Source of the DNA: a virus | Taxonomy: Duplodnaviria > Caudoviricetes | Length of the DNA: 64,000 nucleotides | IMG/VR virus record: IMGVR_UViG_3300027769_000026 | Coordinates: 1-64,000 of that record | Direction: 5' to 3' (one strand) | Notes under the pieces: model-generated | What the model was told of the DNA's origin: nothing | The model's input: only the letters and a program-made list of their open reading frames with translations | Database searches by the model: none | Program-made: the position numbers and the translations under genes | In this document: positions 1 through 64,000 of the stretch, in pieces | Numbering within the stretch: position 1 is the first letter of the stretch | Layout: each line of letters opens with the position of its first letter

Positions 1-1
1 C

Positions 2-289
2 CGTGCGGCTCCAGGCAGCGGATTGCCTGTGGCGGCTGTGGGACAACGATACATAGTTGTGTCATCTCCTGCTGAAATACCTGCATGGGGCGGACTTGTT
101 GCCAATCCCGAAGACATCATTGAATATAATGGCAGCGCCTGGGTAGTGAGTTTTGATGCGGCTGCTTCTACCGCAGTTGAATATGTATTAAATATTGCAA
201 GCAATCAGCAATTAGCTTTCATGGACGGACAATGGATACTGAGTTACGAGGGAATATTTCAACCGGGATACTGGCGCCTGCTGGTGTAA
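2..289 (+). CDS. 3' end of a gene starting before the window; probable tail completion/terminator-type virion protein (gp15-like position)
   Basis: The frame of ORF 23..289 is open back to position 2 (RAAPGSGLPVAAVGQRYI...). The C-terminus IIEYNGSAWVVSFDA...YEGIFQPGYWRLLV resembles C-termini I recall from tail-completion proteins of large freshwater myoviruses; the product call is from memory. Confidence 0.45.
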   Translation, partial: RAAPGSGLPVAAVGQRYIVVSSPAEIPAWGGLVANPEDIIEYNGSAWVVSFDAAASTAVEYVLNIASNQQLAFMDGQWILSYEGIFQPGYWRLLV

Positions 290-720
290 CCCGAGCTGCC
301 GGCGGTTTAATCTACGCATTAGACACGCACAGATATTGCTGGCAGTTGCGTAGTACAGAAGAAAAGTGGAGTGGCACTTGGGGATTGTGGGGTGGCCGTA
401 GTAATCCCAAAGAAAGTCCTCGGGACACACTGTTGAGAGAGTGCCAAGAAGAAACCGGAATAACCGAATGGAAGAAGATCGTACCGTTGCATAGATACGT
501 TAGCAAAGACAAGAAATTCATCTACGACACATTTTGCTTGGTGGTAGAAAAAGAATTCCTTCCTGTGCTGGATCATGAAAGCGATGGCTACTGCTGGTTA
601 CCGCTTGGTATACAACCAAAACCACTGCATCACAAAAGCAAACAGCTGGTGCAGAATAGCAGTTTCATGAGCAAGTTGGTCAACATGGAGAAATGGCTAG
701 ATCAACATGTCAACGAATGA
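232..720 (+). CDS. Nudix hydrolase
   Basis: Nudix box GGRSNPKESPRDTLLRECQEETGI (GX5EX7REUXEEXGU). The true start is uncertain because the ORF overlaps the upstream gene by 58 nt. Confidence 0.9.
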   Translation: MDTELRGNISTGILAPAGVTRAAGGLIYALDTHRYCWQLRSTEEKWSGTWGLWGGRSNPKESPRDTLLRECQEETGITEWKKIVPLHRYVSKDKKFIYDTFCLVVEKEFLPVLDHESDGYCWLPLGIQPKPLHHKSKQLVQNSSFMSKLVNMEKWLDQHVNE

Positions 721-1114
721 AGCTGAAATAATTGTTTTTCCCAAAACACCCAAGGTACCTGTAATCAGACGCGGTGTAGATTTGTATCACTGCTGGGATA
801 AAAGACTGATCAATCCCATGTTGAAAAAAACATACAAGGACAATATCAGTTGGATAGAGCGTTGGTATTTGGAATCTAGACATCTTGCCAACAAGGATCA
901 ATGGGATCATCCTATCATCAAGGCAGTAAGAGAAGATCGAGAATTTAATCGGCTGTTACGGTGGTGTTGCCTAGAGGATATCAAACTATTGCAGACGTTA
1001 GCTGAAGATCCTGTATATAGAGAAAGCAGTGCTAGTCAGCGACGCAGGCTTATCATATGGCACAACAAGTTTGCCGCGCTTATACTAAATCAGGAAACAG
1101 ACAATCGTTTATGA
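707..1114 (+). CDS. hypothetical protein (135 aa)
   Basis: Overlaps the Nudix stop and has normal protein composition; no motif recognised. Confidence 0.65.
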   Translation: MSTNEAEIIVFPKTPKVPVIRRGVDLYHCWDKRLINPMLKKTYKDNISWIERWYLESRHLANKDQWDHPIIKAVREDREFNRLLRWCCLEDIKLLQTLAEDPVYRESSASQRRRLIIWHNKFAALILNQETDNRL

Positions 1115-1751
1115 ATCGATAAACAGTGTTCTCGTCAAAACCTAGACTTTGCATCACACGAGGAGTGTGTGGATTCTGTCGTTGATTGTTGCAGTAATAA
1201 TTTTGTGCTTCTAGTATTTCTCGTGGATCACCTTGGCCGCGTGTTTTTCCAACATTATCCAGATACCACGGCAGAGTAGTAGATACAATCTGTAATATCT
1301 GATCTATTTCTAATTCATCGCTGACATTGCCTGCCGCAATCATACCAGGACTGAATATGCGTTTGGCCCACTCTGGTAACTCACGTTCCTTGCGCCACGC
1401 AAACTGTTTGGCATAATCTTGAAACCAATGCATCATTGCGTGTTCTTTGTCTGCACTGGCACTGAAATCATGAAAGCATCCAGTTATTTTACGTTCGCCA
1501 CAGATAATGTCAAATCCAAATATAGGACTAGGATCAATGACGTGCGGGAATACAGTGACGTGTAACATGTAGAGTCCCTTAGTGTCACGTGCATCAACTG
1601 CGTCAAGGTGTGCTCTTCTAAACACAGGCGAATTCCATACATGATTTGGCCAATCAAACGTGTGGCCTTCATCTACAGGATTTCCAATTTTGTTCAATTG
1701 CTGTTCTATGTTTGCTTGCAACTCAAGCATGGTGTCCCATACTTTACTCAT
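1080..1751 (-). CDS. pcyX: ferredoxin-dependent bilin reductase, PcyX-type (PcyA family)
   Basis: FRRAHLD...LHVTVFP...IFGFDII aligns with PcyA FRKMHLE...LHCVMFP...LFGCDIV. D50/H64/D81 are spaced 14 and 17 residues apart, with Asp at the PcyA Glu76 position, as I recall for phage PcyX. The C-terminal YCNNQRQNPHTPRVMQSLG motif is present, and the gene is coupled to heme oxygenase. Confidence 0.85.
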   Translation of the reverse strand: MSKVWDTMLELQANIEQQLNKIGNPVDEGHTFDWPNHVWNSPVFRRAHLDAVDARDTKGLYMLHVTVFPHVIDPSPIFGFDIICGERKITGCFHDFSASADKEHAMMHWFQDYAKQFAWRKERELPEWAKRIFSPGMIAAGNVSDELEIDQILQIVSTTLPWYLDNVGKTRGQGDPREILEAQNYYCNNQRQNPHTPRVMQSLGFDENTVYRFINDCLFPDLV

Positions 1752-2253
1752 GAGTCATTATCTCTTCCATGGCCTGCATGGTCAATTCAAAACCTTTATT
1801 AGCTTCATCAACTAAGTCATCGGTTAGATGCGATCTGATAATTGCTTCAAGTCCTTCTGCATCGGTATACTCAACATGACTCATTGGCAGTTTGACAATT
1901 TTCTTCAGCATTTGTCCTCCGCGAAGATCCCCAAGGTAATGCACATACACATGAGCCCAGGCGTCTTTAAGATTGCCGTTGATGTGCTCAATATAGTCGT
2001 GCGTTGCATCTAATTCCGAATCGCCACCATTGGTATCTACTATGTCTTTTTCAAATTGTTGAGTACGATCAAATTCTGGATGTTTGCTGTTTAGGTTTAA
2101 TTTGGCATCAAGAAAAAGTAGTATATCTCGTTTCCAGGCCAAATAACGTGTCCATTGATTTGGAGTAAGCTGATTTTTCATCATGGCACCAACAAAGGCA
2201 GAACGCTCTGCCTTGCGATGATTTTCTTGTGTGAGTTCTTTAAGTGTAGACAT
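1744..2253 (-). CDS. hemO: heme oxygenase (HemO/Ho1-like)
   Basis: Proximal His in LKELTQENHRKAE; distal helix AHVYVHYLGDLRGGQML matches the HO-1 YLGDLSGGQ motif. Confidence 0.92.
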   Translation of the reverse strand: MSTLKELTQENHRKAERSAFVGAMMKNQLTPNQWTRYLAWKRDILLFLDAKLNLNSKHPEFDRTQQFEKDIVDTNGGDSELDATHDYIEHINGNLKDAWAHVYVHYLGDLRGGQMLKKIVKLPMSHVEYTDAEGLEAIIRSHLTDDLVDEANKGFELTMQAMEEIMTHE

Positions 2254-2274
2254 AATAGTAATTATGCCTACACT
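2243..2274 (-). promoter_or_regulatory. 14-bp hairpin burying the hemO AUG, with a late-promoter-like TAATTA in its 5' arm and loop
   Basis: mRNA-sense AGUGUAGGCAUAAU-UACU-AUUAUGUCUACACU gives 13 Watson-Crick pairs plus one G-U; the AUG (2253-2251) lies in the 3' arm. Confidence 0.7.
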
Positions 2275-2276
2275 GA

Positions 2277-5150
2277 TTAGGCCTGTGTTTCAGCCCAACG
2301 TAGTACAATTTGCGCAGTAGCACTACCACTCACAGTACGAACGTTGATTGCTAGTACGTCCGGACCATTTGGAAATGCGCCACGTCCTCCAATTGTAGTT
2401 GCTGTGAGTTCTTTTAGTTTACCCAGATCCAACACCTTGGTATCCGAACCTGCCGATACAAACGAGAATACCTGTTCTCCTGGCAGTGCAAACGTGCCTG
2501 TTGGCCAAGTAACTGCGGTTGAAACTTGTGCTAGACTTGGCTGTCCACCTTGACTCAATGGAGTAAGTGCAGTCCAGGTTACGTTGGCTGGTAGTATGGG
2601 ATAATTCTGCGGATTCAACACAGCTTCTACCACAATGGGCGTTGCTGATGCTGTGGTAATTTCAATCTGTTCCAACAACAGCTGAGATCGATTCAGCAGA
2701 TCTCTTGCACCAAGATCACCCACAATCGCATTGGACACACTAGGCGCCAAACGAATCATAAAGGCAGTTTGGTTAGTTGCTGTGGCGGCAATGTTCAGTC
2801 TCTGATAGTTAAACAAATATCCGCGGTCGGTATCAAACTTACCGTCCATAATCACTGCACTACCCCAGTGGCTGAGTGTTGGACTACATGTAACACTTAC
2901 TAAAAGTACGCCAGCATTTGTTGCATGGGTACTAGCCACATCTGCTGTAAAGTTACGCTGAGACCCACCTGAAAATTGAGACAGTGTGGCTGCTCTTGTT
3001 AGCCCAGTCAATGTGTTACCTGTGCGACCCGAGAAAGAAATCAACTCGTTGTCTACATAGATCATACCGCTTGTAGGATATCGAGATGCATCTACCAAAG
3101 TCAATGAAGTATCACTGGCAGAAATTGCGCTGGTCAAACGTGTAACAAATCCTTCGTTAATAACAGTGTAACGTGCTGGCAAATTTCCTGAACGCATGTA
3201 TGCTTCATTGTTCACGTTGTTGTTTTTGATTCTGTGTGCTATAACAAAATTGCCGTCTACTCCACGAGCCATGAAATCAATAAAACCAGCTCCGTACCAG
3301 GTATATTGAATACCCATCATCTGCATTTTGTTGAGATCTAGATTGAATCCAGTTGGTCCATTGCCATCTAGCGTGTCTCTGTTGAACTGAGTACGCGGTA
3401 TTCTTATGTCTCGAACTGCGCACATACGTACACCAGATACGTTGGTGGCACCTCTGAAATCTGGCGCTACAGTGAGCGAAGTTTGGCTGGCAATTGATGT
3501 CACCGTATGTGTCATTCCTCGAATCACAATGTCATCGCCCACCTTGAGCTGGTCCTGGAATCGAGTACTAGTACCAGTCAGTGTATTTGAATCTGCATTG
3601 ATTGCGCCAAGACCGGCAATCTGTGTTGTTGAATTTCTTACTACTGCATACAGTTCTTGTCCATCGTGTTCCCAGAAAATTCCGTTTTGTTCATCAAATA
3701 TACCCAGTCGTACTACTGATCCGTGCCAGCCTGTGACATAGACTTTAGGATCAACTGATAATGATGCTGTTGCATTACCCAATGTTTGTGTTGCCAATAC
3801 AACAAATGCTGTATCTGATACAATGGACGATACCGTATAAGTTCCATTGTAGCCCGACGTTGTTATGCCTTCTAATCTTACCTGTGCTCCACTTTGTAGA
3901 CCGTGGTCAACACCGTCGGTGGTCACTGTGATTGGAGAACCAATTGTGGTTGCTGATGCTGTAACACTTTGTATATCATAGTTTGGACGAAACAGTGTAC
4001 CAGTTGTAAACAACAGACCTTTACCAGACTGATAACGAAAATACTTCTTAGAGCTACGCACTGCCTGCATGCCGTATGCCGGTCCGCCTGATGAAATCAG
4101 CACGCCGCCGTCATACGGTCTATGAATAAAGAAAGCATCAGATCGTATGTAGACGTTTCCTGTTAGCGTAGTAGCAGTGGAAACAATTGCCGCTGGTCTT
4201 GCAGTGTATGAAAAGCTGGTTGGACTGATCACACGCTCAACGTAGAATGGTCCTTCGGCTTGTTCGTGTCCTGTTCCTACTGATGTAATATCCACCACAA
4301 TTGGCATGCCCGGGGTTAGTCCATGATTGCTGGTTGTGGTAACTGTGATAATTGACGGAGTTAGCCCGTCTGATGTCAACGAAAGTGTTGCAATGGTTGA
4401 ACCAGTATAGAATCCACCTTTACGTAGCTGTATGGTATCGGTTAATAGGACGCTGGTTCCTGTTCCTACTTGACCTTTGGCATAGTAAGAGAATGTGTTT
4501 GATGTTGGAACCGGAGTGGCTGCTACCAGGAACGAGCCTTCAGCACGACTGTAGCCAGTGACAGTTCTACTCAGACCCTGCATGGTTATAGGTGTACCTG
4601 CGGTAAAGGTGTGTGCATCCACAGTGGTCACCGAAATAAGGCTGTTTACGCCGCCATCGCTTGTGATAGATGATACGATTAGATCTGTTCCTGGAATTTC
4701 ATAGATGCCCGGATAGTTACGTACCAGGCCTAGGTTTTGCCACTTAGTGGGCTGTAGTCCATATTCAAAGTCAGCGTCAATCAGCGACTGTGGATCTGCT
4801 GTGCGCATACGCTCAATTGCATCTGTACCAAAGTCATACGGGCGAACAGCAAGCTCTTTGCCGTCCACAATGATCTGAAGTTTGTCAGCGGACAGCATGG
4901 CGTTGGTATCAGCAGCCAGTGTCAGTGTTGTTACGCCGTCAATTGAATTAACAAATGTTGAAGTGTCTGATCCATTGTAAGATGCTACACCGCCCAGCAG
5001 TGGGTCAAATGCATTGTATATAACTTGATTCCTGGTGGTGTTGGTTATCAGCACCACCTGTTCCAGTGGAACTTTTGAAGTAAATTTCACCGTGCCTGAT
5101 CCTGCTGATCCAGGTGTGAATAGATATTTTGTTATGAGTTTTTTTGACAT
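2277..5150 (-). CDS. large Thr/Gly/Ser-rich virion structural or fibre protein (957 aa)
   Basis: Beta-rich composition with repeated ITVTT..HGL..G..V modules; lies in the late structural cluster. Confidence 0.7.
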   Translation of the reverse strand: MSKKLITKYLFTPGSAGSGTVKFTSKVPLEQVVLITNTTRNQVIYNAFDPLLGGVASYNGSDTSTFVNSIDGVTTLTLAADTNAMLSADKLQIIVDGKELAVRPYDFGTDAIERMRTADPQSLIDADFEYGLQPTKWQNLGLVRNYPGIYEIPGTDLIVSSITSDGGVNSLISVTTVDAHTFTAGTPITMQGLSRTVTGYSRAEGSFLVAATPVPTSNTFSYYAKGQVGTGTSVLLTDTIQLRKGGFYTGSTIATLSLTSDGLTPSIITVTTTSNHGLTPGMPIVVDITSVGTGHEQAEGPFYVERVISPTSFSYTARPAAIVSTATTLTGNVYIRSDAFFIHRPYDGGVLISSGGPAYGMQAVRSSKKYFRYQSGKGLLFTTGTLFRPNYDIQSVTASATTIGSPITVTTDGVDHGLQSGAQVRLEGITTSGYNGTYTVSSIVSDTAFVVLATQTLGNATASLSVDPKVYVTGWHGSVVRLGIFDEQNGIFWEHDGQELYAVVRNSTTQIAGLGAINADSNTLTGTSTRFQDQLKVGDDIVIRGMTHTVTSIASQTSLTVAPDFRGATNVSGVRMCAVRDIRIPRTQFNRDTLDGNGPTGFNLDLNKMQMMGIQYTWYGAGFIDFMARGVDGNFVIAHRIKNNNVNNEAYMRSGNLPARYTVINEGFVTRLTSAISASDTSLTLVDASRYPTSGMIYVDNELISFSGRTGNTLTGLTRAATLSQFSGGSQRNFTADVASTHATNAGVLLVSVTCSPTLSHWGSAVIMDGKFDTDRGYLFNYQRLNIAATATNQTAFMIRLAPSVSNAIVGDLGARDLLNRSQLLLEQIEITTASATPIVVEAVLNPQNYPILPANVTWTALTPLSQGGQPSLAQVSTAVTWPTGTFALPGEQVFSFVSAGSDTKVLDLGKLKELTATTIGGRGAFPNGPDVLAINVRTVSGSATAQIVLRWAETQA

Positions 5151-5153
5151 TTT

Positions 5154-5993
5154 TTATCCTGACAGCGCAATCGCTAGGTAAAGCTGTTGATCCACGTATC
5201 TCTTATTAGTTAGCTGATTTGCTAATGTTGGCACAGCAGATACGCTGGCAGAAGTAAACGTAGCGGCAGCAGGCGTTGATGCACCAATTGGAGTACCATT
5301 TATTGATCCGCCAGTTATGGCCACATTGCTAAAGCTGGATGAATCTGTTGTGTTGATACCAGATTCTGGTCTAGCAAGTTCTTGCCAAGCAGTGCCTTTG
5401 GCGTAATATATTTTTGATGTGTCGTTGGCATAGGCCATACTGCCTTCCCATACTGCGGCATCTGGAAAGCTAGCAACATTATCAAAATAAAAACGTATCT
5501 TGTTTGACGTACCTGTTGCTTCAACTAATGGTGATGACACTTTTCCTGTTGTAACTGTAAAATTGGGTGCTGTTACTGTGCCTGTTGCTGTCACAGCAGA
5601 ATTTACTGTGACCACTGTAGGACTGTTTAATACCAGTTCATTAAGAGGATCAGTACTGGAAACACTGCGAGTGTTTATGTTAGTGGCTGAAAGTGTTGTG
5701 CCGTTCCAAGTTAGGTTGGCACTGCCTTCTACAGCGCCGTTGTTTGAATATGCAACACGATCGTCTGCTAATCCAGTAATGGTTAACTTTGGAGTTGATA
5801 CTGTGCCGGTACCTGTTGGAGAGAGTGTGATTGTTTTGTTGGCACCTTGTGCGGCAATGGCAGTTCCACTGACCAGCAGATCACCACCGCGCAAGCTGAC
5901 TGCTGTTAGTGATCCGTCGTCATTGAGTTCGATCCCTGGTACATTGAAACCATAGTCTGATTCAAATTTGACCTGTTGTGCATTAACCGCCAT
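5154..5993 (-). CDS. fibre-like virion protein (279 aa) ending in ...YLAIALSG
   Basis: T/G/S/A-rich; has a LTNKRYVD coiled motif and a hydrophobic AIALxG terminus shared with other genes in the cluster. Confidence 0.65.
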   Translation of the reverse strand: MAVNAQQVKFESDYGFNVPGIELNDDGSLTAVSLRGGDLLVSGTAIAAQGANKTITLSPTGTGTVSTPKLTITGLADDRVAYSNNGAVEGSANLTWNGTTLSATNINTRSVSSTDPLNELVLNSPTVVTVNSAVTATGTVTAPNFTVTTGKVSSPLVEATGTSNKIRFYFDNVASFPDAAVWEGSMAYANDTSKIYYAKGTAWQELARPESGINTTDSSSFSNVAITGGSINGTPIGASTPAAATFTSASVSAVPTLANQLTNKRYVDQQLYLAIALSG

Positions 5994-6393
5994 AGATAGT
6001 CTCCATGTATACCGGAAATATCTTTACCAGTACATCTTCGCCAACACTGGGTGTGGCCTGCACAGAACATTTGGATGAGTCTACCACACAGTTGATGTCC
6101 AATAGCTGTGTGCCAAAGTTTACTCGGCCATACACTGCCACCCGACCTTGATAGGAAAGACGATCTTCTGATATGCCGGCAATCACATTCACTTGCAGTG
6201 TTTCTTTGAGGCCGCTGGCTGTTTCTGCCAGTACAACATAGTTGGCTGAAGAAACATCTGAATGAAAAAAGAGATCTAGTTCTACAGGAACTGTGTCTAG
6301 CAAACGCACAGCTACTGATTGACTGCGAATCCCTACGCCTTTGAAGCGTAGGGTTTTTGGTGTGCGTTCTAGTAGAGAGTCGATCCAACTCAT
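5983..6393 (-). CDS. small beta-rich virion protein (136 aa)
   Basis: Tightly packed in the operon with overlapping start and stop codons; no function recognised. Confidence 0.6.
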   Translation of the reverse strand: MSWIDSLLERTPKTLRFKGVGIRSQSVAVRLLDTVPVELDLFFHSDVSSANYVVLAETASGLKETLQVNVIAGISEDRLSYQGRVAVYGRVNFGTQLLDINCVVDSSKCSVQATPSVGEDVLVKIFPVYMETIYGG

Positions 6394-6405
6394 GGGGTCG
6401 ACTCC

Positions 6406-8571
6406 TTATCCGCCGTGATAGCCGTGTATGTGATATCTGTGATAGGCGCCTGGATTGGAAATAGCACTTTGGTAATATCGTAAGGTCCAGAACTGTCCTT
6501 GCCAGTTTTCATGGCCGGCGCTGGTACCGTCACAGCCAGAAATCATCAACTGACCATTCTGTGTGATCCACATGCCGGCGTCATATTGGCCTTGACCCCA
6601 GCCAAAGCCGCCAATATACTTGCCTGAATCGCCGCCTGGAGTGGGCATTCTGTTCATGCGGTGCGGACCACTATACTGATCTTGATATTCTATACCGGGG
6701 TCAGATTGGCCGCTATAACCCATGCCTAGGCTTCCATATGCGTTTTGTCCTTGGCCCCATGCACTGCCATCTTCACATATTAGAACTGAAGTCACATACA
6801 TTTGACTGGTATCTGTCTGGGCCGCGTTGCCCTGGGTGTTCCACGAGTCAACTACATCGCGCGGACCTTCCATTCTACCTGGCTCTGGAATCCAACCCGA
6901 GCTGTTCCACCAGTATGAGTTGTTGCCCATTCGTCCTAGTGTACCATACTGGTTGTGTCCACAACTATAGGTAATACCGGTTCCTTTTTCTCTCAGGTAC
7001 ATGCTCCAACCTCGGGCATCTCCGTTGATCCAGAAATTCTCAATGTCATGGTCTCTCCACCAGCCCTTGTTGAGTCTGATAAAGTGACCTGAACTCAAGT
7101 TGCCGGTGCCTGTGGCATTGCTCCAAAAGTTCATGGTGTTGGAGTTGTTTTGCTGAAAACCGCCAATCCACATCTTGCCTTCGCCGTCTAAAATAGCCGT
7201 CCATCTGTTGGTGGCGCTGCCCCACCAGTTCATTATGATCTTTCTAATTCCGCCATACTGATTGAAATCCACCGGAACTCGTCTAGGAGTTGTGTAATAG
7301 CTGTAAGCTGTGGTAGGCGAACCAGTGCGCTGACCCAGGCCCATTTCGCCCCAGCCTTCACAGCCCCAAGCCCACAAGTTGCCGTCTTCGTCAATGGCAA
7401 AAGTACCAGCGGCGCTGGTGCCCATGCTCATGATATCCACGATCTTGCGACCGTTGAAATAACTGCGTGGCAAACAACGAGGTCTACTTTGGTTGGTTCT
7501 TGCATTGCCAACTGAGCCCGAAGTGGTATTGTCTGAACCCAAGCCTAACTGGCCATATGCGTTGTATCCCCAGGCCCATACTTGACCAATGTCATCTAGT
7601 GCAAATATGCTCGGTGCACTGCTTCCTCCGATAGAGCTTACAGATATTTTTATAATCTTGGTGTTGGCAAATGTGTAAGGGATCGTGTTGCCTAACCAAT
7701 CTGTTGTGTCTGTTGCATAGGCACGAACTGCACGATTGGAGGTAGCAGACGTTGTGCTATTGCCCAACTGACCTTGAGAATTAAATCCTGAACCGTATAC
7801 TTCGCCGTTGTTGAAAAGCCAGTGACTCATTGAGTCTGCTGTGGTCAACCACTGTATACATTTGGGTGCTTCGCCGTCCGGTGTGGTCAAACGACCTGAG
7901 CCAAAATTTTGTGTTGAATCTTGCCAGCCTGTGAACAAGAATGCAGATTGATACCAACCATAAGCAGTGTAACCTGAACTGGCATCACCGGTTCCGTGCC
8001 CTTGATTTTTACCTGCTCCTACGTTGCAATTGCCTTCAACATCAATCATGCCAAAGGCACCATAGTAACCTGCTTCACCCACATGATAACGTCCGCCAAG
8101 ATTGCGTGTCCAGCCCAGTGGCTGTTGATTCCAGGTTTGTACCGCGTACAAACGCTGATCCCTGTCGGCTGTTTCAAATACCTTGGTCCAATATGTAGTG
8201 TCTGTTGGGTAGGTATTGTACACATGAGATTGACCTGTGTAGACATAGATGTCGCCTGCTAGGTCAACAATGTCGCCGCGCTGATATGTTACAAAAGGTC
8301 TCCAGCCGTCTTTGAAATTTGTGCCCGGAGCAAACAACAACCAATACAGTGTGTCTCTTGGGTCTTTGGTCTTGATATACACGCCTGGTGCATAAGCAAA
8401 GTAATTGTTAGTGGTAACCATGTTATCAACCGAGCTAATGTATTCCAGCGGAATATCTCGCAGACACACATAGGTCGAGCCTTTCCATTGTATCACATCG
8501 TTTTTGACGTAACGATACTGAGGATCCCATTCCCCTACCCAACGATTTTTTAGCTTGGTGATGTCAATCAT
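6406..8571 (-). CDS. RCC1-repeat beta-propeller protein 3, putative receptor-binding protein
   Basis: Repeats GEVYGSGFNSQGQLG, GQVWAWGYNAYGQLGLG, GNLWAWGCEGWGEMGLG, GSAWGQGQNAYGSLGMG; two N-terminal WxGxW..Y..D.V repeats. Confidence 0.85.
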   Translation of the reverse strand: MIDITKLKNRWVGEWDPQYRYVKNDVIQWKGSTYVCLRDIPLEYISSVDNMVTTNNYFAYAPGVYIKTKDPRDTLYWLLFAPGTNFKDGWRPFVTYQRGDIVDLAGDIYVYTGQSHVYNTYPTDTTYWTKVFETADRDQRLYAVQTWNQQPLGWTRNLGGRYHVGEAGYYGAFGMIDVEGNCNVGAGKNQGHGTGDASSGYTAYGWYQSAFLFTGWQDSTQNFGSGRLTTPDGEAPKCIQWLTTADSMSHWLFNNGEVYGSGFNSQGQLGNSTTSATSNRAVRAYATDTTDWLGNTIPYTFANTKIIKISVSSIGGSSAPSIFALDDIGQVWAWGYNAYGQLGLGSDNTTSGSVGNARTNQSRPRCLPRSYFNGRKIVDIMSMGTSAAGTFAIDEDGNLWAWGCEGWGEMGLGQRTGSPTTAYSYYTTPRRVPVDFNQYGGIRKIIMNWWGSATNRWTAILDGEGKMWIGGFQQNNSNTMNFWSNATGTGNLSSGHFIRLNKGWWRDHDIENFWINGDARGWSMYLREKGTGITYSCGHNQYGTLGRMGNNSYWWNSSGWIPEPGRMEGPRDVVDSWNTQGNAAQTDTSQMYVTSVLICEDGSAWGQGQNAYGSLGMGYSGQSDPGIEYQDQYSGPHRMNRMPTPGGDSGKYIGGFGWGQGQYDAGMWITQNGQLMISGCDGTSAGHENWQGQFWTLRYYQSAISNPGAYHRYHIHGYHGG

Positions 8572-8583
8572 TTGTTTTCCTCA

Positions 8584-9015
8584 TTAGCTGATTATGCTGT
8601 TGCCAACCAAACCAACACTGGCCAGCCATTCTCCACGTGCGTCATCAATTTCATTGATCATTGCAATGACTTCTGCGTCGTTGTCAATGATGCCTTTGAA
8701 CAGTTTGAAAGTGTTGATACGGTTAATAGTACCTTCAATCTCTGCAATCTTGCGTGCGATTTCCGGCACTGACTTTACAAATTCTTTCATTTCTGCCAAT
8801 TCAATCGGATCATCAAGATTCCACACACGCTGTTCATTGATTTCAGCATTTTCTTGTGGCGTAACAGTGTCTGCATCAAAATGATACATCACTGTGTTGG
8901 TATCCAGTTGTCGACCAATGTATTCAATTGCATCCGCAACTGTGGGATCGCTGATTGTTGGTTGAACAAACTCAGCCATTCCTATTTCTTTGTATGTTAA
9001 AATTTTTCTTGCCAT
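8584..9015 (-). CDS. acidic helical hypothetical protein between RCC1 genes (possible assembly chaperone)
   Basis: 143-aa ORF packed in the operon with an upstream GGAAG; the chaperone role is inference. Confidence 0.6.
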   Translation of the reverse strand: MARKILTYKEIGMAEFVQPTISDPTVADAIEYIGRQLDTNTVMYHFDADTVTPQENAEINEQRVWNLDDPIELAEMKEFVKSVPEIARKIAEIEGTINRINTFKLFKGIIDNDAEVIAMINEIDDARGEWLASVGLVGNSIIS

Positions 9016-9020
9016 GATGA

Positions 9021-11459
9021 TTATCTTCCTTTTGTTAATGGTTGCCAGGTGCGTATGTTACTGGTCTGCGAATACCAATTATTGCCTCGGAATCCCCATT
9101 GAGTGCTATATCCATAGCCGTTGGCTCCTTGGAAATAGATTTGACCATTATCGCCCAGTGCCAGCACATAGGGACCATACTCGTTGGAGCTCTGAGAGTC
9201 ACTGGTCATCCACAGTTGCAGGATTCTAGTTCCAGCAGGCAGTGCCACTCGGTGTGGTGTCTGTGTAGATCCATTTTCCAGTGTGCTAGGAGCGCCGGCT
9301 TGTTCGTTGCCTTTCCAGCTGTAGTTCTCATAGCCCTGTGCCCAGATCTCACCGCGATCTGTCAGCCATATAGCTCTTCCTGAGGTTGAATAATCCCAGC
9401 ATGACCAAACCTGACGCAGATTGGTTATGGTAGCTACCAGAGTTGGGGTACTCAAACTCACGTTGGATCCTGTTACGCCTGAATGATAGTAACCCGAAGC
9501 ATTGTAACCCGCAAAGTATGTGGCGCCGTTGGTGTGGCGCTGCCATACCATGGTATATCCGTTGGAATGACAGGCCCAGATATTGTTAATAAATCCTGCT
9601 GTGGGTGCAACTGTACTGCGTACCAAGGTATTGTGTTGCGTGGTATCCGCTGTGCCTGCTTGTCCATACCCATTGTATCCGGCATGCCACATGTAACCCG
9701 CACCATCCAACACAAACAAACTGGCATCGCCGCCGTTGCCTACTACTTGCCATTTTACAATACCACCGTTGGTGGCAGCATCCCAGGCAGAAATTTTAAC
9801 TGGTCTCCATCGATCAGTGGTATCACCCAGCCCCAGTTGACCCACGTTATTGGAACCCCATGACCAAATTTCGTTGGATTCGGTTCTTGCATAACTGGAG
9901 CCTGCTCCTGAGCCTGTAATGGCGATGTCAACTATGCGTTGATTATTGAACCACTCTTTGGGTATTCTCCAGGGAACATATCTGTTGTCGTTGTCACCTG
10001 TGCCCAGTTGGCCTTGGTTATTGTAACCCCAGGTCCATACATGGCCTTCTTCATCCAAGGCGGCACAGTGGCTAGTTGAGGTTGCAGTAGCACCAGATGA
10101 TCTGGCAACTTTTTTTATTCTAACATCTTCGAAGCCCTTGACCAACATAGGACCATTAGCGGTGCTGGTAGTGGAACCTTGACCAGTTTGTCCTTGGCCG
10201 CCGTAGCCCATGGCAAAAACTGTGCCGTTATCAAACAGTATCAAACGTCCATCATAGTTTCCGTCAATTTGTATACAGCGTGGCTCTTGTCCGCCAGGTG
10301 TGTGATGCAGTGGGTTTCTACCATAGGTATCGTTGAATAGACCTGTTCTCTTGTTTTGATAGTCTAGCCCATTGGTATTACCTGCTGTGGTAGGTGCATA
10401 TTCAGGGTCAAAGTCTCTACTGCGCTGCCATGTTTGATGATGAAATTTCATTTCATGGGCTTGATTAGTAGTATATGCTAAATTGTCAGCGGAACCTGAA
10501 TAGCTGGTACCAATACCCGAAGAGTACATGCGGCCGTTTCTGGCAATGTACTGAATGTTCTGATACCATACAGGATTGTTGTTTGAGTGATGTGGATAAG
10601 GCCAATCCATTGGGCCATGATTTGGCAACCAGGCGCCGTAACCAGGATCTGCATGGGTGCTGTTACCGCTGAATATTGACCATGGGTTTCTTGATCCTGG
10701 TACTGTGGTCAGCGCAACTACGTTTTGCATGACCATACCGGGTCGTTGAGCCAGCGTGTCTGCTTTGGCAATGTACACAGTACCACCCAGTTCTACCAAG
10801 TCATTGCGATAATACTGTATGGAATTGTTGTAAGTACCTTTCCAAGAAAGACCCTCACTGACCATTTGCCAGTAGTTGTAACCTTCCCAGCTGTTGGCAA
10901 TGGTAAAATATCCTGTGTCAGCAACACCACTTACTGTGTCTTGCTTGTAGTACAATGTGTTTGGTGCATCATACGGCACCGTGATCTGCACATAAGATCC
11001 TGTAATACCTGGTGTACCAACCACTGTTACACCACTACTGTATGTGGTGCCATCTGTGGCAGTTGCGAAACGAAAGTTCACGCCGCTCATGGATGAATGA
11101 TATGTCTGAAAACGATATGTTTGACCACGATACAGTGTGATTGCTGATCCTTGACCAGTCTGCGGAGGAGCACGTCGTCCATCAACAAAAAATTTACTGC
11201 CAATGGGCACTGAAACCAGGGTCTTTGTCAAGAAATAGGTGTCAAGTGGTGTTTTGTCAATCAGTGCTGGTCCGTATGCAGTTGTTCTATCTCGCATGCC
11301 TGGAGCACGACGATTACCTGTTACTGCGGTATAGGTCTGTGTGCAGATCCACACTGCGCTGTTGCTACTTACAATGTCGTTGGCCTCATAGGAGTTTGCG
11401 GCACTCCAAGTACCCCTGTAAGCTAGCTTGACTTTACCTAGATCTATTGTTGTTGGCAT
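9021..11459 (-). CDS. RCC1-repeat beta-propeller protein 2 with a cupredoxin-like insertion
   Basis: GHVWTWGYNNQGQLGTG, EIWSWGSNNVGQLGLG, GYMWHAGYNGYGQAG repeats; N-terminus IDLGKVKLAYRGTW; TAAATA upstream. Confidence 0.85.
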   Translation of the reverse strand: MPTTIDLGKVKLAYRGTWSAANSYEANDIVSSNSAVWICTQTYTAVTGNRRAPGMRDRTTAYGPALIDKTPLDTYFLTKTLVSVPIGSKFFVDGRRAPPQTGQGSAITLYRGQTYRFQTYHSSMSGVNFRFATATDGTTYSSGVTVVGTPGITGSYVQITVPYDAPNTLYYKQDTVSGVADTGYFTIANSWEGYNYWQMVSEGLSWKGTYNNSIQYYRNDLVELGGTVYIAKADTLAQRPGMVMQNVVALTTVPGSRNPWSIFSGNSTHADPGYGAWLPNHGPMDWPYPHHSNNNPVWYQNIQYIARNGRMYSSGIGTSYSGSADNLAYTTNQAHEMKFHHQTWQRSRDFDPEYAPTTAGNTNGLDYQNKRTGLFNDTYGRNPLHHTPGGQEPRCIQIDGNYDGRLILFDNGTVFAMGYGGQGQTGQGSTTSTANGPMLVKGFEDVRIKKVARSSGATATSTSHCAALDEEGHVWTWGYNNQGQLGTGDNDNRYVPWRIPKEWFNNQRIVDIAITGSGAGSSYARTESNEIWSWGSNNVGQLGLGDTTDRWRPVKISAWDAATNGGIVKWQVVGNGGDASLFVLDGAGYMWHAGYNGYGQAGTADTTQHNTLVRSTVAPTAGFINNIWACHSNGYTMVWQRHTNGATYFAGYNASGYYHSGVTGSNVSLSTPTLVATITNLRQVWSCWDYSTSGRAIWLTDRGEIWAQGYENYSWKGNEQAGAPSTLENGSTQTPHRVALPAGTRILQLWMTSDSQSSNEYGPYVLALGDNGQIYFQGANGYGYSTQWGFRGNNWYSQTSNIRTWQPLTKGR

Positions 11460-11479
11460 GTTTAATCTTCCTGATCTTC

Positions 11480-11485
11480 TATTTA
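11480..11485 (-). promoter_or_regulatory. late promoter TAAATA
   Basis: GACTAAATA upstream of RCC1 protein 2. Confidence 0.65.
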
Positions 11486-11510
11486 GTCCGTATCTTTATG
11501 GATACTAGCC

Positions 11511-13676
11511 TTACTCTTGCATTACTGCGCGGAACACGCTGAGGTTGTGGTTAGCATCGGATTGTCCCCAGGAATAACTAACTTGTCCCAATGATGCACA
11601 GCCCGAACTGCCTCCATCACCTACTACCCACAAACGTCCAGTTGATGTCATTATCCAGAACATTGCATAGTTGTTGGCAGCATTGTTTTTGGTACCTGAA
11701 CTTATGATACCAGTTACTTTGCCCAGCATGCTGGATGGCACACGAGCTGGCAACCAAAATGCCTGGCTTCCTTCGTGCTCGTATCCGTTGCCGTCTGATG
11801 CCACACTCTGATTCCAGGTTGGCTGCTGTCCTAGGCTCAGCTGTCCTGAGCCCGAATAACCCACCCCATATATCCAACCGGTGTCGGTGTATACCATGGC
11901 ACTTTGATAGGTACCGCAAGAAATATGTGCAAGGCCCTTGACGTTGAGCAAGTCAATGGTTTGGCCACGTTCTCTACGACGAGCTTTGATTGCTATTGAA
12001 CTGTTGGTTGATGTACCGTCGCCCAGCAAGTACTGTCCGTTGTATCCAGCTACCCAGGTGGTACCATCCACATTGTCTCGCACCATCATGCAACCGTTGT
12101 TGGGATCTCCATATAGCCATACATCTCGGGCACCTGCGCCTGCTGAAGAGCCAGGGCCGCTGGTGCACTGAGTCCAGGTATTGGTCTGTGACACGCTGGC
12201 AATCATGAACTGTCCAGTTGGCTGTGATCCTGCAACATACACTCGACCTTTGCTGGTCAAGATTGCTGTGCTGCCTTGTCCTGTCACGTTGACCCCGCGC
12301 ATGCTCACAATCTTTCTAATAAAGCCTGCGCCACCTGCTGTTTCGTCCCAGGTGATGCCTGTGATTGCCACCGGAGTTGTAATACCAGTAGACGTTGAAC
12401 CTGTGCCCAGTTGTCCTGTATGATTTGCTCCCCAAACATATAACACATTGAGGTCATTCACTGCAAAGTTCCAGGCATAGTCGCCGCCGAATGCCCAGAT
12501 ACCAGTAACTGGACGACTGTTAAAGAGTGTCTGAGTAATTTTTGTTGGAACTTGTACGTTGGTTGTGGTGCCGTTGCCACACTGGCCATATGCGTTGTAT
12601 CCCCAAGCCCATACGCCGCCGCCGTCATCCAAGGCCAAAGTATGATGAGAGTTTGTGTTATAACCATGACCGCATGCGGCGCTGATACGAACAATGCGTG
12701 TGTCGCGCAAGGTATGTGTGGTTGTAGAAGATGCCACTGCTACTTCAGTATAAGTGCCGCCGCAACGAACTGGCATGTTACGCTGTGATGTTGATCTGTC
12801 ACCGTTGTTGTATTGTGCGCCATATCCCCAAGAATACACTTCGCCATTGTTGAACAAGGCCTTGGCCCAGCCGTAACCTTGCTCTAGTTGTATGCAACGC
12901 GGAGGTTGATTGTCTGGTGTGTAGTGAACGCCCGATCCGCCGTTTGATGTTGATCGGAACCAGTCATGGAAGAAGAAGTTGATTGATGTGCTTGCTGGAC
13001 CAACATCAGTATTATGCCCCATGCCAGAAGAACCGTTGGTAGAATTCCCAATGAATTGAACTTGACCATCCGCAGTGATCCAATTCATGCTGTTGTAGGC
13101 ATCTGTACAATGCTTGCCCACGCCCAGCGCATAGTGTCTGCTCACTGTGGGATCTGTACTCTCGCCCACAATACCTTTGTTGGAGAACATGATGGCCTTG
13201 CGTGGGTCTTGCCCCCAGACACCATAGTTGTCAAGGCTGACGCCGGTGCTTACTGTGATTGAATTTGGTCGATTATTCTGAATGCTGATCGGTTGCCAGT
13301 ATGTGGTGCTCAGTGGCAAGTATGTGTTGGTTCCATCGCAGGTATGATCAGCAATACACACATATACTTCTGTTTCTGATCTGCGATACGCTGTAAATGT
13401 AGCGTTGGTAATTGTGCTGGTATATTTCACAGTGTCATACAGTTTGTATGTAGTTCCTGTGGTGTTTACGTGTGTGCCGCGCCAGTTGAAACTTTGACTC
13501 CACACACCCCAAAAGGTTGTATTAGTAGGCAAAGTTGCCGCTGGCACGTTTTGTGACGCACGGAACCATGTTCCATTGTAAAACACAATGTCATCGGCAG
13601 TATAAGTCAAACCGCTGTTCCAGGTTCCCTTAACGTCAAATCTAGTTTTTCCAAGTGCTGTGGTACTGGTAGCCAT
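11511..13676 (-). CDS. RCC1-repeat beta-propeller protein 1
   Basis: GGVWAWGYNAYGQCGNG, LYVWGANHTGQLGTG, TWVAGYNGQYLLGDG, WIYGVGYSGSGQLSLG repeats; N-terminus ALGKTRFDVKGTW. Confidence 0.85.
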   Translation of the reverse strand: MATSTTALGKTRFDVKGTWNSGLTYTADDIVFYNGTWFRASQNVPAATLPTNTTFWGVWSQSFNWRGTHVNTTGTTYKLYDTVKYTSTITNATFTAYRRSETEVYVCIADHTCDGTNTYLPLSTTYWQPISIQNNRPNSITVSTGVSLDNYGVWGQDPRKAIMFSNKGIVGESTDPTVSRHYALGVGKHCTDAYNSMNWITADGQVQFIGNSTNGSSGMGHNTDVGPASTSINFFFHDWFRSTSNGGSGVHYTPDNQPPRCIQLEQGYGWAKALFNNGEVYSWGYGAQYNNGDRSTSQRNMPVRCGGTYTEVAVASSTTTHTLRDTRIVRISAACGHGYNTNSHHTLALDDGGGVWAWGYNAYGQCGNGTTTNVQVPTKITQTLFNSRPVTGIWAFGGDYAWNFAVNDLNVLYVWGANHTGQLGTGSTSTGITTPVAITGITWDETAGGAGFIRKIVSMRGVNVTGQGSTAILTSKGRVYVAGSQPTGQFMIASVSQTNTWTQCTSGPGSSAGAGARDVWLYGDPNNGCMMVRDNVDGTTWVAGYNGQYLLGDGTSTNSSIAIKARRRERGQTIDLLNVKGLAHISCGTYQSAMVYTDTGWIYGVGYSGSGQLSLGQQPTWNQSVASDGNGYEHEGSQAFWLPARVPSSMLGKVTGIISSGTKNNAANNYAMFWIMTSTGRLWVVGDGGSSGCASLGQVSYSWGQSDANHNLSVFRAVMQE

Positions 13677-13686
13677 TTAATATTCC

Positions 13687-16600
13687 TTACAAGTTGATGA
13701 TCATATGTCCGCTGCTATTTACCGTGATGCTAGCGTCGTAGTTGCTAACAAACACAGTGTCGCCGCCGGCTTGGTTCACTGTCAGGACGTCTGTTCCTGT
13801 GTTACCGCTTGCTGATGAATATACCATTTCACCTGTAGTAGTTGACCAATTCACTGCATGTCCCTGTGGACGAGCAATGGCATCAACATAGGTTTTGTTG
13901 GTCAAATGCACACCTGTTGTTGGAGCCAATGCAGTTTTTGGACGACTTGTAAATGATACTTCATTAGTGCCGTCGGCAGCAAGAATCAAGTCTTTTGAAC
14001 GCAGACTTGTTATTGTTTGTCCGGTCAAGAACATGTCGCCCAGCTCAATACTGGTTGCAACCAGTGCTGATCCGCCACCGCCCACAAGGTTGGTAACAAA
14101 GCTCTTGATAGCACGTTGAGTTGGCAAAATACTGTCAGAGTTGGCAACAAAAGTTGGATCTGTGGAGAACTCATTGATCACAGCACCTGTTCCGCCCAAT
14201 GCAACTGAACCCAATTGCAATGATGTCAAACCGCTCAAGTTAAATGCGTCAGCATTCAATGTGGCAATACCAGTGGCCTGTTCTACTCGGAATAGTTCAC
14301 CAACACGGAAGTTACCATCCTGGTCGGTTGATGTATAGAATACTCGGCCGCCACCATATTCAACCACTTCGTTGGCCTGTATTAGTTCAAGCTCAGTTTC
14401 GCCTGGGTAGTTGGATTGTGCCAAATTACCAAAGCCAATATTCAAGAAGTCATGGCCGGTCAATCGAACGTTGGAGTATCTTTCATATATGTCGATCACT
14501 GCCGCATGAGCCGGAGGTGTAGTTGATGCAATATACGGACTAACTTGCAGTCTTGCATTGTAAACTGATCCATCCAGCGTCAGATTGGTTACTGCAACAA
14601 TACGATAGTATGTTGGGTCTCCGGTAATTACCAAATTTGAACCTGCTTTGGGTGCTGCCACTAAATTGCTTACATTTAGATAGCCGCCCACTTGTTCAAT
14701 ATTAGCAAAACCGTCACCAGATACAACTGCACTAGCAGAAGTATAACCTGAACCCCTTGACAAGAATGTTGGAGGAGCAATAGCGCCAGATGTGGTCAGT
14801 GTTGTTGTAAATGTAGCTGCCACAGTGGCATTGGGATCTGTGATTGTCAATGCTGGAGAAGATGCGTACCCTGCACCGCAATTGATAATTCTAATTCCAG
14901 TAATTGAACCTGCTTCTACAACCACACGCAATACTGCAGGTGTTGAAGGTGTGCCACCAGATACCTGAACACGAGGTTCAATGGTGTATCGTGTGGTTGA
15001 GTCTAGTGTGGCTGCAATGCTGGCACCTTGTATAGAAGTAAATCCAGGATTGCCTAGGTCGTCTACAATATCAGCTTCTTTGGTTCCGCCATTGTATGAA
15101 CTTATGACGCCAGTTTGACCTGCACCAGTACCATCAATCAACACAATTCTCATGCCATTGTAACCGCTGGTTACCATGGAGTCGCTGGTTGCTAATCTGA
15201 TCGTTGTGCTGGTTCCACTCTGTGCGTTGTTGGTCACTGACTGATAACCTGAGCCGCCTGCTGTGACTTTAACGTGTGCTACTGCATTGTTTGCAAAATT
15301 CATTGTGGCACTGGCACCTGCGCCGTTACCGCTAAAGCCAATAGATGCTGATGTGTAATTTTGACCAGTGTATGAATACTCCACACGAAGAATCTGTCCG
15401 CCACCGACCAATACGTTGTCAACTTGAGCTTCGTTTGAATAGTTGTTTACTGTGGCATGTTGAGCTGTTTCAGTTGGATCAACACCTTCAGACACAGAAC
15501 CATATGTTCCATAAGAGTTGTTACCGTTGGTAGCACGAATTGTACCGCCTAGTTCAGTTAGATAACCCATGTAAGCATAATAGGTAAACACAGAAACCAA
15601 TTCCATGCGTCCTAGATTCAGTGCCCATGCGCCAATGCCGTCTGATATAACTTGTGTAAAATCGTTGGCCACAATTGACTTGTTGCCGCCACCATGCAAG
15701 CTGCCATCAACTTTGACACCAGTACATCCGTAACCAAATGTAGACACGTTTTGTACATACGGACTCTTGTTGCGAATCCAAACGGACGCATCTTCGGTTC
15801 CGGTGCCCGGATCTAGAGACACAAATGCTCCACCTGTGGTTCTGCGTGTGCCCGATGCTCCTGGTGCGCTTAACCCGCCGTTGAGTCCACGCAAAGTCAT
15901 GTTACGCAGGCCTGTTCCATTTCTCATATAGAACATGTTTGCAGTAGCATACCCTGCGGTTGGTTCAATGATAGTTCCACGCAGTTCGTCGCCTACTAAA
16001 GCAGTGTTTTCAGGAATGCTGATTGGAAGAATTTCAGCAAAAGTACCAGTCTTGATGAAGATTGTGTTAGTAGAACCAGTGGTTCTAACTGGTACACTGG
16101 ATGTAGATCCTGCTGTGAGTGCTGTTGTGATAATTGAAAACAAATTTGTAATAGTAGAAGAAGTATTTGCTTCTGCTGTATATGACAAATTGATAGTCTG
16201 ACTGATCGCTGGTGTATAACTGGTCAGTGTTTGATAATTGTTTGCTGGCGCAGTATTACCCACTGCATTCAACATCAAATCTCTCAGTTTACCCAGTGCG
16301 GCAATGATATAAGGCATTGCGGCCGCTGTGGCTGCATTGTAAAATGTTGATGAGTTTTCAAAGTAGGCCAGTGTTGCCGATACAGTTTGAGCATTTGATC
16401 CGTGTGTCAAATCGTACTGCACTGCTTCCACAATGTACTGTGCATCACGCAGTGTTGATGCTTGGTCAAACACAGAGCTTGGAGAGAATGGTGCTGCCGA
16501 GATGCTCTTCTGATATATCATCCACTGATACATTTCTCTGACCATCCAGCTTTGATTTAGATCAATCAGTGTGCTGGCGTTAGAGAAGCTGGTACCAAGT

Positions 16601-17817
16601 GCCACACGTTCGCATGCGTACTTGACTGTTCTCCATGGCTTGTCCACCGACTGACCATATGTTGGATCATCTGTACCTGTTGTGGAAACATAGTAAACAT
16701 TAGGAACAATGCCATAATATTCCCAGCTAGCGTCTGTGCCATCACTGCGCAACATTGTACCGTTGGCACCAATGCCCAATCGAACGTTGGCCGCTGCGCC
16801 GCGTGTGAGCAAATCACCACGTGTGGTCAATACATAATTGGAGTCTCCTTCGGCAAGCACGTTCCAGTACACATTGGTAATATCAACGTCTGGACGATTA
16901 GTGCCTGCATTGGCAGTGTGTTCCTGAATAGCAATATATGTGCTGGAACCATAACTTACCACATCATTTACTCGATAGAGGGTGGCAGTGACCCAGGTTG
17001 AACGGAAATTAAATCCTTCAACCAATAATTTCCAATTGCCTGTATCCAAACAACTAATGCCAGTGGAGTCTAGAATTGCTTCATATGTGTTTCCGCCGTA
17101 GCGTACCACATCACCTGTTTTGTATGCAGTAGCACCGGAGTATTCGCCTCTGTTGTTGTAACCTGTTGTTACAACATCCCAGTATGCGCTAGTTGGTGCT
17201 GGAGTTTGATTAGAGTGATCCTGTGTGGACACATAAACATATCCGCCATAGGTAACAATATCACCTGTCTGGTATGTAGTTACAGAGCTCCAACTGTTTT
17301 CAAATTCTAAACCGCTGACAAACAGCGTGAAGTATGCTTGGTTAAGCACAGCAGATGAAGTTGTATGTGCGCTTGTACACACATATACGTTGGCTCCCCA
17401 ACGAACCAGATCATTTACTTTGTAAACGGTAGGCGCATGCGAGTAAGTACCTTTCCAGTCAAATCCTCGTGTGTATACTGTCCATTTTGCCTGATCTGAT
17501 TCAAGCAGTGACTGGGACACATGATTGGTATTACAAATGTAAATTATTCCACCATAGGTCACGATGTCGTTTTCGTTGTAGTCTTCTGTTGCAGTCCAGG
17601 CACCGCGAAAATCAGTGCCATCTACCATGAGCTCCCAGCGACCAAGGCCTTCGTCGTCATAGAATCCCTGACCTAAATCAGAGTCTGAAGTGTGTCCTGC
17701 TGTGCAAACGTATACTCGTCCGCCATATTTGACTACATCGTCCTTGACGTAAGGGTGACTATTTGTCCAGTCACCGCGCCAAACGAACTTCAATCTACCT
17801 AGCTTAAATTCTGCCAT
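13687..17817 (-). CDS. large fibre/spike protein (1376 aa): six N-terminal CBM5/12-like aromatic repeats plus a pectin-lyase-like beta-helix region
   Basis: Six WxGxW..Y..xDxVxYGG..Y repeats; GDLLTRG..RLGIG linker; GTFAEILPISIPENTALVGDELRGTIIEP...MFYMRNGTGLRNMTLRG beta-helix signature; late promoter upstream. Confidence 0.75.
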   Translation of the reverse strand: MAEFKLGRLKFVWRGDWTNSHPYVKDDVVKYGGRVYVCTAGHTSDSDLGQGFYDDEGLGRWELMVDGTDFRGAWTATEDYNENDIVTYGGIIYICNTNHVSQSLLESDQAKWTVYTRGFDWKGTYSHAPTVYKVNDLVRWGANVYVCTSAHTTSSAVLNQAYFTLFVSGLEFENSWSSVTTYQTGDIVTYGGYVYVSTQDHSNQTPAPTSAYWDVVTTGYNNRGEYSGATAYKTGDVVRYGGNTYEAILDSTGISCLDTGNWKLLVEGFNFRSTWVTATLYRVNDVVSYGSSTYIAIQEHTANAGTNRPDVDITNVYWNVLAEGDSNYVLTTRGDLLTRGAAANVRLGIGANGTMLRSDGTDASWEYYGIVPNVYYVSTTGTDDPTYGQSVDKPWRTVKYACERVALGTSFSNASTLIDLNQSWMVREMYQWMIYQKSISAAPFSPSSVFDQASTLRDAQYIVEAVQYDLTHGSNAQTVSATLAYFENSSTFYNAATAAAMPYIIAALGKLRDLMLNAVGNTAPANNYQTLTSYTPAISQTINLSYTAEANTSSTITNLFSIITTALTAGSTSSVPVRTTGSTNTIFIKTGTFAEILPISIPENTALVGDELRGTIIEPTAGYATANMFYMRNGTGLRNMTLRGLNGGLSAPGASGTRRTTGGAFVSLDPGTGTEDASVWIRNKSPYVQNVSTFGYGCTGVKVDGSLHGGGNKSIVANDFTQVISDGIGAWALNLGRMELVSVFTYYAYMGYLTELGGTIRATNGNNSYGTYGSVSEGVDPTETAQHATVNNYSNEAQVDNVLVGGGQILRVEYSYTGQNYTSASIGFSGNGAGASATMNFANNAVAHVKVTAGGSGYQSVTNNAQSGTSTTIRLATSDSMVTSGYNGMRIVLIDGTGAGQTGVISSYNGGTKEADIVDDLGNPGFTSIQGASIAATLDSTTRYTIEPRVQVSGGTPSTPAVLRVVVEAGSITGIRIINCGAGYASSPALTITDPNATVAATFTTTLTTSGAIAPPTFLSRGSGYTSASAVVSGDGFANIEQVGGYLNVSNLVAAPKAGSNLVITGDPTYYRIVAVTNLTLDGSVYNARLQVSPYIASTTPPAHAAVIDIYERYSNVRLTGHDFLNIGFGNLAQSNYPGETELELIQANEVVEYGGGRVFYTSTDQDGNFRVGELFRVEQATGIATLNADAFNLSGLTSLQLGSVALGGTGAVINEFSTDPTFVANSDSILPTQRAIKSFVTNLVGGGGSALVATSIELGDMFLTGQTITSLRSKDLILAADGTNEVSFTSRPKTALAPTTGVHLTNKTYVDAIARPQGHAVNWSTTTGEMVYSSASGNTGTDVLTVNQAGGDTVFVSNYDASITVNSSGHMIINL

Positions 17818-17838
17818 ATGCTTGTCCTCGCCTTGAGT

Positions 17839-17844
17839 TATTTA
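17839..17844 (-). promoter_or_regulatory. late promoter TAAATA
   Basis: GATAAATA upstream of the 1376-aa gene. Confidence 0.7.
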
Positions 17845-18195
17845 TCAGACATCTTCTGGATAAGAACGGTTACCGTATTTTAACACCAGTTCGCCGTCTT
17901 CGTTTAGATAGTACGCCAACATTCTTTCATCCCAACGATATTGTTCGTAGTTGATATTGGCGTATGTAAGCTCGTGGTCCAGACCACGCCCTTCAAAAAA
18001 ATCTATTCCTGCTTCAAAACCTTCCCAGTTATCGGTTGCTTCACCTGGGTTGTTTATAGTCAAAGTATCAGATCCACTGCGACTGTCAAATCTAGCTAGA
18101 TACAGTGTTCCAGTTTCGTCACGCCTGAGCCCATAGAAAAAGCGATTGAGTCTTATGGCTTCACTATCTGGGCTTTGTCCAATATATTTGCTCAT
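17845..18195 (-). CDS. hypothetical virion-cluster protein (116 aa)
   Basis: Packed ORF with aromatic-rich sequence. Confidence 0.65.
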   Translation of the reverse strand: MSKYIGQSPDSEAIRLNRFFYGLRRDETGTLYLARFDSRSGSDTLTINNPGEATDNWEGFEAGIDFFEGRGLDHELTYANINYEQYRWDERMLAYYLNEDGELVLKYGNRSYPEDV

Positions 18196-18533
18196 TATGG
18201 TGTAATCTCACTATAACTAACCAGCACGTCGGCGCTGTCATCTGTATCTGCTACCACGATCAAACTCTGCTGATAGTACATGTTAAACTTCTGATCTCCG
18301 CCGCATGCTACCAACGAGCATCCGGGCAAAATTTCAATGTCCTTGAACAGCCAAACGGCCACACTTGAATCATCATCTAGTACTTTTGCACTCACATGTA
18401 TTGCATCTTCTGTAACATTGGCAATGTTGAAACCTAGTATTACTGCATATTTAGTCACAGTTGTGGACAGCAAAACCGTTTCGGTTGTACCGCAGCCTGG
18501 ACTAATCACGTTTCTAAGGTCTGTACTTGCCAT
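18195..18533 (-). CDS. small beta-sandwich virion protein (112 aa)
   Basis: Similar in size and pattern to 24641..24967 (NIANVT...VSAKV...LFKDIEILPGCSL). Confidence 0.65.
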   Translation of the reverse strand: MASTDLRNVISPGCGTTETVLLSTTVTKYAVILGFNIANVTEDAIHVSAKVLDDDSSVAVWLFKDIEILPGCSLVACGGDQKFNMYYQQSLIVVADTDDSADVLVSYSEITP

Positions 18534-18539
18534 GTCGTT

Positions 18540-19292
18540 TTATCCGTAAATCATTGCCGCGCTCAGTATCTCCAACGGATCAGCTGATCCACCGCCGCCA
18601 CCGCCAGATGAAGAAAGCACTATAGTATTCTGTGCTGGAATAGTGTTAATACTCATTCCAGATCCTGCTACAATTTTGAAACTTGATCCGGCTGTGTCTG
18701 CTACAACTGGATCTTTTCCGGGTACTTCGATGTAGCCAAAAAATGGGTTTACGTTGATTGCGCCAGAAACCACATCATAATAAATTCCATCGCCGGATTG
18801 CAATGCTGATCGGGCTCTTGCGTCTGTGTAAAATAAATTTGTTGTTCCTTCAACTATCTCGTCTGAGCTAGGAAAAATCATGGACAAGTTTACACGATTG
18901 TTTGCATCATCGTACACTGCTGTGATATGATCGTGAACACCAGTTGTCAAGAGCGAAGCAGCGGCATCTTGTACTTGATCTATTGAAATTCCAGTATAGC
19001 TCAATATTCCAGTTAGTGCATCATACGATAAATCACCTGTTACAACCAGTGCTGTCCTGGCGGTGGTAACAATGGCCGCAGAGCTCAGACCTAAAATACC
19101 TGTAGCTGAATCGTAAGAAAGTAGACCGCCTGTTACTCCTAAGGCAGTCCTGGCGCGACCTTCGGTGAAGTAGCGATGTAACGCACCTTCTTCGATGTCG
19201 TCTGTGGTTAATGCGTCTATTTGATCCAGGACATATTGCTGATCAGCAATATCAACATCCAGCATCCGACGCGGAACACGTGTCAAGCTCAT
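18540..19292 (-). CDS. fibre-like virion protein (250 aa) with TDxxxEG..xYFT.xRAR repeats
   Basis: TTDDIEEGALHRYFTEGRAR and SSDEIVEGTTNLFYTDARAR; TAAATA lies 7 nt upstream of the ATG. Confidence 0.7.
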   Translation of the reverse strand: MSLTRVPRRMLDVDIADQQYVLDQIDALTTDDIEEGALHRYFTEGRARTALGVTGGLLSYDSATGILGLSSAAIVTTARTALVVTGDLSYDALTGILSYTGISIDQVQDAAASLLTTGVHDHITAVYDDANNRVNLSMIFPSSDEIVEGTTNLFYTDARARSALQSGDGIYYDVVSGAINVNPFFGYIEVPGKDPVVADTAGSSFKIVAGSGMSINTIPAQNTIVLSSSGGGGGGSADPLEILSAAMIYG

Positions 19293-19299
19293 GATAAGT

Positions 19300-19305
19300 T
19301 ATTTA
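19300..19305 (-). promoter_or_regulatory. late promoter TAAATA (leaderless spacing)
   Basis: GATAAATA acttatc ATG. Confidence 0.7.
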
Positions 19306-19331
19306 TCAATAGCAGAGCATTGGAGTTTGGA

Positions 19332-19796
19332 TCATTTTGAACTAGGTTTTTCAGGCCAAACCACCTTATCTATGCTTGTGTTATCGGTGATGTCGCGCAG
19401 GGCTTGACGATAGTTGTCCCATTCAGCAGCCCATTCTGCTGAGCGACTTGCTCGTACCGACGGTAATTCTGTCCAATCAGACTCGGATAAAAATTGATCT
19501 CGTTCCCTGCGAAGTTGTATCCAGGCTTGCTCAGCAGATTCACTGAGCTCTTCAGCGGTAAAATCCACAACTGTAAATGTTTCAAGGACCTGTGTTTCTT
19601 CAACTACGTACTGTGTTACCAGATATTGTGTGGATCTGTTGTGTGACGGAATACTATTTGTCACTACTGGATACCACCCAAGCTCTAGCAATGTTTCTGC
19701 TGGAAAAAGATCTAGACGTGAAACATTTTCCCAGTTTTCTGGCAACGCCCTAGGACCTTCTACTATTGTTTTGTTTTTTACAAGTGCATATATCAT
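19332..19796 (-). CDS. tail fibre assembly chaperone (Phage_tail_APC-like)
   Basis: C-terminal WIQLRRERDQFLSESDWTELP...WDNYRQALRDIT...VVWPEKP. Start moved to the ATG at 19796, just after the upstream stop. Confidence 0.85.
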   Translation of the reverse strand: MIYALVKNKTIVEGPRALPENWENVSRLDLFPAETLLELGWYPVVTNSIPSHNRSTQYLVTQYVVEETQVLETFTVVDFTAEELSESAEQAWIQLRRERDQFLSESDWTELPSVRASRSAEWAAEWDNYRQALRDITDNTSIDKVVWPEKPSSK

Positions 19797-19797
19797 G

Positions 19798-21321
19798 TTA
19801 GTTGTACTTATTGACATAATCTGTTGACTCCGCAGTCACTGTGGTTGAAATTGCTGTTGCTGTTGCACCTGTGTCGGTCATTGTTGCAAAATGAGTGCTG
19901 GTTGTTCCGGCGTAGGAGAATGATGTTATTGTGGTAGGTGTTACATTTACTGTTTTTATAGCTCGTCGATTGGCAGCAAAAGTTCCAACAACTCCACCAT
20001 CAGTTAATAATTTTCCGTCTCTATCAAATTTAAGTTGCAGTGTTTGCCACTGTGCATTGTTGTCTACAGTTAGTCCTGAAAAGGTAACATCACAGACTGC
20101 GTTAACATACAGCAGATTTCGGTTGATTCCAATTGCATAACCGTCGCTAATGCCAATGGTGGCACCAGTATCTTGACGTATAATATCTATAGCCTTGAGC
20201 CAGCGCCAATCAGAGTCCCCCCACGAAATTTTTCCAACAATGCATCTTGAATCTACTGCGGTGTAACCTGTGATTGTTCTTGTACCATAAACAATATAAA
20301 TGTTGCTGTCATTGTCAACCACAATAGACTCTGGACCTAGATTCAAATTTGTAGTAGTTGTTGTAGTAACCATACCAGCATAGGTAGGACGATTAACATG
20401 AATATAATTCATGCTTGATCCATCCTGTGGTACTCTGACGATGATAGTTTGTGATGTGGTAGCACGATTGGCAGCAATAAACACAGTGCCGTTTTGATCC
20501 ACCGACATAGCAGGTCCGCTGACATTGGTATTGAACGTTCCTAGTCCAGCTGTGACTTTGCCCCAAACTTTGGAAAAATCTGTCTTGGAAAATTTAGTTA
20601 CTGAAATTTGATTTCCAATGTAGGTTCCTACGTACAAATAACTTCCAAACTGCTCCAGTGCTAAAATTGGGTTTTGATTTCCGTAATTGGTAGCGGCACC
20701 ATTGCCTGATGTTTTACTCATGAGCAAAGCGCCAGTATTACCGTCTATTTTGTGCAGACCCATGTAGCTGGTACTTGTGGTTCCTGACTGCACATCTGAC
20801 ACAAAATAAATTGAATTGTCTGAGGAATCGTATACTGCAAAGGGTGCTTGTCTGCCGCCGGTTGATCCTCTAAGCAACGCACCATATCTGAATTGCCAAA
20901 TACGAGTGTGAGTTGACATGTTGAATTTTGCTATGATTGGATAGCTGTAGCCTTGTGCATTTTGCAGATTGCTTATGGCCATTATATAGTAGTACGTGTT
21001 GGTGCTGTCTGGAAACACACTGACCACCGACCAAGGTTTTTCAATAGCACCCTGACCTAGTGTGTTGTACCTAGACCAAGATAAACTGCCAGTAGAATCT
21101 AGCTTTACCCAACGAGACATGTATCCAGAAGTTGCTATCGCATCTCCAATGGACAAATATTGGCTGTCTGCAGAATCAAATCTAGGACGAAATCTAATGA
21201 TCCTGCCATCAGCAGTTGTGGACAAATTGGCAGTCACACGCTCATAGCTCAGAGCTTTGTATACCGGCGCAATGTAATTTGATTGTTCAGCAATCAGTGC
21301 TAGTACGGAAGGCTTTGTCAT
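19798..21321 (-). CDS. putative beta-propeller adhesin (507 aa)
   Basis: Blade-like repeats (LDSTGSLSWSR, IWQFRYG, FSKVWGK, SIVVDNDSNIYIV); lies between the fibre and chaperone genes with an ATGA overlap. Confidence 0.6.
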   Translation of the reverse strand: MTKPSVLALIAEQSNYIAPVYKALSYERVTANLSTTADGRIIRFRPRFDSADSQYLSIGDAIATSGYMSRWVKLDSTGSLSWSRYNTLGQGAIEKPWSVVSVFPDSTNTYYYIMAISNLQNAQGYSYPIIAKFNMSTHTRIWQFRYGALLRGSTGGRQAPFAVYDSSDNSIYFVSDVQSGTTSTSYMGLHKIDGNTGALLMSKTSGNGAATNYGNQNPILALEQFGSYLYVGTYIGNQISVTKFSKTDFSKVWGKVTAGLGTFNTNVSGPAMSVDQNGTVFIAANRATTSQTIIVRVPQDGSSMNYIHVNRPTYAGMVTTTTTTNLNLGPESIVVDNDSNIYIVYGTRTITGYTAVDSRCIVGKISWGDSDWRWLKAIDIIRQDTGATIGISDGYAIGINRNLLYVNAVCDVTFSGLTVDNNAQWQTLQLKFDRDGKLLTDGGVVGTFAANRRAIKTVNVTPTTITSFSYAGTTSTHFATMTDTGATATAISTTVTAESTDYVNKYN

Positions 21322-24300
21322 CTGCTGTCCTGTTGTATCATTGCGCCGCGCCAGATTGTGCCGCCATCTCTAGAAATAAACACCAGCAGGTCAACTCCGC
21401 TCACAGTAAACGTAGGAGGAGATCCTCCAGGCCACTTCACTGTGGCAGGCCATATGATTCCAAATGCGCCAGGATTTGTCAATTCGATCATGATCACATT
21501 GACTGGCGTAGTAGTGTCTACTGTAAAGAAGAATGTGGTTGCACCTGCGATTGTTGCACTAAAGTGGGCTGCCGAACTGGCATCCAAGATGACATTACCT
21601 GTCACACTGCCTTTTGCTGAAGTTGGAAATGGTTGATTACCTGGTTTCCAATTTGTGCCGTTCCAATACAGTACGTTGTTGGCAGTGGGCGCAGTTGTTA
21701 CAGTATCAACGTCGTTCAGTTTGTTGATACTGTCGCTTGACGTTACCACAGCGGAGTCAACGGCTATGGCGCCAGTTGTGCTGTTATAGCTAATGCCTGT
21801 ACTGCCACTAAACAATCCTCGCACAGTGGCGTTATCAAGTGAAAATACACCAGTAAGACTACTGTAAGACACACCTGCTGTGCCACTGACCAATGCTCGA
21901 CCAGATGTGGTAAAATCAGATACCTGGCTAGCAGTGATTGAAATATTTGCTTCTGACGCCGCGGTTAATCTTCCTTTAGAATCCACTGTGAAAGAAACTG
22001 TTTTTGCTGTGGTGGTTCCGTATGCCGCGGCTGTTACTGTGGTGTTTGCAAGAGTTGTTGCTATTGAAACAATACCAGAAGAACTGGTTGCAGTACCGGT
22101 TGTATCTCCTGTCAGCGTTACTGTTTTAGCATAGTCCTGGTTGTCACCAACTGTGGCACGACCATATACATCCACTGTAATGTTGTTGTATGTGCCTGCT
22201 ACCACGCCCGACGTGTTCATGTCGATAGTTGATTGGCCAGACACCGCATTGAAAGATTGTGTCAATCTAGCAGAAACGCCGCCTGCTGGTAATATGCTTA
22301 TTACTCCGCTGTTGCTGATTGTTTGGACGCCGCTAAGAAACGACGAGACCGAGATACCTGCACCAGAACTAACATAAAGCAAGCCAGTGTTGCTGATTGT
22401 GGCAGCTCCGGAGGCTTTGATCACTTGCATGCCTGTACCGGCTATAACGTCTAATATGCCTGAGTTTGAAATAGTTTGTGTACCTGATGATACCGATCCT
22501 ACTGTTATACCTGTACCGGCTGTTACTGAAGTCAATGCTGAACTGCTTACAGTGACGTTTCCGCTTAGGTCTGTGGACACACTGACTGAACCAGTTCCAA
22601 CAACTGTTCTAATTCCAGTGTTGGTAATTGTCAGTGTGCTGGTACCAGGTGTTGCTCCGTTGACGATTGCCAGGCTAATTGCTGATCCTGCAATGAACGT
22701 AAACGAGTCCGTGTTTGATTTTGCAGTGGCGCTGGTTGCACCCACTGTGAGCGATTTGAAAATAAATTGACTGCTGCCGCGATCACTATTAGTATATGCA
22801 CCAGTGGCCGTGTCATAGGTTAAACCAGTTCCGGCAGAAAGTGATGCTCTGGCTCGTGCTTCAGTAAAGAATCTTGCTGTTGATATTTCTTCTAGGTCGG
22901 TTGTTTTAAGAATTTTGCCTGATATGTTGCCGGTTCCTGTTGTATAACCAAGATAGCCGCTGTTGTTAAACAAGGCAGTGCCACCACCAATTCGTAACTG
23001 GCCGCCAATCCAAAGATCATTCCAGCGGAAACTTGTATTACCCAAGTCGTGAATATTATTTGTGACAGGTAAAATATCTGTGTTAACTGATGTGATTCTA
23101 TCATTAAATCTTGCTAGAGTAAAATACTTGTTTGTAAGACCCTCAGGCAGTCCATCAGTATTGGTCAACACTGTACCACCGGTACTGCCACCCGAAACAA
23201 ATCCATTGCTTATGTAGGCTGTAAATCCCGTGGTATCAAGCGGTATTGTTAATGTAGGATCAGTAAACAGTCTAACCTGGGTGCTGTTAATGACATCTAA
23301 AAAGTATGTATTGCCATTGAGCTCAACCATGCCGATCACATCGGTGATGGTCACTTCGTCGCCGTCTACAAATCCATGCGGGGTAATTGTTGTTAGTATT
23401 CCTGGATTGGCCTGTGATACGTTGGTAATTACTTCACTGTGGCTTCCTGTACCAATCACAACTCTTATTTCATACTGCCCCGACGAAGGATTCCTATAGA
23501 CATCGCAACCAATGTGATTTCCATGTACCCATACGGATTCAATTCCATCTTGTGCTCGTTGATTTGTAAACCATTTGTTAACAGGAGATGCGTCTTCGGC
23601 TAGTTCATCTGTTGTGTGATTTGATATGTCTGATACTTGACCCGTGACATCGCCAGTAACATCTCCTACAAATGTATCAGCATACATGTTGTTTGTTGCT
23701 GTAATGTCTATAAATGTTGGGCTTGCGTTTGTGTCTATACGTTGGTTAGCAAGATCCAGATAGGAAGGAAGATTTATTCCAATAATACCTGTTAGTGAAT
23801 CATATGTGATCAGCCCGGCGCCGCTCAATGCTGTACGCACACGAGGTATGGTAAAATAAAGATTGTCACCTTCTGGCAAGGCTGTTGTGTCAGTTGGTAT
23901 CTGTCCCAGGATGCTGGTCTCAACCCATTGTTTGTTGGCCAACTGTCTTCCTAAAACAGGATTATCTATGCGAACATCTCTATCACCAAAATCAATACTA
24001 AGCCCAAATGCATCTTCATTTAATGAACCTGGAGTAACTTCTGTGATAGAAATCTTTCCAAAGTCAAGACCATAAAAGTCGGCACCAACGGTAGGAGGCG
24101 TTCCTACAAAAGTAATCTGGCCGCCTGTGTTGATTGTATAATCAATGAGCGGTCGTCTAAAGGTGCCATCGACGTAGATCAGCGTGTAGTATTCATTGTA
24201 TGGGTTAGCAGCGACCCCGCCGTGTCGTAACTGAAAAGGTCCGACCGTTCCGTCAAATATCAAATCATCAAATGGTTCTGCAGGATTGACCACATCGCCC

Positions 24301-24584
24301 GGAGAAGCTGACCCACTACCAGATCCTCCACCAAGGTGCATGTGCACCACTGTGATTATGGAATCGTCTGGGGGTGCTTCTGTGAACTCAAGATTTAGAT
24401 TGCCGTCAAGATTGTATGCCGACACTGCCGGCTGAGTTACGCCGTCAATCACAACCAAAATGCTACGAGGATTTACCGGACGGGGTTGACTCAGCGTGAA
24501 AGTTATCGTGGTGCCGTCACCTACGAATGTATCTACTGTGAAAGGAGCAAATCCAACAAAGGGATTGTTGCCAATGTACGCCAT
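21318..24584 (-). CDS. long tail fibre protein (1088 aa)
   Basis: MAYIGNNP N-terminus, several TDxLxEG.N.YFT repeats, a SQANPGILTTITPHGFVDGDEVTITDV module, a G/T/S-rich shaft, and a C-terminal WPATVKWPGG..P...GVDLLVFISRDGGTIWRG fibre-tip domain. Confidence 0.8.
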   Translation of the reverse strand: MAYIGNNPFVGFAPFTVDTFVGDGTTITFTLSQPRPVNPRSILVVIDGVTQPAVSAYNLDGNLNLEFTEAPPDDSIITVVHMHLGGGSGSGSASPGDVVNPAEPFDDLIFDGTVGPFQLRHGGVAANPYNEYYTLIYVDGTFRRPLIDYTINTGGQITFVGTPPTVGADFYGLDFGKISITEVTPGSLNEDAFGLSIDFGDRDVRIDNPVLGRQLANKQWVETSILGQIPTDTTALPEGDNLYFTIPRVRTALSGAGLITYDSLTGIIGINLPSYLDLANQRIDTNASPTFIDITATNNMYADTFVGDVTGDVTGQVSDISNHTTDELAEDASPVNKWFTNQRAQDGIESVWVHGNHIGCDVYRNPSSGQYEIRVVIGTGSHSEVITNVSQANPGILTTITPHGFVDGDEVTITDVIGMVELNGNTYFLDVINSTQVRLFTDPTLTIPLDTTGFTAYISNGFVSGGSTGGTVLTNTDGLPEGLTNKYFTLARFNDRITSVNTDILPVTNNIHDLGNTSFRWNDLWIGGQLRIGGGTALFNNSGYLGYTTGTGNISGKILKTTDLEEISTARFFTEARARASLSAGTGLTYDTATGAYTNSDRGSSQFIFKSLTVGATSATAKSNTDSFTFIAGSAISLAIVNGATPGTSTLTITNTGIRTVVGTGSVSVSTDLSGNVTVSSSALTSVTAGTGITVGSVSSGTQTISNSGILDVIAGTGMQVIKASGAATISNTGLLYVSSGAGISVSSFLSGVQTISNSGVISILPAGGVSARLTQSFNAVSGQSTIDMNTSGVVAGTYNNITVDVYGRATVGDNQDYAKTVTLTGDTTGTATSSSGIVSIATTLANTTVTAAAYGTTTAKTVSFTVDSKGRLTAASEANISITASQVSDFTTSGRALVSGTAGVSYSSLTGVFSLDNATVRGLFSGSTGISYNSTTGAIAVDSAVVTSSDSINKLNDVDTVTTAPTANNVLYWNGTNWKPGNQPFPTSAKGSVTGNVILDASSAAHFSATIAGATTFFFTVDTTTPVNVIMIELTNPGAFGIIWPATVKWPGGSPPTFTVSGVDLLVFISRDGGTIWRGAMIQQDSR

Positions 24585-24612
24585 TTAGAGCCCGCCTATA
24601 CTTTTATCCAGA

Positions 24613-24618
24613 TATTTA
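24613..24618 (-). promoter_or_regulatory. late promoter TAAATA
   Basis: GATAAATA upstream of the 1088-aa fibre gene. Confidence 0.7.
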
Positions 24619-24640
24619 TCTGGGTGTGAGACCAGCGGCC

Positions 24641-24967
24641 TCAAGAGATCAACAATATCGATGCAAAAGCATTGCAATAGATATTTGATGAGAACGCTCG
24701 CAACTCGTCGTTGGGTTCTAAATTTATTGGTTTTTCTAGTACCAGCGTGGAATTTGGTGCAATCGGAACTTTGTGTAAAATTTCTCTGCTGGTTCCAGCA
24801 CTGGAATCATAGACTTTTAGTGTGACAACTGTGCCGGTTAAATCACTAGTGTTTGATACATAAAGCCCGTGCACAATGGCACTACGTAATCCTGCGGCAT
24901 CGGCAGTAAAAACTGTGGCTTCTGTTGTGGTCAGCGCGGCATTTGCGTTTACAAATTGACTAGGCAT
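24641..24967 (-). CDS. small beta-sandwich virion protein (108 aa)
   Basis: IVHGLYVSN...VTLKVYD...HKVPIAPNSTLVLEKPINLEPNDELR pattern; follows a gene ending YAIALGG. Confidence 0.7.
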   Translation of the reverse strand: MPSQFVNANAALTTTEATVFTADAAGLRSAIVHGLYVSNTSDLTGTVVTLKVYDSSAGTSREILHKVPIAPNSTLVLEKPINLEPNDELRAFSSNIYCNAFASILLIS

Positions 24968-24970
24968 TTA

Positions 24971-25243
24971 TCAACCTCCTAATGCGATTGCATAAGCAAT
25001 GGCATCGCCTTCGCTGACATAGACTTCGCCAGACACAATCGTACTAGGACTAACCCAGGCTGTACCGTTCCAAAATTCCACCTGATTTGTTGTGGTATTC
25101 CATCGTTGCGCACCTTGCTCGGGTGCGGACGGACGTTGGCTTTGTGTACCAACCGGCATGACTAAACTGCCCGTTTGGTCTATCTTGATAGTCTTGCTTT
25201 CGCTAGATATCTTATTCTGTTGATGGTCTAGATTGATTGCCAT
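24971..25243 (-). CDS. small virion protein (90 aa) ending DAIAYAIALGG
   Basis: PVGTQSQRP...GAQRWNTTTNQVEFWNGTAW fibre motif; upstream GGTAAATA and SD AGGAG. Confidence 0.75.
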   Translation of the reverse strand: MAINLDHQQNKISSESKTIKIDQTGSLVMPVGTQSQRPSAPEQGAQRWNTTTNQVEFWNGTAWVSPSTIVSGEVYVSEGDAIAYAIALGG

Positions 25244-25484
25244 TGTTGTCTCCTGAACTACCAGTATTTACCGGTTCATCAGCTTCAGAGACCCAATGGT
25301 TTAATGGACAAGACATGTTTTTGAGTTTGGTTTTGAAAGGCATGTAACAGCCACATTCTTTACACATGCTTGTGATTGAAATGTAGCGATCACAAGACTT
25401 GCAAATCTGTGTGCGACGAATGGCTTCTATTTCTGAAGCCAGTTTCACATTCCAAAATTTAGCAAATCTTTCCTGTTTGTCCAT
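25212..25484 (-). CDS. small Cys-rich putative metal-binding protein (DUF6171-like)
   Basis: RTQICKSC-x9-CKECGC...SCPLNHW. Start set at ATG 25484, 6 nt after a TATAAT box. Confidence 0.7.
   Translation of the reverse strand: MDKQERFAKFWNVKLASEIEAIRRTQICKSCDRYISITSMCKECGCYMPFKTKLKNMSCPLNHWVSEADEPVNTGSSGDNNGNQSRPSTE
25265..25270 (-). promoter_or_regulatory. late promoter TAAATA
   Basis: GGTAAATA inside the 3' end of the Cys-rich gene, upstream of SD and ATG 25243. Confidence 0.65.
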
Positions 25485-25490
25485 GACACT

Positions 25491-25519
25491 ATTATAGCAT
25501 CCTGCGCAACTCATTACAA
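25491..25519 (-). promoter_or_regulatory. sigma70-type early promoter (TTGTAA-17-TATAAT, extended TG)
   Basis: Minus strand reads TTGTAA tgagttgcgcaggatgc TATAAT agtgtc ATG. Confidence 0.6.
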
Positions 25520-27046
25520 GCCTATTTTTGCACCATTTGTTGGAACTAGATTGTTTGTAGTAAATGGGTTAGCTGAGTTGTATGGCCAGTTTAACACTCG
25601 TTGCAATCCACCTTGAAGATGTCGCTGATTGGTATAACCTGCTGTGCCTTCAGTCATGGTTTCTTTGTCTGACAATTCCAGTAACCAATCTTTAATTTGC
25701 TGATGACTGTAGTTTGGTCTCATGCCTGCCATAAGACATGCCACACCGGCTGTGATTGGCGTTGCCATTGACGTACCGCTCAACTTGTTTAGGTAGTAGC
25801 TGGCATTACGAGAATCTGTAACAGCATTGGTATAGTAAGACGAGTTGGAATAAGCACCCATCGTCATTGCGCCAGCGGCATAGATGCTGACTCCAGGTCC
25901 TGTTTCTGAGAATGTTGTTTTTTGTTCGGTACTTGTTTGATCTAAAGCGCCAACACATATCATGCTACTGCCACCACTAATTGGACCTGTAGGACTTGAT
26001 CCTCTGTGATAGTAATCTCCATTGACTGTGTTATCCCAATCCAATCCACCCGGGGAATCAATCTTGTGATAGTAATTGCCTGCGGCGCCTAACATGATTA
26101 CACCTGCATCAATGCAATCTGAAACGTCTGCATCCAATGCAGTTATACGAACGCCATATAAACTATTAACTTGGCCGTATGTTGAATCTCTTCCGGTATG
26201 TGTATAAGTTGTTCCACGATAAACAGTGGTACATGAACTTGGATAGCTGCCGCGCCAGCCCCAGCTGTTTGTACACACTGTTGGTCGCTTGTTTCCGGCT
26301 GCTACTTTTGCCAAATGGAATGCCTTGACAATGTCAAAACAGATTGTGTCTGATATTGCACCAAGGCCGCTGCCGCCAAAGATTCTAATGCTATAAAGTG
26401 CCGCACCTTTAGCCATGCCATTGTGACTACCGGCTGCTAAACTGGCGCAATTGGATCCGTGTCCGTCGCTGTCGCCGATGTATCCACCAATTGATCCGCC
26501 GGTAGGAGTACCAGGTACACCTAGACTGGCCCAGTTGAAATCAACAAGTCTAGTAGGACCTGTGCCATCATATGTTGTGCTCCATTCAGGATGTCCTCCA
26601 ATGATGCCAGAATCAATCAAGATCAAATCAACGCCCGAGCCATCCTGGTTGTAGGTATAATCAGCAGTAACTTGATCACCAACATACCCTGCATTTAATT
26701 GAGAATGTCTGTACAATCCCCAGTTACGCATGGTATTGTTGATTGTTATAGAATCTCTATGAAAGTTCTGAGCTGGTTGTATTTTGTGCAAGACTTTTTC
26801 GTAGCCTAGTTCTTGCGGAGGTCTTGCAACATCCAACACACGAGGATCATTGCGTAGAGCAAATGCTTCAGTATCAGTTAGTGCATAGTGTGTGTTGCGA
26901 TCACTGAATGGTCTTTCATCAATGACAGTAACAGATCGTGCTGGAATAGTATCAACAGCCGCGGAGGCATCTGTCATCTGTGTTATAAAATCAGTTGCAT
27001 CATTCTTGTCACGCAATGTGACTATGTATTCGCGTTCAGTTGACAT
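25514..27046 (-). CDS. subtilisin-like S8 serine protease with N-terminal propeptide
   Basis: Catalytic triad motifs VDLILIDSG (D), DSDGHGSNCASLAAG (H), SGTSMATP (S); oxyanion AAGN; I9-like propeptide EYIVTL. Confidence 0.92.
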   Translation of the reverse strand: MSTEREYIVTLRDKNDATDFITQMTDASAAVDTIPARSVTVIDERPFSDRNTHYALTDTEAFALRNDPRVLDVARPPQELGYEKVLHKIQPAQNFHRDSITINNTMRNWGLYRHSQLNAGYVGDQVTADYTYNQDGSGVDLILIDSGIIGGHPEWSTTYDGTGPTRLVDFNWASLGVPGTPTGGSIGGYIGDSDGHGSNCASLAAGSHNGMAKGAALYSIRIFGGSGLGAISDTICFDIVKAFHLAKVAAGNKRPTVCTNSWGWRGSYPSSCTTVYRGTTYTHTGRDSTYGQVNSLYGVRITALDADVSDCIDAGVIMLGAAGNYYHKIDSPGGLDWDNTVNGDYYHRGSSPTGPISGGSSMICVGALDQTSTEQKTTFSETGPGVSIYAAGAMTMGAYSNSSYYTNAVTDSRNASYYLNKLSGTSMATPITAGVACLMAGMRPNYSHQQIKDWLLELSDKETMTEGTAGYTNQRHLQGGLQRVLNWPYNSANPFTTNNLVPTNGAKIGL

Positions 27047-27052
27047 ACTTTA

Positions 27053-28504
27053 TCACCAAGCACCAGTTGATGTCCAGGCACTCTTCACCCAGATGTTGGA
27101 AGTTCCGTCATAATCTGCTGTGCAATAGAATATAGAAGTGCCATTCATTGCAACATCGCCGGCTTTGTTGCCAGCTGCACCAACTGATGTAGTGGGCACA
27201 ACTCCTACCACACGGAACACAGTTGATCCAAATGTCACTGATCCTGCAACCGTGATGCCATTGCCTGTTATGACCAATGAGTCCGCCATTGCGCCTGCAT
27301 TTCGAACGCTGAAATTCAGTGTGGTATCTTCAGAAGCTGATGTGATGTCGGTTACTTTACTGAAGACAGATGCCGCAAGAAAATTTGCACTTGCAGTAAC
27401 CGATTGTCTGAAACTGATGCTGACTCCAACATTGCCGTTGGCAGGAGCTGATCGATAAGCTGTTAGATCAACTGATGCAGGTACGGTAGAGCCGAATGAA
27501 GACATATTGCTTATTGCACGCAAAATTCGATCTTGAAGACCTGTTTCAATCTCAAATGTTTTTGCTGTTGGTGTTGGTCCATAAGCCTCGCCAACGCGGA
27601 ATGTTCCATCAACGATGGCAGAGCCACCTGGGCTGCCTGGGCTCAGTGTCACGTCTGACAGAGAAATAAGATTCAGTATGCCGCCTGCACCTACATCAAG
27701 TGCACCCAAAGCCTGTATAGCATTTGTTCCAGCGCCTTGCATGTTGATAACAGCATCTTCGGCTATTTCCAAACTGCCGTCCAATTTGAATGTGAAGGTC
27801 TTTGGAGTAACTCCGCTGGCATTGGTGATGATTTCAAGATCAGTATCGGATGTAAAATTAGGCGTGCCTGTGCCGCCGGACACAAAATTGTCAGCTGCCA
27901 CTGTTCCTGTCACAGTCAATGTTGTTGTTGCACTGTCCCATTCAATGCCAGCCACATCATCAACAGCAGTACCTGTAGCTGAATAATAGGCCAACTTCTT
28001 TGCAACACCAGAATTCACTGTGCCTGAGCCAGCGCCGCCTGCTGCCTCAATGGTAACTGTGTTGGCATCGGTTCTGGTCAGTGTAATATTTGTACCAGCG
28101 GCTAGTTTGACATCATCAGTTGAAGAATCAGACCCAGTTAATCTAAGATTAACTCCACCAGTTGCTGTTTCTGCACTGATACCATATGTTGCTCCGCTAC
28201 CAGTTGAAGCAATGGTAATTGTATTGGCATCTGTTCTGGTTAAAGAAACATTGGAGCCAGCAGCCAACTTGACATCGTCTGTAGTTGAATTAGATCCAGT
28301 TAATCTAAGATTAACGCCACCTGTTGTTGTTTCTGCACTGATACTGTAGGTTGCACCAGGGGTCAATTCATGCCCACCCACAGTGGTACCATCATGCACA
28401 ATAAGAGTGTGCTTGGTAGTATCTACTGTGACCTCTCTTGCAAGACCCGTGAAAGAGGCATTTTGTAGTGTGGTGCCACCTCGTAATTGAAGTTGTGTGG
28501 GCAT
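27053..28504 (-). CDS. fibre protein with a major tropism determinant N-terminal (Mtd_N-like) domain and an internal duplication
   Basis: MPTQLQLRGGT...FTGLAREVTVDTTKHTLIVHDGTTVGGHEL N-terminus. Confidence 0.75.
   Translation of the reverse strand: MPTQLQLRGGTTLQNASFTGLAREVTVDTTKHTLIVHDGTTVGGHELTPGATYSISAETTTGGVNLRLTGSNSTTDDVKLAAGSNVSLTRTDANTITIASTGSGATYGISAETATGGVNLRLTGSDSSTDDVKLAAGTNITLTRTDANTVTIEAAGGAGSGTVNSGVAKKLAYYSATGTAVDDVAGIEWDSATTTLTVTGTVAADNFVSGGTGTPNFTSDTDLEIITNASGVTPKTFTFKLDGSLEIAEDAVINMQGAGTNAIQALGALDVGAGGILNLISLSDVTLSPGSPGGSAIVDGTFRVGEAYGPTPTAKTFEIETGLQDRILRAISNMSSFGSTVPASVDLTAYRSAPANGNVGVSISFRQSVTASANFLAASVFSKVTDITSASEDTTLNFSVRNAGAMADSLVITGNGITVAGSVTFGSTVFRVVGVVPTTSVGAAGNKAGDVAMNGTSIFYCTADYDGTSNIWVKSAWTSTGAW
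28062..28354. repeat. two diverged direct repeats with 162-bp period (54 aa) inside the Mtd_N gene
   Basis: TYSISAETTTGGVNLRLTGSNSTTDDVKLAAGSNVSLTRTDAN versus TYGISAETATGGVNLRLTGSDSSTDDVKLAAGTNITLTRTDAN; copies begin at 28062 and 28224. Confidence 0.9.
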
Positions 28505-28529
28505 GTTTTATTTCTCCAAGTTGTTCATA

Positions 28530-30152
28530 TTATGCTACAGAAACACAACGCCATTTGCTGGTTGCCACGTTCCAAATAAATCCTACATCGCTACGGGTAG
28601 TTGTCATACCAGTTGGCAATGTAACAGCTGAGCTTTCAAACGATGTTCCCCATGCAATAGTTGGAGTTCCAGCTGAAGCAGTGAAAGAGATCCATAGTTT
28701 CTGTCCATTTACAGGAGTTCCAGTGAGGCCGGATGTCATTGACGTTATGTTTGCTGCCTGACCTGTTATCACGACTGTATCAACACTGTCAGTGTTGATG
28801 GCAGGTGTTGCGCTGTCAGAGGCAAGTGCTAACACACGTGATTGTATCCACTTGTTAGTCAGTGTTTGAGTATCTGACGTTCCGACAATGTTGCCTGTTG
28901 GAGATGTCTTAGATGTGCCCCATGCTGAGCCGGTTGACACAGCAATACCAGCACCTGGATAAACAGTAGGACCGTCTGCACCTCGTGCTCCAGTAGCAGT
29001 AATTGTCCAGCTGGCAAATGTACCAGTACCACCAATCAATGTTACATTGATTGTGAGAGATGTGGTTGTATAGGCTGTAATGTTGCCTTCCATATAATTG
29101 GTTGCGGTTGCACCAAAAGCACGAACGTACTGCCCTACTGCAAAAGCGTTGGTGCCTTGTGCTTGGTTAACTGTGAATGTTTTTGTTCCTGTGGCAATCG
29201 CAAGAGAAGTAGTTGATGTTAGTCCAAAATAACCGCGGCCTGTTCCTGTTGCACCAGTTGCACCTATTTGACCTGCAATGGATATTTTCCAAGAAGTCAA
29301 TGTACCTGTTCCATTGGTATCATCTACAGATATTGTCATTGTAGTGGCTGCGAATGCAGTGATTGTTCCTTCCATAAATGTGGAAGGTGTCACTGTTGAT
29401 ACCACACGCACTCTGCTGCCAATAACAAATGCTGAGTTGGCAGCAGAAAGATTGGTTGTAAATGTTTTTGTTCCTGTGCCGACGGCTACAGAAGATGTTG
29501 ATGAAAGTACATACCCAATACCAGCAGCACCAGCTATTGTGGCCCAGGACAGGTTTCCAGCGCCATCGGTGATCAATGCTTGTCCGGCTGAGCCGCCAGT
29601 TATTCTGACCTTGCTTGGTGCACCCAATACTACTTTTCCTGCAGGAGCAATGGTTAAATCTGTACCTGAAAAGTTTGCTATAGTGTTGACATTTAACTGT
29701 CCAGCTTTTGTTATCTTAACACGATCGGCTAGGCTTGTACCGTTATGTGTGGCAAAAATCCATTCGGTTGGCATGCTTGTAGAGCTAGGTGTACCATCGA
29801 CAACCGCTTTAAGTGTTGCTCCTATAACCGGTGTTGTACCGCCCCAGCCGGTGGCGGCAATATTTGCCAGCTCGTCATTGTCCAGTGGCACTGTCTTGGC
29901 TGCTGATGTACCTCTTCCTCTTACAAAATTGAAAGAGTCAGTTGGGGCGCCTGCATGGAATTGCTGGAAACTCATACCAGAATATCCAAAACCGCCAGTG
30001 TATGCGCTTTTAGTAATAAGAAGTCCGGGGAATGTAACTATATCATTTGTAGCATCGTAAAACACTGGAGCCGCCATGGGCGACAGATCAGTGCCAGTTA
30101 CCGCATAATATGGAATTCTTCCTGCATTCCCAGAACCAATTGTATTTGCCAT
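28530..30152 (-). CDS. tail-fibre-like protein (540 aa)
   Basis: Two STSS(V/L)A(V/I)xTGTKTFT repeats, GQALITDGAGNLSW, GTSDTQTLTNK, and a C-terminal fibre-tip domain; late promoter and SD AGGAG. Confidence 0.75.
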   Translation of the reverse strand: MANTIGSGNAGRIPYYAVTGTDLSPMAAPVFYDATNDIVTFPGLLITKSAYTGGFGYSGMSFQQFHAGAPTDSFNFVRGRGTSAAKTVPLDNDELANIAATGWGGTTPVIGATLKAVVDGTPSSTSMPTEWIFATHNGTSLADRVKITKAGQLNVNTIANFSGTDLTIAPAGKVVLGAPSKVRITGGSAGQALITDGAGNLSWATIAGAAGIGYVLSSTSSVAVGTGTKTFTTNLSAANSAFVIGSRVRVVSTVTPSTFMEGTITAFAATTMTISVDDTNGTGTLTSWKISIAGQIGATGATGTGRGYFGLTSTTSLAIATGTKTFTVNQAQGTNAFAVGQYVRAFGATATNYMEGNITAYTTTSLTINVTLIGGTGTFASWTITATGARGADGPTVYPGAGIAVSTGSAWGTSKTSPTGNIVGTSDTQTLTNKWIQSRVLALASDSATPAINTDSVDTVVITGQAANITSMTSGLTGTPVNGQKLWISFTASAGTPTIAWGTSFESSAVTLPTGMTTTRSDVGFIWNVATSKWRCVSVA

Positions 30153-30202
30153 GTTATTACTCCTAATTTAGATGGTGTCTTTTCAAAGACATCTCGTTGA
30201 AC

Positions 30203-30208
30203 TATTTA
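30203..30208 (-). promoter_or_regulatory. late promoter TAAATA
   Basis: GGTAAATA upstream of the 540-aa fibre gene. Confidence 0.7.
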
Positions 30209-30213
30209 CCATT

Positions 30214-30696
30214 TCAAACAACAAACCCTAGATCAACATTGGTAAGAGCGCCGCTTTCACCAAGATCCAGATTTGTCATTTCAATCTGAGCACCAAAGGC
30301 ATCCACTGACCCAGTGCTGGTTATGCTTCCTAAGTTTCCAGATGATAATACTGCAATAGGATCAAGTGTTTGTGCGGCGCCAACTGGTACCCATTCAACC
30401 CCGGTATCATAATAAATCTTGTTTTCTGTAGTATCAATCCAAATCCTTCCAGCATTTCCTGCTGGCGGTCTCGTTGATAAAATTCCAGCTGAAATTGATT
30501 CCACGCCAGTGCCACGCAGTAACGTGAACCAATCAGTGTTGCCTTTTCTTACTTCAAGTTCGCCCACAGTGGTGTTGAAACGTATGGTTCCTGGTAGTGC
30601 ATTTGCAGGACGCTGAGACTCTGTTCCTCGAGGTAACTGTACACCGTTGGTACTGTCAATGATAAGTCTGTCGTCTGGGCTAATTTTAGTTGGCAT
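30214..30696 (-). CDS. small virion accessory protein (160 aa)
   Basis: LPRGTESQRP...GTIRFNTT fibre motif; GGTAAATA and GGAG upstream. Confidence 0.7.
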   Translation of the reverse strand: MPTKISPDDRLIIDSTNGVQLPRGTESQRPANALPGTIRFNTTVGELEVRKGNTDWFTLLRGTGVESISAGILSTRPPAGNAGRIWIDTTENKIYYDTGVEWVPVGAAQTLDPIAVLSSGNLGSITSTGSVDAFGAQIEMTNLDLGESGALTNVDLGFVV

Positions 30697-30714
30697 GATT
30701 AAGATCTCCAGTAG

Positions 30715-30720
30715 TATTTA
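30715..30720 (-). promoter_or_regulatory. late promoter TAAATA
   Basis: GGTAAATA just after the gp23 terminator. Confidence 0.72.
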
Positions 30721-30734
30721 CCGTTTGAGAGGAC

Positions 30735-30766
30735 AAAAAAATACCGGGTATTTCTACCCGGTATTT
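30735..30766 (-). terminator. rho-independent terminator after the major capsid gene
   Basis: Minus strand AAATACCGGGTA-GAAA-TACCCGGTATTT followed by a T run. Confidence 0.9.
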
Positions 30767-30789
30767 GCATTGCTTTAAGGCAACTTGGA

Positions 30790-31968
30790 TTAAGCAAAAA
30801 CCAATCCAGCAACTGCAATCTTGTTCAGATAGTCAGCGGCGTTACCGAAGCTTGATGAAGTGTTGGTCAATTCCACATATCCGTAACGTGTCATGAAGCT
30901 GACAGTTGGTTCGAATGTGTTTGGATCAAGCACAACACCTGAGCTCATCAATGGAATGTATGGGCAATAGAAACTTGCGGCATCCATTTCATTTGGTCCT
31001 TTGTAACCAACCAATACTGGTGTAGTGTCAGTAGCATAGCTATCAACATAAACACGTACTGAGTTGTTCAAAGTACCAACAAACTTGGTGTTTGTAGGAG
31101 CTTCAAATGTACCTTCTGTGGTACGAGCAAAAGCAGAAGTAGTAGCAGACTGAAGAACTGTCAAAGCTGTTGGGCTTACAACAATCCAGTTACCTGCGCC
31201 ACGACGTGTGCGCTGAGCGATCTGGTTGGCAGCACGGTTGATCATGATTGCCAATACAGCATGGCGATCACCAACGTAGTTAGGAGTACCAGTAAAGGCA
31301 GTACCTGTAGTTGGAGTCATGTCAAATGTGTCGCTTGTACCAGCCAATGAACGCAAGCTGCCTAGCAACTCTTGGTCAATTTCAGCTGTGATTTCTTGTG
31401 CCAAAGCAGCCATGATTTCTGCTTCAACGTCTAGACCGTGCATGCTCTGTGCATCCTGAGCAGCCTCAAAAGTCCAGCGAGCTTGTAGCTTGCGTGACTT
31501 GGCTTCAACAGTTTGCTTCAAGATCTGGATGTTTAGCTTCTTACCACCGTCGCCTTCGAGTGTGCTAGTAGCGGCTGCGGCAGGAGTGCTTGTTGACAAG
31601 TTACCTGAGTAAGCCTTAGCAATGTCGAATGGACCAAGTGCTTCGTCACCAGCAGTACGGCCAGCGGCTGATTCTGCATAGCGAACACGCATTGTGTGGA
31701 TCTGGCCTACTGGACCAGTCATTGGTTGAACGCCAAGAATTTCGTTAGCGATCACTGTTGGCATAACACGACGGATTACTGGAAGAATAACCTTGTTCAA
31801 CACAGCTACGTTGCCGGCTGTGGTTGAAGTGGCTGCACTTTCAGTCATATACTTACGTGTATTTTCTAATACGGTCTCCATAACTGTCTTACGGTTACCT
31901 GAGAGTCCTTCAACGAGAGCCTCTTTAGCGGCTGACCAGTTACGGGACTCGAAAAGTTTATCGGACAT
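30790..31968 (-). CDS. gp23: major capsid protein (T4 gp23-like)
   Basis: VIANEILGVQPMTGPVGQIHTMRVRY, KSRKLQARWTFEAAQD, YCPYIPL, FMTRYG motifs. Start at ATG 31968 with SD AGGAG. Confidence 0.97.
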   Translation of the reverse strand: MSDKLFESRNWSAAKEALVEGLSGNRKTVMETVLENTRKYMTESAATSTTAGNVAVLNKVILPVIRRVMPTVIANEILGVQPMTGPVGQIHTMRVRYAESAAGRTAGDEALGPFDIAKAYSGNLSTSTPAAAATSTLEGDGGKKLNIQILKQTVEAKSRKLQARWTFEAAQDAQSMHGLDVEAEIMAALAQEITAEIDQELLGSLRSLAGTSDTFDMTPTTGTAFTGTPNYVGDRHAVLAIMINRAANQIAQRTRRGAGNWIVVSPTALTVLQSATTSAFARTTEGTFEAPTNTKFVGTLNNSVRVYVDSYATDTTPVLVGYKGPNEMDAASFYCPYIPLMSSGVVLDPNTFEPTVSFMTRYGYVELTNTSSSFGNAADYLNKIAVAGLVFA

Positions 31969-31984
31969 TGTAATTCTCCTGTTA

Positions 31985-33088
31985 TTACTTTGCGATTCCG
32001 GCAAGTTTCTTAAGACTGATTATCGAACCATCATCAATGGCAGATTCAGAAGTCTTATCACCTGTGGCAGCACTAGTGTTCTGCTCTTGGCGACTTTCGA
32101 TAAGCGGCTTTTTACCGGGACTGCGGCCACTCTCGTTTAGAACTGACGGAAGATATTTCTGGTATGACTCACGAAGCTTTTCAGTAGAAACTGTGCCTAG
32201 TAGGTCTTCCATGATACCACGCTTGTCTTTCGACAAAGGCGCCATCAACTCTTGCATAACGCGATCGCGCTTCAACGTATCTTCTGCGATACGAGCTTTG
32301 CGTTCAGCGTCAGCTATTGCTTGTTGCTTGCTCTCAACAATCTGTTCCTTTTCAGCAACAGTTCCTTCAAGAGCAATGATCTTGTCACTCAGCTTCTTGA
32401 GCTCAGTAGCATCTGCAAAGTGCGATGCCATAAACTCAGCGGCGTATGCTTCCATGATCTTACGACCGAAAGCATTCTTGCGAGCTTCGGTAATGTCTTG
32501 CTTCAATTGGCCTATTTCTGCACGGAGTGCTTCGCCAATAAAGGCATTGGCTTTTTCAGCAGCCTGAGAAACGAATTTCTGCTTGGCTTCCTTGATTGCC
32601 TGCTTGCCTTCTGAAATTAATTGAACTCTGGTGTCGATGAGCTTTTGCTCTTCTTCACGCAGTTCATTCAGTTCCTTGGTCAACTTGCGAAGTGTGAATT
32701 CTTCCAACTTCTTAATGCTGGTTTTATTCGTTTCGCGGTCTTCTCTCAGTTCGTTGATTTCCTTAGCCATTGTTTCGTTTACAAAGCGGTTTAGTAGCTC
32801 AGCATGCTCAGCTACTTTCTTTTTGTATTCGATACGAGCTTGTACCATTGCATCGCGATCTTGCTTGAGCTCGCCGAGCTCTTTCTGCAAGTTTTCGCTG
32901 ATGAAAAGGTCCAATGCTTCGACCATGACCGATTTGTCATGCTCGTAACGCTGGGAGAATTCCTCACGGAGTTCTGCTAATGCTTCAGTCTTGTTTTCCT
33001 TGACTTTTGCATCCCAGGCTTCTGCTAGCTTGGATTTTACTTCCTCTGAGAGTACCTCGGATCCGAAAAGTTCTGTAAAGTTTGCCAT
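31985..33088 (-). CDS. gp22: prohead core scaffold protein (gp22-like)
   Basis: Coiled-coil E/K-rich sequence between the protease and capsid genes; SD AGGAG. Confidence 0.88.
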   Translation of the reverse strand: MANFTELFGSEVLSEEVKSKLAEAWDAKVKENKTEALAELREEFSQRYEHDKSVMVEALDLFISENLQKELGELKQDRDAMVQARIEYKKKVAEHAELLNRFVNETMAKEINELREDRETNKTSIKKLEEFTLRKLTKELNELREEEQKLIDTRVQLISEGKQAIKEAKQKFVSQAAEKANAFIGEALRAEIGQLKQDITEARKNAFGRKIMEAYAAEFMASHFADATELKKLSDKIIALEGTVAEKEQIVESKQQAIADAERKARIAEDTLKRDRVMQELMAPLSKDKRGIMEDLLGTVSTEKLRESYQKYLPSVLNESGRSPGKKPLIESRQEQNTSAATGDKTSESAIDDGSIISLKKLAGIAK

Positions 33089-33100
33089 CTCTTAGTCTCC

Positions 33101-33727
33101 TTATTTCAGGCTACTGATGAACTTTAGAACCTCTTCGTTGAGGAACTTCTGTGCACGTCTGTCATGATTCACTGCGCTGGCAACATCCATCAATGCCGCA
33201 CGTCGCTTATGCATCATGGCCCTTTCATAGATTGCTGTGGGATAAGCATCTGGTGCACTGGGTTGTGCAACAATGTCTACTGTGACAATATCAAAGTCTT
33301 TGACGTTTCCGTCTTCATTGACATTACCACTGCCTCTGCTAGAAACTCCTAGCTTGACACCACTTTCCATCAGGGTCTTGATGATATTACCCATTGGAGT
33401 AGGTAATACCTTGAGCTTGCCGTAACCATTGGGACCGTCCATCCACATTGATTCGATCATGTGGCTTACACGGTCTATGTTTACGGTTAAATCTTCTGGG
33501 TGATCTGCCTCACCCAATACGCTGTAACCAGAGTCTAATCTCTGCTTGACGCTATCAACTGCTTTAGCAATCTCACTCACAGGATACACACGCTGGTTCT
33601 GGTTCTTCACGCCACCTTGTATAAAGATGCCGCTCATGATCAAAGACTTACCGCCAGTAGGATTGTCTTTTGCTTCAACAACCATACCAGCTTGATCAAA
33701 TGTAATTGCTTCTACCAACGGTAACAT
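33101..33727 (-). CDS. gp21: prohead protease (gp21-like)
   Basis: GIFIQGGVKNQNQRVYP, LGEADHP, GVSSRGSG, DIVAQPSAPDAYP. Confidence 0.96.
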   Translation of the reverse strand: MLPLVEAITFDQAGMVVEAKDNPTGGKSLIMSGIFIQGGVKNQNQRVYPVSEIAKAVDSVKQRLDSGYSVLGEADHPEDLTVNIDRVSHMIESMWMDGPNGYGKLKVLPTPMGNIIKTLMESGVKLGVSSRGSGNVNEDGNVKDFDIVTVDIVAQPSAPDAYPTAIYERAMMHKRRAALMDVASAVNHDRRAQKFLNEEVLKFISSLK

Positions 33728-33732
33728 GTGTA

Positions 33733-34476
33733 TTATGCTCCGGAAATTGGGCTTTTAACATTAACACCTGAAGCCTGTGCTGTTACTGGCTTTGGTGCTG
33801 GTTTTACGTTTGGCTCAGTGGTTGAGTTTAGGCTCTTAGGAGCAGCAACTTTACCACCAGTTTCATTGCCTTGTCCAAACTTAACAGCGGCAGCGCCATT
33901 GTCTGATACTTTAGGACCCGAACTTACTGGGCTGGACTTGTTGTCAGCTTTGTCGCCATTGTCTGGTGTTGCAACCTTGGACATTTCAACTGCTTCGCCT
34001 AGTGATTCTTCAGGCATGTCAGCAGGCATGTCAGCAGGCATGTCAGCATTGGCTTCTTCGCTGTCGCCTTCACCATTTACTAACTTGTCAAATTCTGCTT
34101 TCAATGCTGAAATAGCATCTTCAACGTCCATCATAGCATCTTGAACGCTTGACTTATCATCAGCAGGTTCTTCAGCTGGGGCATCACCTTCAGGTGCTAC
34201 TTCAGCGGCAGCGGCTTCTGGATCAATGTCTTCAGCTTCTTCTTCAGAAAACATTTCTTCATTTTCAATTTCAGCTTCGTCTGCAATAACTTCTTCTTCA
34301 AAATCAGCAACAGGATCGCCGCCAATTTCTTCTTCAATCTGCTCGTCAGATTGAATCATGCTTTCATATATGCCGCGACCCTTCTCTACGAAGTAACTGT
34401 GCAACAAATCGCCTGCGGCTTCTTGATCGTGATTGAGCAAGTGCTCCAGGACTTTTTCTAGTGTTTTATGTGACAT
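33733..34476 (-). CDS. acidic prohead core-like protein (gp67/gp68 position)
   Basis: Very acidic low-complexity sequence between portal and protease; own late promoter and SD. Confidence 0.7.
   Translation of the reverse strand: MSHKTLEKVLEHLLNHDQEAAGDLLHSYFVEKGRGIYESMIQSDEQIEEEIGGDPVADFEEEVIADEAEIENEEMFSEEEAEDIDPEAAAAEVAPEGDAPAEEPADDKSSVQDAMMDVEDAISALKAEFDKLVNGEGDSEEANADMPADMPADMPEESLGEAVEMSKVATPDNGDKADNKSSPVSSGPKVSDNGAAAVKFGQGNETGGKVAAPKSLNSTTEPNVKPAPKPVTAQASGVNVKSPISGA
34011..34048. repeat. perfect 12-bp tandem repeat x3 (ADMP)
   Basis: CAGGCATGTCAG at 34011, 34023 and 34035. Confidence 0.95.
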
Positions 34477-34519
34477 TTCTAAGCTCTCCTTTGGCCAAAG
34501 ACAGGTATGTCCGTGCTTT

Positions 34520-34525
34520 TATTTA
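34520..34525 (-). promoter_or_regulatory. late promoter TAAATA
   Basis: CGTAAATA upstream of the core/protease/scaffold/capsid operon. Confidence 0.72.
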
Positions 34526-34604
34526 CGGACGCCATGTGTTATATAGTATCAAATGGTGAAAAAAGCGGAGTTTTTCTATTTGGTCTCAGCGATAAGTATC
34601 GCCT

Positions 34605-34817
34605 TCAACCGCCTGCTCTAGCGTAAATTTCCGCATAATGTTTGCGCTCTTCTGCTTGTTGTTGTTTTCTAAGCTCGCGCATGGACCTTAATTTGTTAAG
34701 GTGTTCCAGTGTTAACCGTGTTCTACGTGTGTCTTTTTTAGTCATAGGATTGTTATATCCTATTTCTAGACTTTGTGGATCCTGTTCTGCAGGTTCCTTA
34801 AATTCTCTTAATTTCAT
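34605..34817 (-). CDS. small basic protein coupled to the portal gene (70 aa)
   Basis: ATGA overlap with the portal stop; RRTRLTLEHLNKLR motif. Confidence 0.75.
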   Translation of the reverse strand: MKLREFKEPAEQDPQSLEIGYNNPMTKKDTRRTRLTLEHLNKLRSMRELRKQQQAEERKHYAEIYARAGG

Positions 34818-36550
34818 ATTCCTGCGCCTCCAGGTGGTGGTTCTTCCCCGGGTGCGGCACCTGCTGCCGGGGCTGGTTCTATACCAGTTGGGTTTTCTTC
34901 TGCTGCGCCTAAATTGGCTTCAAGTTCTTTGGTTTCCAATGGCGTTAAATTAGGCTGTCTGATGCCAACACTAGCAAGATCTGTATTGGTAGTATCAGTA
35001 TCGAGAGATGCACCAGCGGCACCGGCTGGATTTTCTTCCTTCCATAACCGCTCATTTTCTTTTATTTCGTCTTTGGTCAAGCCCAAGTACTTCTCAAGCA
35101 CAAAACGCCTAGATAGATATGAAGTTTCAGCCACTTGTGAGAATGCCTGCAAACGATTGCTGTTGAGTTCAATGTCTCTGTATTCACTAAAACTCTGTGG
35201 CTCCATGAATCGTAAATCAAACACGCCGCTATCAATCTCTACACCTTTCCACTTCAAAAACATTTTGAATTCGTGATCTAGAGTAGTACACAGCAAGTTT
35301 TGTATACGCTGACAATACTTGTTGAATCGATATTCTTGTATGTACGCTGTGCCTACTTTGCCATCGTTGTACACAGCAGTACCGTCATCTGGACCTGTTG
35401 GCAAATAGCTTGAAGGTATGCGAAGGGCTCGCATCAATTTGTTTGTGAAGAATTTTAGGTCGTCAATCTGTCCTAGATTGTCGCCACCCGGCAGCACTTC
35501 AACCTTAGAGCCTCGGCCTTCCGAAGTCTGAGCAAAAAAGTAATCTTCAAGCATGCTCAACGGATTATAGCTGGAATCCATTACTGTTGCTCCGCCGCCA
35601 GTGCGTGTGGGAATACGACGCTGATGGATTTCATTTTTAACACGTTCAACAAAGCTCATGGCCATATGGCTGGGCATGTTGCCTACATCGATGTAGAACA
35701 CTCTGCGCTCAGGCGCACGTTGCACACGATAGATAATGATAGCATCTTCAAGCAATTCTTTCTGCTTGTAGATCTTGAAGATTGGCTCTAGTATGCTTGT
35801 GCCAAATGGCCAGTTGGCGTCCATGCCTTCGCCTAGACTCAACTGCATGATATGGCTTGCGTCTACTGCAAATTCTTTATCGCTGATATTGGTTCCGTTG
35901 GGCGCACCTTGACGGAAGTTCTGCAACACAGGCGCTGCCTTACTCATGCCTACCATGGTAGTAAATGCTGTTTGATGTTCTACTGGATTGGTTGCAGTTT
36001 TGTCAATCATGTTCAGCGCAAGATTACGCATCACATACTGTTCTGTTTCACGACCTTTGGAATCATTGATGATGATCTTGACCATGTCGGCTGGGTTGAT
36101 CCACAGCAACTCATAGGTTTCAGGATCTCGAACAAAGAACTGATCGCCGTACTTCAATGTGCTACGGACCACACGCCAAATGCGCTTGTCCCAGTCATTG
36201 ATGTTGCACCACTGATTCAGGCTTTTTTCTAGTACCTGTTGTTCGGCTTCAGTTGGATCTTGTTTGTAGAACAATTCAAAAGGAACACCGCTGTTTGTGT
36301 CAAATTGCGTACAGAATTCTGCAACAGTATCCAAGGCAGCATTGATTTCACTGTCTTGATCCATTTGATCGTATTGTGAATAACGATCTGTTCTATTTGG
36401 TTGCCCGGTATAGACTTCAGCAAGATAGGAATTCCATTTACTGGATTGTACTCCACGACCTTGCTGTCTTGGATCCTGGGGATTTACCGACATCATCTGG
36501 TTGTTAGATGCTGTGGGATCCCAAATTTTGAAATGTTTGCGCCAACTCAT
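34814..36550 (-). CDS. gp20: portal protein (gp20-like)
   Basis: YDQMDQDSEINAALD, LEDAIIIYRVQRAPERRVFYIDVGNMP, EDYFFAQTSEGRGSKVEVLPGG. Confidence 0.97.
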   Translation of the reverse strand: MSWRKHFKIWDPTASNNQMMSVNPQDPRQQGRGVQSSKWNSYLAEVYTGQPNRTDRYSQYDQMDQDSEINAALDTVAEFCTQFDTNSGVPFELFYKQDPTEAEQQVLEKSLNQWCNINDWDKRIWRVVRSTLKYGDQFFVRDPETYELLWINPADMVKIIINDSKGRETEQYVMRNLALNMIDKTATNPVEHQTAFTTMVGMSKAAPVLQNFRQGAPNGTNISDKEFAVDASHIMQLSLGEGMDANWPFGTSILEPIFKIYKQKELLEDAIIIYRVQRAPERRVFYIDVGNMPSHMAMSFVERVKNEIHQRRIPTRTGGGATVMDSSYNPLSMLEDYFFAQTSEGRGSKVEVLPGGDNLGQIDDLKFFTNKLMRALRIPSSYLPTGPDDGTAVYNDGKVGTAYIQEYRFNKYCQRIQNLLCTTLDHEFKMFLKWKGVEIDSGVFDLRFMEPQSFSEYRDIELNSNRLQAFSQVAETSYLSRRFVLEKYLGLTKDEIKENERLWKEENPAGAAGASLDTDTTNTDLASVGIRQPNLTPLETKELEANLGAAEENPTGIEPAPAAGAAPGEEPPPGGAGI

Positions 36551-36555
36551 GAAGT

Positions 36556-36561
36556 TATTTA
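36556..36561 (-). promoter_or_regulatory. late promoter TAAATA (leaderless spacing)
   Basis: GGTAAATA acttc ATG of the portal gene. Confidence 0.72.
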
Positions 36562-36572
36562 CCTTGGTATAG

Positions 36573-39500
36573 TTAGGTCTTGTTATTGAGGTTTTCTAGC
36601 ACATCAACAGTGCGTCTTGAATCTCCTGCCACCTGATCCTGGCGACCCAATATTGCTGTTAGTATCTGATTGGTTTGAGCTTGCTGTTCTGCCAGCGTTC
36701 TGATATCCGATTGTGTTTGTTCTGCTCTGGTCGCTTGTGCAGTTTGGGCAGAACTTTGCTGTGACCCATCGCTTGCCGTGGCCACAGTGCCTAGTGCACC
36801 CGCAGTCACTGACCCAATGCCAGTGGAACTATTCGGTGTTTGCACGTTTCCTCTAGTGGAACCAGCACGTCGACGATTTGCTTCGGCTTGCATCCGTGCT
36901 TCTTCACGTGCTTCATTTTGTACCCCAATATCGTCTGGAAAACTTGATCTGGACATCAATGCATTGTAAATTTCTCTTTCGTCTGTGCTGGTTTCTGTAA
37001 TGTCGTTGTCAGTGTTGGTACTTGTACCAGCACTTCTGCTTCTAGCGGCATTTTCCGGAGGACGATTCAATGCACCTGTAGCGGCAACAGCACCCACAGC
37101 ACCAGGCGTAACTGAACTTACAGCACCTTGAGATTTTTGTCTATTATATTGCTCCATTAACCAAGCAGGGTAGTTTCTTGCATTGCGAGGATCCATTTGC
37201 AAAGCCATATCTAATGCTGCCATTTGATCTGATGTTAACGCTTTGCCTTCTTCAACTACTTTACCTGCGACTCTTAATTCATTTCTTCGTTCAGTCATTG
37301 TTCCAGGCTGTGCTCCACCGGGTGCAGGTGTTGGCTGTATCGCATTGAGCTCTCGGTTGATGCCTCTGTTGCTTGCACCAAAAAATTGTCTTGATATCCA
37401 TCCGCCTGCAGATTCAGCAGCCCCGCCTAGGAACTTATCAGCGATCATTGAACCGCCAATGGCACCAGCAATACCAACTGGTGCTGATGCAACACCTAAT
37501 CCAGCAATGCCTCCTGCAAGACCGCCAACTGCACCGCCAGCGCCAGCAACTGCACCTCGTGTGAGAGATCCACCCCTAGATTCAGCAATTTTGTCATCAA
37601 GTTCTCTAAGTGCTTTCTCAGCATCTCCTCTTGATAGTTCTCCTTTGGTGTATTTGTCAATGACCTGCCTGCGCATGTTTTGCAGGTCACTAACCGATGT
37701 AAATTCGTTTAGCACTACACCAAAGAGAGAACCAATAATGCCGCCACCTCTGACTTGTCTTGCTCCGGCTTTGACTGCACTAGCAACTCCAGACATGTTA
37801 GATGCAGTACCAGCCGCAGGATTAGGCGCAGGAGATGCACCTGGTGCAGGTGTTCCTGGTGGGGGTGTTACTGCGCCCGGCACTGTTGCTGGTGCAGGAG
37901 ATGTTGGCACTTGTAATGGTCTGCCATCTGGACCTAAAATTGTACTAGGTCTAGTTGCTCCAGGTGTACCTGTTGGAGGTGTACCTGTTGGAGGTGTACC
38001 TGTTGGAGGTGTACCTGTTGGAGGTGTACTTGGTCTATTTGCGGCCGCGCCTGCCGCGCCAGTGGCAGCAGTTCCTGGTGCTCCTCCTGGAGAAGGAGTT
38101 GGGTTTGGTCCAGTTGGTGGAACAGTTGGTCCAGGTCCAGGACCCCTACCACCAAATATGCCGCCTGCGCCTCCTGCGCCTCCGCGCATTGCTCCGCCTA
38201 TGCCTCGCAAGGCCAGGAATGGCGCTAGCAACGCTAATGCGGCAACCATGCCATAGATTAGATTTTTTGTAGTGTTTGATAATCCAAGGAATTTATCTAC
38301 TGTGGCATTGATTGCATTTTGCAAGCTGGTAAATGCTGGCATCAGTGGCTCAACTGCTCGCAATAGATCTCCTTGCACTTGTTGTAGTTTTCTCTGCGAT
38401 TCAATGTATGCGCCTGCGGCATCGGCGCCTGCGCCAGTTGGCGCATTGCCCAGTTGTGCAACTTGATCTGGAGTGCGTGTGGCGGCGGCTCTTCTGATAA
38501 AATCAATAAGGCCTCTAGCATCAGCATCACCTGTGGCAGCCATGACTGCAAGAGGAGATCCTTTAAGATTTTGTAATGCTGTGGCGGCAGCTGGTTGTAG
38601 CATTGCTGCCTGTTTTGCAGGATCAGTCTCGTTACGATATTCTTCAGACTGCATGATCCTACCAAGGTCTGAAGAAAGTGTTTGTAGTTTTGCAAAGGCA
38701 CCACCTATCACAGTGGGGTCAAATCCACCTAATGCGGCATATTCCAGTTCATTTGTTATCTGGCCTGCAAACTGCCCGCCAATGGCCGCAAGTGTTTTTC
38801 CAAATGTTTCAAGCTCTTGAGCCGCTTTTCGTTCTCCTGCAGCCAACATGCGCTGTTGTGCGGCTCGGAACATATCGTTGCGGTACAGTTGATCAAATGC
38901 GCTGTTTAGTTCATCAACAGACTTGCCTGTTGTTTGTGCTAATCTATACAGCTCTCTTGCCTGATCTTCAGCCATGCGCTGTGCAGTTCTTTGCGCTTCA
39001 GCACCTGTTAATCCTGCTTGACCTACCATCATAACAGAACGGCTATACGATGCCATTAGCTGTTCAATGTTCTGCCCGTAAAAGTTGGCTTTCTTAGCAC
39101 TGTCTAAATATTGTTTTGCACCATCAGCAAATCGTTGTCCTGAATTTCTAATGTTTTCATCAAGCATGCCAGCCATGTTGCCAGCATCCGCAACGGCTTT
39201 GTTGAATTGTTCCAGTGTCAGGCCAGCTGTCTTTGCTGAAATAGCAAAGCTGAGTGCTGTTGTGGCCAGTCCACCTAGACCAGATCCAAATGCTTTGATT
39301 GTTGTCTGTGCACCTTGCTGCCATACTTCATATAACCTTACGGCCGCAGCCGCGGCCAATCCCAACGAAGCTGAAAATGCAGTTACCAACGGTGCAAGTG
39401 GCCCAAGTATGGACATCAGTCTACCAGCAACACCAGCAAACATGCCTTCAAGCATGCCCATTACACCACCTTTTACATCTCCGCCTATTATGCGTTTGAT

Positions 39501-40499
39501 GTTTTCGGCACTTTGGTTTTTGCCGCCGGTATTTCTACGATATATGTCTTCGTATTTTTCTCCCGGGCGCAGCCTATATTGTGTGTCTTTTGACTTGATA
39601 CCTTTGTCTAGGTCCTTGAATGCTTTGCTTAACTTGTCAGCATCGTCTCCGGCTGCATTGACTGCTTGTCTGAATTCTTCCAAAGGTTTTTTGGCGGCAG
39701 CACCAAATGTGGCTCGTATGTCCTGTGCAATGATTTTTGCGGCGGCTTGGCGTTGTTCAGGCGTGAGCTTGCGGAGATCTTCCCTTACACTTTTGATAGA
39801 TTCGCTTGCTCTTCTGGTTGCCGGATCTAGCTTTTCGTCGTTTTTGTTGGCTCTTACCCTGTCAGCAAAGCTGTATCTTCTTGCTCTGCCCAGCGTTTTT
39901 TCTAGATCTTCGGTTTGATTTGCGTTGTATCTGGCACGGCGATTTGCGTTTTGTGACGCTGATGCAGTGCTGGCATTGCCTCTGATTCCGCTGGAAGTGT
40001 TACGATTGATAGAACTTAGCAGTGCATTGGCACGTGCTTGTTGCTGTGATAAAGACTTGAAACCTGACTCCATGGCACGAGTTAGTGTGCGATTTCCTAA
40101 GGAAATAGATGCAGGACTCATGCCGGATGAAACAGCAACTCTGTTCCTGGCAGATGTGTTTTTTGTTTCTAATTTACGTATAGCTGAAACTACTGCGCTC
40201 TGTCCCTTGGCTATGTTATTGAGTCCAACGCTTAGAGATTTTATTGCTGATGCATTTGTTTGCTGTGCTTTGACTGACTTGTCCAGGCGTCCAATAACTG
40301 CTTTTTGATTGCTCAGATCTTTTGTGGCTGTGCTCTGTTGCTTGGACAGCAGATCATTTGTCTTTTTAACAGCAGACAACAAGGCAGCATTCCTGGTGCC
40401 CATGACACTTGAAAGGCTGTTGATAGATTCTTCCGTGGCCCATTTTGGCCAAGCGGCAATCTTGCTAGCGAGTTGATCCGGATCCGGTGGTAATGCCAT
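36573..40499 (-). CDS. tape-measure-like protein (1308 aa) with a Pro/Gly/Thr-rich segment
   Basis: Long Ala/Gly-rich helical protein with hydrophobic stretches, divergently adjacent to the gp26-like gene; late promoter upstream. Confidence 0.7.
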   Translation of the reverse strand: MALPPDPDQLASKIAAWPKWATEESINSLSSVMGTRNAALLSAVKKTNDLLSKQQSTATKDLSNQKAVIGRLDKSVKAQQTNASAIKSLSVGLNNIAKGQSAVVSAIRKLETKNTSARNRVAVSSGMSPASISLGNRTLTRAMESGFKSLSQQQARANALLSSINRNTSSGIRGNASTASASQNANRRARYNANQTEDLEKTLGRARRYSFADRVRANKNDEKLDPATRRASESIKSVREDLRKLTPEQRQAAAKIIAQDIRATFGAAAKKPLEEFRQAVNAAGDDADKLSKAFKDLDKGIKSKDTQYRLRPGEKYEDIYRRNTGGKNQSAENIKRIIGGDVKGGVMGMLEGMFAGVAGRLMSILGPLAPLVTAFSASLGLAAAAAVRLYEVWQQGAQTTIKAFGSGLGGLATTALSFAISAKTAGLTLEQFNKAVADAGNMAGMLDENIRNSGQRFADGAKQYLDSAKKANFYGQNIEQLMASYSRSVMMVGQAGLTGAEAQRTAQRMAEDQARELYRLAQTTGKSVDELNSAFDQLYRNDMFRAAQQRMLAAGERKAAQELETFGKTLAAIGGQFAGQITNELEYAALGGFDPTVIGGAFAKLQTLSSDLGRIMQSEEYRNETDPAKQAAMLQPAAATALQNLKGSPLAVMAATGDADARGLIDFIRRAAATRTPDQVAQLGNAPTGAGADAAGAYIESQRKLQQVQGDLLRAVEPLMPAFTSLQNAINATVDKFLGLSNTTKNLIYGMVAALALLAPFLALRGIGGAMRGGAGGAGGIFGGRGPGPGPTVPPTGPNPTPSPGGAPGTAATGAAGAAANRPSTPPTGTPPTGTPPTGTPPTGTPGATRPSTILGPDGRPLQVPTSPAPATVPGAVTPPPGTPAPGASPAPNPAAGTASNMSGVASAVKAGARQVRGGGIIGSLFGVVLNEFTSVSDLQNMRRQVIDKYTKGELSRGDAEKALRELDDKIAESRGGSLTRGAVAGAGGAVGGLAGGIAGLGVASAPVGIAGAIGGSMIADKFLGGAAESAGGWISRQFFGASNRGINRELNAIQPTPAPGGAQPGTMTERRNELRVAGKVVEEGKALTSDQMAALDMALQMDPRNARNYPAWLMEQYNRQKSQGAVSSVTPGAVGAVAATGALNRPPENAARSRSAGTSTNTDNDITETSTDEREIYNALMSRSSFPDDIGVQNEAREEARMQAEANRRRAGSTRGNVQTPNSSTGIGSVTAGALGTVATASDGSQQSSAQTAQATRAEQTQSDIRTLAEQQAQTNQILTAILGRQDQVAGDSRRTVDVLENLNNKT
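37962..38029. repeat. perfect 15-bp tandem repeat x4 plus a partial copy (PPTGT)
   Basis: AGGTGTACCTGTTGG at 37962, 37977, 37992 and 38007. Confidence 0.95.
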
Positions 40500-40523
40500 G
40501 TAGAGTCATCCAATGTTGTCTGT

Positions 40524-40529
40524 TATTTA
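40524..40529 (-). promoter_or_regulatory. late promoter TAAATA
   Basis: GGTAAATA upstream of the tape-measure-like gene. Confidence 0.7.
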
Positions 40530-40582
40530 CCGAAAAGAAAAAGTGGTATTTGAACGAGCAAATACCCCCATTATAACCCAGC

Positions 40583-40588
40583 TAAATA
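40583..40588 (+). promoter_or_regulatory. late promoter TAAATA
   Basis: GCTAAATA upstream of the gp26-like gene (SD GGAGG). Confidence 0.7.
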
Positions 40589-40610
40589 AAAGCAATCGGA
40601 GGATCAACAC

Positions 40611-41459
40611 ATGACACAAGCTAACAATCCGTTAGGACAGTATTTTAGAAAGCCAGGACTCAATGTGGCATTGCCCAGCGGAGGAAAGTTCTACAAGACA
40701 CCGCCCAAGATAACTGTTGACGGTGAGATTGCGGTATATCCAATGACTGCAAAAGACGAACTGCTGGTAAAAAATGCAGACTCTTTGCTGAACGGAGATG
40801 CTATTGTTCAATTGATCAAGAGCTGTGTGCCTGACATTGCGGACCCACAAGAAATGCCCAATCCAGACGTGGATGCTGTACTGCTGGCCATACGCAAAGC
40901 CACATATGGTGAAAAGATGGAAATAACTGCCAGTTGTCCATGCAACGAATGGTCAGGCACTTACTCCATTGGAGTGGACAATCTTTTGATGAGGATCAAA
41001 GGCATTGACCCTGTGAATGAAGTTGAATTGTCAAACGAACTGCTGGTAAGATTGGCTCCCAGCACCTTGGCTGACCAAAATCGACTGGGCATGATACAGT
41101 TTGAAAACGTGCGCAAGCTACAAACTGTGATGGATTCCGAAGACGAAGAACTTAAACTGCGTGTAAGCAACGAAGTAACTGGTCGCAACATTGAGCTGGC
41201 ACAAGAAATCATATCAAAGGTCATCATAGCAGTGATCACACCAGATGGTAATGAAATCAATGATCGCAAGTTCATCAGTGAGTGGTTGGGTCAGCTGGAA
41301 ACCACAGAGTTCAAGAAAATCGAAGACAAGATCAGACTGATCAATCAAAGTGGCGCAGAAACAAAGGTTGAAGTTGGCTGTGGCAAAGAAGGATGTGATC
41401 GCAAGTTTGAAATTGAATTCACACTGGACCCAGTAAGTTTTTTCGCACAAGGCTCCTGA
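40611..41459 (+). CDS. gp26: baseplate hub assembly protein (gp26-like)
   Basis: NPLGQYFRKPG..V.LPSGGKFY, VYPMTAKDELL, LLNGDA, DVDAVLLAIRKATYG, C-terminal CxxxxC and DPVSFF. Confidence 0.85.
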   Translation: MTQANNPLGQYFRKPGLNVALPSGGKFYKTPPKITVDGEIAVYPMTAKDELLVKNADSLLNGDAIVQLIKSCVPDIADPQEMPNPDVDAVLLAIRKATYGEKMEITASCPCNEWSGTYSIGVDNLLMRIKGIDPVNEVELSNELLVRLAPSTLADQNRLGMIQFENVRKLQTVMDSEDEELKLRVSNEVTGRNIELAQEIISKVIIAVITPDGNEINDRKFISEWLGQLETTEFKKIEDKIRLINQSGAETKVEVGCGKEGCDRKFEIEFTLDPVSFFAQGS

Positions 41460-41480
41460 GCACCACCGACAATGCTCAGG
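41438..41480 (+). promoter_or_regulatory. candidate -1 programmed ribosomal frameshift site
   Basis: T TTT TTC heptamer in X XXY YYZ phase (41438-41444); perfect 8-bp stem CCTGAGCA/TGCTCAGG (41455-41480); the -1 frame is open into 41480..41689. Confidence 0.7.
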
Positions 41481-41689
41481 TGATGAAGTACGTTGACGAA
41501 TATCGCACTGAAGCCAGGAGCCTGATAAAAGATGTACAACAACTAGCAGTGTACAGTGGGCTCAGTTACAACGAAGTGATCAACATGAGCCTGGAAGAAA
41601 GACAAGTCCTGTCAGAAGTCATCAAAGACAAACTAGACCTAGACATGAAGCTAGCTGGTATCAAGACCAAAAAAGAAACATACATGTAA
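41480..41689 (+). CDS. gp51-like baseplate/tail chaperone; probably the -1 frameshift extension of the gp26-like gene
   Basis: GLSYNEVINMSLEERQVL motif; no SD before GTG 41480; the frame is open from the slippery site. Confidence 0.7.
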   Translation: MMKYVDEYRTEARSLIKDVQQLAVYSGLSYNEVINMSLEERQVLSEVIKDKLDLDMKLAGIKTKKETYM

Positions 41690-41699
41690 GTCAGAGCTT

Positions 41700-42269
41700 G
41701 CCTTATATTTCAAGTATCCTCTAACACTTGGCTGCTGTCGCAGCCTTCATTTCACATTCACATCGCTATCGCTCGTGATATGTTCATGAATCATTTTTAT
41801 TTTTTAGATTCTAAGATTTATTTTGTTTACTAGTGAAACAAGATGATATTTTCTCTGAGGTTCCAGCCACACTTCGCCCTGTTAAGGGCAAAGTGAAAAG
41901 CTGGACTAAGGACTTTCTCCAGAGTACCATACCACATCTATCAGAAACAACCCAGAGGGCAAAGGCGGTCATGCTGTACCTTTTTACGTCTATCTTCTTT
42001 AATGACGCTGACTAATCCAAGACACCCGATAGAATCGTCTTGGGATCATGCAAGTTATAATTGTCAATAGAGCTTGCTCATTTTGGTCTTACCATTCTCA
42101 CACCAAGCCAGTTTCATACCGTTTGACTCGCGTCCTGTAAAGGATAGTGGTGCTGAGTCTGTGCTACCGCGCACAATTTCCGTCCCTGCGATACGTGTGT
42201 CCAGGTCTAGGGCAACTAGTTATGCGGCCGTTGCGCAGCCTATCGGTAGTGTTGAGCCTGTGGGGAGTT
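41700..42269 (-). ncRNA. putative large structured non-coding RNA (alternatively a replication-origin region)
   Basis: About 570 nt with no credible CDS in an otherwise densely coding genome; several hairpins, two of which need G-U pairs available only on the minus strand. Boundaries are approximate. Confidence 0.5.
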
Positions 42270-42788
42270 TTAAGGGATAGAAAGGGTTTTAACTGCGTCT
42301 TTGTTCAATTGCCAAAAGTCGTCAAAGCCTGTAAATGCCCATGGTCCGTGTGTTACGCTGTCGTAACGGACATGCCTATGTGTTGTAAATGTAGGGAAGT
42401 GCTTGTACTCAAACGCAATGAAGCTGCCTTTTCTGTTGAACTTCATGATAACAATGTTAAGGTCATTGTCATCGGCAGCCTCAATGGTCTGGTCTATCCA
42501 GTTGTCTAAGAGTGTTATCTTACCTGACGCGAAAAGCTGGTGGAACGGAAACTCGGCATAGCTTTTGCATTCTATGTTGAGATGCTTCCAGTCACTTGGG
42601 GGAGTGATGTCGCCCTTCATTGAGCGTATCTGCCCTTCGTGCAAGAATTCTTTGCGAACAGCATTTTTGCCACCCACGTATGCACCGCTGGATGGAACAC
42701 GTATGAACGATGCTCCATACAGTTCGGACAAGAAATTTGCGACATCTCTTTCCCAGGACTTACCTTTGTTTTTGCTTTTCGACGCCAT
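42270..42788 (-). CDS. Holliday junction resolvase-like PD-(D/E)XK nuclease
   Basis: SKNKGKSWERDVANFL, RVPSSGA, GDI, IECKSY. Confidence 0.85.
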   Translation of the reverse strand: MASKSKNKGKSWERDVANFLSELYGASFIRVPSSGAYVGGKNAVRKEFLHEGQIRSMKGDITPPSDWKHLNIECKSYAEFPFHQLFASGKITLLDNWIDQTIEAADDNDLNIVIMKFNRKGSFIAFEYKHFPTFTTHRHVRYDSVTHGPWAFTGFDDFWQLNKDAVKTLSIP

Positions 42789-42820
42789 GTGTACTTTGAT
42801 TTATGCCATGAACCTGTTTA

Positions 42821-43027
42821 TCAGGCCTTCTTATCGGTCATAGCAGTTTTCTCTACCATGATTTCCTTGCGGCGCTCACCAGCTGCCTTGCGGATGTCGC
42901 CTAGCGCCTTACGTGCGCGACTTGCAGCCGCCTTGACGCCCTTGCCAGTGAACTTAGCGTTCTCGTCGAGATACGTTTGAAATGCTTCTGCAATAATGTC
43001 GTGATTGCTTTTTGTTTGTTCGGTCAT
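42821..43027 (-). CDS. histone H1-like (Hc1-family-like) DNA-binding protein
   Basis: KFTGKGVKAAASRARKALGDIRKAAGERRKEI. Start at ATG 43027 with GGAGG 7 nt upstream. Confidence 0.7.
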   Translation of the reverse strand: MTEQTKSNHDIIAEAFQTYLDENAKFTGKGVKAAASRARKALGDIRKAAGERRKEIMVEKTAMTDKKA

Positions 43028-43029
43028 TT

Positions 43030-44805
43030 TCATGCCTCCACCATATCCACATCCGTCGAGAACGTGGTAAATCCGTTTTCTTTGACAACCTGCAAACTGT
43101 TGTTCACACGTGTTATCAATTCATCTCTATGAGATATCAAGAAAACATTCTTCTTTGATTCTCTGCTGAACTTCTTGAGCACGGCCAGTGCGGCGTCTAC
43201 GCCAACTGGATCCATACCTGAATCTACAAGCTCGTCGATGAACAGCAAATTACAAGGAAAATTCAAACTCTCAAACACGTCTCTGAAACTCCAACTCAAT
43301 CCAAGAATGAGTCGGTTACGTTCTCCTCGGCTGAGGTTATCAAAGTCAAATTCTTGTCCTAGCATCTTGATACCAACAGTAAGGTCGCTTTGGAAATTGA
43401 CCTCATGTGGCAACTGTAGCAATGTAAGATAGTGATTCAACCTGTGATTCAAATAGCTCAAGTTCTGCTCAATAATGCGACGTCGCACAAATGAGTCCTT
43501 GTTAGTAAGCAATTTATACAAGAACTCTTGGTGTTCAAGTTTCTTGTTAAGAACGTTGATTGGGTTCCAGTCAACTTCTGCTAGTGCTTTGTTGCGCAAT
43601 GTTTCAATCTGATCCTGATATGGATCCGTGTCCGCATCACGCTGTACCAATTGCGATTTTAGGTTTTCCAAGCTACTTTTGTGGTTCACAGCATCATTTA
43701 TGTCGGTGTACCGAACATGTGGTGCTGTGCCCAAAACACCAGATTCTTCAATCTTTGTTTTGGCCTCCTGCTCCAGCGCATGTTCACGCTCTAGATCATC
43801 TGCCACGCTCATCATTGCAGATTCCAGCTCGGAGATCATGGATGTTTGTTGGTCATCATGCAAGCCCTGTCCGCAAGCATGACACTTGTGATCTTTTGCT
43901 TTATCGCATGCGCCAGTTAACTCTACCAACTGCCCGCTCAGACGCTTTACTGCGGCCTGTGCATTTGCCAAGTCCTTGGTGTAACGCTTGATCTTTTGCT
44001 CTTTTTCTTTCCATGCAGTCAGTGCTGAATGGTTTGCAAGTTCTTGGTCAATGTCAATGGTTTCAAGTTCGTTGATCGAAGCAACCAGCTTAACCATGTC
44101 TTCATCTTTTTTCTTGACCCAGATGCGACTGCGACGTTCAATGTCCTCAATTGATGCTTGGATCTTGGCATTGGTTTCTTGCAGTGCCCTGATTCGGAAT
44201 TCTTCTTCTTTGATGCCATCTCTAGTGTGGCGCATGGCTTCTTTGAGTAGCTCTGCTTTTTCACTCAGCAGTGTGATACCAAGAAGCTCTTCAATGATCT
44301 CTTTTTGATCATTGTTCTTCATGCTAAGGAAAGGTTCGTTGTAGGTGTTCAGCGCCAGGATGTGTTTGAACATTTCGTGGCTCATGCCCAGGATGCGCTC
44401 TACTGCTTCCTGGGTAAGTTTGTTTTCGCCCTGTCCTTCGTTTGTGCCTGCTTCGTTTACTTCGTCATCGTCAACTGCGAAACGAAATATGTTGGGCTTG
44501 CGTCCACGTTCAATGCGATAGGTGTGGCCATTCTTTTCAAACTCCACAGTGACCAGCATGTTCTTGTCGTTGGTCTTGTTGATAAGATTGTCTTTGCGGA
44601 TGTTGCTGAGCGCATTGCCATATAGCGCATAGCTGAGTGCATTGACGATTGTGGTCTTGCCCACACCGTTACGTGCGCCTTCACCACCCATGTCCATGTT
44701 AAGGCCAATGACTAGGGTGAGGCCATGCTGGTCTAGATTTACCGCTTGGGTAACATTACCAACAGACAGGAAGTTCTTTACTGTGAGATTTTTAATTGTC
44801 AGCAT
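43030..44805 (-). CDS. gp46: recombination exonuclease subunit, SbcC/Rad50-like (gp46)
   Basis: Walker A NGVGKTT, coiled coil with CHACG zinc hook, signature LSRGER, Walker B LLFIDE. Start at ATG 44805. Confidence 0.96.
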   Translation of the reverse strand: MLTIKNLTVKNFLSVGNVTQAVNLDQHGLTLVIGLNMDMGGEGARNGVGKTTIVNALSYALYGNALSNIRKDNLINKTNDKNMLVTVEFEKNGHTYRIERGRKPNIFRFAVDDDEVNEAGTNEGQGENKLTQEAVERILGMSHEMFKHILALNTYNEPFLSMKNNDQKEIIEELLGITLLSEKAELLKEAMRHTRDGIKEEEFRIRALQETNAKIQASIEDIERRSRIWVKKKDEDMVKLVASINELETIDIDQELANHSALTAWKEKEQKIKRYTKDLANAQAAVKRLSGQLVELTGACDKAKDHKCHACGQGLHDDQQTSMISELESAMMSVADDLEREHALEQEAKTKIEESGVLGTAPHVRYTDINDAVNHKSSLENLKSQLVQRDADTDPYQDQIETLRNKALAEVDWNPINVLNKKLEHQEFLYKLLTNKDSFVRRRIIEQNLSYLNHRLNHYLTLLQLPHEVNFQSDLTVGIKMLGQEFDFDNLSRGERNRLILGLSWSFRDVFESLNFPCNLLFIDELVDSGMDPVGVDAALAVLKKFSRESKKNVFLISHRDELITRVNNSLQVVKENGFTTFSTDVDMVEA

Positions 44806-44818
44806 TGATTGTCCTGCA

Positions 44819-45841
44819 TTATACTGTAAGACCGTTGTAGATGTCAACCAACATCTTCTTGTCGATCACATCCGAGTCAATGGCATTTAATTGCGTCATG
44901 ACGATTTGATCAACGCTTTCAAATTTCACATCCTCAGCAGTCCATTCTTTGGCATGCTCTTCTTTCTTTGCAGGAATCAGTGTAAGATCTCTGCAACCGT
45001 ATTCTTCCATGAATGTTTTCTTAAGGAACTGTGCTTCTTCGTAGCTGATATCAATGTCAATGCTGATACGAGCAAAGGTGTTTTTGTCAAGCACCTTGGC
45101 CGGATCATCAACTACATTTCCTAGTGTAAGAATGCGAAACTTGGGTGCATCTGGCCAGCTCTTGTACTCTGGCTTGCCACCCCAGTCCAGCAACATCATG
45201 CCGCGCTCATCATCCCAAGCATCAGCAAAGTTGTGCGGGAATGGATTGCCCATGTACACAACATTGCCTTTTTGCTGACGCTTGTGGAAATGTCCAGAGA
45301 ACACAAGTTCTTGGTTTGGAAAATGTCCTGCATTGAGTCCGCCGTGATCAGGCATTTCAACCATGGCATTCATCTTGAAGCTGGGCAACTCAAAATGTCC
45401 AAAAACATATCGGCTGTCCAGCTTCTTCATGTTGGTCCATTCTTCTCCAACCAACCACGGAACAATGGCAACGTCTCCTTCGATTATTGTTTCATTGACC
45501 ATGGTGATGTTGGGCAAGTATTTGCCAAATGGCAAGCTGTGGATCTCGCGCTTTTCTCTATAGAACAAGTCATGATTGCCAGTGATAAAGAACACACGAT
45601 CAAAACTCTTGCTGAGATACTCAAGGTTACTCACTGTGTAGTTCAGTGTACTCACATTGACTGTTGATCTATTGTTGTGCCAGTCACCAAGAAAAATACA
45701 AGTCTCAGCACCGGCTGCTTGTGCTTCCTTTACAAACCATTTGACAAACGCTTCGCAGTCGTCGTTGTGTGTGCGACTGTTACTGCGCATACCAAAGTGA
45801 ATGTCCGTGAAGCAAGCTGCCTTCTTGAATAATTGACCCAT
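44819..45841 (-). CDS. gp47: recombination endonuclease subunit, SbcD/Mre11-like (gp47)
   Basis: Phosphoesterase motifs TDIHFG, LGDWH, GNHD, GHFE, SGHFH. Confidence 0.96.
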   Translation of the reverse strand: MGQLFKKAACFTDIHFGMRSNSRTHNDDCEAFVKWFVKEAQAAGAETCIFLGDWHNNRSTVNVSTLNYTVSNLEYLSKSFDRVFFITGNHDLFYREKREIHSLPFGKYLPNITMVNETIIEGDVAIVPWLVGEEWTNMKKLDSRYVFGHFELPSFKMNAMVEMPDHGGLNAGHFPNQELVFSGHFHKRQQKGNVVYMGNPFPHNFADAWDDERGMMLLDWGGKPEYKSWPDAPKFRILTLGNVVDDPAKVLDKNTFARISIDIDISYEEAQFLKKTFMEEYGCRDLTLIPAKKEEHAKEWTAEDVKFESVDQIVMTQLNAIDSDVIDKKMLVDIYNGLTV

Positions 45842-45851
45842 TGTGTTCCTG

Positions 45852-46043
45852 TTAGTGAAGTGTTTCTAGTGTCTTTAGACACCGCGAGATTTCATCCTTG
45901 ATATACAGTTTCTTCTTTTTCAGTTCATGCGCATGTGGAGTATCGTTTAGATGTTGTTTTTCTAACACAAGCAACTCGTTTTCTAGTTTCTTGTGTGCAT
46001 CTTTAAGATGCTTAATATGATGCTTCAAACTTTCTTGATGCAA
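45852..46043 (-). CDS. DUF465/YdcH-like small coiled-coil protein
   Basis: HLKDAHKKLENEL...LKKKKLYIKDEI; TTG start with SD AAGGAG. Confidence 0.7.
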   Translation of the reverse strand: MHQESLKHHIKHLKDAHKKLENELLVLEKQHLNDTPHAHELKKKKLYIKDEISRCLKTLETLH

Positions 46044-46057
46044 GATATACTCCTTTA

Positions 46058-46474
46058 TTAAAGATCGCCTTCTTTGCGATGTTCGCTGCCAGCAACATTG
46101 AACACATCGCCGTAACGTGCTTCTAGCTTGGCAATGTTTTCGTAAATCACTTCGTCTGGATTAAGGCCCAGTGCACGACATGCATTGACCCAGTACCACA
46201 TAATGTCGCCCAGTTCGCGCTTGAGGTGATGCACAACATCGTGCGTAAAAGGTTTGCCTTGGAAGAAAATCTTCTTGGCAATTTCTTGGAACTCTCCGCC
46301 TTCGCTACCAATTCCCATAGCCGCGGTAAGAAACAGCGGAACATTGAGATCTGGCGCACCTTCGGCAGAAGTCTGTTCTTCTAGTTCTCTACAACGACCA
46401 ATAAAGTCATGTAGGTTATTGCTTTGTGGGCTAGTGATGCGCTCAACAAAGTCCTTGTAGTGTTGCATGTCCAT
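46058..46474 (-). CDS. mazG: MazG-like NTP pyrophosphohydrolase
   Basis: GIGSEGGEFQEIAKK...ELGDIMWY...NIAKLEARY. Start at ATG 46474. Confidence 0.88.
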   Translation of the reverse strand: MDMQHYKDFVERITSPQSNNLHDFIGRCRELEEQTSAEGAPDLNVPLFLTAAMGIGSEGGEFQEIAKKIFFQGKPFTHDVVHHLKRELGDIMWYWVNACRALGLNPDEVIYENIAKLEARYGDVFNVAGSEHRKEGDL

Positions 46475-46475
46475 A

Positions 46476-47384
46476 TTATACTTCTTCCTCATCTTTTGCA
46501 CCTTCGCTCAAGGCAGCATTGCGCTCTCTTGTGGCTACTTGTTGTGCTTGATATTCCAACTGACGTGACCAGCTTGGCATCTGTCCTGCATCTTGCAAGA
46601 GATCGTCTCTGATATTTTGATTTTTCTTTTCCATGTTGAGCACACGGGTAAAGCTGTTGGTAATTGCCGCGGTGTAGTAAGCAAATGGGTTGGAACTTTT
46701 GCTTTCATCAAATTGCAATCCAATTTGGCTGAGCTGTAGCAGGGCCTGACCTCTCATTTCTTCTACGTATGTATACCCGCGCCAGTTTGACCTCATGCTG
46801 TATCGTTCGCACAGCTTGATATACATCCTGGCAAGATTATCAACCACTTTGCCATGACCAACGCTGAACTGTCCTTTTTTGAGATCGCCTTTCCAGTGAC
46901 TTCGAGCAACCTCAATCCATTCGTCCTCAATCTTGATCCAGTGTTTGAATGGCGGAAAATTTACTTTAGAGTGCAGGTCAGCTGTGATCTTGGGCTTGTT
47001 TTTCCTACCAGGTTCAACAGGAATATGATCAAAGCTGGATGTGCGTATCACCAGTTCTTCTACGGGTATTTTCTTGGCGTCAGGCAAAAACTGATCCAGT
47101 TTTGGCTTTAGCCCTTTTTGCCCAGTTTCGCGCCATTCTCGATCTGCTATTTCCAGTGCTTGCGCCGCTTGCCTATTGGCACGATTCTCTCTCGCTGTGG
47201 TGATTGCTCCCTTAGGAAAAGCCACATTTTTGCGATTATGGAACTTGGCAAGATCATCAATAATCAAATCATAGTAATAGTACTCTGGACTTTTTACCCA
47301 GCAATAAGTCATCTTGCTGTGGTGGATTTCTTTCAACAGATCTTTGTTTGATAGATATATTGTTTTTGTGGGTGAAGTTGTCAT
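46476..47384 (-). CDS. gp55: late-transcription sigma factor (gp55-like)
   Basis: YLSNKDLLKEI; NWRGYTYVEEMRGQALLQL...FDESKSSNPFAYYTAAITNSF...EKKNQNIRD. Confidence 0.9.
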   Translation of the reverse strand: MTTSPTKTIYLSNKDLLKEIHHSKMTYCWVKSPEYYYYDLIIDDLAKFHNRKNVAFPKGAITTARENRANRQAAQALEIADREWRETGQKGLKPKLDQFLPDAKKIPVEELVIRTSSFDHIPVEPGRKNKPKITADLHSKVNFPPFKHWIKIEDEWIEVARSHWKGDLKKGQFSVGHGKVVDNLARMYIKLCERYSMRSNWRGYTYVEEMRGQALLQLSQIGLQFDESKSSNPFAYYTAAITNSFTRVLNMEKKNQNIRDDLLQDAGQMPSWSRQLEYQAQQVATRERNAALSEGAKDEEEV

Positions 47385-47391
47385 GTATAAC

Positions 47392-47420
47392 AGTATACTT
47401 TTTTAGTTAGTGGATGTCAA
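47392..47420 (-). promoter_or_regulatory. sigma70-type early promoter for gp55 (TTGACA-17-TATACT), probably leaderless
   Basis: Minus strand reads AGAGG TTGACA tccactaactaaaaaag TATACT gttatac ATG. Confidence 0.8.
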
Positions 47421-47466
47421 CCTCTTTAAGATACCAAATGCAATAAAGCTGGGTTTTTCAAAGCAC

Positions 47467-47472
47467 TAAATA
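47467..47472 (+). promoter_or_regulatory. late promoter TAAATA (leaderless spacing)
   Basis: ACTAAATA gtttatc ATG. Confidence 0.7.
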
Positions 47473-47479
47473 GTTTATC

Positions 47480-48196
47480 ATGCCTATTACCACCGCCAGA
47501 CTCGCAATGCGAGCAGATCCAAATACAGTGCTAGGAGCCGAAGCCGCTAACAGTCCTCTGCTGGGATTTTTACGAACCGCAGGTCCGCGAGAAAACGGCA
47601 CAAACGCTGTTTCTCAAACGATCGAAGGAGTGACCGACTGGGTAAGAGGTAGACTGGGTGGCAATGCTGCCGGCGGCGGAAACAGTCTGGTATTAAATTT
47701 TCCGTATACTCCTGTGATACGAACAGGAACAGAAGCAATGTATACAGAAATGGAATTAACGCATACCAATTATCAGCCGCATGCTTTCAATCGTTCTCAA
47801 ATTCAAAATATCAGCATCCAGGCCAAATTTACATCACAAACAGATCTATGGGCTAAACACAGTTTGGCAGTGATCCATTTCTTGCGCACAATAACCAAGA
47901 TGCGATATGGCGCAGGCGACCCATTGAGGGGTGCACCACCACCCGTGCTTAGTTTCACAGCATACGGAAGATACATGTTTGAAAATGTACCAGTGGTGGT
48001 CAAAAGCTTCAATATCACACTACCAGATGACGTGGATTACGCAGAGTTGAATGTGGCCGGACAGTATCATGCTGTACCCACATTGTTCACCGTTGACATT
48101 GAGCTAATGGTTCAACGTGCAGTTGGTCCAATCAAAGATGAATTTACTCTGGGTAAATTTGCAGGTGGACAGTTAGCTGAAAAAGGATACATCTAA
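47480..48196 (+). CDS. baseplate tail-tube initiator/cap-like protein (gp48/gp54 position)
   Basis: LNFPYTPVI, THTNYQPHAF, GAPPPVLSFTAYGRYMFENVPVVVKSFNITLPDDVDY. Confidence 0.7.
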   Translation: MPITTARLAMRADPNTVLGAEAANSPLLGFLRTAGPRENGTNAVSQTIEGVTDWVRGRLGGNAAGGGNSLVLNFPYTPVIRTGTEAMYTEMELTHTNYQPHAFNRSQIQNISIQAKFTSQTDLWAKHSLAVIHFLRTITKMRYGAGDPLRGAPPPVLSFTAYGRYMFENVPVVVKSFNITLPDDVDYAELNVAGQYHAVPTLFTVDIELMVQRAVGPIKDEFTLGKFAGGQLAEKGYI

Positions 48197-48492
48197 TGGC
48201 AGTTGTATATGATTCACGTAGCTTTTACGCCAAGACAAACATGAAGTCAAGCTATCTTGACTATACCAATGCACCAGCAATCGTTTTAGACAGCGAGCAA
48301 TCGCAGTTGATCATTGATCGCAAGTATCACAATCGACCAGACAAGTTGTCATATGATCTTTATCAAAGTGCAAAGTACTGGTGGGTGTTTGCTGTGTGCA
48401 ATAGAGATGTGCTAGAAGATCCAATTTGGGACTTTGTTGCTGGGTTGCAGATATTGGTTCCTAGCCCACAATCAGTTCAAAGGATTGCCTAA
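48196..48492 (+). CDS. gp53: baseplate wedge LysM-like protein (gp53-like)
   Basis: YHNRPDKLSYDLYQSAKYWWVFAVCN...DPIWDF. Confidence 0.82.
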   Translation: MAVVYDSRSFYAKTNMKSSYLDYTNAPAIVLDSEQSQLIIDRKYHNRPDKLSYDLYQSAKYWWVFAVCNRDVLEDPIWDFVAGLQILVPSPQSVQRIA

Positions 48493-50474
48493 TGCCAGTA
48501 ACAACACAGAGACTTTTTCCAAAGTTAACCTTTGACCAAAACACGCTGAACAAATACACCAGTGTTGATTATCGACTGCGTCTAACAGCAATGAAGGATG
48601 CAGAATCAGCATTTTCATATGATCCCAGTAGAGGAATCACACTGGCAGAATCAGCGACCACCAGCAGATTTATTTTTTCAGATCTGGAATTCAAACAAAA
48701 TTATTCACTGACACCCAATGCTCGGTCTAGCTTTATTGTGAACGGAACCATGACAATCATTGATCCAAGTGGGTTCAAGTTCATGGATGCCATGGTAGAT
48801 TCCGCATCTACACTTGGCGTAAAAAACGGTATCATCAACGCAAGATATCTACTGGAAATCGAATTCGTAGGTCACAAGGATGACGGATCGGTTGTGATTG
48901 AACCAGACCGAGGTGTTTATGTTGTTGCCATAATGAAAGCCGAAGTTCGACTGACAGAAAAAGGCGGCGAATTCAAATTACAATTCTCCGGCACCGATGG
49001 CGATGCATTACGACATGTGAACGTTACTTTACAGACAACAAAAACCATCCAGCATGCCGGGCATTTCAAAGACTTCATAAAAGAACTTGAAACCATGCTG
49101 AATGAGGAAGAAGCCAAAAAAGTAGGAAAAGGCGATCAGGAGTTTCCAAACAAATGGAAATTTATACTAGAACCCTATATTGAATCTAGTCCGCATTTCA
49201 AATTTGCCAGTCAGTCTGCCAACCAGCAATATAGAGATCGAACACAACGTCCAATGGATGGCAGCAACGGGCAACTAAATGCCACACGCGAGGGCTCAAC
49301 GATATTGCAAGTGATTGACAATGCCATGGCAGACACAGATGCCATGCGACTAGGGCTAAACCAAGACGGCACAGTGAGCGATCCATTGCGAGTTGTTGAT
49401 CAAGGCACAGCATCTGCAGATCTAAAAAAGATCAAGCAGATGTATAGAATTGACAGTCACGTACAGCTACAAGACAAGTGGGACAGCATAACCAACGATT
49501 ATGTGAGAGAATTTTACTACTATATTTTCTTGACAGACGCAGATACCAATGCTTTCTTCTATGGTCCAGTGAATCAAATACCTCCTGCAGAATATCAAGA
49601 AATTGTAAAACTTAGACTGGAAAATGCAGCCTATATAAATCATCTTAGAAGAAAATATGACTATTACTATACAGGATTGAACAGCGAAATATTAAAGTTT
49701 GATCTCAAAGCTGAATTTGTCATGTTTGTTGCTGAACATTTACATAGGCAATATTCGCCGGGATCAGGTACTGCGCCAGGTCCAGGCGCAACTGGTCGCC
49801 CAGGTCAAGCACCTCGTCCAACAAACGCACTACCGGTCAATCCAAATGCACCAACCAATGCCGCCGGCAGGAAGTTGGTATATGCGGAAGATGCTCCAGG
49901 ATTGAAGCAACAGTCAACAGGTGGAAGATTGAACTCGTCAGCAGACAGCGGCATGGCAGGAGGTCAAGTAGTTTTCCCTCATATTTTCAGTTATGACAAC
50001 AGCAACGTGGATCAAGGCACAGCGTCACAAGATCCGTCAGCAGACGAACGTCGTCGCATGAAATTCCAACACGTGTATGATGCTATGTCGTACACTGGCC
50101 CAGATTTCTTGCGCCTACAAATGACCATACGCGGAGATCCCTATTGGTTTGGATCAGCCAAGCCCATATATGCACAGCTTGGTTTGTCCAATGCTGCCGG
50201 TAACCCAACAGAAAGAATATCTCGTGCAAACTTTTTCCTTGGTGCACAACGCATATATGTAGAAGTTCATTCAGCGGATCTGGCTGCACAAGACGATGCT
50301 GGCCTCACGCCAACCAACAGAGCAATGTCGGGCGTGTATTATATCATGGAATGCAAAAATAGATTTGTTGGTGGTCGATTTGAGCAAGAACTCAGTTGCA
50401 CAAGAGATCTGCATGTGTTTGGCAAAGCAATGATAGATGCCATACAAAGCGCCACAACAAACCCAATCAGATAA
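48492..50474 (+). CDS. baseplate hub protein (gp27/late-control-D-like)
   Basis: Lies between the gp53-like and gp5-like genes; C-terminal LQMTIRGDPYW...SGVYYIMECKNRFVGGRFEQELSC. Confidence 0.72.
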   Translation: MPVTTQRLFPKLTFDQNTLNKYTSVDYRLRLTAMKDAESAFSYDPSRGITLAESATTSRFIFSDLEFKQNYSLTPNARSSFIVNGTMTIIDPSGFKFMDAMVDSASTLGVKNGIINARYLLEIEFVGHKDDGSVVIEPDRGVYVVAIMKAEVRLTEKGGEFKLQFSGTDGDALRHVNVTLQTTKTIQHAGHFKDFIKELETMLNEEEAKKVGKGDQEFPNKWKFILEPYIESSPHFKFASQSANQQYRDRTQRPMDGSNGQLNATREGSTILQVIDNAMADTDAMRLGLNQDGTVSDPLRVVDQGTASADLKKIKQMYRIDSHVQLQDKWDSITNDYVREFYYYIFLTDADTNAFFYGPVNQIPPAEYQEIVKLRLENAAYINHLRRKYDYYYTGLNSEILKFDLKAEFVMFVAEHLHRQYSPGSGTAPGPGATGRPGQAPRPTNALPVNPNAPTNAAGRKLVYAEDAPGLKQQSTGGRLNSSADSGMAGGQVVFPHIFSYDNSNVDQGTASQDPSADERRRMKFQHVYDAMSYTGPDFLRLQMTIRGDPYWFGSAKPIYAQLGLSNAAGNPTERISRANFFLGAQRIYVEVHSADLAAQDDAGLTPTNRAMSGVYYIMECKNRFVGGRFEQELSCTRDLHVFGKAMIDAIQSATTNPIR

Positions 50475-50488
50475 TATAGGAAGCACAC

Positions 50489-52984
50489 ATGGCAAGACCA
50501 AATAACACATCAGATAGAGGAACAGTAGCACCAGCGTTCCGCGATGGCAACAGCGGACAGAACAACAATGCATTTGGTTTTTACACAGCCAAAGTAATGA
50601 ACAACATTGATGCTCTTAAATTAAATCGTGTGCAAATACACGTTCCGGCATTTGGTGGTCTTGAAACAGATTCAAAAAGTTGGCTAACAGCTCGTCCAAT
50701 GTCACCGCACGGTGGAGTCACACCCAACACTGGTAACCAAACAGATTTTGAAAAAGTGCAGAAAGCATATGGTACATTTACGCCTGCACCAGACATAGGA
50801 AGCACAGTCACAGTTGCATTTCTAGATGGCAATGTCAACCAACCTGTCATCGTTGGATCCTTGTTTCAGGACAACCTTATACATTCATTGCCGGGCATTG
50901 GCACAGGAAAATACAAAGACAAGAATGGAAACATAGTTGAAGGTCCTGTAACAGAACACAATCATTCTACCCAGACTGATGTACCAACAGAAAGAGTGCG
51001 GCACAGGACACTTGATGATGCAATCAAAAAGCAAGGACTAGACCGAGATCCTTACCGCGGTCCGTCTACCAGTTCAAGTCAGCGCGAAAGCCCAAGTCGT
51101 GTGCATGGTATGTTAACACGAGGTCAGCAACAGTTTGTCATGGACGATGGAGACGCCGACGGCAATAATCGTTTAATACGTCTGCGTACACGTAATGGCG
51201 CACAGCTATTGTTGAGCGACAGTTGCGGCTTTGTCTATATCATCAGCAAGGATGGAAACAGTTGGTTAGAACTTGCAAATGATGGCTCGGTTAGCATATA
51301 TGGCGCCGACAGTATAAACATTCATTCAGGTAAAGATCTCAATCTGGTTGCACAAGGTGCAGTCAATATTGAAGGCAATGATGTCAACATCAAAAGCAGG
51401 ACCGCAGACATACGCATGGAATCAAAAATGGATTTTCATGCCACATCGCACGGCAGCATGTATCACTACAGTGAGAAAAATGCTGACTTGCTGGTCAAGG
51501 GCAACTATAAAGAAACAGCACAAAAAATCGACATGAATGGTCCCAAAGCAGAAGAAGCTAAACAGCCACCCCTGCATGATCTTTCGGTGAACACTGGTTT
51601 TCGACAGAGCATTGCCAGCGCCGCGCCTGAAGCTGAACCATGGGGCGGACATGCTGGTTGTGGCGACGGGACAAACAAAAACCCAAGTCTTGATTCAGAT
51701 CAAACTTCAGCGTCGGGAATTCCAGACACAGCTGGTCAACAGGTTGGAAACAACACAGCCAGCGCATTGCCTCCTGGTCAACAAACCACCCTGCCGGGCA
51801 GTATGTCAGGTTTACCTGGTGTATCTGCAATTGGCGGACAGGCACAAAGCGGCAGCTTGGGCAGTGTACTTGGTTCGGCAGCACAGCTACCAACTGGCAT
51901 TGACACACAGGGCGTGCTTGGTGTGCTAGGCGGTGCAACTGCAAATGTACTGGGTGTGCCAAGCACAGGGTTCTTGGGAAATCCCAAGGCACAGGCACAG
52001 GCAAATCCAGATAGATATGGTGAATATCCAAGTCCTCCTATTTCTAGAGCCAAACCACCCAGCGGTGGCGGATTTTTACGCGACGGTAGTGGCAATGTGG
52101 TCAAAGATGGCCAAGGAAATCCAGTGCGTACTGGCGGCAGTACCGAGGGCGGTACAAGCGAATCAACCACACAGCCATCCGCTGGTGGCAACAAAACTGA
52201 GTCAGTGCCACCTAGGCCGTCGGACGACAAGAGCTGTGAAAAAGGCCCGTCTACTCCGGCCACTTCGCTGGATGAATATGGTTGCTTGATGATCTGTTGT
52301 TTTGAGTTATACAGGGGCACACCATATAAAGATGGCACTCAAGGATATGCATCCATTGGATATGGTCGTTTGATGTCTGAGAAATCTGAACCTTTTGTTG
52401 CAAAAGGACACGACGAAGGTCAGGGCGGCATCACCGAAGCAGAAGCATGGGCAGGACTACAGCGTTACAAGAGCACATACGAAGCAGGTGTAAATCGTCT
52501 AAGCGGCGGCCGACCAATACCACAAAATGTGTTCAATGGTATATGCAGTTTCTTGTATCAGAACGGACAAAATCGTACTACTGCGAATGGACAAGATCTT
52601 AAACAGTTGATATCTGCAGGCAATTGGGCCAAAGTAGCACAAGCAATCCAAGGACACGGCGGTGACCGCCATAGAAGAGCACTAGAAGCACAGCTGATCG
52701 TGAACGGCTGTTATCCATTCCAGATTGTTAGCAAAGGTTCTGCCAGAATACGAGAAGAGAAAACACTCGAAGGAATTCGAGCACTTGGCGGAGCATTGAA
52801 GTCTCCAGGCGGCGTAAACGGCAATCGAGGATATAATTTTGCCACACACGGTAATAGTCCACGTGCAACGCCAAACCAAATCACACAAAACCAAGCAAGT
52901 CGTTTGTTGAGAATCTATGCTGGAGATACTCGTCCAGCTGTAGCGGATGCCGCTAAACGATTGCTCGGGCAGGGCGGCGGTTGA
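50489..52984 (+). CDS. gp5: baseplate central spike (gp5/VgrG-like) with a C-terminal GH24 lysozyme domain
   Basis: OB-fold AKVMNNIDALKLNRVQI...PDIGSTVTVAFLDGNVNQPVIVG; beta-helix region; C-terminal FELYRGTPYKDGTQGYASIGYG and RRALEAQL lysozyme motifs. Confidence 0.85.
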   Translation: MARPNNTSDRGTVAPAFRDGNSGQNNNAFGFYTAKVMNNIDALKLNRVQIHVPAFGGLETDSKSWLTARPMSPHGGVTPNTGNQTDFEKVQKAYGTFTPAPDIGSTVTVAFLDGNVNQPVIVGSLFQDNLIHSLPGIGTGKYKDKNGNIVEGPVTEHNHSTQTDVPTERVRHRTLDDAIKKQGLDRDPYRGPSTSSSQRESPSRVHGMLTRGQQQFVMDDGDADGNNRLIRLRTRNGAQLLLSDSCGFVYIISKDGNSWLELANDGSVSIYGADSINIHSGKDLNLVAQGAVNIEGNDVNIKSRTADIRMESKMDFHATSHGSMYHYSEKNADLLVKGNYKETAQKIDMNGPKAEEAKQPPLHDLSVNTGFRQSIASAAPEAEPWGGHAGCGDGTNKNPSLDSDQTSASGIPDTAGQQVGNNTASALPPGQQTTLPGSMSGLPGVSAIGGQAQSGSLGSVLGSAAQLPTGIDTQGVLGVLGGATANVLGVPSTGFLGNPKAQAQANPDRYGEYPSPPISRAKPPSGGGFLRDGSGNVVKDGQGNPVRTGGSTEGGTSESTTQPSAGGNKTESVPPRPSDDKSCEKGPSTPATSLDEYGCLMICCFELYRGTPYKDGTQGYASIGYGRLMSEKSEPFVAKGHDEGQGGITEAEAWAGLQRYKSTYEAGVNRLSGGRPIPQNVFNGICSFLYQNGQNRTTANGQDLKQLISAGNWAKVAQAIQGHGGDRHRRALEAQLIVNGCYPFQIVSKGSARIREEKTLEGIRALGGALKSPGGVNGNRGYNFATHGNSPRATPNQITQNQASRLLRIYAGDTRPAVADAAKRLLGQGGG

Positions 52985-53359
52985 TCAGATACTGTGAGGA
53001 TCAGGTAGTTCATGTGAATGCTGTAAACGCAATATGAACTCCTGCTCTCGTGTTAAGAACAGCGCAATACGTACACGGCGGTCGAGAGTGAATGGATCAC
53101 GATGTGAGGCTATCATTACCTCTACAACATCCTCGCTTCTAATAAATTCTCCAATCCAAGACGAGTGAATGCCATGTGATATAACTTCATGTGGTTCATC
53201 CATATCCATTGCTATAATAGTCAGCACATGCACGAACCTCCCTTGGAAGGGAGGAATTGAGTGCTCACGGATCTTTAATTTTAGTGGTACATCTCTTTCA
53301 AAATTCCACCACTTGCTGGTATTGTTGTATGCCAAATTAGATCTTTTCTCCTGCTTCAA
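52985..53359 (-). CDS. hypothetical protein downstream of the ligase gene
   Basis: 124-aa ORF; a TTG start at 53335, just after the ligase stop, is also plausible. Confidence 0.55.
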   Translation of the reverse strand: MKQEKRSNLAYNNTSKWWNFERDVPLKLKIREHSIPPFQGRFVHVLTIIAMDMDEPHEVISHGIHSSWIGEFIRSEDVVEVMIASHRDPFTLDRRVRIALFLTREQEFILRLQHSHELPDPHSI

Positions 53360-54644
53360 AACCGCGGAAGCCCTTGAACCGTGGAAAGCGCAGGCTGTAA
53401 GAACCGTCTTGATTTTGAGTCACTGCATCGGCACGTACCTCTACTAAATGACCCAGTACCTTAGTACGATCAGTCCAGACAGCGTCACGTAGGTCATCGC
53501 TAAATCCGCTACCACAATTAGTTTTGATTGTTTTCCCATCGTCTTCACCTTCTAGCACCAGTGCTCCAAGTCGTCCTACGTTCTTGCCGGTACCTTCTTC
53601 TATATCTATCACCTTGAGGCTGACTTCGATAAAAGGCTTTTGCTTGAGCCATGCCACACTGCGTTTGCATTCGTAGTGAGCCGCAGGATCCTTGATCATG
53701 ATTCCTTCGTATCCGTCGGCAATGGCCTTGACATTGATCTCACGAAAACGTGCAACGCCTTCCTTGCTGGACAAATTGACATGTTCATATCCCAGTGTAC
53801 GAACATTGGCCATTGCAAATGCATCAATGAAACCCTTCAGCATGTTGCTACGATTTAACTGAGCTACTTCACTTTTTCCTGCTTGGAAATCAGTCAAAGG
53901 CAACCAATCAAACAAGTATAGAACAGCATCCTGTGCATTGACATCGCTTTTGCGATGTACCTGCCGCATGAGGTCCTGGAATGAGCTAGACATGACCTCT
54001 CCGTCAAACACAGTGGGTTCACTGAGTGAACCAGCAATGCTGGCAAATTGTGCCTTGATATGCGGAAAGTTAACCAGCTCTTTGCCGTTGCGGCTGTACT
54101 GATCAACGCGACCATCTGGGTAAACCACAGTGAGCACACGCACTCCGTCCAGCTTGACTTCAATCAGCTTGTTGCCGGTTACCTTGCTTTCGTGGTTGGC
54201 ACCGTCATGTGCCAGCTGGCATTCAAACAGCGGAATAGAAAACTTAGGAAACTTCTTGGCGGTCACACGATTGATGGTACCTTCAGTGGCACCACAGCGC
54301 ATGTCCTTGAGCAGGATGCGTCGATACCAGCCGTTCCATTCTGCCACCGTGGCACGAGCCATTGCCGCTTCCAGTGCGTCCCTTGCGGCATTGCCTGTCA
54401 GCTCACGCTGGCCCAGTTTACGTGCAAGCTCACAAAAATCTGCAAACGTAAAGGTGCCGGTTTGATTGGGAGTGAGTTTTTCAGGTACCTGCTTGACACC
54501 AAATGTGATCATTGGGTCATATGCCATACGGAAGCCATCAAACAGTTCTGTATTACCAGCTTCGGCTTCACGAAGCACAATGGCTTCTTTTGCCAACTTT
54601 GAGCTGGTAAGTGACAGCTCGTCAATGATTTTGTAGCAAGGCAT
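53337..54644 (-). CDS. lig: ATP-dependent DNA ligase
   Basis: Motif I EVKLDGVRV, motif III FDGEV, motif IV YEGIMIK, WLKQKP, and OB-fold SLRFPRF. Start at ATG 54644 with SD GAGGA. Confidence 0.95.
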   Translation of the reverse strand: MPCYKIIDELSLTSSKLAKEAIVLREAEAGNTELFDGFRMAYDPMITFGVKQVPEKLTPNQTGTFTFADFCELARKLGQRELTGNAARDALEAAMARATVAEWNGWYRRILLKDMRCGATEGTINRVTAKKFPKFSIPLFECQLAHDGANHESKVTGNKLIEVKLDGVRVLTVVYPDGRVDQYSRNGKELVNFPHIKAQFASIAGSLSEPTVFDGEVMSSSFQDLMRQVHRKSDVNAQDAVLYLFDWLPLTDFQAGKSEVAQLNRSNMLKGFIDAFAMANVRTLGYEHVNLSSKEGVARFREINVKAIADGYEGIMIKDPAAHYECKRSVAWLKQKPFIEVSLKVIDIEEGTGKNVGRLGALVLEGEDDGKTIKTNCGSGFSDDLRDAVWTDRTKVLGHLVEVRADAVTQNQDGSYSLRFPRFKGFRGFEAGEKI

Positions 54645-54674
54645 ATTGGATCCTCTGTGTGTTAACGTACCATT

Positions 54675-54702
54675 ATTATAGCACATTTTGAGTCCTTGTC
54701 AA
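54675..54702 (-). promoter_or_regulatory. sigma70-type early promoter for the ligase (TTGACA-16-TATAAT, extended TG)
   Basis: Minus strand reads AGAGG TTGACA aggactcaaaatgtgc TATAAT. Confidence 0.8.
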
Positions 54703-54753
54703 CCTCTAAAATGTCGTATAAAAACAACAACTTAGTGGTGCTGTAAAAGCATC

Positions 54754-54761
54754 TATAAATA
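54754..54761 (+). promoter_or_regulatory. late promoter TATAAATA
   Basis: Exact T4 late consensus upstream of the ABM-like gene. Confidence 0.75.
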
Positions 54762-54798
54762 CAAACGGACACGAATTGTCCAATTTAGGAGAAATAAC

Positions 54799-55116
54799 AT
54801 GGCATACGTCATAAAGAGAGTAACGACTCGCGCAAACGCAAATCGTCCTTTCGCACTTGGATCTCCGCGCCTTCGCGCAAATCCAGAGTTTCAGAAGTTT
54901 TTTGAACTTCGCAAAAATGCGCCAGGCTTCCTGGGCATGACTCGCACACTAAGCGACGATAAACTGACAGTCACAACCGAAACACGTTGGGAAAGCCAGG
55001 CAGCAGCCAAAGCCTTCAGAAACAAGTATCCTCGTTTGTTTCGTAAAGTAATGGGCATGATGGGACAATATAATCGCAACAACACAATGCGATCAAGGTC
55101 GACAGTAGTGGCATAA
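54799..55116 (+). CDS. highly basic ABM/dimeric alpha-beta barrel-like protein
   Basis: APGFLG...TETRWESQAAAKAF; preceded by an exact T4 late box TATAAATA (54754-54761) and SD AGGAG. Confidence 0.7.
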   Translation: MAYVIKRVTTRANANRPFALGSPRLRANPEFQKFFELRKNAPGFLGMTRTLSDDKLTVTTETRWESQAAAKAFRNKYPRLFRKVMGMMGQYNRNNTMRSRSTVVA

Positions 55117-55127
55117 TAAGCTATACT

Positions 55128-55148
55128 CTTTAGATAGCTTATCTAAAG
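55128..55148 (+). other. perfect 9-bp inverted repeat between the ABM-like and HNH genes
   Basis: CTTTAGATA-GCT-TATCTAAAG. There is no clean U tract, so it may be a terminator or a processing/stability hairpin. Confidence 0.5.
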
Positions 55149-55160
55149 TAGGGTAATATT

Positions 55161-55697
55161 TTGAGTGACACACTTTTGCTAAATCAAGATGGGCGGCCGC
55201 TGAGAATGTTGCCCCCATCTACCTTAAACTGGCAAGATGCCGTCAAGGCTCTTTGGCTGGACAAAGTAGTTGTGATCAAAAATCACGACGACTGGTTCGT
55301 GCGAAGCCAAAAATTGGTTCTACCAGTGCCCAGCATTGTAATGACCAAAGATTATGTGCTACCTCAACTGGGCGTAAACTTCAACCGTAAAATGGTGTAT
55401 CTTCGGGACGAGTATACCTGCCAGTACTGCGGATCAGAATTCAACGTAGATGACCTAACACTGGATCATGTGATTCCTAAAAGTCTTGGCGGCAAGCTGG
55501 ATTGGGACAACGTGGTCACAGCATGTACTTCATGCAACTTCATGAAAGGTGCAGATCTGGTCATGCCGCGCAAAACACCAGCACAACCCAACTACTGGGA
55601 AATGGCCCGAAAAGCACGTGCTCACGTGAAATTCACCATGCGTGATCCTGCATGGGCTGAATACATCGGCGTGGAGTACAACGACAAGGCCGCATAG
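55161..55697 (+). CDS. HNH endonuclease (McrA-type)
   Basis: YTCQYCG...LTLDHVIPKSLGG...NVVTACTSCNFMKG; TTG start. Confidence 0.92.
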   Translation: MSDTLLLNQDGRPLRMLPPSTLNWQDAVKALWLDKVVVIKNHDDWFVRSQKLVLPVPSIVMTKDYVLPQLGVNFNRKMVYLRDEYTCQYCGSEFNVDDLTLDHVIPKSLGGKLDWDNVVTACTSCNFMKGADLVMPRKTPAQPNYWEMARKARAHVKFTMRDPAWAEYIGVEYNDKAA

Positions 55698-55748
55698 GAC
55701 TCATTTCTCTTCTGCAGATAATTAACAGTATAAGCAGAGGAGCATGTC

Positions 55749-55988
55749 ATGATAAACATGGAAATTGAGTACGAAGATTGTGCATTGGTATTGAAGCCAG
55801 GCGGCGGGATTGAAGTATACTGCCCGCCAGAAGCTTCCACACAAGCAAACGTAAAAATGCTACGTTCTATACTGATTGCCTTGGTACAATCAGTATCGGA
55901 TTCTGCTGATATCCCAAAATTGCTTGAAGAAATTGAGCAGAACATCCAGATAGGCGTAGATACCACGCAGAGGCGTATTTTGCATTAA
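55749..55988 (+). CDS. hypothetical protein (79 aa)
   Basis: SD GAGGAG upstream. Confidence 0.6.
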   Translation: MINMEIEYEDCALVLKPGGGIEVYCPPEASTQANVKMLRSILIALVQSVSDSADIPKLLEEIEQNIQIGVDTTQRRILH

Positions 55989-56009
55989 CAGCTCGGTTTT
56001 TGTCGCCAA

Positions 56010-56015
56010 TAAATA
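56010..56015 (+). promoter_or_regulatory. late promoter TAAATA
   Basis: AATAAATA upstream of gp25. Confidence 0.68.
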
Positions 56016-56041
56016 GGTAGTGAAGGAAACAAACTACCAAC

Positions 56042-56422
56042 ATGGCAACATTCAAGGGTTATTCTAGTCTAGCAGGCGAATTCAGTGAACCTGCTCTTTT
56101 TGACAAAGAGCTGGCACGTCGTGACCTGCTGAATCATTTTTACACACGTCGTGGTGAACGCCTTATGTCTCCTTTGTATGGCAGTGTCATTTGGGACATA
56201 CTGTTTGAGCCCATGACAGAAGAACAACAAGAAATTATTTTTAGCGATGCACAACGAATCGTCGGACAAGATCCGCGCTGGAAACTCAAAGAAGCCAGCA
56301 TTCGAAGTGACACTGTTGGACAAACCATATACCTAGACATGCTTCTAACTTATGTTCCTAGCACGTCCGAAGAAACGCTTACTGTAGCGTTTGAAACAAA
56401 TACCAGAGGAAATAATCCATGA
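56042..56422 (+). CDS. gp25: baseplate wedge protein (gp25-like)
   Basis: DLLNHFYTRRGERLMSPLYGSVIWDILFEP...DPRW. Confidence 0.92.
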   Translation: MATFKGYSSLAGEFSEPALFDKELARRDLLNHFYTRRGERLMSPLYGSVIWDILFEPMTEEQQEIIFSDAQRIVGQDPRWKLKEASIRSDTVGQTIYLDMLLTYVPSTSEETLTVAFETNTRGNNP

Positions 56423-59400
56423 GCGATGCAATCAGACAAAGTAAACTCTTTGCCGCAGAAAACTGGAAAGTTGTTGCGCAGAGTTTCCGCAATGCTGAAT
56501 TTAAGAGTTACGATTTTGATACCCTCAGAACAGCAATGTTGGATATTATCAAACGCAACTATCCAGAAGATTTCAATGACTATATTCAGAGTTCTGAATT
56601 TGTTGCGCTCATTGACTTAATTGCATTCGTGGGACAGAACCTTAGTTTTCGTAATGACCTGAACAGCCGAGAAGCATTCCTTGACACAGCAGAACGCCGC
56701 GACAGTATTCTCAAGCTGGCCCGTCAGCTGAGTTATCAGCCAAGGCGAAGCCGCAATGCAGTTGGCTATCTAAAAATCAAAAGTGCAAGCACCAGTGAAA
56801 CAATACTGGACAGCTTGGGCAATGATCTTTCTCGCCAGACTGTTTACTGGACAGCCACCACAGACACTGATGCATACGAAAAATTTGTTCTTGTGATGAA
56901 TACTGCATTGAATCCTGCCACACAGTTTGGTAGCCCTGAAGTTGTGTTTACATCTACAGGTGGACAGATTGCACAATATGGATTCTCTTCTACTTTCAGT
57001 GACTTTCCTTTGATAAGTTTCAATACCAATGTTGGCGGAAAGTCAACGGAATTTGAGTTGCTGTGTGCTAGATTGCTAGACAATGGTGGCATTGAAGAAA
57101 ATACACCAAGCATTGGAGGTCCTTTCAATGTAATTTACAAAAATGATGGCTTGGGTAATCTTTCACCTAACACGGGTTTCTTCATGTTGGTTAAACAGGG
57201 AACACTGTCGAGATATGATTACATCATTGATTCCCCGCTGATCAATCGAGTGATTGATATTCCGGCAACCAATGTTACCGAAAATGATATTTGGGTGCAA
57301 AGCATCAACGAGGCAGGAGAAGTTCTTGCACAATGGCAACGTGTACCGTCTACCAATGGCAGCAATTTGTACATCAATGATCTTGGCAATGAAGAGCGCA
57401 ACATCTACGAAGTATTGACAGGCAACAACGATGCTATCAGCATCAAGTTTGCTGATGGAAATTTTGGTAATATCCCAATAGGATTGATACGTGTGATTGT
57501 TCGCACTGGCAATGGCCTATCATATACCATTAAACCATCTGCAATGAAAGCATTGACGTTTGCTATTCCATACACCAGCAAATCAAATCAACAACATACT
57601 CTTACGATCACATGTGATCTTGATTATGCTGTAACCAATGCAGAAACAGCAGACAGCATTGAAGATGTCAGAACAAAAGCGCCGGCATATTATTATGCAC
57701 AGGACCGCATGATAACTGGCCAAGACTATGCCAGTTATCCAATGACAGTTAGTCCAGGCATTCTGAAGATCAAGAGTATCAATCGCGTACACAGCGGTAT
57801 GAGTAGATACATCCAGGACAAGGATCCTACTGGTACATACAACGATGTTGATATTTTTGGAACTGATGGCTTTGTCTATAGAGAAGATATTTCTATTAGA
57901 CATGAGTTTCCTTATCCAAGCGGAAGCAAACGTGTGATTGACATCATTGGCGATGTTGAATCCATGCTGTCAGATCAAGACTTGGTTAATTTTTACTACA
58001 AGAACTATCCAAATATTTCTTTTGCCAACAAGCCAGCATATTTCAATAGAGTTGGTAGAGGCACAAACTACTGTCATGGATTCTTTACCAATAGCTTTGG
58101 GCTTGACCTTGATGCAATTATCAGAATTGGTGGCGCATCTGCAGATGCTGTATACAAGCAGGTACGCCAAGGTGCAGTAGCATTGGTAGAAGACAGCTCA
58201 GACCCTATTAACGGATTGCGTTGGGTTCCAATTGGTAGAATTTACGGCAACGGCCTTGGCGTACAAGATGAGTATGGTATCAGCACAGGACTAAAGCCCA
58301 ACGGTGAAGGTGTTGTTATATTGAACAAGGTAATTGCTGACGGCTCAAGAATTGTGAGATTGATACCTGCGCATGTTAAAACATTTACAACAGCATTTAG
58401 AGAAACTCTTAAATCGTTGCTGGGAAATTTCCAAACATTTGGTATTGCCTACGACTACACAAATTACTCTTACAAGATCATCAATGCCGACAACATCAAT
58501 CAGGGAAATTTTAGTTTAGCAAATGCAGGAAATACCTCAGGACTAGGACTGGATTCTAGTTGGTTGATGTATATCACTTATGAAGGAGATCGTTTCGTAG
58601 TAAGACAACGTGCCACATCTGTTATTGCAGGTAGCGACAGAAAAGTTCGTTTCTACAACGAAAACTTTGTAAATTCATTGAGTGCGTCCAGAACCGACAA
58701 CAGTAACGATACCATCAAGTACATAAACAACAAACAACCAAATGATCCAACGCAATATCTAGCAGATGAGCAGTTACTCAGACTGAGCAGGTATTATCGT
58801 TATGAAGATGGCTATACAGATCCCACAAAAGTGCAATGCACAGTGGCCGACGTTGACACGGATTTCTTGCCAGAAAATCCATATGCGTTTGAAGATCTTG
58901 TGGGCAATCGTACCATCAGCCTGGGCTGGCGAGAAGAAGGTGGCCTGCGTTTTGAAATGCCAGTCAATCCAGCAACAACTCCAGTAAACAGAGTAGTTTC
59001 AGGAAGATCATCACTGAGATTCCACTGGCATCATGTGGCATCACGTAAACAAATAATTGATCCATCGCCTACCAACATAATAGACACGTATGTGTTGTTA
59101 CAAGGTTACTATGATCAGTATCGCGAGTGGATCAATTCTGGTGGATCACCTACACAGGAACCAGAGAAACCAACCAGCGACGACCTGATACAAAGATTCC
59201 TGTCCTTGAACACACACAAAAGTGTAAGTGATGAAATCATTTACCATCCAGGCAAATTTTTGAATTTATTTGGTAGTCTGGCCGACAGTAGATATCGCGC
59301 CACACTCAAAGTGGTAAAAATGACAGGTGCCAGGATCAGTGACAACGAAATCAAGAGTCGTATACTCAAGGCCATGGATGAGTATTTCAATCCCAGTAAC

Positions 59401-59631
59401 TGGGAATTTGGCGAAACTTTTTACTATACTGAATTGGCAGCGTTCATACATAAACAGTTGAGTGGCAATGTTGCCAGTGTGGTGATTGTACCAACAGTTG
59501 AAGCCGCAAGATTTGGTAACCTATTCCAGATAGTACCTAACGAAGATGAAATTTTCTATCATGTGGCCACAGCAGAGAACATAGAAATTATTTCATCGAT
59601 CACAGAAACAAATATCAGGGTCAACAATTAA
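56419..59631 (+). CDS. gp6: baseplate wedge protein (gp6-like)
   Basis: YDFDTLRTAMLD...FNDYIQSSEF, EAFLDTAERRDSILKLA, APAYYYAQDRMITGQDY. Confidence 0.92.
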   Translation: MSDAIRQSKLFAAENWKVVAQSFRNAEFKSYDFDTLRTAMLDIIKRNYPEDFNDYIQSSEFVALIDLIAFVGQNLSFRNDLNSREAFLDTAERRDSILKLARQLSYQPRRSRNAVGYLKIKSASTSETILDSLGNDLSRQTVYWTATTDTDAYEKFVLVMNTALNPATQFGSPEVVFTSTGGQIAQYGFSSTFSDFPLISFNTNVGGKSTEFELLCARLLDNGGIEENTPSIGGPFNVIYKNDGLGNLSPNTGFFMLVKQGTLSRYDYIIDSPLINRVIDIPATNVTENDIWVQSINEAGEVLAQWQRVPSTNGSNLYINDLGNEERNIYEVLTGNNDAISIKFADGNFGNIPIGLIRVIVRTGNGLSYTIKPSAMKALTFAIPYTSKSNQQHTLTITCDLDYAVTNAETADSIEDVRTKAPAYYYAQDRMITGQDYASYPMTVSPGILKIKSINRVHSGMSRYIQDKDPTGTYNDVDIFGTDGFVYREDISIRHEFPYPSGSKRVIDIIGDVESMLSDQDLVNFYYKNYPNISFANKPAYFNRVGRGTNYCHGFFTNSFGLDLDAIIRIGGASADAVYKQVRQGAVALVEDSSDPINGLRWVPIGRIYGNGLGVQDEYGISTGLKPNGEGVVILNKVIADGSRIVRLIPAHVKTFTTAFRETLKSLLGNFQTFGIAYDYTNYSYKIINADNINQGNFSLANAGNTSGLGLDSSWLMYITYEGDRFVVRQRATSVIAGSDRKVRFYNENFVNSLSASRTDNSNDTIKYINNKQPNDPTQYLADEQLLRLSRYYRYEDGYTDPTKVQCTVADVDTDFLPENPYAFEDLVGNRTISLGWREEGGLRFEMPVNPATTPVNRVVSGRSSLRFHWHHVASRKQIIDPSPTNIIDTYVLLQGYYDQYREWINSGGSPTQEPEKPTSDDLIQRFLSLNTHKSVSDEIIYHPGKFLNLFGSLADSRYRATLKVVKMTGARISDNEIKSRILKAMDEYFNPSNWEFGETFYYTELAAFIHKQLSGNVASVVIVPTVEAARFGNLFQIVPNEDEIFYHVATAENIEIISSITETNIRVNN

Positions 59632-59632
59632 G

Positions 59633-62600
59633 ATGGCTAGCAAAAACAAAAAGACAACAACGTCTTATCAAACTTATCCTGGCAACAAGCCAGCGGCATT
59701 TGTACCTACGTCTAGCCTACTGCCAGGTGTACACAGGACCACACGCAACAACAAATACATTGATGCGTTATTGGGAGAGTTAACCAGCAAAGGCACATTG
59801 GAATCATTTGATGGTTATATCGGTAGTGCCAATGGAAAACTGCGTCGTAAGCAAGACATTTATCTAGCCAACGACAATCGTTATTGCATGGGTGTCAGTG
59901 CAGATTCATTGGTTGGCGATATAGTTGACATTCGAGAAGAGCTAACTGTTCGTGAAAATATTCCATTAAAGGATGCAAAACAACTCACAGGAAAATCCTA
60001 TGGATTTGATCCGCATATTGATCCTGACAAATTTATAAACTACCAGAATTACTACTGGCTTCCTTTTGATCTTCCAACCATTGCCCTAGAAGCAGGGTTG
60101 GATGAAAACGGTGATCCAGCAACAGTAAACATTGGTACAAACATTATTGGTCAAGCATATTATGTGACACATACTCAGGCCAATGGCCGCAGATTAACAT
60201 TGCGCAATGGCATGAAGGTGTATTTCATACAACGCGAACTTGGAGTATGGGAAGAATCAGATTCTTATCTGACCATTCCATCAGACAGCCTGGATCCAAA
60301 GTACTATATTGTATCAGGTGTTGGGTCTTCTATTAGATTTTTGCCTTTTGACTTGTATGCAAATCCTTTGAGTTTGATTTCTGTCTTGGCACCATTGCCA
60401 TGGGATAACAAGAACTGGGATCGTAATCGCTGGGACACAGACGTACTGACCCCAGGCGGTAAGCAGTATGTGACTATTGCATCAGGTAGTTCTAACTACA
60501 ATGTATGGAGCCGTACAAATCGTTGGACACATGAACAAACTGCCCTTGAAACTGCGCGATTCCTGGACATTGCTGATGGCGACATATTAAAAATTGAAGA
60601 TCGAGCCGCAAGACCCATTATTGAATTTTATTCAAATATAGACTTGTGGAATCACGGAAATCTTGGAAAAAATCACGTTACTTTGTTGACCAATAGCGTG
60701 AGCTCGCTGAATGATATCAACGGAATTGTGAATCCGGTTATCGATGACGTTTCATTGCCCGAAGGTGCAAGAATAATATTTGTTGGCGGCGACCCGGCAA
60801 TTAAAAACAAGACATTTGTTGCAACAGGGGTTGATGTTGGTGTTGTATTTGTGCCAGCGTCAGATTCTAATCCAACAGCAGGTCAATCAGTGCTGATATT
60901 AGATGGCCCACACCTTGGACAGACCTACTGGTACAATGGCACAGACTGGATCAAGGCACAACAGCTTTCAGCAAGAGGTCAGGCACCGCTGTTTAGGTTG
61001 TTTGACGGCGAAGGCATACCAATTGAAAATTACGATGTTGCCGCATTTAGTGGTAGTCAAATTTTTGGTTATAGTTCTGGGCCAACATATGACAGAGAAT
61101 TAAATCTTTCGATTGCATATGACAGCAGTTATAAAAATAGCCTAAGCACCAATATTGGTGCAATTTCTTTCACCAATTACATTTCTACAACATATCAGCG
61201 ATCAGATGGTATCACTGTCAACCAGTTGAAAGATATTACATCTTTCAACTACTTTAGAGAATGGAACATTGACAATGTTCTGGTCAATCCAATATGGACA
61301 TACAGTTCAGGCTGGAAACCAATCAGCGAATGTTTTTCAGTCAAAAAAGAATATTCGTTTAACGTACAACAAGATGGAGATTTTTCTCTAGTAGGTTCGC
61401 AGTGGGTGCATGATCCTTCCTATGCGTGGAATATATCAATGCCTCCTATACAGGGCCTGGACGAACACAAGGACTTTTTGATTGAAGAAGTTTCTTCTGC
61501 TATGCCAGCAAGAGAATGGCACGATTCGCTGATTTTTTCCAAGATCAAAGACGGAAAGATCTACAATTATACTGGCCGTAGATTGCAAATTGCAAACCAA
61601 AGAGGCATAGTATTCATTGACACATTTGATGTTGAAGTTGATCTTCCAGCCAGTTTGTTTGATGTCAAAACAACATATTTGCCAACAGACTGCCGTCCAG
61701 GAGATTACATCATTAAATGGAAAATAGGTGAACAAAATTGGACTGTGGCCAAGGTCATTGGCCGTCGACGCGATGACATACGCCGCCCTTCTGTTTTGGT
61801 TAACGGACAACTCAAAGATACCAGCGAATGGAGAATCATCTACGCCGGAGGCCCAGATGAATATACCACACCTGTGTTAGGACTACGAGTGTTGGGACTA
61901 AAAGACAAAGATACAGTTGATATTGTGGTCAACGGAAGCATGATAACTTCTGTTAACAGAAATGCAGATATTTCAAATCTAAGCAATAACCCCTACAATG
62001 AAATTGTTTCACGCGGAGCATACGGACAATTCTTTGATCACTTTCGTTCTGCGATAGCTAAGAATATCATGCCTCGTTTTCTTGATGACACATATCATCA
62101 AGGTACGCAACATCCTAGATTTGATCAAGTTGAAGGATATAATAGTTCATTTGGTGACAACGACTGGGCGTTTACTATGCCTACAAGATCGCCAGGCAAC
62201 AACATACTGTTACACGACTCTCCTGCCAATAGGTACTTCTGGACCATGCGCTCAGCCGAAACTGGCTCAGTATTTCCGCTCATGGAAGATGCACGTAAAG
62301 CCTACAGCAACTTCAAATTGAAATTCCTGCAGAAAATTGAAAGACTGTATCTAGATCAGGACATTTCAGACGTACAGGCTGCGGTTGATAAAGCACTTTC
62401 AGATATATTTGTTGGTCGTAACGAATCGTTTAGATACGCACACAGCCATATGGTCATGTGGGGCACGCCAGACGCAGAAAAAATCTACACCTTTGCGGAT
62501 TCAACTGCGCAGTTAGAGATTGACGGCGACGATGCTGATCCAACTTTTACTGAAACCATTGACGGCGAAGACGCAGACCCTACACCGCCAGTTATTTTAC

Positions 62601-64000
62601 TCGATGGTGGATTAGCTGCCTCTTTTGTTGATTATGAATGTGAAATTCCAAGCATCGCAGAACTTGGGGAAATATCAACGGATCATGTGTATGTGTACTA
62701 CAAGAATTATAATGACACCGCTTGGCGCATACTGACATACACAAAAGATTATGACATTGATCAAACAGCAAGGACTGTGCATATTTCTGCTGAGTTTGAT
62801 ACTCCATGCCAGTTTAAGATTTGTGTATTCAAGAAAACACGTGTAAGTTATGTTCCACCCACACCAGCCAAACTAGGCATCACACCTTGGTATCATCCGG
62901 AGTACTATACAGATACAACATACCAGGGTGCAGACGTATTGTTCATACAAGGTCATGACGGCAGTTTGACGCCTGCTTGGGGAGACTTCCGCGATGACAT
63001 GTTGTTGGAATTTGAACGCCGAGTTGCCAGCAGTATTGGCAAAGATCGAGGCAATCGTGCTGAACTGTTGTTTACAAAACACTGGCCAAGAAAGATGCGA
63101 CAGACTTGGTATAATCGTGTTGAACTTAACAATTATCTTGAGGATGCATGGCTAACATGGTCCAATGAAAACAACATTGTTGAAACACCCAATTTGAGCC
63201 ATGTTATCAATCGCCCGCTAACATACAACTATTCTGCATTTGAAGCGGCAGACGGCAACACTTATGGCAGCTGGAGAGACATATACCGACATGTGTATGG
63301 TACCGATCGTCCAGATACGCACCCTTGGGAAATGCTTGGCTTTGCTCGCAAACCTTCCAACTGGGATTCTATGTACAGCTGGACTGACCTTGTAAAACGT
63401 AACAATTTGATACAAGCACTCACCATTGGCAACAGAAGCAACGAGCCATTTCCGGCTGTGGATACCAGTAGTTTTATCAAACATGATGTTGAATATTTGT
63501 CTGGACCAGATGCACCATTCTTGCCTGTGGACGAAAGCGGCCTTCTTCGTAATCCACTGACGGCAGGTTGGTACGATGCCACTACTGTAAACGCCAGTGA
63601 AGATACGATCAATGACTGGACATTTGGTAACATTGGTACACAAGAACTAGCATGGCGTAGAAGCAGTGAGTTTGTGTTCTCTTGTGCAAACTGGCTATTA
63701 TTGGCCGGTGGCCCAGAGTATTTAGAATCAGTTTGGGAAGGACCTAAATTGGTTGTCAGCTCATTGGACAATGCTATCAATGTTGACAGAACAAAACTAA
63801 AAATAGTTCCTTGGGCCACGGCAAATCAACACAGAGAAACCGGATCAGATGTTGTGCCGGGGTATGGTATGTTGATCAATGAACTGGCAGCCAGCTTGAG
63901 TCCACAAAAATTAGCAGATGTTATCAATGAAACACGCAACATCAAAACTAGATTGCAATGGACTGCCAACGGTTTCCTAGAATCCAACAGCTTGGATTTT
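59633..64000 (+). CDS. gp7: very large baseplate wedge protein (gp7-like), 3'-truncated by the window edge (at least 1456 codons)
   Basis: ATG at 59633 gives MASKNKKTT...SSLLPGVHRTTRNNKYIDALLGELTSKGTLESFDGYIG, then FDPHIDPDKFINYQNYYW and THPWEMLGF..KP..W motifs. Its absence from the ORF track is consistent with no in-frame stop before 64000; I did not translate every codon. Confidence 0.8.
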   Translation, partial: MASKNKKTTTSYQTYPGNKPAAFVPTSSLLPGVHRTTRNNKYIDALLGELTSKGTLESFDGYIGSANGKLRRKQDIYLANDNRYCMGVSADSLVGDIVDIREELTVRENIPLKDAKQLTGKSYGFDPHIDPDKFINYQNYYWLPFDLPTIALEAGLDENGDPATVNIGTNIIGQAYYVTHTQANGRRLTLRNGMKVYFIQRELGVWEESDSYLTIPSDSLDPKYYIVSGVGSSIRFLPFDLYANPLSLISVLAPLPWDNKNWDRNRWDTDVLTPGGKQYVTIASGSSNYNVWSRTNRWTHEQTALETARFLDIADGDILKIEDRAARPIIEFYSNIDLWNHGNLGKNHVTLLTNSVSSLNDINGIVNPVIDDVSLPEGARIIFVGGDPAIKNKTFVATGVDVGVVFVPASDSNPTAGQSVLILDGPHLGQTYWYNGTDWIKAQQLSARGQAPLFRLFDGEGIPIENYDVAAFSGSQIFGYSSGPTYDRELNLSIAYDSSYKNSLSTNIGAISFTNYISTTYQRSDGITVNQLKDITSFNYFREWNIDNVLVNPIWTYSSGWKPISECFSVKKEYSFNVQQDGDFSLVGSQWVHDPSYAWNISMPPIQGLDEHKDFLIEEVSSAMPAREWHDSLIFSKIKDGKIYNYTGRRLQIANQRGIVFIDTFDVEVDLPASLFDVKTTYLPTDCRPGDYIIKWKIGEQNWTVAKVIGRRRDDIRRPSVLVNGQLKDTSEWRIIYAGGPDEYTTPVLGLRVLGLKDKDTVDIVVNGSMITSVNRNADISNLSNNPYNEIVSRGAYGQFFDHFRSAIAKNIMPRFLDDTYHQGTQHPRFDQVEGYNSSFGDNDWAFTMPTRSPGNNILLHDSPANRYFWTMRSAETGSVFPLMEDARKAYSNFKLKFLQKIERLYLDQDISDVQAAVDKALSDIFVGRNESFRYAHSHMVMWGTPDAEKIYTFADSTAQLEIDGDDADPTFTETIDGEDADPTPPVILLDGGLAASFVDYECEIPSIAELGEISTDHVYVYYKNYNDTAWRILTYTKDYDIDQTARTVHISAEFDTPCQFKICVFKKTRVSYVPPTPAKLGITPWYHPEYYTDTTYQGADVLFIQGHDGSLTPAWGDFRDDMLLEFERRVASSIGKDRGNRAELLFTKHWPRKMRQTWYNRVELNNYLEDAWLTWSNENNIVETPNLSHVINRPLTYNYSAFEAADGNTYGSWRDIYRHVYGTDRPDTHPWEMLGFARKPSNWDSMYSWTDLVKRNNLIQALTIGNRSNEPFPAVDTSSFIKHDVEYLSGPDAPFLPVDESGLLRNPLTAGWYDATTVNASEDTINDWTFGNIGTQELAWRRSSEFVFSCANWLLLAGGPEYLESVWEGPKLVVSSLDNAINVDRTKLKIVPWATANQHRETGSDVVPGYGMLINELAASLSPQKLADVINETRNIKTRLQWTANGFLESNSLDF

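Follow-up and report, generated by a model that had tools for sequence, protein, structure and literature searches.

The Polynucleobacter-1 motif as the head of a half-kilobase RNA with twin words in freshwater T4-like phages

What does the largest intergenic gap in a stretch of T4-like phage DNA encode? The gap spans 580 nt (positions 41690–42269) of a 64,000-nt sequence, hereafter the window, which belongs to an 81-kb IMG/VR virus record with T4-like genes. It is by far the largest of the window, all others measuring 143 nt or less if three small ORFs within it are disregarded, and it separates two convergent units. On the plus strand, the gp26 baseplate hub gene (40611–41459) is followed by a 69-aa ORF (41480–41689) that ends at the gap. 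The minus strand carries gp55, MazG, gp47, gp46 and, between gp46 and a nuclease gene, a gene for a 70-aa Hc1-like protein (42821–43033; Pfam Hc1, E 6e-9). The nuclease gene itself (42270–42788, with its stop at 42270) lies upstream of the gap and encodes a 172-aa PDDEXK_15 phage endonuclease (Pfam PF24608, E 1e-27), labeled a RusA-like resolvase in the PHROG library (phrog_244). A preliminary description of this region, made from the sequence alone, had singled out the gap as the window's largest, non-coding and set between convergent units, and this reading held.

No conserved ORF was found within the gap. The small ORFs (53 aa at 41811–41972 on the minus strand, 60 and 68 aa on the plus strand) were rejected as not conserved, and the ATG of the 53-aa ORF, at 41972, falls within a covarying helix that reads GUCAU/AUGAC here and GUUGA/UCAAC, GUUGU/ACAAC or GUCGU/ACGAC in relatives. 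Measured against shuffled sequences, the fold z-score was −3.2 for the minus strand vs −1.75 for the plus strand; this, and the strand of the Rfam match given below, agrees with the minus-strand sense that had been proposed for the RNA.

Across the 64 kb of the window, Rfam 15 produced one match that reached its gathering score: RF01718, Polynucleobacter-1, at 42099–42239 on the minus strand (86.9 bits, gathering score 37; E 1e-18 to 1e-20), covering model positions 1–141 of 141. The consensus helices of the family are present, helices 2–7 being 95–100% paired with compensatory changes; in the window copy, P1 is GCAAC/GUUGC, P3 is UGUGC/GCACA and P6 is GAGUCA/UGGCUU, with a few non-standard pairs flagged by cmscan, one of them in P2. 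Between 41000 and 43000, ROOL, GOLLD, HEARO, group I and II introns and known ribozymes gave no Rfam 15 match at E up to 1, and the only other match at that level was a chance-level c-di-GMP-I inside the PDDEXK ORF. The preliminary description had presented one large structured RNA in the ROOL/GOLLD size class that could not be assigned to a known family, and had named an Infernal search as the check that could remove its novelty. The single RNA of ~530 nt, on the minus strand and filling nearly the whole gap, stands; it is neither ROOL nor GOLLD, and the novelty of its 5′ 141 nt is gone, these being a full-length match to a known family.

The Polynucleobacter-1 motif was first reported by Weinberg et al. 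(2010, Genome Biol 11:R31, PMC2864571), who found it in metagenomes of freshwater and estuaries and in a single Polynucleobacter genome. Most copies lay downstream of one gene family, GOS11034 (a possible homolog of PSSM2_218), the motif was not detected in any sequenced purified phage, and it was listed as possibly cis-regulatory (PMC2864571). A literature search found no later functional work on it, and a blastn comparison of the region with phage GenBank records returned no match. Like the copies originally described, that of the window directly follows a small gene and is of freshwater origin. Unlike the catalogued 141 nt, it forms the 5′ quarter of a ~530-nt RNA in a T4-like phage contig, the part beyond the model comprising a second pseudoknot (PK2), a P10/P12 knot, twin words and a GAGCGAUAGCGA motif.

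How far the RNA extends was read from its relatives. An exact-pattern scan for the motif core recovered more than 117 IMG/VR contigs, yielding 51 non-redundant versions; in these, selected on the 5′ core only, conservation runs 300–400 nt downstream of the RF01718 model, and conservation together with covariation extends ~370 nt beyond it. The blocks conserved there are GGUAC...ACCGCC, a central hairpin rich in GC with GUGAC behind it, a GAGCGNUAGCGA motif and a terminal hairpin. For the structure test, 92 pairs in 19 helices were drawn by hand on an alignment of 57 phage versions. Standard pairs filled 88.6% of the cells vs 36–44% when partners were slid by 1–3 columns, 77 of the 92 pairs had changed on both sides, and compensatory cells numbered 662 compared with at most 187 in the slid controls; none of 500 shuffles reached any observed measure. 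The covariation among homologs that the preliminary description had proposed as a check was thus found. Helix 19 was mis-registered and left out of the support. The RNA has a minimum of 18 helices that covary, and four of its pairings are tertiary or crossing (P0/P1, PK1, PK2 and P10 across P12).

The window copy falls in a divergent subgroup with L119–L122 (~95–97% identity), L030, L099 and L128. An alignment within this subgroup recovered the same architecture with fresh compensatory changes; P8, for instance, is GCAAG/CUUGC here, and GUAGG/CCUAC and GUGAG/CUCAC in subgroup relatives. A 3′-domain covariance model derived without the subgroup had one match in the 64 kb, at 41842–42009 on the minus strand, which was weak (15.9 bits, E 0.15), and the putative homology of the window's 3′ domain rests mainly on the alignment to its closer relatives. 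Overall, what lies in the gap is almost certainly the gene of a genuine large structured RNA, Polynucleobacter-1 in its full-length form. The family is known; its full-length form, pseudoknots, twin words and phage setting are absent from Rfam and from the literature searched. A 141-nt motif that has stood as an orphan since 2010 would then be only the head of a ~0.5-kb RNA with several pseudoknots.

The RNA gene runs on the minus strand from ~42259 to 41730 (~530 nt), both ends being estimated from the conservation profile and the alignments. Its 5′ leader, AGGCUC, starts ~10 nt past the PDDEXK_15 stop codon. A short helix P0 (GGC/GCC) follows, the loop of which, GCAAC, pairs with GUUGC at 42212–42216 to form the Rfam P1; of the longer GGCUG/CGGCC helix described earlier, these ~3 bp are conserved or covarying and the remaining pairs are not. 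The first pseudoknot, PK1, hand-placed from the alignment, joins UACCG (42244–42248) with CGGUA (42165–42169) in the loop of P3; four of its five pairs show compensatory changes and 90.5% are paired. P3 itself is UGUGC (42171–42175) with GCACA (42160–42164), a helix the preliminary description had already drawn. Together, P1, P2, P3 and a three-way junction of P4, P5 and P6 make up the 5′ domain, which is the RF01718 motif (42099–42239). Within the junction, the GACUC/GAGUC helix suggested earlier gives way to the pairs of the family, GAGUCA with UGGCUU (P6) and GCACC with GGUGU (P4), and only the CC/GG pairs of the proposed UCCU/AGGA belong to the consensus (P5).

Downstream of the motif, a hairpin P9 (AUCCCAAGAC...GUCUUGGAU, 42015–42046) contains the covarying CCAAGAC/GUCUUGG stem noticed from the sequence. 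Its loop, UCUAUC (42028–42033), pairs with GAUAGA (41937–41942) ~90 nt downstream to form PK2, in which 7 of 7 pairs show a compensatory change; the counterparts in relatives are UUUGGAUU/AAUCCAAA (L030), CUUGGAUU/AAUCCAAG (L128) and UCUGAUA/UAUCAGA (L099). P9 and PK2 are covered by helices 9–12 of the alignment test. Helices 13 and 15, which supplied the top mutual-information pairs, correspond to a knot at 41961–42006, where P10 (GUCAU, 42002–42006, with AUGAC, 41968–41972) crosses P12 (AAAGG/CCUUU) around an invariant GGUAC...ACCGCC core. The 11-bp hairpin that had stood out at 41870–41895, CACUUUGCCCU-UAAC-AGGGCGAAGUG, is the conserved central hairpin P13 and covaries (CUUAGCC/GGCUAAG, UUGACCC/GGGUCAA); it is followed by GUGGC, the counterpart of the family's GUGAC. 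The UCCAGC/GCUGGA pairing is present in the window copy and specific to its lineage.

The 3′ tail (41757–41839; helices 17 and 18) consists of a small hairpin GUUUCACUAGUAAAC (41825–41839), an A-rich linker (41792–41824) and a helix P15 with the conserved GAGCGAUAGCGA motif (41757–41779). Behind it stands a terminal hairpin, GGCUGC-GACA-GCAGCC (41730–41745). The mini-hairpins of the GCGATAGC type in the earlier account correspond to the family-wide GAGCGAUAGCGA motif. The AT-rich tract reported there is also present, as a single-stranded, A-rich linker within the RNA that differs in length among versions. The terminal hairpin, likewise seen at the outset, has its place taken by a different GC-rich hairpin in relatives and probably marks the 3′ end of the RNA; being terminator-like on the plus strand, it may also serve as a terminator of the convergent gp26 operon.

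A further feature of the RNA lies in the 3′ domain, where two copies of a 7-nt word flank the central hairpin, 47–72 nt apart, in every version. The words sit in a fixed frame, NNA-CUC-word-G and NNA-UCU-word-A. In the window, segment 1 is UAC-UCU-GGAGAAA-GU (41912–41926; word 41914–41920) and segment 2 is AAC-CUC-AGAGAAA-AU (41848–41862; word 41850–41856), both on the minus strand. The family frame is preserved here, with CUC and UCU in exchanged places and a word that starts with G in one copy and with A in the other. Among lineages the word varies, and within each RNA both copies are alike. Phage words include GGAUAAU, AGAUAAU, GCAUAAU, GAAUAAU, GGAUGAU and AGAUGAU, as well as GGAUGAA, AGUUGAA, AAAUGAG, AGUCAAG, CGUCAAG and GGAAAAU; the bacterial ones are AUCGAAA, ACCAAAA and GGCGAAA. 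The frame is kept across thirteen phage word forms and three bacterial ones. The twin-word columns are identical in 78–100% of sequences and have only each other as mutual-information partners. Such covariation, by identity and not by complementarity, is of a rare type and points to a reader of the words. Fixed differences between the two copies are all transitions (C/U or G/A), so a single partner with G or U at these positions could pair with either copy.

A partner for the word was sought within the RNA, in trans and in the flanking DNA. In most of the divergent members, no complement of the word occurs inside the RNA. The GUUGUUU tract at the end of the Rfam motif was rejected as a partner: it pairs with the main-family word by wobble only, does not covary, and fails in divergent members. 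RNAalifold suggested that the UCU preceding word 2 pairs with the initial bases of word 1; this was also discarded, since UCU is constant whatever the word. A 15-nt wobble consensus of a trans partner found nothing beyond chance in the 81-kb record, in a complete 400-kb related phage or in a 3.1-Mb RNA-carrying bacterial genome. In the flanks of 102 loci, an RNA's own word was not enriched relative to the words of other lineages (sense 60 vs 72, antisense 39 vs 38).

Several other explanations of the words were tried and set aside. The word spacing, measured here at 47–58 nt, is not in multiples of three, as a rolling template or concatemer ORF would have it. Mimicry of, or complementarity to, a tRNA anticodon loop or T-loop, an anti-Shine–Dalgarno sequence, a stop codon or a −10 element, compared by eye, fails in each case for part of the words. 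The sharing of a word by two diverged copies in one bacterium was considered as a sign of a genome-specific partner and dropped, because sharing tracks overall similarity across genomes. No allele with a solo word, as excision would leave, was present among ~100 unique versions.

The surroundings of the RNA are conserved in phages. In every phage locus, gp46 comes first, in many cases with an Hc1-like gene next to it, and then a small nuclease gene; the RNA lies behind the latter, and up to two variable genes separate it from a convergent gp26. The nuclease ORF and the RNA are 0–20 nt apart and have no conserved promoter between them; behind the RNA, most relatives carry a gene on the same strand with a TATAAATA-type late promoter. 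The position is fixed throughout a freshwater clade of T4-like phages, whose genomes reach ~400 kb in some members. The RNA is a fixed neighbor of recombination genes in an abundant phage clade, and it also occurs on small mobile elements of bacteria.

The nuclease slot is occupied by two unrelated proteins that were never found together: the 172-aa PDDEXK_15 protein of the window or, in most relatives, a SegE-like GIY-YIG protein of 142 aa that has only the PF19835 catalytic domain and no recognizable DNA-binding domain. Among loci found through the GIY-YIG protein, the RNA is directly behind its gene in 63 of the 65 tested. Behind PDDEXK_15, it was detected in 8 of 20 loci by the Rfam model and in at least 16 of 52 by the 3′-domain model; three of these loci (L145, L146 and L136) have a 3′-domain match and no Rfam match at the gathering score. 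The Rfam model under-detects the family, and a full-length model would improve annotation by recovering such copies. As a separate observation, the 3′-domain match in L146 and L162 lies ~1 kb beyond the nuclease gene, and another gene may have been inserted between the two.

The 81-kb record contains no GIY-YIG homolog, and the RNA is therefore independent of this gene in cis. The exchange of nucleases looks like non-orthologous replacement, or like a homing endonuclease displacing a resident gene. Free-standing Seg homing endonucleases of T4 sit beside conserved genes, an arrangement known as intronless homing. Our loci resemble it in that a SegE-like GIY-YIG gene adjoins a highly conserved gene that also exists without the endonuclease, as in this window; they differ in that the conserved neighbor is an RNA gene, that the 142-aa protein lacks a recognizable DNA-binding domain, and that GIY-YIG appears to replace PDDEXK_15 and not to add to it.

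In bacteria, 7 of the 121 relatives searched carry the RNA, some genomes having two copies. The RNA sits between a divergent DUF6641 gene and the gene of a 195-aa tyrosine recombinase (Phage_integrase, catalytic domain only), upstream of the latter. A relaxed core pattern run on genome contigs gave almost only chance matches, with one true locus among the matches returned. One 3.1-Mb genome carries two full-length copies, 84% identical and 9 kb apart, in locus L329 (G002:C15:178000-196632), with RNA matches at 5767–5902 and 14646–14783 on the minus strand. Each copy has a divergent DUF6641 gene, one of them being followed by the 195-aa catalytic-only recombinase, and a 934-aa ORF without a Pfam match and a TPR protein gene lie between the copies.

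What, then, does the RNA do? The best explanation as a whole, which we favor at somewhat better than even confidence, is that of a full-length Polynucleobacter-1 RNA acting in trans, with twin address words that are read externally. The RNA would probably be transcribed as a 3′ continuation of the gp47-gp46-Hc1-PDDEXK_15 transcript, as suggested by the lack of a conserved promoter between the nuclease gene and the RNA, and would probably end at, or be protected by, the terminal hairpin (41730–41745). Once folded, it would act in trans, its 3′ domain displaying a short address word twice, each time in the fixed frame. The reader would be a nucleic acid outside the RNA, able to pair with either copy by using G-U wobble; for the window, the predicted partner is 5′-AU-UUUCUCU-GGG-GU-3′. 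An external nucleic acid is the most economical reader, given that the word is free to change between lineages, that its copies are alike, that no internal complement exists and that the copies differ by transitions only. We nevertheless regard recognition of the word by base pairing as a tentative proposal, short of an even chance. The searches described above found no partner, CUC and UCU are conserved differences that a common partner does not require, and in the window the words differ at the first base and the triplets are swapped. Identifying the reader of the word would settle the role of the RNA.

A sigma-70-like promoter match (ATGACA-16-TATCAT with TG, 10 of 12 positions) was also noted at 42445–42472 on the minus strand, inside the PDDEXK_15 ORF, with ~200 nt between it and the RNA downstream. 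No other candidate dedicated promoter was seen, and a match of this kind is within what chance would give in the region.

An alternative that we consider unlikely is a cis-acting element. It would be either a 3′ UTR that stabilizes the mRNA of the nuclease operon or signals its processing, or a leader that serves the downstream gene in relatives and the recombinase in bacteria. The position of the RNA directly after an ORF without a promoter of its own would suit the former, and the same-strand gene with a late promoter behind it in most relatives, like the bacterial recombinase gene, would suit the latter; the motif was also listed as possibly cis-regulatory by Weinberg et al. (PMC2864571). 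However, ~500 nt with four tertiary or crossing pairings far exceeds what a stabilizer needs, the next gene in the window is convergent and the RNA leads nothing there, the flanking genes vary among contexts while the RNA is constant, and the twin words would have no role.

The size, pseudoknot density and invariant core sequences would also fit an ornate self-assembling or catalytic RNA, that is, a homo-oligomeric cage like those of ROOL and GOLLD, or a ribozyme traveling with homing enzymes as group I introns do. GIY-YIG and PD-(D/E)XK are indeed known classes of intron-associated homing endonucleases. We consider this quite improbable: no ROOL, GOLLD, intron (group I or II) or ribozyme model of Rfam matched, there is no split host gene or exon context, and identical words cannot pair with each other, nor was any self-complementary contact seen. 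To our knowledge, neither ROOL nor GOLLD has a twin-word feature. Like the present RNA, these two are large and highly structured, are common in phages and prophages, occur on mobile bacterial DNA and are without an assigned function; cryo-EM work on them is available (PMC12286853). They differ from the present RNA in length, 600–800 nt vs ~530 nt, and in sequence and structure as judged by Rfam. The full-length RNA thus joins the larger conserved bacterial and phage RNAs of unassigned function.

A guide or scaffold role for the neighboring catalytic-only DNA enzyme appears similarly doubtful. Here, the words would specify two identical half-sites, or recombining sites that share a core, for the SegE-like GIY-YIG or PDDEXK_15 protein in phages and the 195-aa tyrosine recombinase in bacterial islets. 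Seven nucleotides is the length of both the tyrosine-recombinase overlap region and the guides of IS110 bridge RNAs. The RNA always adjoins a small gene for DNA cutting or joining (142, 172 or 195 aa), as at 63 of the 65 GIY-YIG loci, and its bacterial copies are patchy and sometimes multi-copy, like mobile elements. The bridge (seek) RNAs of IS110/IS1111 and the omega RNAs of IscB/TnpB (HEARO) are comparable in that a structured non-coding RNA lies beside a small DNA enzyme on mobile DNA and carries short hypervariable segments in a conserved scaffold. The partner folds here, in contrast, are GIY-YIG, PD-(D/E)XK and tyrosine recombinase, and HEARO gave no Rfam match. In bridge RNAs the variable segments match donor and target, whereas here the two segments match each other and no guide–target match was found. 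An adjacent DEDD/Tnp recombinase with donor and target guide loops, as in IS110-type systems, was looked for and not found, and no word matched DNA beyond chance.

Further points weigh against a guide role. Three unrelated enzyme folds would have to share one RNA, many phages in which both models fail to detect the RNA have PDDEXK_15 in this slot with its length unchanged, and the RNA persists in the window's 81-kb record without the GIY-YIG gene. A nuclease beside an RNA that also occurs alone fits a free-standing homing endonuclease next to a conserved target equally well, and no matching DNA site appeared in the 400-kb phage, the 3.1-Mb bacterium or the flanks of the 102 loci. More specifically, the RNA could be the nucleic-acid-recognition subunit of a new RNA-guided DNA enzyme system, with GIY-YIG as the enzyme in phages and the recombinase in bacterial islets, which we judge very unlikely; the 7-nt words, each with a 3-nt extension that matches between copies, would then address two identical half-sites or sites with a shared core.

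The R-loop-primed replication origin that the preliminary description had offered as its alternative, or another DNA-level element, could draw on the AT-rich tract (41790–41830, GC ~0.30) and the adjoining recombination genes gp46 and gp47, but is extremely improbable, as compensatory changes keep RNA pairs, including G-U pairs valid on the minus strand only, the tract is a variable-length linker within the RNA, GC and AT skew follow gene strand only, no solo-word alleles occur among the ~100 unique versions, and no conserved promoter lies at the RNA 5′ end. In T4-type origins (oriF/oriG type), a promoter transcript persists as an R-loop over a DNA-unwinding element, and a conserved fold is not needed. 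The externally read, trans-acting RNA remains the reading that we prefer.

Two of the surrounding genes deserve mention in their own right. The Hc1 family comprises chlamydial histone H1-like proteins, and the 70-aa Hc1-like ORF is kept at the same position in many relatives; a histone-like DNA-condensing protein inside a T4-like recombination operon is unusual. On the other side of the gap, a 1308-aa ORF (36573–40499, minus strand) adjoins the baseplate hub gene and gave no PHROG match at E up to 0.01. Its relatives in L119–L122 share 52–55% identity, as compared to 84–98% for neighboring genes, and its product is a candidate fast-evolving structural or receptor-binding protein.
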